Origin: a virus
Taxonomy: Duplodnaviria; Caudoviricetes
Length of the DNA stretch: 34,703 nt
Virus record (IMG/VR): IMGVR_UViG_3300031519_000101
Coordinates: 1 to 34,703 of that record
Direction: 5' to 3' (one strand)
The notes below the pieces were generated by a model. It searched no databases. It was not told the DNA's origin and saw nothing but the letters and a program-made list of their open reading frames with translations. This document shows, piece after piece, positions 1-34,703 of this stretch; within the stretch, counting starts at the first letter, position 1, and the number at the start of each line of letters is the position of its first letter. The position numbers and the translations under genes are program-made.

Positions 1-2
1 TT

Positions 3-3000
3 ACTAGAAAGCAAATAACTAAAATATCAGCATTAGATGGTTTAGTTACTGGCGGCACAATGAATTTAACAGATGCATTAACTGAAATAGGTTTAGATAC
101 AAATGGTGCTGGGTCTGTAGTTTTAAGCGCAACGCTAAGCACTATGGCAGATGGTTTAGTATCTGGTGCATTTGGCTATGGTTTAGGTACTGCATTTGCT
201 AGGCCAAAAGCTGGTGTTAATAGAGCTAAGATATGGAGTACGCAATATAAAGCATACTTAAATAGCGTTAATAATAAGCCAGTATTAAGTAAAAAACCAG
301 GAGATGAAGTTGAGCCTATTTCTTATGGAGGTAAATGGTTTAACGAATCTTGGTTTGGCAAAATGGTTCCAAGCCCAATAAAAGCAACAGTTGTAGATAA
401 AAATATACCACAGTTTTTTAAAGCAGAAATATTAGCTTTAGGTGGTTCTAATGGTTTGCCATTAGTTGCAAATCAAATGGGACAAAGCATGGGCAATTCT
501 GTTTATATTAATGCTGGTCGCAGACAAGGCGAATGGTATGCCGCTATGGATATTGTAAATCAAAACTATAGAAAAGTTAGCCCAAGAGGTAAGGCTGAAT
601 TGTTTAATATACCTGTTGGACAGTATGTAGAAACTGTAAGGGCTAAGTTGGGCAAGACAAGTTTTGCTCCGTCTGAATGGCAAGACCATATAGGTAAAAT
701 AATAATGGACGATGTGCCGTATGACCAAATGACACCAGAAGAAGCGGCATCAACTCAAGCTGTAAGGGCATACTTCGAAAAGTTTGGTGGAGAGTTAGAA
801 GAAATAGGATTAATAAAAAGTCGCGATGTTTTTGAAGATACATATTTAAAAGAAGTTGGTAAGGCATTTGAATTAACGAGCGTTACTAATAACATTATTG
901 ACGCAAACAAAAAATGGATGGCAAAAGCCCAAGCGAAAATACAAAAAAGATATGATAAAGATTTAAAATTACAAAAATCTTTAGAGCAGCAGCAAATAGC
1001 AAGAGGCTTAACTAATAAGCAAGTTGATTTAAAAAAGAAAGTTGATGATAATATTGCTTTTTTAAAAAAAGATTTAGCTAAATTTGAAGATAAATTTGAT
1101 AAAATTAATAATGCAAAAGACATTGATGAACTTGCTTCTTTATATAATGAGTTAGATCTTACAGATAAAATGCGTGATGCATTGCAAAGTCTAGGTAAAT
1201 CTTTTGATGATATAAGATTTAAAATTGATAATGCTTTAGAAGTAATTGAGCATCATGGCAAATTAACTAAAGCAAACAAATATGATTTGCCACGTATATT
1301 TAACAGACAAAAAATACACAAAGAACGTGATGGTTTTAGAAATTTATTAATAGCAGAATATAAAAAGAACCCAACTATAGTTAGTAGAGATGACAAAGGC
1401 TTATTCCAAATACAAAAATTAGCTACTGACCCTGCTTCTTTGTATCGCCGAGCAGAAGAAACTATACAGAATATAATGGAGGAAACTGACGAAGATGCTA
1501 TTGATGCTATATTTACTGGTTTTGGTCGGAGTGGTCCTCTTGTCTCTCGTCGATTAAATGTACCAAACTCAGCTATAAAAGAGTATTTAGTTACAGATGT
1601 TAAAGAATTAATGATTAATTATGGCGCAAGGGTAGCACCAAAACTAGAGTATCACAAAGCTAATCTTAATCCTGATACTGGTAAACTTATGACACTTGAA
1701 GAAAAATTATTTAGGATGCGTGCAGAACTAAACGCAGCAAAAGTACCGCGCAAAAGTATAGATAAATTTCTTAAAAACTATGTTCATACTTATGATAGAG
1801 TTGTTGGCACTACACTTAAAAGGGCAGATTCTATTGATACAAGAGTAGCTGATATGCTTAGAACAGCAACAAGTTGGACATTTCTTGGCGGATCTGGTGT
1901 AGCAGCTTTTGGTGATGCTGCATCAATATTTATGGATCACGAATTAAATGTAATAGGGCGTAGCTTCTTAGGTTTAATGGACGATATATCGCTTAAACAT
2001 TCTGCGCATGAGCTAAAGTTATCTGGTGAAGCATTGGAAATGACATTAGGTACAACGCATCTTAGGTATATGGAAAGTTTATCTAATGATTTATTTCAGA
2101 AAACATTACCTGACAAATTAAACAACGCATTTTTTGTAGCTAATGGGCTTGGGCCAGTTACAGTTGGTATAAAAATGTTAGATGGTTTAGTGCGCGGACA
2201 TACAATAATAGACTCATCAATAAAGCTTACTAAAGGTACTGCATCAGATTTTGAAAAAGAATTTTTAGCTAGATACAATATTACAGAAGAAATGGCAGAA
2301 CGTATAAGCGCAATGCCACATCAAAAATCAACAGGTGGTGAGTTAATATTACCTAATACTGAAGCGTGGACAGATGTAGACGCAGTAGCAGAGTTTAGAA
2401 ATGCACTTAGATCAGGCGTTATGAACAGAGTTATTATGGGTGGCCCAGAAGATAAACCTATTACTATGGATGGCGTTGCTTATATACCAGATCATGTAGC
2501 AAAGACATTGCCTTACTACGATAAAATGCCAAGAGACCCTAGGGTTAAAGGTTATGTAAGAGTTGAAAGTGGTTTTCTTGCATTGCCATTTACTTTCTAC
2601 AGTTTTGTAGTTGGCGCGTTAAACAAAATTACAGGTAATATGGCAGCTGGATCTGTTAGAAATAAAACTACGCATATAGCAGTAGCAATGATGCTTGGAT
2701 ATTCTGTAACAAAATTTAGAACGCCTGAGTGGGCATGGGATAAAATGGATACAGAAGATAAAATAATGAGATCGTTTGATATGTCTGGTATAGCAGCATT
2801 GCAAAGTGATTTATTATACAGAGCTATAACAATGGCGCATGAACTTGGAGCAGAAGATAAATTTCCAATACAACCTAAATATAGTGGTGGCTATGATCCT
2901 CTTGGCTCATTCGTTAGTTTAGGTGGTGCGCCCGCTGATTGGACGTTAGAAGTTATGCGCTCATTAAAGCAAATGGTTGAAGGTGATGTAGGTGAAGGTG

Positions 3001-3107
3001 CGAAAAGTCTAGTAAACATGATTCCGCTTATAGAAACAATGGCTACTGGTGATGCACTAAAGGATACAATGAAAGATATTGTAGGTGAATTACCTAACAG
3101 GCCATAA
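3..3107 (+). CDS. Large internal virion (ejection) protein, T7 gp16-like position; 5'-truncated, probably the continuation of the ORF starting at 34207
   Basis: Frame is open from base 3 (TRKQITKISALDGLVTGGTM...) to the stop at 3107. Over 1000 aa, helical-looking, and directly before the tail fibre in podovirus gene order. Confidence 0.7.
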   Translation, partial: TRKQITKISALDGLVTGGTMNLTDALTEIGLDTNGAGSVVLSATLSTMADGLVSGAFGYGLGTAFARPKAGVNRAKIWSTQYKAYLNSVNNKPVLSKKPGDEVEPISYGGKWFNESWFGKMVPSPIKATVVDKNIPQFFKAEILALGGSNGLPLVANQMGQSMGNSVYINAGRRQGEWYAAMDIVNQNYRKVSPRGKAELFNIPVGQYVETVRAKLGKTSFAPSEWQDHIGKIIMDDVPYDQMTPEEAASTQAVRAYFEKFGGELEEIGLIKSRDVFEDTYLKEVGKAFELTSVTNNIIDANKKWMAKAQAKIQKRYDKDLKLQKSLEQQQIARGLTNKQVDLKKKVDDNIAFLKKDLAKFEDKFDKINNAKDIDELASLYNELDLTDKMRDALQSLGKSFDDIRFKIDNALEVIEHHGKLTKANKYDLPRIFNRQKIHKERDGFRNLLIAEYKKNPTIVSRDDKGLFQIQKLATDPASLYRRAEETIQNIMEETDEDAIDAIFTGFGRSGPLVSRRLNVPNSAIKEYLVTDVKELMINYGARVAPKLEYHKANLNPDTGKLMTLEEKLFRMRAELNAAKVPRKSIDKFLKNYVHTYDRVVGTTLKRADSIDTRVADMLRTATSWTFLGGSGVAAFGDAASIFMDHELNVIGRSFLGLMDDISLKHSAHELKLSGEALEMTLGTTHLRYMESLSNDLFQKTLPDKLNNAFFVANGLGPVTVGIKMLDGLVRGHTIIDSSIKLTKGTASDFEKEFLARYNITEEMAERISAMPHQKSTGGELILPNTEAWTDVDAVAEFRNALRSGVMNRVIMGGPEDKPITMDGVAYIPDHVAKTLPYYDKMPRDPRVKGYVRVESGFLALPFTFYSFVVGALNKITGNMAAGSVRNKTTHIAVAMMLGYSVTKFRTPEWAWDKMDTEDKIMRSFDMSGIAALQSDLLYRAITMAHELGAEDKFPIQPKYSGGYDPLGSFVSLGGAPADWTLEVMRSLKQMVEGDVGEGAKSLVNMIPLIETMATGDALKDTMKDIVGELPNRP

Positions 3108-3108
3108 A

Positions 3109-3132
3109 TTGTGCGTCATGTTTTGTGCGTTG
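3109..3132 (+). promoter_or_regulatory. Tandem putative late-promoter motif (TTGTGCGTCA, TTTTGTGCGTTG) upstream of the tail fibre
   Basis: The same 12-mer occurs at 20398 and 26866, and a variant at 23599. All lie upstream of structural modules. Confidence 0.6.
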
Positions 3133-3175
3133 CGCTTCTATGCAGTCAATGAAAAAAAGAATACAGAGGTGACAC

Positions 3176-6100
3176 ATGACAATAAACATAGCTAACAATA
3201 GCCCACGAATAAATTACACGGCAACTGCTGGGCAAACTGCATTTACAATACCATTTGAATTTTATGACAATACAGATGTAAAAGTTTACGTTCAAGGCGT
3301 TTTAAAAACTATTACTACTCATTATTCAATCTCTGGCGGTAATGGCTCTACAGGCTCTTTAACTATGGCAAGCGGTGTTACCTTAGATAATGAGGTTGTA
3401 ATAGTCAGAGACGTTCCTATGGAGCGCACAACAGATTTAACATCAAGCTATAGCGCATCTTCTTTAGACGCGCAGCTAGATCGCATTGTTGCACAAATTG
3501 CTGACCTTGATGATAAAGCATCACGAACAATACAGATAAATGATTATGAATTGGCAAGTGGTTTACTCCTCCCTGCACTTGACAATCGCAAAGGTAAGAC
3601 CATCCAATTTAACACCAGCACTGGTGCTTTAGAGGTTGGTCCTACTGGCGCGGATGTAACTGCACTTGGTTCTGTTACTTCTGAAATAGCTACATTAGCT
3701 GGCATTAGTGGCAATATTACAACAGTTGCTAACTCTAATGCACAGGTTGTTGCTGTTGGTAACTCTATGACAAGTGTAAATGCTATTAATGCAGCGTTAA
3801 CTAATGTAAATAACGTAGCTGGTGCAATTTCAAATGTTAATTTAGTTGGTGGTTCTATTGCTGACGTTAATGATGTGGCTGATTCTCTTGGAGAAATTAC
3901 AGCAGTGCAAGCAAAGCTTACAAACATTGATACTGTAGCTGTTGCATCAACAAATATAGGCACAGTAGCAGGATCTATAGCTCAAGTTAATACTGTAGCT
4001 TCTAAGATTGCTGATGTTACAGGTGTTAATTCTAATATAGCTGCAATAACTACGTCAAATTCTAACTCTACTAATATAAATACAGTAGCTAGCAACATAG
4101 ATGATGTTAATGATGTAGCTAATGTTATAACAAAAGTAACAAATGTTGCTGATAATATTGGTGATGTTACAACTGTAGCCCCAGCAGTCTCTAATGTTGG
4201 AACTGTAGCTAGTAATATAGGTAATCTTAATACTGTTGCTAGCAATATAAATAATATTAATATCGTTGCAGCCAATGGTGGCATTGGAGCTACAGGCCCA
4301 CAAGGGCCACAAGGTTTAACTGGCTCAACTGGACCAGCGGGTTCAACAGGGCCAACTGGACCAGCAGGACAGCAAGGCGCAACAGGTCAAACAGGTGCGC
4401 GTGGATTTGCAGGAGCAGATAGTACAGTAGCAGGACCAGCAGGACCAACAGGAGCAACTGGACCACAAGGTGCTGACAGTACAGTAGCAGGACCAGCAGG
4501 GCCAACAGGTCCACAAGGCGCAACTGGAGCAACAGGTCCGACAGGAGCCGATTCAACTGTAGCAGGACCAGCGGGAGCTACAGGTCCACAAGGTCCAGCA
4601 GGAGCAGACGGTGCAGATTCTACAGTAGCAGGGCCGACAGGAGCCACAGGGCCTCAAGGAATACAAGGAGAAACTGGTTCTACTGGAGCAACAGGCCCAG
4701 CGGGAGCTGACTCAACTGTAGCAGGTCCAACAGGAGCAACTGGTCCTACAGGACCGCAAGGTCCAGCAGGAAATGATGGAGCTGATTCAACTGTAGCAGG
4801 ACCGCAAGGTCCAGCAGGAACGAATGGAACAGATGGAACAGATGGAACAGATGGTGCATCTTACACTCACCCAAATCACTCAGGCGAAGTCACATCGACA
4901 GCCGATGGTGCAACAGTCATAGCTGATAACGTAGTTGACGAAGCAAACCTAAAGGTAAGCAACACACCTACCGATGGCTACATGCTAACGGCACAGTCAG
5001 GTAATACAGGTGGTTTGACTTGGGCGGCGGCGGCTTCTGGTGGAGGTGGTGGTGCAGACCTCTATGCGGCTAACGAAAGTTCTCCTTCAGCCCAACCTTC
5101 TGCTACAGGTACAAACTCCATTGCAATAGGTGACAGTGCTATCAGTAGCAATACAGAAAGTTTTGCTTTTGGTAAAAGCCGTGCTTCTGGGATAGAAAGC
5201 CTTGCAATGGCTATAGATAGTAACTCTACTTCTTTTGGTGCATCAGGTACTAACAGTGTTGCAATCGGTAAAACTGCCAAAGCTACAGGGAGTTATTCTT
5301 TTGCCGCTGGCGGTACTCGTCCTGCGGCTACATCCCAAAGTGCTATAGCCATTGGAAGTTATGCAAAAGCTACTGGTCTTAGCTCACTGGCTTTGTCTAC
5401 TGAGGGAAGTGGATATTATACGACTGCATCTGGTTCACAATCCGTAGCTATAGGAAATAGACTAGTATCATCAGGGAATGAATCTTTTGTAATAGGTACG
5501 TTAAGTACAGTTTCTCATAATTACTCAATTGCATTGGGTAAGGATATTACTTCTACAGCCACAAACCAAATTAACATAGGTGGTTCAGCACAAGACGTTA
5601 GAATTAGTGAAGTATACACCCTACCAAAAGTAGATGGTACTAACGGACAAGTCTTAACCACTAATGGCTCTGGAGTTGTTGCTTTCGCAGATGCTGGTGG
5701 CGGTGGCGGTGCAGACTTATATGCGGCAAATGAAAGCAGTCCATCAGCTCAACCTTCTGCTACAGGTACTAATGCCATAGGTATCGGTGATAGTGCAGTA
5801 AGTGCAGGAACAGACAGTTTTTCAGGACCTAAATCAAGGGCATCTGGAACAAACAGCTTTGCGGCGGCTATAGCTACTAACAGTACATCCTACGGTGCTA
5901 CTGGTTCTAACTGTATTGCTATTGGTAATTTAAATAAGTCTACTGGGAACAGTAGTTCTTCTTTTGGTGGATACAACAACATATCGTCAGGCAACTCAAG
6001 TTTTGCAACAGGATACGAATGTCAAGCAACTGTTGATTTTTCTATTGCTATAGGTAATAATGCCAAGTCAGATATATACGGAAAATTTGCACATGCGTCA

Positions 6101-6538
6101 GGTAAATTTGGTTACTTCGGTGTTGCTGGCGGCGCACAATCAGGAACTTTTGTACTACGTTCAGACACTACAGATGCTACATCAGAAGCCCTTACTACCA
6201 CCCTCACCACGGCGGGAACTACAAACCAAATAGTCCTACCAAACAACTCTTGTTATGGATTTACAGGAACAGTGATTGCTCGTGAAGCCGCAAGTGCAAC
6301 AAACGACTTTGCTGTATGGGAAATCAAAGGTGGAGCAGTAAGGGCGGCTAGTGCTTCTACAACAGCCCTTGGCACTTACAACATTAACAAAATCAGTGAG
6401 AGTACAGGTGCAACTAATTGGAGCATAGCTCTTTCGGCAGACACTACTAATGGTGCTGTAGCAATAACGGTAACTGGAGAAGCATCCCATAACATTAGAT
6501 GGGTAGCAACGGTTAATACAACGGAGGTAATTTACTAA
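3176..6538 (+). CDS. Tail fibre protein (T7 gp17-like N-terminal anchor, helical repeats, collagen-like segment, YadA/Hep_Hag-like head repeats)
   Basis: N-terminus [29 protein letters not shown]...[13 protein letters not shown]; NI.TVA..I repeats; G-X-Y run; A.G.NS.AIG repeats; GAGG RBS. Confidence 0.9.
4279..4860 (+). repeat. Collagen-like Gly-X-Y coding repeat, interrupted six times by ADSTVAGP
   Basis: Read directly from the translation ([18 protein letters not shown]...). Boundaries are approximate. Confidence 0.9.
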
Positions 6539-7677
6539 TGGGTTCAGTTAATTTAGACAACACAGGCAGTGGTAGTGCTATTACACTTAGCTCCGACGGA
6601 ACAGATTTACTCTTAGATGGCACAGCTATTGGAGGTGGCGGTGGTGGTTCACCAGACTTGTTTGATGAAAGCTATGACGGAACTTCGACTAAGCCTTCCG
6701 CTTCAGGGACTAACTCTTTTGCGATAGGCCAAGAAGCAACTACTTCAGCTTACGGCAGTTTAGCTTTAGGCTGGCGAGCAACCGCATCTGGAACAAGATC
6801 AGTTGCACTCGGATATAGTTTAGCTAGTGGTGCAAATAGTATCGGGATAGCTGTTGATAATAATGGAATAGGTGCAACAGGTTCAAATTCAGTAGCTATT
6901 ACTAGAGACACAAGGGCATCTGCTACTAATGCTATAGCCTTCGGTCAATACAATAATGTTTCTCATAACAACTCTGCCGCTTTTGGGTATGACGTACAGT
7001 CCACGGCTATAAACCAAGTTAGTATTGGTGGTACAACTCAAGACGTTAGAATTAGTGAAACCTACACTCTACCTAAAGTAGACGGAAGTGCTAATGAAGT
7101 GCTTACTACAGATGGCTCTGGAGCTGTTTCTTGGGCGGCGGCTGGTGGTTCATCTGACTATGTGCATATTAGCACACAAACAATTACAAGTGCTGTAGCA
7201 CAGGTTGAATTTGATTTAAGTAGTTCAGACTATGGTAGTTATTATATCGTTGCACATGGGTGTACTTACACTAGCTCTAATCCTGGGGATTATTCTCTGC
7301 AATTTGTTTTCTACGATGGTGCATATAACAGTGGCTCAATAGCTACTAACAGAATGTCTATCAGGTATCAAAGAGGTAAAGAATATTCGAGTTCTATAAG
7401 CACAGTTACCCAAACCGACACCAATTTATCTATGAATATAGGATTTAGCCCTACATCAGCTACAACTTTTGGACTTAGTGGCATGATTGGAGGGCGTACT
7501 AATAGTATAATTGATTTACGAGGGTTCTTTTCTACGGCAGGCAGTCAAATAGGTATACCTAGAATAACTGCTGTTGCCCCTAACACCAGTAACAACATGA
7601 CATATATGTTAGTTAAACCTAACTCCTCAACTTTAGCTTCAGGTAAATTCTCACTCTATGGCCTAAAGGACGCATAA
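6538..7677 (+). CDS. Second tail fibre / receptor-binding protein with YadA-like repeats
   Basis: Shares the GGGGG-DL...PSA.GTN and [15 protein letters not shown] modules with the upstream fibre. TAATG coupling. Confidence 0.75.
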   Translation: MGSVNLDNTGSGSAITLSSDGTDLLLDGTAIGGGGGGSPDLFDESYDGTSTKPSASGTNSFAIGQEATTSAYGSLALGWRATASGTRSVALGYSLASGANSIGIAVDNNGIGATGSNSVAITRDTRASATNAIAFGQYNNVSHNNSAAFGYDVQSTAINQVSIGGTTQDVRISETYTLPKVDGSANEVLTTDGSGAVSWAAAGGSSDYVHISTQTITSAVAQVEFDLSSSDYGSYYIVAHGCTYTSSNPGDYSLQFVFYDGAYNSGSIATNRMSIRYQRGKEYSSSISTVTQTDTNLSMNIGFSPTSATTFGLSGMIGGRTNSIIDLRGFFSTAGSQIGIPRITAVAPNTSNNMTYMLVKPNSSTLASGKFSLYGLKDA

Positions 7678-7678
7678 C

Positions 7679-7954
7679 ATGAAAAAATTAGTAAACAATG
7701 CTATTGTTGATATGACTTCGCAAGAGATAGAAGCACATAATCAAGCACCAATTGATATGTTACCTTTTATAATTAGGGAGCAAAGAAACCAAAAACTACT
7801 GGAAGAAGTAGACCCTATAGTAACTAACCCTCTTCGGTGGGCTGAACTAACAGAAGATAAACAAGCAGAATGGACACAGTATCGGACTGACTTGCTTAAC
7901 CTACCAGCTCAGTCTGGTTTCCCTAGCACAATAACTTGGCCTACAAAGCCGTAA
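7679..7954 (+). CDS. Tail fibre assembly chaperone
   Basis: R..RN.LL...W..YR..L..LP.Q.GFP..I.WP.KP motif typical of phage tail assembly chaperones. Follows the fibre genes. Confidence 0.8.
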   Translation: MKKLVNNAIVDMTSQEIEAHNQAPIDMLPFIIREQRNQKLLEEVDPIVTNPLRWAELTEDKQAEWTQYRTDLLNLPAQSGFPSTITWPTKP

Positions 7955-7972
7955 CTTAAAGGAGTCATTAAC

Positions 7973-8266
7973 ATGGCAATACAATTAGACTTAACTACAA
8001 GCCAGTATGGCACAGCATTTTCTGGTGCATACTTCAGAATAGTAACTGCATCAATCTCAAGAGAGCTGGGTGATAGCTTCACAGTAATGATCGACTGCTC
8101 TGGATTTGCTACAGCAACACCAACAGATGATACACACCCTGTGGACTTCCGTCGTTACAATGCACCTCTAGCTACTATCGAAGCTACTGCTGGTGATGAC
8201 TTCTTATCTAAGTGTTATACTTGGGTGATGGCGCAAGCTGACATGAGTGGTTCAACAGCAGTATAA
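7973..8266 (+). CDS. Hypothetical protein (possibly fibre-associated)
   Basis: AAGGAG RBS; 97-aa ORF in the operon. Confidence 0.7.
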   Translation: MAIQLDLTTSQYGTAFSGAYFRIVTASISRELGDSFTVMIDCSGFATATPTDDTHPVDFRRYNAPLATIEATAGDDFLSKCYTWVMAQADMSGSTAV

Positions 8267-8282
8267 ATAATAGGACGATCAA

Positions 8283-8474
8283 ATGAATAAAAGAACTATA
8301 TCTTCTGCGCATGACAGACTTGATGAGCTAGAAAAGCAAGTGGTTGCAATCAAAACAGAAGTTAAGATACAATTTAAAGATCTATTTGGTCGTGTTAAAC
8401 GTATGGAAAGCATTATGATTGCAGCAACAGGGGCAATATTAACCCTACTCGTTGCGGTACTAATGAAGATGTAA
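8283..8474 (+). CDS. Small coiled-coil protein with a C-terminal TM helix (XhlA/holin-like)
   Basis: AGGA RBS; heptad-like RLDELEKQVVAIK; hydrophobic tail IMIAATGAILTLLVAVLM. Confidence 0.65.
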   Translation: MNKRTISSAHDRLDELEKQVVAIKTEVKIQFKDLFGRVKRMESIMIAATGAILTLLVAVLMKM

Positions 8475-8475
8475 C

Positions 8476-9024
8476 ATGTTACGATTAATATTAATTGGAT
8501 TCTTTACTTTAATCGGCAGCGCATTAGCTGCTGATGATACAATCAAGTCAGAGAGTACAGTAATATCGGATGGAAAGATGGACACAACTATCAATAGTCC
8601 ACCACCCTCTGCGATTTCTCCACAGATTAGCGCAAGTAACAGTGACTTATGTACTGTTGGTGTAGCTGGTGCGGTACAAACACAGATACTTGGTATCTCT
8701 GCTGGTCGTACTGTGCGTGATATGAACTGTGAAAAATTAAAGAACGCCAAAACCATGTACGATATGGGGATGAAAGTGGCAGCCGTATCAGTAATGTGCC
8801 AAGACCAAAGAGTGTTTGATGCTATGCTTAATGCTGGTACTCCTTGCCCCAAGGATGGGTTGGTAGGAGATAAGGCTAGGCTAGCATGGGAAATGGAATC
8901 GGTTAAGCAAGAGATTGAGCGAGATCAGAATGATGTAATCAAGAGGATGTTCAATGAGAACAGCGAAACTAAGATTGGGCTTGGTGTTATTATTAGCACT
9001 CTGGCCTTCTTGTTATTACTCTGA
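8476..9024 (+). CDS. Exported protein 1: signal peptide, Cys-bracketed beta-hairpin, C-terminal hydrophobic anchor
   Basis: MLRLILIGFFTLIGSALA|AD; DLCTVGVAGAVQTQILGISAGRTVRDMNC; four Cys; ends IGLGVIISTLAFLLLL. Confidence 0.75.
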   Translation: MLRLILIGFFTLIGSALAADDTIKSESTVISDGKMDTTINSPPPSAISPQISASNSDLCTVGVAGAVQTQILGISAGRTVRDMNCEKLKNAKTMYDMGMKVAAVSVMCQDQRVFDAMLNAGTPCPKDGLVGDKARLAWEMESVKQEIERDQNDVIKRMFNENSETKIGLGVIISTLAFLLLL

Positions 9025-9823
9025 CCCATATACTTATGGGGCTACAGGCAATGCAGCGTCCAGCTCTTTAAGCTGGGGCATGGCTGGTGTTTTGCCTGAT
9101 GCTGTTGGCTTAGATATAAACGGATTACTCTACAGGTATACCACAGTTAAGAATACAGATGACGCTATGAAGGTACACGTTGGCAACCGCAACGCTACTG
9201 GTGATGGCTATATATTTAGAGAGACAGATGATTGGTCAGGCGTACCAAGCAACACAATCGTCAAGTCTTTTTCTCTGGCTAATATACCATCGGCTAACTG
9301 GGGTGCTGGATCTATTGAGGTAGAAGGTGAAGGCAGCGTTACTGATGCAGTTGTTATATACAACTACAGGATAGACGTATGCTATGACCCACAATTAGAT
9401 CCATCTTGCGCTGGGTACATAAAGCCTGTGCCAGATATACCAGATGTAGATGTGTATAATGTAATGGAAGATGAAGATGCTCTTGCTGCTATAGATACAG
9501 ATACAGAATTTCAGTATGATGAAGATGGTAATCTTATAGTAGATGAAGAAGAAGAGGAAGACACGCGAATTGAAATGGGTTTGACTGCATCTGCCAATGC
9601 GTTGACTCTCTTTAAAATGCAAGGACAAGATGATATTATCATGGCGATAAACCAACAAACGAATCTAGCTATGTACTATAATGCATCTATCAATGGTGGC
9701 GTGTACGCTGACGTAGCTGGACTTGCTGACTCACAAATATCAGACAACAAAAAAGCTTTGCGTAATAACTTAGCACAACAAATACTGCACGAACAGATGG
9801 TCGATATGCAGTACAACAAATGA
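8954..9823 (+). CDS. Exported protein 2: signal peptide, beta-rich domain, acidic linker, helical C-terminus
   Basis: MRTAKLRLGLVLLLALWP...; CYDPQLDPSCAGY motif; D/E-rich tract; GAGGA RBS upstream. Confidence 0.7.
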   Translation: MRTAKLRLGLVLLLALWPSCYYSDPYTYGATGNAASSSLSWGMAGVLPDAVGLDINGLLYRYTTVKNTDDAMKVHVGNRNATGDGYIFRETDDWSGVPSNTIVKSFSLANIPSANWGAGSIEVEGEGSVTDAVVIYNYRIDVCYDPQLDPSCAGYIKPVPDIPDVDVYNVMEDEDALAAIDTDTEFQYDEDGNLIVDEEEEEDTRIEMGLTASANALTLFKMQGQDDIIMAINQQTNLAMYYNASINGGVYADVAGLADSQISDNKKALRNNLAQQILHEQMVDMQYNK

Positions 9824-9831
9824 GGTTTAAC

Positions 9832-10320
9832 ATGAAATATTTTCTAGTAATACTTTCACTCTGTGCATTACCAGCTCACGCTGACGTAGATATAACAGGT
9901 AACGTGGAAGCTAAGTGTGTAATACAAACAACTAAGAATGGTGTGTATGGCAATCCAACAGCTAGTACATTAAGCACTACCCCTGCTGATGGAGGTGTGC
10001 TTCCTGTAATTAGATTTGATGTAGCTCTTGCTAACTATTACACCGCAAACATTACACATCCAACATCATTCAGCTCTTCCCCAGCACTTACTGATACAGT
10101 CGCATGGACAGGCAGCACTAGCGTAACTCAAACAAGTGACGCTGGTATGTCAGGGTATGATGCAGCTAAGATTGTATATGATAACACCACAGTTTTTGAT
10201 CTTACTGTTGCAGGATCTACTTGGTTTAGCACAGCAAGTAGTGCCACCTATGCAGCATCAAAACCTTTTGTTGGAGGAGTCTATACCGCAGTGGTACAGG
10301 CTAGTTGTATTGCAAAATAA
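9832..10320 (+). CDS. Exported protein 3: fimbrial/pilin subunit-like
   Basis: MKYFLVILSLCALPAHA|DVDITGNVEAKC; C-terminal strand GVYTAVVQASC resembles chaperone-usher pilin termini; S/T-rich beta composition; GAGG RBS favours the 9832 start. Confidence 0.6.
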   Translation: MKYFLVILSLCALPAHADVDITGNVEAKCVIQTTKNGVYGNPTASTLSTTPADGGVLPVIRFDVALANYYTANITHPTSFSSSPALTDTVAWTGSTSVTQTSDAGMSGYDAAKIVYDNTTVFDLTVAGSTWFSTASSATYAASKPFVGGVYTAVVQASCIAK

Positions 10321-10696
10321 GCTGATAATATTTTTTTTGGTATGGGCATTTTCAACCCATGCACATGAGATGACACCAGCTTATCCTATAGTTAAACCAT
10401 CTCACGTTACTGGTGTGGTCAAGGTTGACTTGTCTTTGTTTAACTCAAGGGAAGAGATCAAGTATTACGAGATCGGTTTGTTTGATTTGAACTGGGATAG
10501 CATCCCCTTCTCTGCAACGTACCGAATAATTAAGGTAGGGTATAAGACACGTAAGAACTTTAGCGTATACATTCGCAAGTCAGACATGGATGAGGCCACA
10601 TATGTATGCACAACATCTAAGGTTAAGAAGCAGCTCGAATCAAAAACACTAGTGTCGTCTAGGATTTGCTCGCGGCTTGATGGTATGCCAGCATGA
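10310..10696 (+). CDS. Exported protein 4: Ig-like / pilus-chaperone-like
   Basis: A probable TTG start at 10310 gives MQNKLIIFFLVWAFSTHA|HEMTP. Alternating beta strands (VKVDLSLFN, YYEIGLFD, FSVYIR) and a C-terminal Cys pair. Confidence 0.55.
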   Translation: MQNKLIIFFLVWAFSTHAHEMTPAYPIVKPSHVTGVVKVDLSLFNSREEIKYYEIGLFDLNWDSIPFSATYRIIKVGYKTRKNFSVYIRKSDMDEATYVCTTSKVKKQLESKTLVSSRICSRLDGMPA

Positions 10697-11085
10697 GATT
10701 AGCTGCGCTCTTGTGTATTCTATCTAGCTCTGCCCTTGCTGAGAGTAGCTCACTTGCTTTGTCATTGCCTAGCCCACCTTTAAACTATCAATCAGATAGT
10801 TTCTCTGCAAATAATTTGCGCTGCAGTAATGCGGTAGGTGGTGGAGTTAACCTTGAGTATGGGATTACAGGTGTGTTGTCTGGATTAAACACAATGAGTG
10901 TAGGTAAAGACATAGGTGTCTATGCTCGTATAGTTATACCGCTAGACAAACCTAAGTCTCGTATTAATTGTGATGACCTATACCAAGTGGAGCTGGCTCA
11001 ACGTAGGTTGGAGATACAAAAGCTGCGTGATGAACTGGAAGCACTAAAGAATTTATCTAGTGATAGCATGGACTTTGAAAACTGA
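10693..11085 (+). CDS. Exported protein 5: signal peptide, Cys-bracketed amphipathic beta-hairpin, C-terminal coiled coil
   Basis: MRLAALLCILSSSALA|ES; C...VNLEYGITGV...DIGVYARIVIPL...C; LEIQKLRDELEALK; ATGA overlap with the previous gene. Confidence 0.7.
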   Translation: MRLAALLCILSSSALAESSSLALSLPSPPLNYQSDSFSANNLRCSNAVGGGVNLEYGITGVLSGLNTMSVGKDIGVYARIVIPLDKPKSRINCDDLYQVELAQRRLEIQKLRDELEALKNLSSDSMDFEN

Positions 11086-11564
11086 TGGTAGATCTTACAG
11101 AATTTGATAGCCTTGCCGACAAGCAGATCAAAGCTGGTGGTGTTAAGATGTCTTTTGCATCTGTGCTTGCTATCATTACCTTTGTATCTACTGTGGTTGC
11201 TGGCTTGTATGGTGGGTTTGTTATGTATCAGAAGATAGAAGAGGTAGCTGGTTTAGATCTTGGTGAGTACCAGCAGCAGATGGATGTGATGGATGCCAAG
11301 GTGCAGCAGTCAGTTGAGTACACTCGTGATATTAAAAATGGATTGCGTGATGATCTGCTTAGAGTAGAGCAGCAGACAGATAGAATTGAAACGATGGTGC
11401 GTAAGTCAGAAGATAAAGTACGCACTATGATTGATGCAGCAGATCTTAGATTCGAATCGCAACGTGAACGATTGCGATCAAATCAAGATGCTGAGATGAA
11501 AGATCTTGAGAGTAAGTTGATGGGTAAATTGCAGAGGGCATTGGATAATCCTCTGTCTGATTAG
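11085..11564 (+). CDS. Single-pass membrane protein with a long coiled coil
   Basis: TM segment FASVLAIITFVSTVVAGLYGGFVMY followed by a charged heptad region; TGATG coupling. Confidence 0.7.
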   Translation: MVDLTEFDSLADKQIKAGGVKMSFASVLAIITFVSTVVAGLYGGFVMYQKIEEVAGLDLGEYQQQMDVMDAKVQQSVEYTRDIKNGLRDDLLRVEQQTDRIETMVRKSEDKVRTMIDAADLRFESQRERLRSNQDAEMKDLESKLMGKLQRALDNPLSD

Positions 11565-11573
11565 GAGATAACT

Positions 11574-11906
11574 ATGGATGAGTTTAAAAAATTTGATGTC
11601 AATGGTGATGGCAGCATAGATAAGGCAGAGTGGGATGCGCTTGAGTACGAGGATCGTAAGCGTAGGCTAGAGGATGAAGACGCACAGCGTGACGCACAAC
11701 GCAGGATGACATGGTTCGCCCTGTCAGGGATGCTCCTGTACCCCTTAGCGGTGGTGCTAGCAAATGTATTAAGCTTAGATCAAGCAGCTAACATACTAGG
11801 TAGCATGGCTAGTGTATATTTTGTATCCGTAGCTGGGATAGTAGCGGCGTTCTTTGGTGCAACAGCATTAGCGAAAGGCAGAAGCAATGATGAATCTAGT
11901 AGGTAA
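11574..11906 (+). CDS. EF-hand-containing two-TM membrane protein (holin/antiholin-like)
   Basis: AGGAG RBS; DVNGDGSIDKAE canonical EF-hand loop; two hydrophobic helices. Confidence 0.7.
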   Translation: MDEFKKFDVNGDGSIDKAEWDALEYEDRKRRLEDEDAQRDAQRRMTWFALSGMLLYPLAVVLANVLSLDQAANILGSMASVYFVSVAGIVAAFFGATALAKGRSNDESSR

Positions 11907-12291
11907 TTTAATAGGGCCTGTTACTGGCCTGTTAGATAAAGTAATTGAAGACAAAGATCAGAAGGCAAAGCTTGCACATGAGATAGCAACGATGTCAGAC
12001 AACCATGCGCAACAAGCATTGATGGGACAGCTGGAAATAAACAAAGCTGAAGCAGCATCAGGTTCTTTATTCAAGGGTGGATGGCGTCCCTTCATAGGTT
12101 GGGTATGTGGTGTGGCTTTTGCTTATCACTTTGTATTACAGCCATTGATTGTATTCGGTGTAAGTGCCGCTGGTGTTGACATACCAGAGCTACCAGAGTT
12201 TGATATGGGTAGTCTTATGACTGTTATGATGGGGATGCTTGGTCTAGGTGGTCTGAGATCTGTAGAAAAAATTAAGAAGGTAGAGAAATAA
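11887..12291 (+). CDS. Holin (GTA 3TM holin / DUF3154-like)
   Basis: GWRPFIGWVCG and LGLGGLRS.EK motifs; directly upstream of the endolysin. Confidence 0.8.
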   Translation: MMNLVGNLIGPVTGLLDKVIEDKDQKAKLAHEIATMSDNHAQQALMGQLEINKAEAASGSLFKGGWRPFIGWVCGVAFAYHFVLQPLIVFGVSAAGVDIPELPEFDMGSLMTVMMGMLGLGGLRSVEKIKKVEK

Positions 12292-12914
12292 TGAGTGAAG
12301 CAATGAAGATACTTCAAGATCGTATCGGTGTAGTAGCTGATGGGAACTTTGGCCCGAACACAGCGAGATCTATTGTTAAGCACTATGGTTTGAATCGCAA
12401 GCGCGGCGCACATCTGTTAGGTCAGGCAGCACATGAGTCAGGTATGTTTCGTTTAACGAGAGAGAACCTTAACTATTCTGGTGAGTCTATGATGCGTGTG
12501 TGGCCTACAAGATTCCCAACTTTGGAATCAACTGTACCTTACGCTCGTAATCCAGAGGCACTAGCTAACAAGGTGTACTCTAATCGCATGGGCAATGGAG
12601 AAAATGAGGGGGCGCTTTGGGTGGGCCGCGGCTTCATCCAGTTAACAGGCAAGGCAAACTATAGATCCTTTGCTAGTGACATGGGACTGCCTGATATTAT
12701 GACTGACCCTGATCTTGTTGCAACTGAGTATGCATTTGAATCTGCACTATGGTTCTTTGAATCAAATGGTTTGTTTGAAATGGCTGATGATGGTATCAAT
12801 GATACAGTTATTACCAGCATAACCAAGCGTGTTAATGGTGGGACGCATGGCCTTGATGATCGTATGCAGCAGACTAAGAAGATACATTCTTGGATTGCAC
12901 ATGTTGGTGCATAG
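12291..12914 (+). CDS. Endolysin, glycoside hydrolase family 19, with a short N-terminal peptidoglycan-binding motif
   Basis: LQ..IGV.ADG.FGP.T; LGQAAHES; ENLNYS; GRGFIQLTGK.NY; ITKRVNGG..GL.DR. Confidence 0.9.
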   Translation: MSEAMKILQDRIGVVADGNFGPNTARSIVKHYGLNRKRGAHLLGQAAHESGMFRLTRENLNYSGESMMRVWPTRFPTLESTVPYARNPEALANKVYSNRMGNGENEGALWVGRGFIQLTGKANYRSFASDMGLPDIMTDPDLVATEYAFESALWFFESNGLFEMADDGINDTVITSITKRVNGGTHGLDDRMQQTKKIHSWIAHVGA

Positions 12915-12936
12915 GTATATAGATTTCTAGCGGAGC

Positions 12937-13377
12937 TTAATGCTCCGCACGAAGCATGTCTGCTATCCTTGGATGGCTAGAAAATTTAGCACTAAATCCT
13001 GGTAAGGGTGGTCGTTTATTTTTTGCAGCCTGTGTTAATTCAAACTCATGTATAACAAAGCCGTATGTTATTTCCTTACGTTCCTTTGCAGTCTTTGCTT
13101 CCTTTAATATAGATTTGTATTGGTCATATCTATTGCGCTGTACTGTAGACTTATAGATAAGTTCCTTCTGTTCAAACTCTTGGTCTGTTCTATTTTTAAA
13201 TGCGCGTTGCGCCCCTGTTGTATAACCTGTTGTGAATTTTACTTTGTATTTTTCAACAGCTATTCTAATTGCATGGCGCGGTATGCCATAAAGTCTGTTG
13301 GCTTGTGCCTTAGTCATTCCATTATCTGCATAGAATTTTATTCTATGAATCAACTCTTCTGTTATTGGTACAGTCAT
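12937..13377 (-). CDS. Hypothetical basic protein with a possible N-terminal HTH
   Basis: AAGGAAG RBS; GMTKAQANRLYGIPRHAI resembles an HTH; last gene of the leftward block. Confidence 0.6.
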   Translation of the reverse strand: MTVPITEELIHRIKFYADNGMTKAQANRLYGIPRHAIRIAVEKYKVKFTTGYTTGAQRAFKNRTDQEFEQKELIYKSTVQRNRYDQYKSILKEAKTAKERKEITYGFVIHEFELTQAAKNKRPPLPGFSAKFSSHPRIADMLRAEH

Positions 13378-13393
13378 AACTCTTCCTTGTGTT

Positions 13394-13416
13394 AGGGCGA
13401 ACCGAAGCCCGCCCCT
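13394..13416 (-). terminator. GC-rich hairpin with a cUUCGg loop after the SSB gene
   Basis: Minus strand reads GGGCGGGC-TTCG-GTTCGCCC just after the SSB stop. The U-tail is weak. Confidence 0.55.
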
Positions 13417-13421
13417 TATTA

Positions 13422-13817
13422 TTAAAACGGTATAGCATCATCGCTAATGTCAAGGTGTGCGGTGCTAACTTGCTGCGCTTGTTGCTGACCGCCATGCTTC
13501 TGGCTGATCTGCATAGAAAGATAGTTGTTATCTTCTTTCTGTTTCTTCCAGCCAGCTATCTGCATCTGTGTTTGTGCAGCGTAGTCTTCCATTGGCCCAG
13601 AATAATCTGGTGCGTTGTCGTTGCCACGCTTGTCGTTCTCAAACAACACGCCAACCTTTTGATAAACCTCAATGATCTTCATGCCACTCTTGGTTGTATC
13701 TGCTACGAGTACGACCTTACGATCGTTACCCTCTAGGTTTATCTTGCCTTGCAATATCATCTTCATGGTATCGAAAGGTTTAAATGCTGCGCCTGTATTC
13801 GTGTTATCATATGCCAT
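13422..13817 (-). CDS. Single-stranded DNA-binding protein (DUF736-like phage SSB)
   Basis: VGVLFENDKRGNDNAPDYSG, IAGWKK, and acidic tail DDAIPF; AGGAG RBS; next to recombination genes. Confidence 0.75.
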   Translation of the reverse strand: MAYDNTNTGAAFKPFDTMKMILQGKINLEGNDRKVVLVADTTKSGMKIIEVYQKVGVLFENDKRGNDNAPDYSGPMEDYAAQTQMQIAGWKKQKEDNNYLSMQISQKHGGQQQAQQVSTAHLDISDDAIPF

Positions 13818-13830
13818 GCTTCTGGCTCCT

Positions 13831-14004
13831 TTATAAATTGTATTTTTCTAATGTCTTGTGCGCAGCAGAAATTTTGCGCACAAGTTCGTCTATAGTTTTT
13901 TGTTGTGTCTTCTCCCTTTCTTTATCTGTTGGGTACGTTACACCCATAGCTAACAACAAACACCTTGCATCCATTAAGGATATTTTTATACCAACTCTAG
14001 GCAT
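13831..14004 (-). CDS. Small hypothetical protein (57 aa, not in the ORF track)
   Basis: MPRVGIKISLMDARCLLLAMG...LEKYNL; its start overlaps the upstream stop (TAATG) and it fills the gap. Confidence 0.6.
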   Translation of the reverse strand: MPRVGIKISLMDARCLLLAMGVTYPTDKEREKTQQKTIDELVRKISAAHKTLEKYNL

Positions 14005-14456
14005 TACCAACTACTACCAGCTGATTTAATACCAGTGTCAGCTGCATATTTGTTGCCATCCATCTCGCCAAGGAACACGTCAGCGTTACATCCGAGATGT
14101 GATAAGGCTTTGGTTAGGCCATCAGTGACAGCCATCTTAGGTGCATCCTCGGCTAGTCTGCCTTTGGTTGCATCGAAGAACTTACGACACCCAGTAAATG
14201 GGCCGTACATATATTCTTTTGAGTGATGCCAAACAGATACATGTGCTAATATACTAGCGTCACCATTGCTAAGTTGCACTATTTCTGTTGTGCTATTCCA
14301 GCCCCAGCCTTCACCGACTGGCCCGAACTGCTCTGTCATCATGCGTACTTGATACTGTGGATCAATAGCTGTGAAGCTACGTGATCCGAAGCTAACCTTC
14401 TTCAGATACTTGGGGTCTGACTTGGCTAGCTTGTTCCATAAATTTAGATTGTCCAT
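14004..14456 (-). CDS. Rad52/Sak-like single-strand annealing protein
   Basis: FTAIDPQYQVRMMTEQFGPVGEGWG and EDAPKMAVTDGLTKALSHLG..AD; lies between exonuclease and SSB. Confidence 0.7.
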   Translation of the reverse strand: MDNLNLWNKLAKSDPKYLKKVSFGSRSFTAIDPQYQVRMMTEQFGPVGEGWGWNSTTEIVQLSNGDASILAHVSVWHHSKEYMYGPFTGCRKFFDATKGRLAEDAPKMAVTDGLTKALSHLGCNADVFLGEMDGNKYAADTGIKSAGSSW

Positions 14457-15235
14457 TACTTGCTCCTCTTGCTGATGCGTAATGCGCCACGTTTATCACG
14501 GCGTATGGTTAATAATTCTGAGTATACCTCACGTTCATTGTCGGCAACTATAGCCTTGAGATCTTTCTTCGCCGACTCAAATGACTTAGCTGCAGGTTCA
14601 AACTCTATGTATTCTTGTGCTAAATATGTGAAGTGATTGTCTGCACTTGCGTCACGTTTAATCATATCGTCTATAGGTATCTGATTAATAGGTGATGCTA
14701 TTGGTTGGTCGTGACCAATGGGTTCATCGCCACTCTCGACGTGCGCCCAGAAATCTGTGCAAGCATCAAGCACTACACCTATGTATGAGTCATGCTTGTT
14801 AATGTAAGCACATTCCCATCTGTTGTTGCCAAAGAATACTGACATGTATGCACCATCCATATTAGATAGCCATAAGTATAGTTGTACCTGTGCCATATAG
14901 TAGTCACATACCTTATCGAGTGTATTGTGTGCGAAGGTATGCTTGGCTTCAACGATGTCGTTGGTATCCTCAAGCACACCATCAAGTGTACCTACATACG
15001 GCACGCCATTGTATGTGCGCGTGTACTTGTCTTGCTTCTCTAATATTTTTTTGCTGTACTCTTTCTCAAACCAACCGAGGTTCATGTCCTCTGTTTGTAT
15101 GCCCATCTGTACTGCTACTTTATGTGACAAATCCTCTGGCTCAATGATGCCACGTTTGATTTGCCATAGCTCGTACCAGTTGCCGTTCATTATTTTGACA
15201 GCATCACTGCCACCTATAAAACCTTTGCGTTCCAT
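14456..15235 (-). CDS. YqaJ / lambda-exonuclease family nuclease
   Basis: RKGFIGGSD, LW..K.G, TLDG, VEAK and YMAQVQLYL motifs; AGGAG RBS. Confidence 0.9.
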   Translation of the reverse strand: MERKGFIGGSDAVKIMNGNWYELWQIKRGIIEPEDLSHKVAVQMGIQTEDMNLGWFEKEYSKKILEKQDKYTRTYNGVPYVGTLDGVLEDTNDIVEAKHTFAHNTLDKVCDYYMAQVQLYLWLSNMDGAYMSVFFGNNRWECAYINKHDSYIGVVLDACTDFWAHVESGDEPIGHDQPIASPINQIPIDDMIKRDASADNHFTYLAQEYIEFEPAAKSFESAKKDLKAIVADNEREVYSELLTIRRDKRGALRISKRSK

Positions 15236-15262
15236 TTTTATTCTCCTCTTATATGTACTTGT

Positions 15263-15282
15263 CTACTGCATTGGTGCAGTAG
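15263..15282. promoter_or_regulatory. Palindrome CTACTGCA-N4-TGCAGTAG in the spacer of a candidate leftward promoter for the recombination genes
   Basis: Perfect 8-bp inverted repeat; the minus strand reads TTGATC-17-TAGACA across it. Confidence 0.45.
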
Positions 15283-15748
15283 GATCAAGATATTTATTGA
15301 AGTCAGACTCGACAAGATCTGTGTCAAGCAGCAGTCGTTGTCGATAGATAGAGTCAGGGCTGAGTATCCAATCTGGTATTGCGCCGCCAGATTTGATTCG
15401 CTTGACCATGAGTATTGCTGTGTCGAACTTGCTCTGTGATGTTACCTTCAAGCTCTCTGTATTGCGAGAGTATTCTTCGACAGCTGTCTTCGTCGACATG
15501 ACAAACGTCTTGATTGTTGGCCACGTACGAGAAGCTTGATACTGTCGGACGTGACCATCGGTCTTTTTTAGCACGACCTCTAGGTCTATCTTCTCAAAGT
15601 TTGATGGTATATTATTGTTGATGTCCTCGACAATAAGCTGCAGCTCTTGACCGAGTGTGTCACGATCCATGCTAGATGGTGGTGAGTAGCGTTTTAAGAT
15701 ACCCTGTAGCCAGCTACCTATCATTGATGTGCGTTGGTTGTAATCCAT
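15263..15748 (-). CDS. Hypothetical protein downstream of the initiator (possible helicase loader by position)
   Basis: AAGGAG RBS; contains RTWPTIK; occupies the lambda P position. Confidence 0.6.
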   Translation of the reverse strand: MDYNQRTSMIGSWLQGILKRYSPPSSMDRDTLGQELQLIVEDINNNIPSNFEKIDLEVVLKKTDGHVRQYQASRTWPTIKTFVMSTKTAVEEYSRNTESLKVTSQSKFDTAILMVKRIKSGGAIPDWILSPDSIYRQRLLLDTDLVESDFNKYLDPTAPMQ

Positions 15749-15751
15749 ATG

Positions 15752-16423
15752 TTACTCCTTATCTATGGCTAATTTTTTTTGTGACATGTCATTGATGATG
15801 TCGTCTAAAAAATCTGTGTTGGTTCTGTTGCTTGGCGCAACGTCCTCGATGTCATCCTCCCATCGCTCGCCGTTGAGCCATGTCGTAGGGTGAGGGATGA
15901 ACTGTTTGTCTGTGCCTTGAGTGGCATCAGCAAATTTTTTAACGGCAGTAAGAATTGCAATAGGATCTGCAATCTTACATGCCTTATCAAATGCCTTGCG
16001 AGCATGACCCTTTGCTATCTTGCGAGGGTATGCTGACCAGAAGGCATCGAAGGGGAGTGTCTGTGTGACACCCCAAGTAGTATTACTATTACTATTAATA
16101 TCTATTACATTAGATATAACTTGGGGTGTCTGTGTGACACGGGTATCTTTCATATCATCCTCCATTAAATGTTTGAATCTATACACACTGGCTACACCAG
16201 TACGTCCAGATCTTCTTGTTAAGTAATCGTTATCTATGCACCAGTTGATAGCACGTATGACTGTGCTTCTACTCAAGCCAGTTGTCTTGACTAAAGTTGG
16301 TATGCTTGGGAAGCACTCGCCATTTAAATCTGTATATCTAGCTAGCACAATCAAAATATATTTTGCATTAGGATTGTTTACTTGCCAATCAATTACATCT
16401 CGTAGTAATATGTCCGCGTACAT
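15752..16423 (-). CDS. Replication initiator (N-terminal winged HTH; lambda O/DnaD-like organiser)
   Basis: AKYILIVLA...GECFPSI.TL...TGLSRSTV.RAI; FDAFWSAYPRK.AK..A.KAF; FIPHPTTWLNGERWED; internal repeats. Confidence 0.85.
   Translation of the reverse strand: MYADILLRDVIDWQVNNPNAKYILIVLARYTDLNGECFPSIPTLVKTTGLSRSTVIRAINWCIDNDYLTRRSGRTGVASVYRFKHLMEDDMKDTRVTQTPQVISNVIDINSNSNTTWGVTQTLPFDAFWSAYPRKIAKGHARKAFDKACKIADPIAILTAVKKFADATQGTDKQFIPHPTTWLNGERWEDDIEDVAPSNRTNTDFLDDIINDMSQKKLAIDKE
16057..16140. repeat. Putative replication origin: two GTGTCTGTGTGACAC iterons flanking an AT-rich core
   Basis: Identical 15-mers at 16057-16071 and 16126-16140; 12-bp inverted repeat at 16067-16078/16119-16130; located inside the initiator gene. 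Confidence 0.7.
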
Positions 16424-16462
16424 TAGGTCTTTCCATTTCTTAATGTCCTCTTACCTGATAAG

Positions 16463-16492
16463 CCTCTAGTATAGTCGCCGTTATACTAGAGG
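16463..16492 (-). terminator. 11-bp perfect hairpin upstream of the initiator gene (terminator, attenuator or processing site)
   Basis: CCTCTAGTATA-N8-TATACTAGAGG. Confidence 0.45.
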
Positions 16493-16689
16493 TTTACTTT
16501 TGTGTAGCAAGCAACAGACTTGCCGCTGTCTACACTAACCATTTCTTTCATAAAAGGATAGCCACTTTCTTTTAGTTCATGCATCCTTGATGCTAGCCTA
16601 AAGCATTTGAATAAGTCTAATGCTTCTAGTGCTGTGATTGAATTGCCTTTATCAAGGTGTGCTTTAATCATCGCCGTTTGATTTTCCAT
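16486..16689 (-). CDS. Small winged helix-turn-helix protein
   Basis: HL..G.SITALEAL.LF.CFRLASR..EL...GY pattern; AGGAG RBS. Confidence 0.8.
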   Translation of the reverse strand: MENQTAMIKAHLDKGNSITALEALDLFKCFRLASRMHELKESGYPFMKEMVSVDSGKSVACYTKVNL

Positions 16690-17005
16690 TTGTATCTCCT
16701 AGTAAGTGTTCAAATAATTCCGCTGGCATAATGACCAGGGACTGAGGTTTGCCTGTCTTTCTTTTATAGAAGGCTATGTCCCTGCCATCCAGCACAGTGA
16801 ATGGACTAGGGAAATTAGATTTGTCTCGGTACTTTACTTCAGCTACCAGCTTTCGTCCGCCCAATGTGATGTGGATGTCACCACTCCACTCACCTCCGAG
16901 CGCACCTGAGAGGGGGACTCTGTAGTTTTCGATACCGATTTGGTCGAGCCACTCACAGAATCTTTTCTCATGGTAGATTCCTTTAGACTTATTTTTGTTT
17001 GCCAT
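16664..17005 (-). CDS. Holliday junction resolvase-like PD-(D/E)XK nuclease
   Basis: K.KG..HE, RVPLSGA, GDI and AEVKYR motifs; GAGGAGG RBS before the ATG at 17005. Confidence 0.8.
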   Translation of the reverse strand: MANKNKSKGIYHEKRFCEWLDQIGIENYRVPLSGALGGEWSGDIHITLGGRKLVAEVKYRDKSNFPSPFTVLDGRDIAFYKRKTGKPQSLVIMPAELFEHLLGDTNGKSNGDD

Positions 17006-17163
17006 GTTTCCTCCTCGTAACAGGTCATACATATGGTATGGTACGTGGCTGGATTAGTTGTTGCCATAATTTGCACAAAGAATTCAGTGCGTTGATCGCA
17101 AGCATCACAAGGATATGTTACTTGATTCAATATCTTTCGTGCTGATTTCGATCTGACAGCCAA
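16843..17163 (-). CDS. Possible small zinc-finger protein (overlaps both neighbours)
   Basis: CDAC...CMTC falls in the gap between the HTH and resolvase genes. Start is uncertain and overlaps are long. Confidence 0.4.
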   Translation of the reverse strand: MAVRSKSARKILNQVTYPCDACDQRTEFFVQIMATTNPATYHTICMTCYEEETWQTKISLKESTMRKDSVSGSTKSVSKTTESPSQVRSEVSGVVTSTSHWADESW

Positions 17164-17374
17164 GTGCTTCTACCCAACAAGCGAACATGAAACCAGAGGG
17201 AACCCGCTTGTATTGCTCCCACTTGTGAATCAATGATGGCGTACAACCTATAGTAAATGCAAGACCTTCTTGTGATATACCTAATTGATTGCGTCTATCA
17301 ATCAGGCTTGTAATCATTTCATCATAAGATGTAGTGACATATGTATCACGCTTATAGTTTGGAAACTTTTGCAT
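17105..17374 (-). CDS. XRE-family HTH transcriptional regulator
   Basis: RRNQLGISQEGLAFTIGCTPSLIHKWEQYKRVPS. Confidence 0.85.
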   Translation of the reverse strand: MQKFPNYKRDTYVTTSYDEMITSLIDRRNQLGISQEGLAFTIGCTPSLIHKWEQYKRVPSGFMFACWVEALGCQIEISTKDIESSNISL

Positions 17375-17591
17375 TTAGTTTACGCTTATCCCTGCTTGTA
17401 GGGTACGCGCCTTCCATTAATTCCATTACTCTTATTATCTTTTTAGCTGTGTCATACCTAAGTTCAGTGCTGCCATTGAGTGTTCGGTAGTACGTGGACG
17501 TAGGTAGACCAGCCTTGATAAAGATCTTATGCAAAGGGATATTAAATCCCTTATGTTTTTCTTGTATGGTATGCCAATAACTTTGTATCAT
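17352..17591 (-). CDS. Cro/XRE-like HTH protein
   Basis: IFIKAGLPTSTYYRTLNGSTELRYDTAKKI. Confidence 0.7.
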   Translation of the reverse strand: MIQSYWHTIQEKHKGFNIPLHKIFIKAGLPTSTYYRTLNGSTELRYDTAKKIIRVMELMEGAYPTSRDKRKLNAKVSKL

Positions 17592-17608
17592 GCTGCGGTT
17601 ATGCAGCA
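17591..17608. promoter_or_regulatory. Palindrome TGCTGC-N6-GCAGCA immediately before the HTH gene start (operator-like)
   Basis: Fills the short intergenic gap and shares the CTGC-N6-GCAG core with 15266-15279. Confidence 0.5.
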
Positions 17609-17609
17609 A

Positions 17610-17798
17610 TCAATCAAGCCAGTCAAGTTCATCCATCTCAACGTACCCATTACCGCCGCAGTTATTACATTCTGTTAGTGGTATGTCATTGTTGAGGCTG
17701 GTATATGTTACTATACCAGTACCATCACACTCAGGGCAGTCATTAAATGCTGCTTCAATTTTAGAATCTGATCTCGTCATCGAGTTCTCCTTTGCCAT
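17610..17798 (-). CDS. DnaJ-type zinc-finger small protein
   Basis: CPECDGTG...CNNCGGNG; GGGAGG RBS before the ATG at 17798. Confidence 0.75.
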   Translation of the reverse strand: MAKENSMTRSDSKIEAAFNDCPECDGTGIVTYTSLNNDIPLTECNNCGGNGYVEMDELDWLD

Positions 17799-17988
17799 GA
17801 TTATCCTCCCATGCTTTGGTCGCACGATCAAGAAATCTTTTGCGTGCAAACTTAGGATTAGATTTCTCTAATGCATCAGCGATGTCAACTAGGTGAGAGG
17901 GCCAAGCAACCATTGGCCCCATCAGATCTGCTATAAATTCGTAGTGCTGCCGAGTCATCGGCGGTGTTTTAATTGGTACAATCGACAT
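17761..17988 (-). CDS. Hypothetical early protein
   Basis: MTRQHYEFIA...L...NPKF...RF..A pattern; overlapping operon arrangement. Confidence 0.7.
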   Translation of the reverse strand: MSIVPIKTPPMTRQHYEFIADLMGPMVAWPSHLVDIADALEKSNPKFARKRFLDRATKAWEDNHGKGELDDEIRF

Positions 17989-18151
17989 CTTGTACTGCCT
18001 CCCAAGCTAACGGTTTATCTTTATCAATATGGATAGATATAATATTATCTCTACCTTCCGTATCGGTGCATCGTAGCTGTATTACGTCAAAGGTTTTGTA
18101 ATTGCGTAGCTGTTGCTCGACTTTTACTATAGTGTGTATTGATAGTTGCAT
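17969..18151 (-). CDS. Hypothetical early protein
   Basis: AGGAG RBS; 60-aa ORF tiling the operon. Confidence 0.65.
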   Translation of the reverse strand: MQLSIHTIVKVEQQLRNYKTFDVIQLRCTDTEGRDNIISIHIDKDKPLAWEAVQDVDCTN

Positions 18152-18153
18152 TG

Positions 18154-18402
18154 TTATCTCCCTGTTGCTCTATCTTGGTACTCTGCTTTGCGACTAAGAA
18201 CGCCAGCATCATGCGTGTCGTTCCAATCTGTGCAGAAATCTATTGCCTCTTGCTCTGACAAGAAGGCATGCGTTTCACTTCCGAATTTATTCTTGAAGTA
18301 AAAATTCTTACGACCAGCGTGTGGTTCTAAACCATTAGGCCAATCGCTGTTCTTCTTCCACCATGTACGATGGAAGCACTCGTATACATCTACCTCAGTC
18401 AT
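18154..18402 (-). CDS. Hypothetical early protein
   Basis: GAGGAG RBS; ATGA overlap. Confidence 0.7.
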   Translation of the reverse strand: MTEVDVYECFHRTWWKKNSDWPNGLEPHAGRKNFYFKNKFGSETHAFLSEQEAIDFCTDWNDTHDAGVLSRKAEYQDRATGR

Positions 18403-18656
18403 GGGTAATACTCCTCTATTGTTTCATTGGGATACAAATCTAAGAATTGCTCCGCTACTTTATTCATAAACGCTTCACGTTGGTACGCATGATACAAGCT
18501 ACGCTCACCATCTTGATGCAATATTTCTTGCGCTAAGTTATGATCAATCATGTTTGCTACATCTTTAGTGCATGTATCCATAGTCAGTTTGATTACTTTG
18601 TATGGATACGCATCTGTTTGTTCACGCATGAATCTAATTAGTTGTGTGTGTTTCAT
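18399..18656 (-). CDS. Hypothetical early protein
   Basis: GAGGAG RBS before the ATG at 18656. Confidence 0.65.
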   Translation of the reverse strand: MKHTQLIRFMREQTDAYPYKVIKLTMDTCTKDVANMIDHNLAQEILHQDGERSLYHAYQREAFMNKVAEQFLDLYPNETIEEYYP

Positions 18657-18657
18657 G

Positions 18658-18984
18658 TTAACTCCTCTCTTCTGCACACTCTGGACACACGTTGACTACA
18701 GCATCAGTGTCCATTGATAGGTAAGCACAGTCATCACATCCATCTGTTGGTATGTTTTCTACAATAAAGTTTTTGATTTGCATCAGCGATATGATTGAGA
18801 ACGGATTGCTTTCTTTAATTTCTTTAGCTAGCTCACAGTCATTATCTTCTATGTACTTGTCAGATAACATACCTGATGCAACTATCTGTTTGTATACAGT
18901 GTTAAATAAATAATCTAACGCCTCATAATCAGGCGTGTTAAACATCATTTCTTTTTTCATTTGATTCCTCATTTTGTTTTCCAT
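18658..18984 (-). CDS. Hypothetical early protein with C-terminal CxxC...CxxC
   Basis: CDDC...CPEC; first gene after a sigma70-like promoter. Confidence 0.65.
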   Translation of the reverse strand: MENKMRNQMKKEMMFNTPDYEALDYLFNTVYKQIVASGMLSDKYIEDNDCELAKEIKESNPFSIISLMQIKNFIVENIPTDGCDDCAYLSMDTDAVVNVCPECAEERS

Positions 18985-18995
18985 TTCTATTCAGC

Positions 18996-19024
18996 ATGTT
19001 AGCACTAGCATACGCGCAGTGCAA
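18996..19024 (-). promoter_or_regulatory. Sigma70-like leftward early promoter
   Basis: Minus strand TTGCAC-17 nt-TAACAT with a TG extension; intergenic. Confidence 0.6.
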
Positions 19025-19066
19025 ACAGTTCCTTGGCGTGTCCTCAAAAGTACACACCAATAAATA

Positions 19067-19101
19067 AGGCAAGGCCAAGGGTTATACCCATGACCATGCC
19101 T
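19067..19101 (-). terminator. Probable intrinsic terminator after the 19118-19585 gene
   Basis: AGGCATGGTCATGGG-TATAA-CCCTTGGCCTTGCCT followed by TATTTATT. Confidence 0.55.
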
Positions 19102-19117
19102 AAGATTATATCTTTTA

Positions 19118-19585
19118 TCAAAGCGTAATACCTAGCGAGGCTAGATCTTGCGCTGTCTCTGAGTCTATCTCTGTCGGTGCGCCATCTGGTGCAACGTTAG
19201 AGTTAGTAACAGTTGTATATACCTCCTCGTTCTCTGCTTGATACGCAAGTTGCGCATCATCTAGCTGACCTTGAAGAAACTCTACGTTGTATTGGTCAGC
19301 CTTGGCTTGAGCCAATGATGCTTGGTAGTTATTCTCTGAGATCTCGTCACCATTGCGGCGTCTTGCCCAATGTGATACCCAACCTTTTTGCTGGTCGAGC
19401 CTACGTTCTTGTCTTGGTATCCAATATTCCAAGAAGCGTATCTCTTGTTGCAGCTTCATCTTACGCAAAAAGGTCATGCTATCTGCGTTGTACCAACCAT
19501 CCTTGTCGGATAGCGTTGGTCTGTTGTTGAATAGTTCTGTGTTATTCACATATGTTTCTGTCATTGTTGTGATTAGATTTGTCAT
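19118..19585 (-). CDS. Hypothetical early coiled-coil protein
   Basis: GAGGA RBS in an AT-rich leader; 155 aa; flanked by hairpins. Confidence 0.75.
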   Translation of the reverse strand: MTNLITTMTETYVNNTELFNNRPTLSDKDGWYNADSMTFLRKMKLQQEIRFLEYWIPRQERRLDQQKGWVSHWARRRNGDEISENNYQASLAQAKADQYNVEFLQGQLDDAQLAYQAENEEVYTTVTNSNVAPDGAPTEIDSETAQDLASLGITL

Positions 19586-19625
19586 TGTATATATCCTCTA
19601 TATATTATTGTTTATTATATGTCTG

Positions 19626-19703
19626 GCCAGCACCGAAGACTAATGATAGTCAAGGGCGCTAGCCAAAGGGAACCCTTGACTATTAGTAGTCATCGGGGCA
19701 GGC
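19626..19703. repeat. Long imperfect inverted repeat (hairpin/cruciform)
   Basis: GACTAATGATAGTCAAGGG (19638-19656) versus CCCTTGACTATTAGTAGTC (19673-19691), 17/19 Watson-Crick pairs, extending outward. Confidence 0.8.
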
Positions 19704-19718
19704 GTACTTCTTATATCT

Positions 19719-19892
19719 TTATATTATTTCTATCTCTTGTTCTTTTATTACGAAGAAATGATCTAGCTCGTTCTGATTCTCAAGAGATTCGGCTATAGTA
19801 TGAGCTATTGTGTATGATTTATATCTACCTATTTCTTCTAACTCTATCTCTGCTATGCCATCTGTGTATGGTAATCTATTTACTGTATACAT
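19719..19892 (-). CDS. Hypothetical small acidic early protein
   Basis: GAGGA RBS before the ATG at 19892 (MYTVNRLP...). Confidence 0.55.
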   Translation of the reverse strand: MYTVNRLPYTDGIAEIELEEIGRYKSYTIAHTIAESLENQNELDHFFVIKEQEIEII

Positions 19893-19944
19893 TGTCTTTC
19901 CTCTTATATTAATACTCACACAAGACCACCTTGTGGATATGCCA

Positions 19945-20387
19945 ATACATATGCACGGAAAATACTGTCAGTCATTGGGATTAAGCATAGCGACCATTTT
20001 TCTAAAGGAAAAATTGATAATCCCATTACCCCTCACGCGCAAATGAACACTTGTGAATGAGCATGTGGGGTTGACGGACTGTATTTTATGTTGCGAAGCG
20101 AGGCAGAATCCGCACGGGGGTTCATGTGTGTGTATGTTAATACATTCGCTCTCTGAATGGGGATGCTACTGAAACTCTGTTCTCGTTGATCGACATGGAA
20201 TGTAGCCAACTTGATGAAGTCAAGTTGCCATGTAATGTTGGTCACCGACGAACATAGTTTAAGCATCCTCATAGAAGAGAGTGAACGGCTAGTGTTCAGC
20301 GCAGAAGAAGAGATAAGCACCGCGATCAGGATAGAAGCCCGTAAGGGCAGAGACTTTAGGCTCTGTTCACGATAGCCTGTTAATCGC
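19945..20387 (+). ncRNA. Candidate large structured non-coding element (ncRNA or folded ssDNA), three domains
   Basis: More than ten nested helices found by eye. G-U pairs fall almost only on the + strand. Includes a GTAA tetraloop hairpin. No credible ORF. Confidence 0.55.
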
Positions 20388-20397
20388 CCAACAACTG

Positions 20398-20437
20398 TTT
20401 TGTGCGTTGACACAGGGTATAATAGACGTGCTAAACA
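20398..20437 (+). promoter_or_regulatory. Putative late promoter for the packaging operon (TTTTGTGCG-TTGACA)
   Basis: The repeated motif overlaps a perfect TTGACA upstream of terS. Confidence 0.6.
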
Positions 20438-20478
20438 TGGGGGGAGAGAGGGAGAGGGGGGCTACAGTTGGAGATATT

Positions 20479-20856
20479 ATGAACAACATAACACAAAGAA
20501 AGCTAACACGTAAGCAGACAGCATTGGTTGAAGCGTATGTAGCAAATGGTGGGAACCTTACGCAAGCCAGCCAAGAAGCTGGGTATGCGCAAGGCGACAG
20601 CGGAAGAGTAACTGCACAGAAGAGCATGAAGCTAGCCCATGTGCAACAGTATATGATGGAAGTGGTGGCAAAGGAGTTCAGCCGTCATGCTCCTGCGGCA
20701 GTGCACCAGTTGGCAGGGCTAGCGAAGAAGGCTAAGAGTGAGTACGTTCAGTTGGAAGCCAGCAAGGATTTACTAGACAGGGCAGGGTTTAAGCCGATAG
20801 ATAGATCTCAGGTGCAGTTGGCGGGGGACATCAAGGTGTCAATAGACTTGGGATAA
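20479..20856 (+). CDS. terS: Terminase small subunit
   Basis: LTRKQ..LVEAYVANGGN.TQA...AGY and SEYVQLEASKDLLDRAG; GGAG RBS; upstream of TerL. Confidence 0.85.
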   Translation: MNNITQRKLTRKQTALVEAYVANGGNLTQASQEAGYAQGDSGRVTAQKSMKLAHVQQYMMEVVAKEFSRHAPAAVHQLAGLAKKAKSEYVQLEASKDLLDRAGFKPIDRSQVQLAGDIKVSIDLG

Positions 20857-20964
20857 GGGGGTGGGGGGTCAAAACTCTCGGGCACTATGTTATGTTACCT
20901 CCCTCACTCACATGATTGTTAAAAAAAGCTTGAAAAAATATTGTTAATAAAAAGGGTTTTGTAA

Positions 20965-21072
20965 ATGAGTAGATTTGGTGATAAGGTTCCAGAGACGTTT
21001 GACAACAGTACGGATAACGAGACTGCTAAGAAGGCGTTAAAGAGTAGTGGATATACAAAGGAGATTGAATGA
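20965..21072 (+). CDS. Small hypothetical protein (35 aa, not in the ORF track)
   Basis: MSRFGDKVPETFDNSTDNETAKKALKSSGYTKEIE; its stop overlaps the next start (ATGA). Confidence 0.45.
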   Translation: MSRFGDKVPETFDNSTDNETAKKALKSSGYTKEIE

Positions 21073-21266
21073 TGTGTGGTGGTGGCGGATCGGTGTCTAA
21101 GATGACCGAAGAGATCTATAAAAAGAATAAGAAAGACTATGGTGACTTACCTTCCCTAGCATTGGGTGATAAGGTTGAGCGCAAATCCTCTTCAGAAAGA
21201 ATGAAGGACGTTAAGAAGCCAGCTGAAAGTGCAGCTAGGTCATTGTTAATGCCGTATATGAAATGA
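21069..21266 (+). CDS. Small protein with an MCGGGG N-terminus (possible virion protein)
   Basis: AAGGAG RBS; same N-terminus as the 23660 gene. Confidence 0.65.
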   Translation: MMCGGGGSVSKMTEEIYKKNKKDYGDLPSLALGDKVERKSSSERMKDVKKPAESAARSLLMPYMK

Positions 21267-21559
21267 GTAAGACTCCAGCGTGGACACGTAAGGCAGGGAA
21301 GAATCCCAAGGGTGGTCTTAATGCTAAAGGGCGCGCTTCTTATAAGGGTGGTACGCTTAAAGCTCCTGTTAAGTCTGGGGATAATCCAAGGAGAGCTTCT
21401 TTCTTAGCACGAATGGCTGGCAATAAGGGGCCTGACAGAGATTCTAAGGGGAGACCTACTAGAAAATTATTATCTTTAAGGGCTTGGGGGGCTTCAAGTT
21501 CAGCTGATGCTAAGTCTAAAGCTGCAGCAATTAGTAAAAGGAATAAGAAAAATGGCTAA
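21263..21559 (+). CDS. Basic phage protein (DUF6321-like)
   Basis: PAWTRK.GKNPKGGLNAKGRASY...RRASF.ARM...LSLRAW. Confidence 0.75.
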   Translation: MSKTPAWTRKAGKNPKGGLNAKGRASYKGGTLKAPVKSGDNPRRASFLARMAGNKGPDRDSKGRPTRKLLSLRAWGASSSADAKSKAAAISKRNKKNG

Positions 21560-21701
21560 AGGATTATATGCAAACATAAACGCACGTAAGAAAAAGGGAA
21601 CAAGTAGATCTAAAAAGGATTCTACAGTTAGTGACAAGGCTTATAAGAATATGAAAGCTGGTTTCCCTAAGAAGAAAACTCTATTGAAAAAGGATAAATA
21701 A
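21552..21701 (+). CDS. Small Lys-rich phage protein
   Basis: MAKGLYANINARKKKGTSRSKK; coupled to its neighbours. Confidence 0.7.
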   Translation: MAKGLYANINARKKKGTSRSKKDSTVSDKAYKNMKAGFPKKKTLLKKDK

Positions 21702-21880
21702 TGGCTTGGACATTTAAAAATGGTGACGCATATACAGGCGACACACACGAATTAGCTGGCAATACTTACTCTGGAAAGACGCGTACTCGCGATTCTAAGC
21801 CTCTGCTAGAGGTAAAAGAAGCAGCAGTTCCTAAAGCACCGCGCAAAACTAGAGCGACACCGTTTAAAAAGGAAGACTAG
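21701..21880 (+). CDS. Small hypothetical protein (59 aa, not in the ORF track)
   Basis: MAWTFKNGDAYTGDTHELAGNTYSGKT...; AAGGA RBS; TAATG coupling. Confidence 0.65.
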   Translation: MAWTFKNGDAYTGDTHELAGNTYSGKTRTRDSKPLLEVKEAAVPKAPRKTRATPFKKED

Positions 21881-21882
21881 TC

Positions 21883-22077
21883 TTGAATTTTTTAAATACA
21901 TTGCAGCCCAAAGAGCGCGATACATTGCGTAGGGTGGTGCGGATCGTACATATGAAGCATCATCCCAAGCATTTTCAGACAGATTTCGAAGCTGATAAGA
22001 TAATCGAGGCTATTGGCCCAGAGATTGCAGCTAGAATGATTAAAGTTGGCATAGATAATAAGATATTAGATAAGTGA
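21883..22077 (+). CDS. Hypothetical protein
   Basis: TTG start with AAGGAAG RBS; GTGA overlap with terL. Confidence 0.65.
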   Translation: MNFLNTLQPKERDTLRRVVRIVHMKHHPKHFQTDFEADKIIEAIGPEIAARMIKVGIDNKILDK

Positions 22078-23597
22078 TAGATTTTAAATACAGGCCAGAT
22101 GGCGAAGTTGTTAAAGCATTTATGAAAGACGACACGTTCTTTCGTGGGATACGTGGCCCTGTTGGATCTGGCAAGTCAGTGTCTTGTTGCGTAGAAATTT
22201 TTAGACGCGCACTAGCGCAGAAACCTAATAAGCAAGGTATGCGCCGCAGTAGATGGGCAATAATTCGTAATACAAACCCACAGTTAAAGACTACAACTAT
22301 AAAAACTTGGCTTGATTGGTTCCCAGAGGACACATGGGGTAGGTTTACTTGGTCTGTTCCCTATACACATATGATAAAAAAAGGCGATCTTGAGCTTGAA
22401 GTCCTCTTCTTAGCACTTGATAGACCTGAAGATGTTAAGAAATTGCTGTCTTTAGAGCTGACAGGTGTATGGGTTAACGAGGCTAGAGAGATTCCTAAGT
22501 CAATTATTGATGCATGTACCATGCGTGTAGGTCGTTTTCCTTCTATGCGGGATGGCGGAGCTAGTTGGACAGGCGTTATCTGTGATACTAACGCACCAGA
22601 AGAGGATCATTGGTGGCCTATTATGTCTGGCGAAGTGCCAGTACCCGACCATATTCCTAGAGAACAGGCTAAAATGTTGGTGAAACCCGACAACTGGTCG
22701 TTTTATACCCAGCCCAGCGGCATGATAGAAAAGCATGACGAGAGTGGCGAGATAGATGACTATGTGCCTAACGATGTTGCGGAAAATAGGGAGTATATGC
22801 GTGAGGATTACTACTCAAATCTTATACGCGGTAAGACAAAAAGCTGGATTGACGTGTATGTTATGAACAAATTAGGTTCAATCCAAGAAGGTAAGCCTAT
22901 CTATCAGATGTTTGCTAGCGATGTGCATGTAGCAAAAGAAGAAATACCTATAGCTGCTGGCTCACCCCTATACATTGGTATAGATTTTGGGCTTACTCCT
23001 GCAGCTACCATGGGGCAAAAGGTACGCGGAAGGTGGCTAATACAGCAAGAGATTGTTGCATTTGACATGGGTATCGTTAGATTTGCAGAGGTTTTGCGAC
23101 AAGAGATAGCGACTAGATTCTCTACATGCTCTGAAGTATTTATATATGGCGACCCTGCTGGTGATTTCCGCGCTCAAACTGATGAATCTACCCCATTCCA
23201 CATACTACGTGGTGCTGGATTGCGTGCTTTCCCTGCCCCTTCTAACTCTGTTGACCTAAGATTAGAGAGTGTTGCGTCTCAATTACACAAAATGGCAGAC
23301 GGAAAGCCAGCATTTCTTATAGATCCTCGCTGTCAGCAGCTAATAAAAGGCTTTGAAGGTGGGTATCAGTACAGACGTATGGAGGTTTCGGGCGAAAGAT
23401 ACGCCGATAAGCCTGATAAAAATATGTTTTCACACGTACATGATGCATTACAGTACCAGATGTTAGGTGCTGGAGAGGGCAGAGCCTTAATAAACAACCA
23501 GAAACCAGCTACACCAACAGTAGCAAACGCTTCATTTAACGTATTTGACAACAGAAATAAACCACAGCGTAGAAAAGGATTGTGGTCAAGGCTCTAA
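22074..23597 (+). CDS. terL: Terminase large subunit
   Basis: Walker A GPVGSGKS; Walker B WVNEARE; CDTN; nuclease motifs GIDFG and SHVHDALQY. Confidence 0.95.
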   Translation: MIDFKYRPDGEVVKAFMKDDTFFRGIRGPVGSGKSVSCCVEIFRRALAQKPNKQGMRRSRWAIIRNTNPQLKTTTIKTWLDWFPEDTWGRFTWSVPYTHMIKKGDLELEVLFLALDRPEDVKKLLSLELTGVWVNEAREIPKSIIDACTMRVGRFPSMRDGGASWTGVICDTNAPEEDHWWPIMSGEVPVPDHIPREQAKMLVKPDNWSFYTQPSGMIEKHDESGEIDDYVPNDVAENREYMREDYYSNLIRGKTKSWIDVYVMNKLGSIQEGKPIYQMFASDVHVAKEEIPIAAGSPLYIGIDFGLTPAATMGQKVRGRWLIQQEIVAFDMGIVRFAEVLRQEIATRFSTCSEVFIYGDPAGDFRAQTDESTPFHILRGAGLRAFPAPSNSVDLRLESVASQLHKMADGKPAFLIDPRCQQLIKGFEGGYQYRRMEVSGERYADKPDKNMFSHVHDALQYQMLGAGEGRALINNQKPATPTVANASFNVFDNRNKPQRRKGLWSRL

Positions 23598-23598
23598 A

Positions 23599-23611
23599 TT
23601 GTGCATTGAAA
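23599..23611 (+). promoter_or_regulatory. Late-motif variant TTGTGCATTG(AAA) upstream of the portal operon
   Basis: One mismatch to the repeated motif; lies just after the terL stop. Confidence 0.5.
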
Positions 23612-23659
23612 ACTTTTCTTTTCTGTGCCAACCAATGTAAAACAACTAAGGAGAATAAC

Positions 23660-23902
23660 ATGTGTGGTGGTGGTGGCAGAAGTCAAGCAGATGTAGATGC
23701 TGAAGCGAGAGCAGCAGCCGAAGATCGTATTTCAGCAGAAGACGCAAAGCGTGCAGAAATTGAATCAAAGGCTGAACAGAAACGTGAAGATATTGGTGAA
23801 GCAGTAGAGTCGCGTGCCGAAGGAAGAGGGATGCGCGGCGGCAAAGGTCGTCGATCATTGTTTAAAGCTGGTGGTGGCGGATTTTTAGATCGGTTTAGTT
23901 AA
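23660..23902 (+). CDS. Small virion protein with an MCGGGG N-terminus (T7 gp6.7/7.3-like position)
   Basis: AAGGAG RBS before the ATG at 23660; GRRSL C-terminal motif; precedes the portal. Confidence 0.7.
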   Translation: MCGGGGRSQADVDAEARAAAEDRISAEDAKRAEIESKAEQKREDIGEAVESRAEGRGMRGGKGRRSLFKAGGGGFLDRFS

Positions 23903-25449
23903 TGGAAAAAATAGCCAAGCAGTACATACAGAAGTATGAGAAAGCCAAGTCCTTTCGAGAGAACTGGGTTCCGTTGTTCGAGGAGTGTTATGAGTATGCG
24001 CTGCCTCAACGTGAAAGTTTTTACGCTGAAACTGCTGGGCAAAGACGCGATGACCGCATATTTGACGAGACTGCAGTGGTTGGTGTTCAAGAGTTTGCTA
24101 GTCGCCTCCAATCTGGGCTTGTACCTAATTTTGCTAGGTGGGCTGATCTCATGGCTGGTAGTGAAGTTCCTCCAAATCAGCGCGAATCAGTTGATAACGA
24201 GCTTGACGAGGTAACAGAATACGTCTTTGAAATACTACAAAATTCTAACTTTAGCCAAGAAGTCCATGAATCTTTTATGGATTTAGCTGTTGGTACTGGT
24301 GTTCTGTGCGTAGAAGAAGGGGATGCCCTTAATCCTGTTAACTTTTCTGCCATTCCATTGCCGCATGTAGTGCTAGATACTGGCCCTGATGATAGAATTG
24401 ACCACGTTTTTCGTGAAAGGAAGGGCGTAAAGTACGATCATCTAGCTATGATGTACCCAAATGGTACGCTTGATCCTAAAGTTATTAACTATATGGGGTC
24501 AGATAAGACAACAACTGTACTTGAAGTTGTATGCAGAGACTATAATGTTAAGAATGAAGAGGCTTATTTAAGCTATGCGTTCTGTATGACTACAAATACT
24601 GTACTAAATTACAAGCAAATGAAGGGTAGCGGCTCTAATCCATTCATATGTTTTCGTTGGTCTAAATGTGCTGGTGAAGTTTACGGTCGCGGCCCTTTAA
24701 TTAACGCATTGTCTGCTATAAAAACTACAAATCTTACCATTGAAATGATACTTGAGAACGCACAGATGTCTATCTCTGGCATATACCAAATGGAAGATGA
24801 CGGCGTTATTAATCCAGACACAATACAATTAGTACCAGGATCTATTATTCCAAAAGCTATGGGATCAAGCGGATTGCAGCCTATTCGTGCAGCTGGAAAC
24901 TTTGATGTAGCTCAATTAGTGCTTGGTGATATGCGTCAAAACATAAAGCGTGCGCTATATAACGACATGTTAGGCAATCCAGATAAGACACCAGCGTCAG
25001 CTACGGAAGTAGCGGAGCGTATGGCAGATCTTTCTAGGCGTATGGGCGCAGCTTTTGGTAGATTACAAGCTGAATTAGTACAACCTGTACTACAGCGCGT
25101 TATTTACATACTTAAAAAGCAAGGACGTATTGATGTACCTACTGTGAATGGGCGTGAAGTTAAGATACGTTCCGTTTCTCCACTAGCTCAAGCGCAATCT
25201 AACCAAGATATTTCTAGTGTTGGTCGTTTCCTTGAAATGGTTGGTACTACGTTCGGCCCAGAAATGTTGCAGCTATTAATTGATGGTGAAAAAACAGCTA
25301 TACACCTAGCTAAAAAGTTTGGTGTGCCTGAAAGCTTGATTCGTGATGAAGAACAGCGTAAACAAATAGCTGCATTAGCGCAACAAATGGCGCAACAACA
25401 AGCGCAGCAACAGCAGGGTGGTATAAGTGAGCAAGAGCAACAAGGTTAA
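23902..25449 (+). CDS. Portal (head-to-tail connector) protein
   Basis: FASRLQSGL.P...W, DLAVGTG, RWSK..GE.YGRGP and SATEV.ER motifs of T7 gp8-like portals. Confidence 0.95.
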   Translation: MEKIAKQYIQKYEKAKSFRENWVPLFEECYEYALPQRESFYAETAGQRRDDRIFDETAVVGVQEFASRLQSGLVPNFARWADLMAGSEVPPNQRESVDNELDEVTEYVFEILQNSNFSQEVHESFMDLAVGTGVLCVEEGDALNPVNFSAIPLPHVVLDTGPDDRIDHVFRERKGVKYDHLAMMYPNGTLDPKVINYMGSDKTTTVLEVVCRDYNVKNEEAYLSYAFCMTTNTVLNYKQMKGSGSNPFICFRWSKCAGEVYGRGPLINALSAIKTTNLTIEMILENAQMSISGIYQMEDDGVINPDTIQLVPGSIIPKAMGSSGLQPIRAAGNFDVAQLVLGDMRQNIKRALYNDMLGNPDKTPASATEVAERMADLSRRMGAAFGRLQAELVQPVLQRVIYILKKQGRIDVPTVNGREVKIRSVSPLAQAQSNQDISSVGRFLEMVGTTFGPEMLQLLIDGEKTAIHLAKKFGVPESLIRDEEQRKQIAALAQQMAQQQAQQQQGGISEQEQQG

Positions 25450-25693
25450 TATTGGAATTGATGGCTATCAAAGAGCAACAAGTCAGGATTTAGAGATAAG
25501 CCAAAACGTAGCTGAAGTATTTAGCACTCCTGCTGGGCAAGCAGTATCAAAATACTTGCGTTCTATTACTATTGAAATGGTACATGGCTCAAACGTAACT
25601 GCAGAAGAGCTAAGACATATTGAGGGGCAGCGTTATATTGTTGCTTTAATAGAGGCACGTATCAATCATGCACATAGGAGTAAAAACAAATGA
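25427..25693 (+). CDS. Conserved head-module protein (Bbp19-like)
   Basis: VFSTPAGQAV..YL and LRH.EGQR.IV motifs; between portal and scaffold. Confidence 0.7.
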   Translation: MSKSNKVNIGIDGYQRATSQDLEISQNVAEVFSTPAGQAVSKYLRSITIEMVHGSNVTAEELRHIEGQRYIVALIEARINHAHRSKNK

Positions 25694-26421
25694 ATGATAT
25701 ACCAGCAGAATCAGAACAATCTACACATGCTGAAACAGCAGAGCGTGACTTTGTAGTTGCGGAAGATGCGGCTCCAGCTAGACCAGAATGGTTGCCAGAA
25801 AAATACAAAAGCGGTGAAGATTTAGCTAAAGCTTATAAAGAGCTAGAGTCTAAGCTAGGTACTAAAGAAGAGGATCTTCGCGCACAGTTTAAAGAAGAGT
25901 TTGACTCAAGCAAAAATGCTGATCGACCAGAATCTGCTGGCGAATATTCATTGCCAGACTTTGTAGATGATGAAGCTGCAGTTGATAACGAGCTATTAAA
26001 ATGGTGGGCTGAACAATCATTTGACAATGGGTTTGGTCAAGATAAATTTGAAAAAGGTATTGAGATGTACCTTCAGACGATGGAGGCAGCTGCTCCTGAC
26101 CTCGACGCTGAAGCTGCAAAGTTGGGGGAAAACGCGGATCAACGCATTGAGTCAGCATCAATGTTTGCTACCAAGTTTTTCCCCGACGAAACTATGCCAG
26201 CGATAGAGCGTATGATGGAAACCCATGAAGGCGTTATAGCTATGGAAGCAATTCAAGAAGCTTTAAAAGATGGTTCATTTACTGGAGACACTGCTCCTGC
26301 AGCTGGACTTTCAGAAGACAGCTTAAAAGAAATGATGCAAGATCCTCGCTACTGGAGCAAGAATGACCCTGCATTTGTTCGGCAAGTAGAGGCTGGCTTT
26401 AAGAAACTTTATGGAAGCTAA
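25690..26421 (+). CDS. Capsid scaffolding/assembly protein
   Basis: RPEWLPEK...LAKAY.ELESKLG; acidic; C-terminal M.DPRYW...DPAF...V. Confidence 0.85.
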   Translation: MNDIPAESEQSTHAETAERDFVVAEDAAPARPEWLPEKYKSGEDLAKAYKELESKLGTKEEDLRAQFKEEFDSSKNADRPESAGEYSLPDFVDDEAAVDNELLKWWAEQSFDNGFGQDKFEKGIEMYLQTMEAAAPDLDAEAAKLGENADQRIESASMFATKFFPDETMPAIERMMETHEGVIAMEAIQEALKDGSFTGDTAPAAGLSEDSLKEMMQDPRYWSKNDPAFVRQVEAGFKKLYGS

Positions 26422-26932
26422 GATAATAAAGCGTGGTAACTTTTACCTTACGCCTTTTACCGATGGTCATGTTGAAGAAGTAATTGCTAACTTGGCTCCA
26501 GAAAATGTCAGGGAGATAAATCTCCTTGGCTACACAAACGTCAGAGAGTGCATAGAAGAGATGATGCATCATGCTGATTGTTATTTGGTACGCAAAGATG
26601 GTGAAATATTTACCGCAATATCTGGTCTTTGGTATGAAGAAGGTGTAGAAACACCGCAGTTTTTTGCTATGTTTTCTAAGAATATTAAAGAAAACTTTAC
26701 TTCTATGGCGCGTGGATCACGTATGTTAGTGAATTTTTTTGATAGGACGCAAGACGAAATGTCTATGCGTATATTAGGCGAACATCAGTTTATGTTAGAT
26801 TGGGCTTCTTGGTTAGGCTTTGAGGCAGTAGGTATAACTCAATTTAATTCTAAGCATTATGTTGATTTTGTGCGTTGCATTTCCCCACAAAAAAGTGCTT
26901 ATAGTGAAACATCACGGCCCGTGATGCACTGA
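26411..26932 (+). CDS. GNAT-fold / T7 gp13-like (DUF2833-like) protein
   Basis: NL..E..REI...G at the N-terminus and W..WLGF at the C-terminus. Confidence 0.6.
   Translation: MEAKIIKRGNFYLTPFTDGHVEEVIANLAPENVREINLLGYTNVRECIEEMMHHADCYLVRKDGEIFTAISGLWYEEGVETPQFFAMFSKNIKENFTSMARGSRMLVNFFDRTQDEMSMRILGEHQFMLDWASWLGFEAVGITQFNSKHYVDFVRCISPQKSAYSETSRPVMH
26866..26905 (+). promoter_or_regulatory. Putative capsid promoter (TTTTGTGCG-TTGCAT-19 nt-TATAGT)
   Basis: Repeated late motif plus a -10-like hexamer about 105 nt upstream of the capsid ATG. Confidence 0.6.
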
Positions 26933-27010
26933 AAGGCCCATTTGGATACCCTTGTCGATGTGAAGGAACGGATACCCGAGTAACCGAAACTTTATATTTA
27001 GGAAAAGAAA

Positions 27011-27820
27011 ATGGCTAATACTATCGACCAAGCTTTTATTAAGCAGTTCGAATCAGAAGTCCACATGGCGTACCAACGCATGGGTTCTAAGCTTCGCAAC
27101 ACAGTACGTTCAACAAATGTATCTGCATCAGTGGCAAGATTCCAGAAAATCGGAACAGGCACAGCGTCAACCAAAGCACGTAACGGAGATGTTACAGCAA
27201 TGGAACTAGCGCACACTAACGTAGAAGTCACAATGGCTGACTACTACGCAGCGGAATACATTGATAAGTTGGACGAATTAAAGATCAACATTAATGAGCG
27301 TCAAGTTGTAGCTCAATCTGCTGCTGCTGCATTAGGCCGTAAAACAGATGAGTTAATCACAGCAGCAATGGATGCTGGTGCAAACTCAACGCAAATCGCT
27401 GACGTAAGTGGCGCATTAGCAAAAGCTGATTTACTTACATTGTTTGAAACAATGGGTACAGCTGACATTCCAGAAGACGGACAGCGTTATATTGCTATGT
27501 CTCCAGCTGGATATACTGACTTGTTTAACATTAATGAGTTCGCATCAAGTGACTATGTTGGGCCACAAAGCCTACCATTTGCTGGTGGTATGACAATGAA
27601 AGAGTTCTTAGGATTTAAGATCTTCTCAACGTCTGCTGTTGCTGGTGGTAAAAACTTTGCATACCATACATCATCAGTTGGTATCGGTATTAACTCTGAT
27701 GTTGCAACAGAGCTTAACTATGTACCACAGAAGGTTGCACACCTAGCGACATCAATGATGTCAATGGGTTCAGTAGTAATCGACAACAATGGTGTTTACG
27801 AAGTTCTTGACAACAACTAA
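27011..27820 (+). CDS. Major capsid protein
   Basis: MANTIDQAFIKQFESEVHMAYQRMGSKLR...YIDKLDELK...AAAALGRKTD; follows the scaffold and precedes a terminator. Confidence 0.9.
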   Translation: MANTIDQAFIKQFESEVHMAYQRMGSKLRNTVRSTNVSASVARFQKIGTGTASTKARNGDVTAMELAHTNVEVTMADYYAAEYIDKLDELKININERQVVAQSAAAALGRKTDELITAAMDAGANSTQIADVSGALAKADLLTLFETMGTADIPEDGQRYIAMSPAGYTDLFNINEFASSDYVGPQSLPFAGGMTMKEFLGFKIFSTSAVAGGKNFAYHTSSVGIGINSDVATELNYVPQKVAHLATSMMSMGSVVIDNNGVYEVLDNN

Positions 27821-27826
27821 TATTTT

Positions 27827-27846
27827 AGGGGGCTTCGGCCCCCTTT
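27827..27846 (+). terminator. Intrinsic terminator after the capsid gene
   Basis: AGGGGGC-TTCG-GCCCCCT-TT. Confidence 0.85.
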
Positions 27847-27870
27847 AACTCCAATATATAGGTTGAAGAA

Positions 27871-28449
27871 ATGCCAGCAAATACACCAATAAAAGTATGT
27901 TCACGCGCTTCCGTCCTTATGGGCGGTTCTCCTATTTCATCTTTCAGCGATGGCACAGCTGAAGCTGATGTAGTTGACGCAATGTATGAAGATATAGCAA
28001 GAGCTGCGCTGACTAATACGCGCTGGAGATTTGCTACAAAGCAACAATTATTAAATAGATTAGCAGCTGCTCCCACAAGTAGATATAGTGCAGCGTATCA
28101 AATGCCAGCAGATTTACTTATGTTAAGCGCAGTTACAGTAAACGATGATCCAATTATATATGATACATATGGTGACAAAATTTATTGTGATACGTCTACT
28201 AATGAAGTTGTATCTGCAGATTATATATTTAGAGCAGATGAATCTGGGTGGCCTTCATTTTTTACATTAGCTGTTGAGTTCCAAGTTGCCGCAATGCTAT
28301 CGGTATCAATAGCTCGTGATGCTTCTCTAGCAAGTCTAATGGATCAACAGGCCGAAAGGCAAATGATAAAAGCCAGACGACTTGACTCGCAACAGCAAAC
28401 TACACGAAAGCTGTCAACTTCAAGGTTTATAGCTCAGAGGCGTAGTTAA
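27871..28449 (+). CDS. Tail tubular protein A (T7 gp11-like adaptor)
   Basis: CSRA....G..PISSF.DGT.EA, W.FA and AYQ.P.D motifs; gene position. Confidence 0.85.
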   Translation: MPANTPIKVCSRASVLMGGSPISSFSDGTAEADVVDAMYEDIARAALTNTRWRFATKQQLLNRLAAAPTSRYSAAYQMPADLLMLSAVTVNDDPIIYDTYGDKIYCDTSTNEVVSADYIFRADESGWPSFFTLAVEFQVAAMLSVSIARDASLASLMDQQAERQMIKARRLDSQQQTTRKLSTSRFIAQRRS

Positions 28450-30638
28450 TGCAGAAGGTTAGAATCCCACAGAATAGTTTTCAGTTTGGTGAAATTAGTA
28501 ACAATACTGTAATGAGGACTGATAGTCCTATTTATGCTGCGTCTGCTCAAAGCTTAGAAAACATGATTGTCTTGCCAGAAGGCGCAGTAAAAAAACGCCA
28601 TGGTACAAAGTTTATATATAAAAATGCACAAGCAAATAAAAAATTACACTTAGCTCCTTTTATTTTTGACGACAATGAAGAGTATATTATAGGAATAGGT
28701 GAAGGTTATATTTTCTGTTGGAGATTATTAACTGATGGTACAATAAGTTTAGTATCAACAATTACGTTAGATACTTCTAGCAACGCTTTACCTTTTGATG
28801 AAGACTATTTACACCAATATAATACAGCTCAGTATGGTGATGTCATGTTTATATGCCACCCATTGTTTGCCCCTCGTATGCTTACACGTACATCGCTTAC
28901 AGCTTTTGAATTAAGTGTTTATAGTTTTGATACAGATTATAGTGGTAAAGACACAAGACAACCATACAGTAAATTTCATCCATCAAATGTTACTTTAACG
29001 TCTAATAATACTTTTGCAGGCACAACAACAACTATTGGAGTAAGTGCGCCTTATTTTAAAACGGATGGTTCGCATATTGGCGTAACCTTGCGTCACAATG
29101 GATGTGAGCTTTTAATTACATCTGTAAGTAGCACTGTTAATGCGAATGCTACAGTTATCAAAACTTTAAAACAAAGATTGTCTGTGTTGAATCCATTAAG
29201 AACAAAATCTGGAAGCGATAGAGTTGAAATTACACATATAAATCATGGTTTGGATCAAGCTGCTAGCATTAACATTTCAGATGCAGTCGCCGTTGGTGGT
29301 TTAAATGCTAGTCATATTAATGGCACTAGAAATATAATTGAAATAATAGATGACAATACATATTTAGTTATAGCTGCAACTAACGCAAACGCTTCAGAAG
29401 ATGGAGGGGGTTATGTTAGCATAACATCAGGTGCAGCTACACGTAATTGGGATGAACAATCATTTTCTGCAGTGCGAGGATACCCTGCTGCAGTTACATT
29501 CCATGAAAATAGATTATGTTTTGCTGGCACTATAGCGGAGCCAGATACAATTTGGATGTCTAAGATCGGTAGCTTCTTCAACTTCGATGTTGGTAATGCT
29601 GATGATACAGACTCAATAAATTTAGTTGCAGCTACAGGTGATGTTAATGAAATAAGATATTTAAGATCTAATCGTGACTTGCAGATATTTACATTGTCAG
29701 ATGAACTATATGTTCCAACATATCTTAACCAAGCAATAACACCAACAAATGCACAAATAAGAAAACAAACACCATTTGGTAGTGAGTTTGTTTTGCCTAC
29801 TTCTATTGATGGGGCTACTATATTTGTTGAGCGTGGCGGTAGAGCAGTAAGAGAATACATATATTCTGATTCAGAAGATGCGTATATATCTACAGCAGTA
29901 TCTACTGTTGCCACACATCTTATTAATAACCCAGTAGATATAGCTGTTGTTCATTCTGGATTTGAAACACAAGAATCTTATGCAGCATTAGTTATGTCTA
30001 ATGGAGATATGGCTTTGTTTAGTTCTAATAGGTCAGAAAAACGTGCAGCTTGGACTAATGTTACAACGCAAGGCAGTTTCTTAGCAACAACTGCTATTGG
30101 GGCTAGATTGTTTGCATATAGTGTAAACGCAGATGGTAACTATGTGTTGTCTGAGTTTAAACATGACATAGGTTTAGATGATTATCTACATTACGGTTAT
30201 GGCAATGGTACTATAAACGTAAGTAATTTGTATTCATCTGGCACAGTAGATGTAATAGGAAGTAATAGTAATGGTAGCGTTTACTTGGGCCAATTTACTG
30301 TAAGTGGTGGTAATATTGATGTAACAGGACACAATACTTATGTTCATTACTATATTGGCAAAAAGTTTACAGCTAAAATTATTACTAATCCAGTAGACAC
30401 TATAGCAGGAAATGGCCCAGTTACAGGTGATATACGCGGTATAAGTACAGTTGTACTAAATGTTAAAGATTGTGATTCATTAAAAATAAACAATAGAGTT
30501 GTAAGTAATACTACTGGATTTACAGGCAATAAAGAGGTTAGGCTATTGGGATACAATAGAAATCCACAAGTTACTATTGAGCAAGATAATCCCATGCCGT
30601 TACAAGTTAATGGTTTAATATCGGAGTTAATTACATGA
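28449..30638 (+). CDS. Tail tubular protein B (T7 gp12-like nozzle)
   Basis: Q.SF..GEI, N.IV...G...KR.GT, GYP..VTFHENRL.FAG and IWMS..G.FFNF motifs. Confidence 0.9.
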   Translation: MQKVRIPQNSFQFGEISNNTVMRTDSPIYAASAQSLENMIVLPEGAVKKRHGTKFIYKNAQANKKLHLAPFIFDDNEEYIIGIGEGYIFCWRLLTDGTISLVSTITLDTSSNALPFDEDYLHQYNTAQYGDVMFICHPLFAPRMLTRTSLTAFELSVYSFDTDYSGKDTRQPYSKFHPSNVTLTSNNTFAGTTTTIGVSAPYFKTDGSHIGVTLRHNGCELLITSVSSTVNANATVIKTLKQRLSVLNPLRTKSGSDRVEITHINHGLDQAASINISDAVAVGGLNASHINGTRNIIEIIDDNTYLVIAATNANASEDGGGYVSITSGAATRNWDEQSFSAVRGYPAAVTFHENRLCFAGTIAEPDTIWMSKIGSFFNFDVGNADDTDSINLVAATGDVNEIRYLRSNRDLQIFTLSDELYVPTYLNQAITPTNAQIRKQTPFGSEFVLPTSIDGATIFVERGGRAVREYIYSDSEDAYISTAVSTVATHLINNPVDIAVVHSGFETQESYAALVMSNGDMALFSSNRSEKRAAWTNVTTQGSFLATTAIGARLFAYSVNADGNYVLSEFKHDIGLDDYLHYGYGNGTINVSNLYSSGTVDVIGSNSNGSVYLGQFTVSGGNIDVTGHNTYVHYYIGKKFTAKIITNPVDTIAGNGPVTGDIRGISTVVLNVKDCDSLKINNRVVSNTTGFTGNKEVRLLGYNRNPQVTIEQDNPMPLQVNGLISELIT

Positions 30639-31087
30639 GTTGGCAATTAATTGGAGCTGGTATATCAGCAATGGCAGCTTTACAGGCTGGGGCTGCTAGG
30701 CAAGATGCAGCCAGAATGGATGCATTTAACACTGAAACTGAACGTGAGCAGGGCGAAGTGTTAGCATTACAACAAGCTGCATCGCGCAGATATGAATACG
30801 ATATTGCAACAAAAACAAATGTAGCAATGTTTGCAGCTAGCGGTCGTGACATAGGATCAGATAGATCTGTTGAAGCATTTTTAGAAAAACAAAAAGAAAT
30901 TGCAGCTACAGATCTTAGTAGGTTAGCTGAGCAAAGAAGACGAGAAGCAAGCGCAAGAACTAGAGAATCTATGGCATTACGTCGTAGCGGCAGAAATGCT
31001 AAACGTGCATCATTACTTCAAGCTGCTGGAACTATGGCGCAAGGCATATCTGACTATCAAAAAACTGCTGGAACAGGAGGTCAGTAA
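30635..31087 (+). CDS. Internal virion protein (gp14-like position)
   Basis: Ala-rich hydrophobic N-terminus; AASG..GS motif; follows the nozzle. Confidence 0.7.
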   Translation: MSWQLIGAGISAMAALQAGAARQDAARMDAFNTETEREQGEVLALQQAASRRYEYDIATKTNVAMFAASGRDIGSDRSVEAFLEKQKEIAATDLSRLAEQRRREASARTRESMALRRSGRNAKRASLLQAAGTMAQGISDYQKTAGTGGQ

Positions 31088-34000
31088 ATGGCTGTAATTA
31101 GACAACAAACGCAAGTCTTTAATAAGCCAGTTGGTGTTCGTAGAATAAATACAGGTGAAGCTGAGTTATGGGAGCAAGTGGCTTCATCAGCAGATGAATT
31201 TCGCAAAAGAGCATTTGAAAAGGCAGCACTAGAAGCAAAGCAAGCTGGAGCTATGAAGGGCATGTCCGTAGCAAGCGGTGAAATATCAGCTATTGATCCA
31301 GAAACAAATCAACCTGTAGCATTTAAAGCACCAGCAAACACTGGGTCAATTTATTCATTAGCTTATCAAGATGTAATAACTAGACGTTTTGAAGAGTCAG
31401 TAAGCACTGAGTTAAAAGCTCAAGGCTCTTATTACGCAAAAAATGCTACAAGTGCAGACGAATATAAAATTGCCATTAGTGGTCACGTAGGCAATATGAT
31501 TAAAGCTGGCGGTGATGATACATACTTTAGTCGGTATATTGAAGAAACAGGGCAAGCTTATGTAGATAGCACATATGTAGCTATGAAGGCTAAAGAAACA
31601 GAAGCAATTATATTTCAAACTAATACTAATGATTACCTAGCAGGGTTAGAATCTGAGCATACAATAAGATTAAATATACAATCAAACAATTTAAATGATG
31701 TAGCTAAAGGTTTAGACGCTGAAGAAAAAAGAGCGCGTAACTTATTTGATACAAAATACCTTACACTTGCTCAATACGAAGCAAAGAAAAATATATACAG
31801 AGGTTTAAGATCTTTATCAAATAATGTAAAATTAACTAATTTATATACCTCAATGTCAAAAGATGAAAAAATTGCATTTATATCAAGCCTAGATAATCCA
31901 TCAGAAATAACAAACCCTGTAGTTAGAACAATGGCAATCAATGCGTTAGTTGGTGCTAATAAAAATACTTTAATTGAAGGTTTTAAGGCAATAGATACAA
32001 GGGCTGAAGATGTAGTAGTGTCAGTCGTTGATGCGGAAACTTCTGCACTTATAAACCAAATAAATAAAAATATGGATTATAACGAAATACAAGAATTAAC
32101 ATCTTCTATCGAAGATAGGGAGATACGAAAACAAGTTTTTAACAATTTGTCAAAAGATCATTTAAATAAATCTCTTGATTTTTATGCTCAAAATTCAAAT
32201 GCAGCATCAGCACTTATAAATGAATTAAGAAGTGCAGAGCCAAATGGAGTTAATTTAACTAAAATTATACAAGAAGCATACAACAACAATAACCCAGATG
32301 CACAAGATGTTCCAGATATTGTGCAGTTTATACAAGATATGGAGCCAGAAGACAGAGTAAGCTATGCTGAATCATTATCTGCAAGGCTGCCAAGCATTAA
32401 AGCGTTAGAAACACAAAGCGAAAATGAATGGGAAATTAATGCACGAGGTAAAATAAGAAACATAGAAACACTTATTGACTATCAAAGAATAAAAAAATCA
32501 ATTCTTGATAATAAAAAACTAGTTAATCAAGATAAATTACTAGGTGTAGCAGCTGAAAAATTTGCAGACGTAATGAGCAACCAAGCAAAAAGTATAGCTT
32601 TATCGCATGAAGAAATGTCAAATGTACGCAACGCAATAAATGATAAAAGTTTTGCATCGAGCTTAACAATTACAGAAAAAGCTGCATATGATTATTATAA
32701 AAAAGCACATGACATTACGCCATCATCTGTCAATGCTACAATGTCTAATAGATTAGATGCTATTGTTAAAGTTAATGAAAACCTTGGGCATGAAGTAAAG
32801 ATTAAAGCGATCAAAGGCTCATTAGAAAAAGGTATAAACGTAGACACACAAGAATTAGAATATTTACAAAAAGAAATAATGGGAGAAGAAATATTTTTAA
32901 CTGCGGAAAATATTGAAAATTACCCTATAATGACAGACGCTCTTAAAAAAGGAATTATGTTTCCAGCTTTTAAAAGTTTTTTTAATTCTGCGGTTACTTC
33001 TACAAATGAAGCTACAGTTGCTAAAGCTGGTAATTTGTTTGAAGAAATGACTAAAGTTAAAGTAAATTCAGAGGGTATGTCTTATCAAATTGATATGCTT
33101 AAAGCAAATATGAAACCAGAAACATACGCTCAATTAAATGCAGCAGCCGTTATAGCAAGAGCTGAATACACTACACCATTCTTAGTAATATCAGAGCTTA
33201 GACAATACGATGGCAATTTAGACGAAGACGTTTTAGCTGATTATAATAATTCTACAGGTGGTAATTTAAAGAAAATAAAAAGCATATTTGATGATAGAAA
33301 CGTATCGCCAAATTTTAGAAAAGAATTAAGCATTGCAATTAAAATGCAAAAAGCAAGAGGCGTACAAATTACAGAAGAAGCAGTAGATACTATTGTTGAA
33401 AACTATATTGAAACAAACAATATGGGTAGAGATACAAATGTTATTTCCCCACATATAGATGGAGCAACAGCTTATCCTGTTCTTTCGTTTATAAATGAAG
33501 TAAATTTTACACAAAATAGAATAGCTTTAACAAAAGCAATCGCACAAGATGATGCATACAGCCCATTATTAAAAGGTGGAACTAAACTTGACCAAGCTAG
33601 AGAGCTGGCTAAAGATCTTACATTACAAAATTTACCAACAATGTTAAGAGGTATAGTAGAAAGTTTTAAAGGGCAGTACCAAGCAAGGTCAGAATTAGCT
33701 GATGTTAATTTAACAAAAGAAGGTCATAAAGTTTTAAATACAGATTTGTTTTGGAAGCCAGATTTAATGTCATTTGCTAATGGTGTGCCAAAATACACTG
33801 CGCAATACAAAGATGTAAATAATACTTTTCAAGATCTAATAGTTAATGGTGAACCTTGGGCATTAGAACGTATAGGTGACTACAGGGATGAATTTAGAAG
33901 CGTTGCTCACAAAGAATTTATTGCAAAATTAAAAAGTACAAAGCCAAAAATAAAAGCTGAAGGTTACATTAATTATCAAGCTACATTAAAACACATGACG

Positions 34001-34207
34001 TTTGCAGAATTTAAAAAAGACCCAGAGTATAATGAGTTAGTAGCTGCATATGGCAATGAGGAAGAAGTTAAAATAGCATACGCTTCGCAAAGATTAAGAT
34101 GGAACGCTCAATCAAATAATGCATTTAGAGAACAGTTAATGAATCTTAATATAAAAGATGCGGCCTTACAGTATTTAAAAGGCGTTGAAGGAATAGGACA
34201 AAAATAA
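31088..34207 (+). CDS. Large internal virion protein (gp15-like position)
   Basis: 1039-aa helical-looking ORF with GGAGG RBS, in the ejection-protein block. Confidence 0.7.
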   Translation: MAVIRQQTQVFNKPVGVRRINTGEAELWEQVASSADEFRKRAFEKAALEAKQAGAMKGMSVASGEISAIDPETNQPVAFKAPANTGSIYSLAYQDVITRRFEESVSTELKAQGSYYAKNATSADEYKIAISGHVGNMIKAGGDDTYFSRYIEETGQAYVDSTYVAMKAKETEAIIFQTNTNDYLAGLESEHTIRLNIQSNNLNDVAKGLDAEEKRARNLFDTKYLTLAQYEAKKNIYRGLRSLSNNVKLTNLYTSMSKDEKIAFISSLDNPSEITNPVVRTMAINALVGANKNTLIEGFKAIDTRAEDVVVSVVDAETSALINQINKNMDYNEIQELTSSIEDREIRKQVFNNLSKDHLNKSLDFYAQNSNAASALINELRSAEPNGVNLTKIIQEAYNNNNPDAQDVPDIVQFIQDMEPEDRVSYAESLSARLPSIKALETQSENEWEINARGKIRNIETLIDYQRIKKSILDNKKLVNQDKLLGVAAEKFADVMSNQAKSIALSHEEMSNVRNAINDKSFASSLTITEKAAYDYYKKAHDITPSSVNATMSNRLDAIVKVNENLGHEVKIKAIKGSLEKGINVDTQELEYLQKEIMGEEIFLTAENIENYPIMTDALKKGIMFPAFKSFFNSAVTSTNEATVAKAGNLFEEMTKVKVNSEGMSYQIDMLKANMKPETYAQLNAAAVIARAEYTTPFLVISELRQYDGNLDEDVLADYNNSTGGNLKKIKSIFDDRNVSPNFRKELSIAIKMQKARGVQITEEAVDTIVENYIETNNMGRDTNVISPHIDGATAYPVLSFINEVNFTQNRIALTKAIAQDDAYSPLLKGGTKLDQARELAKDLTLQNLPTMLRGIVESFKGQYQARSELADVNLTKEGHKVLNTDLFWKPDLMSFANGVPKYTAQYKDVNNTFQDLIVNGEPWALERIGDYRDEFRSVAHKEFIAKLKSTKPKIKAEGYINYQATLKHMTFAEFKKDPEYNELVAAYGNEEEVKIAYASQRLRWNAQSNNAFREQLMNLNIKDAALQYLKGVEGIGQK

Positions 34208-34703
34208 TGGCTGAAATTGAAATTAAACCATCAGCCCCATTTGTAAAAGGCAAACCACCATTACCAAGAGACAGAGAAGGCCCTTCATTTGGAGAAACCT
34301 TTAGTGCTAATTGGAGTAAAGTGCTTAGCCCAATAGTTGACCAAAACAAATTCTTTACAAATTCAGAAGTGTATGATGAGGAATCGCAAGTAAGAGTCGA
34401 TAACCATATTGACAGTAATGATTTAAGTAAAGGAGAAGAACAACATTTAAAAATGTTTGGTATTGGTAGCGCAGAAAGATTTGCTGAATCAGTTGATTAC
34501 ATTAAAAAACAAAGAATAAACAATGATATATTAAACAGATCATCTGGCGGTGCGCTTATATTTAGTGATCCTTCTGTAGCATTATCTTTTTTTGTACCTG
34601 TTGCTGGCGTACAATTTAGCAAGCTAATTGGTAAAGCATTATATACTGCTGGCAACAAAGGTGGGCTTAGACAAATAGCAAGAGCAAATGCGTTAATGTC
34701 TGG
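34207..34703 (+). CDS. N-terminus of the large internal virion protein, truncated at the window end
   Basis: TAATG coupling; MAEIEIKPSAPFVKGKPP... is open for 165 codons to the end of the window. Confidence 0.75.
   Translation, partial: MAEIEIKPSAPFVKGKPPLPRDREGPSFGETFSANWSKVLSPIVDQNKFFTNSEVYDEESQVRVDNHIDSNDLSKGEEQHLKMFGIGSAERFAESVDYIKKQRINNDILNRSSGGALIFSDPSVALSFFVPVAGVQFSKLIGKALYTAGNKGGLRQIARANALMS

Follow-up and report, generated by a model that had tools for sequence, protein, structure and literature searches.

Chaperone-usher fibres are thought to require an usher for catalysis and export. Their classical chaperone needs two domains, the second being the part engaged by ushers, together with an usher that drives strand exchange, and the canonical donor-strand pattern is an alternating hydrophobic N-terminal extension with a conserved Gly. 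TasA-type fibres are usher-free donor-strand filaments, and we know of no PapD-like partner for these or for cannulae. Spanins are either two-component, as Rz/Rz1 of lambda, or unimolecular, as gp11 of T1. A precedent for fibre export genes on phages is given by the curli secretion genes (available text of PMC9599517). Adhesion and shielding are proposed as benefits of phage curli genes in the available text of PMC9599517 and PMC9004378, and according to the latter, the single cultured phage with curli genes in which cell clumping was looked for showed none.

Here, a cassette of six genes, A to F, whose products are predicted envelope proteins, is described from a stretch of 34,703 nucleotides of an uncultured marine phage (Caudoviricetes; IMG/VR record IMGVR_UViG_3300031519_000101), the whole of which is referred to as the window. 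The genes of the cassette (modules A-B-F and C-D-E) and those that follow it are:

A, 8476..9024, + strand: signal peptide, Pro-rich segment, Cys-closed beta-hairpin, Cys-paired helices and C-terminal hydrophobic tail; module A-B-F
B, 8954..9823, + strand: signal peptide, beta-rich N-domain, Cys motif, acidic linker and conserved C-terminal region; module A-B-F
C, 9832..10320, + strand: pilin-like subunit with a predicted free N-terminal extension; module C-D-E
D, 10310..10696, + strand: single domain with the predicted fold of PapD-type chaperone domain 1, TTG start; module C-D-E
E, 10693..11085, + strand: signal peptide, Cys-closed amphipathic beta-hairpin and C-terminal coiled coil; module C-D-E
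F, 11085..11564, + strand: one N-terminal membrane helix, long coiled coil and NPL end; module A-B-F
Context gene, 11574..11906, + strand: EF-hand and two membrane helices
Holin, 11887-12291, + strand: three membrane helices
Endolysin, 12291-12914, + strand: GH19 type

The initial annotation had described five consecutive signal-peptide genes followed by a protein with a membrane helix and a coiled coil. All six reading frames were found where it had placed them, with neighbours overlapping or separated by gaps within 8 bases, and exactly A to E were flagged as signal-bearing among the 47 window ORFs (at least 60 aa, none nested in another frame) by the simple pattern heuristic used for signal and lipobox calls. 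The A-x-A or T-H-A ends that had been read in four of them are A-L-A (A), A-H-A (C), T-H-A (D) and A-L-A (E), unlike the signal-like start of B, which ends Y-Y-S. The paired cysteines expected in the mature parts were present (A 59/85/108/124, B 143/152, C 29/159, D 100/120, E 44/93) and are invariant in the family alignments, and F combines a single hydrophobic helix, near residues 20-45, with a heptad-like tail. The EF-hand gene often accompanies the cassette.

The order A to F was intact in all 62 non-redundant marine phage loci, in line with the proposed co-conservation. Signal-like starts were retained in diverse homologues (A 29/30, B 34/35, C 35/36, D 43/44, E 42/42), and for each of the six genes, with 19-80 pairs per gene, the median dN/dS lay at 0.06-0.11. 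Ocean phages commonly carry the cassette: individual scans gave 220 to 594 viral stretches, and E-like protein clusters numbered 2,514. It has moved between podovirus-, siphovirus- and T4-like backbones. No family was found for A to F in Pfam, NCBIfam or PDB sequence searches, and all PHROG matches of the cassette genes are annotated as 'unknown function'. For promoters and terminators, the counts matched chance expectation. Two studies provided four marine RNA libraries with contigs that aligned to the cassette, all at below 99%, and transcription is not demonstrable from these contigs.

The cassette is composed of two modules, each of which is also found separately. At all of the 50 pelagiphage-type loci, and likewise in seven annotated phage genomes, A-B-F stood without C, D and E, and C-D-E occurred without A, B and F in Vibrio phages and eight bacterial genomes. 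The earlier proposal of a single five-part pilus machine with the product of the gene at 8954 (B) as its tip is, in that form, unsupported by this distribution: the modules each travel alone and, since A-B-F is found apart from C-D-E, B is not simply a pilus tip. Cultured carriers are pVp-1 and Ceto for C-D-E, and HTVC023P, HTVC115P and CRP-207 for A-B-F. Profiles made solely from marine phage loci matched C (1.6e-8), D (2e-4) and E (1e-13) of the Vibrio phages, and the marine phage profiles matched bacterial C (hhalign 85.7%, E-value 5.5e-6) and D (83.4%, E-value 8.5e-6); eight cross-family comparisons used as controls gave E-values of 0.16 or more. With a broader profile, applied at the phylum level, E was detected in nine further genomes among 401 Pseudomonadota sampled, and in eight of these it had pilin-like and D-like neighbours, often with two pilin-like genes, amid housekeeping genes. 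A Vibrio plasmid carried a C-D-E-type set adjoining an EAL-domain gene. In Erwinia/Klebsiella phage and a Vibrio replicon, the likeness of the partners of E to C and D lies in size, signal and Cys pattern, the profile matches being non-significant. Early E profiles had given, among 400 genomes of the class of genome G002, a sole match on a phage-like contig in G002, and a GTDB pattern scan returned phage-like contigs and one short, weak match.

The suggestion that D is a one-domain chaperone was borne out by its predicted fold. The model (pLDDT 89) corresponds to chaperone domain 1 including the donor strand; Foldseek gave 35 PDB matches at E-values of 1e-3 or below (best 8.2e-5, query TM-scores 0.44-0.65), and 31 of 32 among the PDB matches listed were pilus chaperones. 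SfaE, Caf1M, FimC, FaeE and PapD aligned with D through their first domain only. D requires its TTG start at 10310, and most called homologues are 127-129 aa long. The mature protein of 110 aa has its Cys pair on the last two strands and is devoid of the second domain of the two-domain PapD-type chaperones.

The reading of C as a pilin was partly supported, more weakly than that of D. A confident beta-sandwich was predicted (pLDDT 95) in which mature residues 1-11 are unpaired, leaving a free, donor-strand-like N-terminal extension with an alternating hydrophobic pattern: positions -10, -8, -6 and -4 relative to the first Cys are small or hydrophobic, with a Gly at -6 in 39 of 42 sequences. 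Pilins ranked first in Foldseek (PapGII pilin domain, CfaB, FimG, CsuA/B and Caf1; best E-value 6e-3), with no match at 1e-3 or below and TM-scores of 0.44-0.50. The nearest Atlas neighbours were SCPU (0.91) and DUF4402 (0.90); SCPU was present in just 15% of the Atlas cluster of C, with 164 shared features against 170 typical of true family members. In a wide structural search, however, Ig-like adhesin domains of the staphylococcal Sdr/FnBP proteins (Z-scores of at most 7.1) outranked the PapG pilin (Z 5.1), and Z-scores below 8 may reflect merely a common arrangement.

E is the most conserved member of C-D-E. Its hairpin has two alternating strands of about 10 residues, and the intervening loop is strongly variable in length. 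TolC-type PF02321 matches below the cut-off were seen in two of seven E homologues scanned (E-values 0.0017 and 0.088) and may be caused by the coiled coil; no significant match to any pore and no sequence relative in the PDB was found. Judged by its sequence, E is a candidate oligomeric pore or anchor. The hairpin patterns of A and E are compatible with the earlier idea that the two would form an outer-membrane conduit. Homology between A and E was rejected for now (hhalign E-value 0.06).

In A, the C-terminal hydrophobic tail is conserved and its coding sequence overlaps the start of B. A matches phrog_20531 (unknown function), and its domain terminates long exported proteins, rich in Gly/Asn/Gln or Asn/Ser, in Ralstonia phage RSP15 and in genome G706; A is a candidate membrane anchor or pore. 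An 'OmpA family' label on the A homologue of CRP-810 had no Pfam support, and OmpA is not mentioned in the available main text of the CRP-810 paper (PMC11288001). In B, the beta-rich N-domain (about 24-142) is followed by an acidic linker with 20 D/E in 50 residues. B-like proteins have variable heads and conserved tails: the C-terminal region of B matched pelagiphage B-like proteins (hhalign 87.6%, E-value 3.5e-6), whereas the N-domain did not match their heads (E-value 0.25). B is a candidate stalked adhesin. CBM_4_9 matches below the cut-off were obtained in two pelagiphage B-like proteins, and a CBM_4_9 relationship of the B head is unsupported, given its E-value of 0.25 against the pelagiphage heads. 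F matches phrog_3999 (unknown function) and its NPL end is conserved.

The absence of an usher of about 800 aa, pointed out in the initial annotation, holds for the window, where no usher family was found among 31 ORFs. At 299 E-bearing loci, 12 of the 136 ORFs of at least 550 aa were signal-like and none was usher-like on inspection, and inspection of the long ORFs in ten bacterial stretches revealed no usher. The probable role of C-D-E is the assembly of an adhesive fibre on infected cells along a pathway that has not been described. To the fuller reading, that an usher-less fibre module of bacteria, with an oligomer of E as its candidate pore or anchor, has been joined to a surface-display module, we give about even chances.

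The interactions, the pore and the function of the cassette proteins are what we infer in the following scheme. Late in infection, the cassette likely decorates the cell with an adhesive surface structure without the use of an usher, C-D-E being a bacterial operon type that phages also carry. Sec would take C and D across the inner membrane, and D, a lone chaperone domain, would donate a strand for the folding of C, as its predicted fold suggests. The motif and the unpaired extension of C suggest that its subunits may link head to tail via the N-terminal strand. An oligomer of E, with one amphipathic hairpin per copy, could form a small barrel in the outer membrane for exporting or anchoring the fibre, a substitute for the usher and the weakest step of the scheme. 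A as anchor and F as inner-membrane partner would display B with its variable head, acidic stalk and conserved tail. The doomed cell would thereby probably adhere to new hosts or particles, or be shielded from other phages.

The cassette lies directly 5' of the holin and endolysin genes in the window, and an accessory role in lysis, the strongest rival reading though fairly unlikely in our estimate, would have F acting as inner-membrane spanin and A, by its hairpin and C-terminal membrane tail and with or without C-D-E, standing in for the outer-membrane spanin in rupturing that membrane. The topology of F is i-spanin-like or Rz-like (an inner-membrane protein with a periplasmic coiled coil near lysis genes, a likeness of topology only), the A gene overlaps B, and a lipobox or lipoprotein spanin was flagged by the simple pattern in none of the 47 window ORFs. 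The window's own holin or GH19 type was found within 3.5 kb downstream in at least 23 of the 62 loci, a lower bound since other lysins are outside this count, and in HTVC023P an M15 peptidase gene comes next after A-B-F. Phage curli pores, too, have been suggested to act in lysis (available text of PMC9004378). However, C-D-E also occurs in bacterial genomes without A, B and F, on chromosomes amid housekeeping genes, and therefore is not a dedicated lysis device; in phages it was located among tRNAs, after thymidine kinase and between head and neck genes. In HTVC202P, A-B-F directly precedes the terminase, and the annotation shows no lysis gene close by; membrane fusion would need no variable, lectin-like B head.

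A purely periplasmic role, with nothing surface-exposed, is unlikely: E-tethered C-D, as a stable pair or short chains, would together with A-B-F remodel or stiffen the envelope and so block later phage DNA entry or delay lysis. This would agree with the lack of an usher-like gene beside any copy and with the long coiled coils of E and F, which could span the periplasm, but the strands and length-variable loop of E resemble outer-membrane hairpins, bacterial C-D-E operons have major- and minor-type pilin pairs, and the A domain terminates long low-complexity exported proteins. Quite improbable is that the phage provides nothing beyond subunit and chaperone and relies on a host usher or some other pore, or that fibres folded in the periplasm are picked up by virions at lysis. 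In Vibrio phages C-D-E does lie downstream of large fibre-like structural genes or among virion genes; against this, D is without the usher-engaging second chaperone domain, and E is always kept with C and D, bacteria included.

In its boldest form, put forward tentatively and with considerable doubt, the reading of C-D-E as an usher-less fibre module would make it an undescribed minimal Gram-negative fibre pathway, possibly a pre-usher relic, comprising a chaperone of half the usual size and a hairpin protein of 110 residues, which as an oligomeric pore would replace the 800-residue usher; abundant ocean phages would carry it fused to A-B-F, a second system, for surface display and likewise undescribed, and would use both to make infected cells adhesive. 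If true, the three-gene version would offer a direct test of donor-strand fibres crossing the outer membrane and inform the origin of the chaperone-usher pathway. If phages make infected cells adhesive, this would matter for transmission in dilute seawater and for particle formation, and the question can already be addressed with cultured carriers of each module. No account of the cassette, of such an usher-less operon or of carrier virion proteomics was found in searches of a largely open-access literature; the available text of PMC6811365 holds nothing bearing on the cassette.

Among the known systems, the oligomeric barrels (TolC repeat, CsgG) resemble E in that its hairpin and coiled coil are like one TolC repeat, but E has a single hairpin and is only a candidate oligomer, and the PF02321 matches of its two homologues are under the curated cut-off. 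Spanins share the inner-membrane topology of F, the signals at both ends of A and the overlapping genes beside the window's lysis genes; the cassette differs in having no lipoprotein partner or family match, and C-D-E exists outside phages. Phage curli (pelagiphages, Melnitz) are likewise a bacterial surface-fibre export kit distributed across unrelated marine phage families, and for them too the role is debated, with sibling capture, superinfection defence and lysis as the options (available text of PMC9599517 and PMC9004378). In contrast to curli, the cassette has a predicted folded Ig-like subunit and a chaperone, not an amyloid, and CsgG, CsgF and curlin had no Pfam match among A to F. Usher-free filaments (Pyrodictium cannulae, PDB 9h8b, and TasA-type) also have exported beta-sandwich subunits thought to be chained by an N-terminal strand, although such fibres need not cross an outer membrane; 9h8b aligned to C with a Z-score of 5.6, within the background range, and an rmsd of 4.0 over 122 residues. 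Chaperone-usher pili (Fim, Pap, F4, Caf1/Saf/Dra and the archaic Csu with SCPU-type pilins) have in common with the cassette an exported beta-sandwich subunit with an alternating N-terminal extension, the predicted domain-1 fold of D, whose last two strands carry a Cys pair, and an operon with one or two pilin-like genes. They are distinguished from it by the one-domain chaperone of 110 aa, the absent usher gene, the Cys pair of C linking its first and last strands, the constant small partner E, the lack of Pfam or NCBIfam membership, and carriers that include lytic-type phages.

The six-gene cassette A-F is genuine, occurs widely and is strongly conserved, and as far as our literature searches found it is not described in print. 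The features concerned are:

8476-11564, plus strand: cassette A-F (A 8476-9024, B 8954-9823, C 9832-10320, D 10310-10696, E 10693-11085, F 11085-11564), with tail-fibre genes on one side and an EF-hand membrane protein, a 3-TM holin and a GH19 endolysin on the other
11574-11906, plus strand: small protein, EF-hand at the N-terminus followed by a pair of membrane helices

The window, a complete virus record of 34.7 kb, further encodes a T7-type portal, scaffold and tail tube, a RecE-like nuclease, a replication initiator and a capsid that shares 54% identity with its counterpart in Pelagibacter phage Hodr; we infer a marine alphaproteobacterium as host. The EF-hand protein is possibly a calcium-sensing holin regulator, and its gene lies downstream of the cassette in most loci and upstream in T4-like contigs. 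Two T4-like contigs have a lipase-like gene (GHSLG motif, by eye) 3′ of the cassette (L244 10198-10905, L245 9783-10493). The tail-fibre genes (3176-7677) contain collagen and YadA-head repeats, and this region is very variable between relatives that retain the cassette.

A simple heuristic applied to the 47 ORFs of the window flagged five signal-peptide-like starts, exactly those of A-E. The signal-like start was conserved in diverse homologues of A (29/30), B (34/35), C (35/36), D (43/44) and E (42/42), and the Cys pairs of A-E were invariant across the family alignments, bearing out the initial annotation of consecutive exported-type genes with paired Cys. Median dN/dS values of 0.06-0.11 place all six genes under purifying selection. 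Pfam and NCBIfam searches gave no family for any of A-F, and the PHROGs matched by A, C, E and F were all of unknown function. A ends in a membrane tail whose coding sequence runs over that of the B signal peptide (8954-9024), an overlap conserved in distant lineages.

Sufficient flanking DNA was available for 189 C-bearing loci, which were reduced to 62 at <95% identity in C. All 62 had the order A-B-C-D-E-F, a count that speaks for this cassette lineage only since A, C or E served as query in finding them; within the lineage, the claimed co-conservation as a unit holds. Judged from gene content, the backbones were podovirus-type, siphovirus-like and T4-like, which argues that the cassette moves as a block. 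Genome bin G001 contains five different C-bearing contigs (L166, L244-L247), of which those read were phage-like; their C genes should not be taken for host genes.

The model of D (pLDDT 89) gave 35 PDB matches at E<=1e-3, and pilus chaperones made up 31 of the best 32. The best match was SfaE (8.2e-5), with Caf1M, FimC, FaeE and PapD also found, and the alignments covered the first domain of these chaperones. In D the two final strands carry the Cys pair, as in Caf1M-type chaperones. The predicted fold of D is a good structural match to a chaperone. The model of C (pLDDT 95) is a beta-sandwich with the first 11 mature residues unpaired. Foldseek ranked pilins on top (PapGII pilin domain E 6e-3, CfaB, FimG, CsuA/B, Caf1) and gave no match at E<=1e-3. 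A wide structural search placed staphylococcal adhesin domains (Z 7.1, rmsd 3.5, 115 residues) above the PapG pilin (Z 5.1), all Z scores being within the range of common arrangements, and the neighbours in the Atlas of protein clusters were an SCPU (0.91) and a DUF4402 cluster (0.90). In the extension, every second position from −10 to −4 relative to the first Cys (−10, −8, −6, −4) is small or hydrophobic, and 39 of 42 sequences have Gly at −6. Thus, the earlier calls of D as a one-domain chaperone and C as a pilin both stand as predictions, the latter plausible and weaker than the former. If C is a pilin, the only acceptor of its extension would be another C, giving a homopolymer, because each phage cassette has one pilin gene.

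With E as query, Vibrio phages were found. C-D-E was present, and A, B and F were absent, in pVp-1, Ceto, pVco-14 and PS14A.1. Profiles made from the marine loci only, run against 1,090 test ORFs, matched the Vibrio-phage C (1.6e-8), D (2e-4) and E (1e-13). A small lipoprotein-like gene follows E in pVp-1, Ceto and pVco-14 and overlaps its end (L162 5284-5487). Of the 185 phage records matched by the E of pVp-1, 180 were Vibrio, 3 Erwinia and 2 Klebsiella. Those Erwinia and Klebsiella phages that were inspected had the order D-E-C, among tRNAs or 3′ of thymidine kinase, and in them size, signal and Cys pattern were the sole basis for identifying C and D. Two Vibrio replicons also carried E with pilin-like and D-like neighbours. 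Among 401 sampled genomes E was found in 9 more, 8 of them with such neighbours, flanked by genes other than phage genes (e.g. Ada-type methyltransferase, ribokinase, DedA protein). The bacterial and marine families matched by hhalign for C (E 5.5e-6) and D (E 8.5e-6), versus E>=0.16 in all eight controls. In line with the reported absence of an usher, inspection of the phage loci and bacterial stretches revealed no usher-like ORF next to any C-D-E copy.

Conversely, A with B-like and F-like genes occurred without C, D and E in 50/50 pelagiphage-type loci, many closely related, these being the ones with 3 kb of downstream DNA among 80 fetched, and also in HTVC115P, HTVC202P, HTVC023P, Mosig, S28-C10, CRP-207 and CRP-810; in several of these, B-like and F-like genes were assigned from their position and architecture together with weak profile matches. 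The annotated lysozymes of CRP-810 (L334 5162-5584) and CRP-207 (L335 3292-3873) match the F profile, and Pfam found no lysozyme domain in them; they are likely mis-annotated. As C-D-E and A-B-F each occur without the other, the single five-part machine initially proposed was not borne out.

E has two alternating strands (~10 residues each) around a loop of variable length, a closing Cys pair and then a coiled coil, and a TolC-type family matched this region weakly in two homologues. A single stave of a putative oligomeric barrel would be expected to have this appearance. Some bacterial E homologues (L437 5372-5932, L442 5373-5894) carry an Ala/Thr-rich linker and then a Lys-rich end that could tether them to the cell wall. 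A has a Gly-rich hairpin between Cys residues, shorter than that of E; homology between A and E was considered, and no relation was detectable. In Ralstonia phage RSP15 and bacterial genome G706 the A domain forms the end of long exported proteins of low complexity, an arrangement suggestive of a passenger followed by its anchor. In these fusions (L082 5374-6321, L445 3931-4881) the segment before the A domain is long, Gly/Asn/Gln- or Asn/Ser-rich and exported, and has the look of an amyloid-like passenger. In B-type proteins an acidic linker lies between a variable head and a conserved tail; two pelagiphage heads gave below-cut-off matches to a carbohydrate-binding family. F has a single membrane helix, a coiled coil and an NPL end.

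The most economical reading, for which we see an even chance, is that a bacterial usher-less fibre module (C-D-E) was joined to a display module (A-B-F), both made late, as gene position suggests, and placed on the infected cell. C would be the subunit, D the half-chaperone and E the pore or anchor, with B as adhesin, A as anchor and F as inner-membrane partner. That E is a pore is a tentative proposal; if true, it would mean a new export route.

A lysis accessory is unlikely: it agrees with the gene order of the window, the topology of F, the lack of a flagged lipoprotein and the presence of the window's holin or endolysin type downstream in 23 or more of the 62 loci, but it leaves the chromosomal C-D-E unexplained; A-B-F alone may have such a role. 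A structure confined to the periplasm is slightly less likely than a lysis accessory, and recourse to a host usher, or attachment to the virion, is improbable.

In the fibre-on-the-cell reading the first steps would run as they do in the chaperone-usher pathway, whereas the cassette has neither an usher nor a two-domain chaperone and is therefore not assigned to that pathway. The nearest biological precedent is the pelagiphage curli gene set (PMC9599517, PMC9004378). No clumping was observed for phage Melnitz (PMC9004378), and the roles proposed for the curli genes are sibling capture, superinfection defence and lysis (PMC9599517, PMC9004378).

Follow-up and report, generated by a model that had tools for sequence, protein, structure and literature searches.

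In the phage genome studied here, the + strand of the gap upstream of the terminase small-subunit gene terS folds into covarying rods. If this strand is single-stranded, the first rod would rebuild a sigma-70-type promoter for the first early genes, and the last unit would signal second-strand synthesis, by which the promoter would be turned off; we give this model-based reading a probability of about 0.6. The DNA has this fold, with a strand bias, a promoter-like geometry that the fold-back arm has and the duplex arm lacks, a terminal unit (domain 3) shared with the F plasmid and with microviruses, and exchange of the region as a cassette.

The window, i.e., the whole stretch of DNA analyzed (34,703 nucleotides), is a whole virus record of 34.7 kb. 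By family annotation it contains T7-like head, tail, and internal virion genes together with terS and terL, and a lambda-type replication initiator, a YqaJ exonuclease, SSB, and RusA as replication and recombination genes; no polymerase, primase, relaxase, or transfer gene was annotated among 50 open reading frames (ORFs) scanned, and the longest ORFs of the window encode 1,015 to 1,120 amino acids (aa). The closest cultured relative is Pelagibacter phage EXVC031P Hodr (L116, OQ414635; 64% identity in terL and 44% in terS), on which our literature search found no publication. Relatives of terS in two uncultured metagenome-assembled genome bins, Rhodobacterales and Opitutae, give a hint at the host, binning not being proof. 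The element occupies a gap with a leftward early operon on one side and terS on the other. Its features and those around it are as follows.

18996 to 19024, − strand: ordinary duplex leftward promoter-like site, just outside the cassette, heading the rest of the early operon
19073 to 20396, no strand assigned: swappable early cassette of 1.3 kb; within the same samples, alternative alleles are joined at ~19102 and ~20395
19118 to 19585, − strand: second gene of the cassette, encoding a 155-aa protein of no known family for which a long helical hairpin is predicted
19626 to 19702, + strand: second, smaller fold-back before the second cassette gene, with TTGACT (19676-81) on the 3' arm; z −5.89
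19719 to 19892, − strand: first early gene, 57 aa, family not known; ATG at 19892, ribosome site at 19899-19903
19909 to 20142, + strand: domain 1, a long imperfect fold-back, left arm template and right arm non-template (from pairing and fold z)
19913-43/20102-36, + strand: outer helix of domain 1, pair probability 0.82 to 0.84
19919 to 19935, no strand assigned: small hairpin (6-bp stem, 5-nt loop), seen in the sequence and predicted to lie at the 5' end of the early mRNA
19938 to 19940, − strand: leftward transcript start predicted from promoter geometry, opposite position ~36 from the −35 box
20071 to 20076, + strand: predicted −35 box TTGACG, paired on the 3' arm (unpaired probability 0.18)
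20092 to 20100, + strand: TG (20092-93) and predicted −10 box GAAGCG (20095-20100), 18 nt from the −35 box
20096, + strand: A in a mismatch bubble (unpaired probability 0.94)
20145 to 20285, + strand: domain 2, a 141-nt rod with a conserved 3x3 GNA/GTA internal loop (from pair probabilities and relatives)
20315 to 20392, + strand: domain 3, a branched unit of two adjacent hairpins, a probable second-strand signal (from profile and covariation)
20407 to 20437, + strand: promoter-like site of the ordinary duplex kind (TTGACA, TG, TAAACA) ahead of terS, conserved across every slot class
20479 to 20856, + strand: terminase small subunit terS, by family annotation

Fold of the element and its strand

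As RNA, positions 19945-20387 fold at −153.6 kcal/mol (z −5.55 on the + strand and −3.65 on the − strand), and none of 100 shuffles was as good; as DNA, positions 19905-20400 reach z −7.59 and −5.68, respectively. The stretch thus folds beyond chance on both strands, more strongly on +. The sequence-only reading that had pointed to it had set the start of the element at 19945; the structured stretch stands, but it really starts at ~19909, because 19913-19943 pairs with 20102-20136. Once 19913-19943 is included, the outer helix it had drawn (19945-55/20125-35) has a pair probability of 0.00, an artefact of truncation, and so does the GAATCC/GGGTTC hairpin (0.00). The other helices held in the models: the inner domain 1 helix (0.86 as DNA and 0.84 as RNA in the extended region), the three helices within it (0.53 to 0.97), all five helices of domain 2 (0.79 to 0.99), and in domain 3 the outer helix (0.86 as DNA, 0.63 as RNA) and the GCCC/GGGC hairpin (0.86 as DNA, 0.14 as RNA). 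A 150-nt sliding fold scan of the whole genome with 8 shuffles per window flagged many windows and was too noisy for use.

Upstream DNA was compared after 283 terS loci had been confirmed and 80 kept, of which 73, plus the window, had enough upstream DNA. Broadly shared DNA before terS amounts to only ~85 nt. The window's version of the slot is carried by 12 relatives, and the remaining loci form several classes without a BLAST link to one another, even at 94 to 98% terS identity; 50 of 60 distinct upstream regions nevertheless fold at least 20 kcal/mol below the mean of their shuffles (5 per region). In a set of 10 close relatives, two-sided changes affect 30 of the 134 predicted pairs of domains 1 and 2, many of these changes coming from one divergent row, L081. 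No tRNA or tmRNA was found, as had been stated before, and Rfam gave no match over the element at E ≤ 1; Rfam was likewise negative over 11 related loci and over the F, plasmid, and microvirus domain 3 sites. BLAST of the element against cultured phages returned chance matches only, and ORFs overlapping it had no family match. DNA contigs over the element had no depth dip, doubling, or strand-switch joint, a weak result since contig depth is flat.

Selection on one folded strand, which had been proposed from an excess of G-U/G-T pairs on + (about 10 versus about 1), is supported by 8 such pairs on + and 2 on − in the DNA minimum-energy fold and by the relatives. In a strand-neutral alignment of the arms of 26 loci (30 hand-anchored loci minus three near-duplicates and one without a long-range partner), G·T pairs outnumbered A·C pairs by 311 to 112, the expected G·T share being 57%; per locus, G·T exceeded A·C in 22 and the reverse held in 1, with P values that overstate the effect because the loci are related. 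Hodr is an exception (G·T = A·C = 2), and both of its strands fold alike (z −11.6/−13.1). Loop types point to the same strand. In 37 representatives of 86 regions, GNA triloops, a DNA feature, occurred 20 times on + versus 7.8 ± 2.7 in 100 shuffles (maximum, 15), and C-GNA-G loops 7 times versus 1.2; GNRA loops were borderline only (9 versus 4.4 ± 2.1), UNCG loops were found 0 times, and no loop type was enriched on the − strand.

These counts bear on the nature of the folded molecule, which had earlier been taken as a large phage noncoding RNA. Such a + strand RNA might be a 6S-like decoy that binds sigma-70 RNA polymerase through rod and bubble, or an antisense RNA against the first gene. 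6S RNA is a rod with a bubble that mimics an open promoter, with the template on the 5' arm, and the element shares this geometry, including the central bubble; the G·U bias would fit a + strand RNA equally well, and the GNRA count stands at the top of the shuffle range (9 versus a maximum of 9). We nevertheless consider an RNA unlikely. The window and the 11 related loci have no 6S or other Rfam match (6S covariance model included), GNA triloops are enriched, giving the element DNA-type loops, and the predicted product, unlike 6S RNA, runs into a ribosome site and gene. The TTG/TG/A sequence retains a constant spacing to a ribosome site of the opposite strand, and the left boundary of the rod ranges from upstream of the start codon to 150 nt within the gene. 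Moreover, domain 3 has a covarying fold that is favored by DNA energies and common to known single-stranded DNA (the F leading region and Microviridae). In four RNA-labelled runs (5 to 10% of words, contigs only), one contig spans 19884-20457 and beyond with no discrete high-depth piece, from which DNA in the libraries and allele differences allow nothing to be drawn for or against an RNA. No published account of a phage-encoded 6S RNA was found in our literature search.

Domain 2 lies between the two units discussed below. Its 3x3 internal loop (20197-20199 and 20232-20234) is retained in divergent versions, including those of a second phage family (L082, L083), with covarying flanks, and is a possible protein site; the rod itself is possibly a spacer or roadblock.

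The predicted promoter of domain 1

In the modeled fold of the + strand, the paired TTGACG, the TG, and the unpaired −10 A stand opposite the template of the first leftward gene, and domain 1 is likely, on this in silico prediction, a fold-back promoter for that gene. A standard promoter scan of the window gave nothing above chance. When the 318 TTG sites of the window were ranked as fold-backs, 6 paired with an upstream partner at a probability above 0.7, and the top two were both hairpins of the cassette, the one at 19676 ranking first and domain 1 second. Domain 2 scored 0.77 in this ranking and was rejected as a third promoter because its TTG is lost in L034. The motif GCGAAGC at 20093-20099, which had been read as a very stable DNA mini-hairpin, is present; as a conserved mini-hairpin it does not hold, since the supported fold places it in the mismatch bubble of the predicted −10 box, and in L034 it is broken by an inserted base.

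Loci were compared by means of an anchor, the small hairpin near the first ribosome site; a hairpin like that at 19919-19935 occurs in most slot classes. The right-arm TTG peaks 39 nt before the partner of the anchor, and unpaired zones lie at −14 to −9 and −5 to −2, where the −10 box and the start would fall (28 of 30 anchored loci). Of 26 loci, 22 carried a TTG within range on the fold-back arm, compared with 4 that did so on the duplex arm, where a side hairpin frequently lengthens the spacing by 14 to 20 nt and moves the TTG to −53 to −59. Of 32 loci, 18 had the strict TTG/TG/A pattern on the fold-back arm and 0 had it on the duplex arm (background, 1.1%), and a loose promoter pattern was present on 24 of 32 fold-back arms, in counts to be read with the pattern having been devised on the same loci, the anchors having been hand-picked, and the 6 loci added to the 26 having come from a motif that contains the −35 box. 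Mean unpaired probabilities were 0.09 at −35 and 0.71 at A−11. The strict pattern missed 14 of 32 loci and the loose pattern 8 of 32, and the misses include most of the second phage family having domain 1 (L082, L084, L089, L094, and L095). The −10 box is degenerate and lacks T−12 and T−7.

The same TTG/TG/A grammar is seen in the terS promoter, and a leftward duplex promoter of the terS type was absent from 30 of 32 gaps. No side hairpin interrupts the left arm in the window, and a weak duplex-like site lies on that arm; an ordinary leftward promoter is therefore possible there. The domain 1 motif is present in 35 IMG/VR stretches, some of them from phages whose right-hand genes are unrelated. 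The rod enters the first gene by 100 to 150 nt in Hodr and in many of the classes, with a noncoding mirror copy on the right.

Arms of this kind might also be the relic of an inverted duplication of an ordinary promoter and leader, i.e., a back-to-back pair of duplex promoters whose likeness template switching maintains, the fold itself being functionless. The right arm can indeed be read as a weak duplex promoter pointing rightward, with a sense copy of the leader behind it, and Hodr is without the G·T bias. Against this stand the preponderance of G·T over A·C with compensatory changes, the conserved bubbles at the −10 and +1 positions, and the displacement of the duplex −35 by side hairpins, and we hold such a relic to be very improbable.

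Alternatively, supercoiled duplex could extrude the fold-back promoter as a cruciform without any strand becoming free. The precedent is phage N4, whose early promoters are hairpins of the folded template strand with a G·A-closed triloop, as given in the available part of PMC4496689, so that a folded template strand with such a triloop is an early promoter in another tailed double-stranded DNA (dsDNA) phage; the site between divergent operons and the good folding of both strands, equal in Hodr, would also suit extrusion. The N4 hairpins, however, are of 5 to 7 bp and are read by the phage's own virion polymerase, whereas the rods described here measure 80 to 450 nt and carry host-type −35/−10 boxes, with no match to such a polymerase family and no N4-type virion polymerase annotated. 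The arms are long and heavily mismatched with 110 to 320 nt between partners, which would make extrusion costly, and a second-strand signal such as domain 3 would not be needed. We therefore think extrusion has little chance of being the explanation and prefer a fold-back promoter on a single-stranded + strand.

Domain 3 in plasmids, microviruses, and tailed phages

Domain 3 is a putative, and in our view probable, second-strand signal. In an alignment of 40 sequences, 92.6% of cells are paired and 73 are compensatory, versus 25.9 after shuffling (0 of 500 shuffles), with 8 rows off by one column. A profile built from 33 tailed-phage rows, which had been drawn with a pattern written after the microvirus alignment was known, found F twice (E of 1e-12 and 5e-12), two Microviridae, and the window once; it had no match in Hodr or in the 30 kb of ColIb-P9 that holds the ssi promoters. 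F has exactly two copies in 25 kb, on the same strand as its rods, one behind the rod before ssb and the other behind the rod before the ygeA-position gene. These rods are Frpo2 and Frpo1, respectively, in the available part of PMC9849209, and the second F rod, compared by eye, matches ssiD in supplement 7 of PMC11541004, where one candidate promoter extends into the start of domain 3, unnamed there.

The copy of one relative matches the gene-coding strand of two Microviridae in un-annotated intergenic gaps, one of which separates the capsid and pilot genes. By sequence comparison, domain 3 would thus be folded on the strand that exists single-stranded, namely the gene-coding strand of microviruses and the Frpo strand of F. 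Plasmid matches comprised 772 records at E ≤ 1 and 530 at E ≤ 0.01, 385 of the latter conjugative, a share given with no base-rate control. All 6 plasmid matches inspected were on the template strand of neighboring genes, and 5 were in leading-region clusters; 4 lie upstream of ssb/DUF905/parB/psiB or RecX/ssb genes, 1 at the end of an ardR operon, and 1, a weak match, after repC. Of 74 relatives, 20 have domain 3 close to terS, in every case on the same strand as that gene, and ~190 IMG/VR stretches contain the domain 3 pattern. The flanks were short in 41 of 104 distinct copies; among the 63 that remained, 34 were in a divergent gap and 45 had a leftward gene on the left, and because 18 of 63 had none there, domain 3 is not a marker of Frpo alone. 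Outside divergent gaps (L151, L208, and other contexts with both neighboring genes on one strand), it lies, e.g., after a long replication-type ORF or before an integrase-like ORF. Sphingopyxis phage VSN-002 (L273) has three copies (2532-2625, 2988-3078, and 5543-5639), two of them on opposite strands ~360 nt apart, near a gene annotated as telomere resolvase.

Domain 3 belongs to no Rfam family, and a 14-letter string of it was not found in the literature. Eleven ssi signals of F, R6K, R100, and ColE2 were described in the 1990s, and domain 3 may be an older F ssi signal that already has a name. The phiX174 primosome assembly site and the G4 oric are complementary-strand origins of Microviridae, located in intergenic DNA of the capsid-pilot region, and plasmid ssi signals likewise serve single-strand initiation. 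Domain 3 resembles these origins in location, lying in intergenic DNA of two microviruses on the gene-coding strand.

The earlier proposal of a folded single-strand origin accordingly fits domain 3; it missed domain 1 as a fold-back promoter for the leftward gene. Its argument from the absence of a primase is weak, because the lambda-type initiator of the phage would use host primase, as such initiators do. In its pure form, the origin would prime only the lagging strand on a displaced strand, with RNA polymerase at domain 1 and primosome or primase at domain 3, in rolling-circle or recombination-dependent replication, and gene expression would be incidental. The microvirus sites, the YqaJ exonuclease, SSB, and RusA of the phage, and the additional priming by Frpo transcripts (in the part available of bioRxiv 10.64898/2026.01.09.698686) all speak for it. 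An origin alone would leave aside that the predicted start keeps a constant short distance from the 5' hairpin and ribosome site, that the second gene is headed by a second fold-back, and that in 30 of 32 loci no clear duplex promoter serves the genes of the cassette; we rate it as rather improbable.

A second region, 15900-16150, lies inside the replication initiator gene and consists of strongly folding repeats, the protein having repeated TRVTQT/GVTQT; these repeats are likely a lambda-type origin separate from the element.

The systems closest to the element are Frpo1/Frpo2 (ssp1a/b; ssiD) of F, ssi1-3 of ColIb-P9, and the class 2-3 single-stranded DNA promoters of pESBL, as described in the available parts of PMC9849209, PMC11541004, PMC12672017, and PMC13478746. 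As in these, a long stem-loop of the template strand lies directly upstream of the first-expressed genes, −35/−10 boxes are rebuilt in the fold (in the phages in silico, at the strict and loose frequencies given above and with a degenerate −10 box), several copies head successive genes, and DUF932 and ArdC occur as cargo in phage relatives. With F the layout is also shared, i.e., start codon, rod, small hairpins, and domain 3 at about 430 to 530 nt, domain 3 following each of the F copies at a comparable distance and folding in the same way in the models. The element differs in that it resides in a tailed dsDNA phage lacking a conjugative leading region and any annotated relaxase or transfer system, within a cassette swapped among co-occurring strains, and in that its rod is AT-richer and without sequence similarity to Frpo rods. 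The last point comes from local BLAST against three plasmid leading-region stretches, one of them Frpo homologous (F itself was compared with phage domain 3 only), in which only domain 3 matched, apart from one 20-nt opposite-strand match. From these sequence comparisons, the element would work like Frpo/ssi promoters while standing outside that group in rod homology and conjugative context.

The early cassette and the proposed mechanism

Positions 19073-20424 formed a single unitig in 3 of 4 DNA runs, with other alleles joining, as loose ends, at 19102 and 20395-20396; the two small genes and the folds therefore move as a cassette. In the second fold-back, the TTGAC on the 3' arm was kept in 5 of 7 loci. 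The site at 18996-19024 has counterparts of its type in L011 and L022 and a comparable one in Hodr. Contig ends of relatives cluster at −147 to 0 and +349 to +450 from terS (6 of 41 right-hand ends in the latter range), which allele branch points explain as well as genome ends would. The G000 record is classed as linear, and end repeats are absent. Two G-rich tracts (20440-20461 and 20853-20875) flank terS, with A-tracts after the second, as a possible pac/cos packaging signal.

DUF932 is among the early genes in 4 of 4 relatives tested, and the early genes of the pelagiphage Hodr include ArdC (2553-3437), described in the available part of PMC7213743 as a single-stranded-DNA-binding anti-restriction protein of plasmids; this early cargo resembles that of plasmid leading regions. 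The first-expressed slot holds two families of 130- to 160-aa proteins with predicted helical hairpins, the L002-type first gene (A2) and that of the window at 19118-19585 (A3). Profile comparison found no link between them (probability, 0.5%), and a structure model of the L002 type had no PDB match at E ≤ 0.001 and one uncharacterized phage match. Both are candidates for anti-defense or DNA-protecting proteins. In Hodr, a 450-nt rod (4501-4948) covers the start of the first early gene and the terS promoter, and a terminator-like hairpin and a canonical leftward promoter follow that gene. The second gene of L016, L019, and L028 is preceded, ~900 nt left of terS, by an mRNA-strand hairpin whose loop is GUAA, a GNRA type, whereas the + strand folds carry GNA triloops.

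In the mechanism we propose, host RNA polymerase would bind the paired TTGACG and the pre-opened −10 bubble and start near 19938-19940 on the left arm, yielding a leader of 46 to 48 nt with a 5' hairpin and ribosome site, followed by the 57-aa gene; the second fold-back would serve the 155-aa gene. Where the rod of a relative reaches 100 to 150 nt inside the first gene, its mirror arm would take the place of the non-template strand. The cassette genes could thereby be expressed at once when the + strand is single. With less support, domain 3 would prime or regulate conversion to duplex from the right, and domain 2 might space or delay it, a roadblock role of such a fold being reported for F ssp2 in the available part of bioRxiv 10.64898/2026.01.09.698686. 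Conversion would turn the fold-back promoters off, and the duplex promoters at 19024 and 20407 would take over. The single strand might arise by import of one strand at entry, by resection starting at a nearby genome end, or by strand displacement in replication; such import has a precedent in RcGTA, which requires ComEC/ComF according to the part available of PMC12378983.

A further-reaching version, which we regard as doubtful but worth stating, is that a widespread group of marine podoviruses including Hodr delivers or converts the front of its genome as a single strand, e.g., via host ComEC as does the Rhodobacter gene transfer agent, and follows a leading-region programme like that of plasmids; fold-back promoters would then fire anti-defense cassette genes, which would be silenced once the second strand is made at the signal that F and microviruses also have. 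No published account of single-strand promoters in tailed phages was found in a search that had the original ssi papers and most subscription papers outside its reach.

Domain 3 provides a compact, strongly covarying DNA motif behind both Frpo promoters of F, the swappable cassette marks candidate anti-defense genes, and Hodr with Pelagibacter offers a cultured phage-host pair for testing. Tailed phages are assumed to inject, and first to read, double-stranded DNA; a promoter that is complete only on the folded strand, together with a unit shared with F and microviruses, would point to an unrecognized single-stranded step early in the infection by abundant marine phages.
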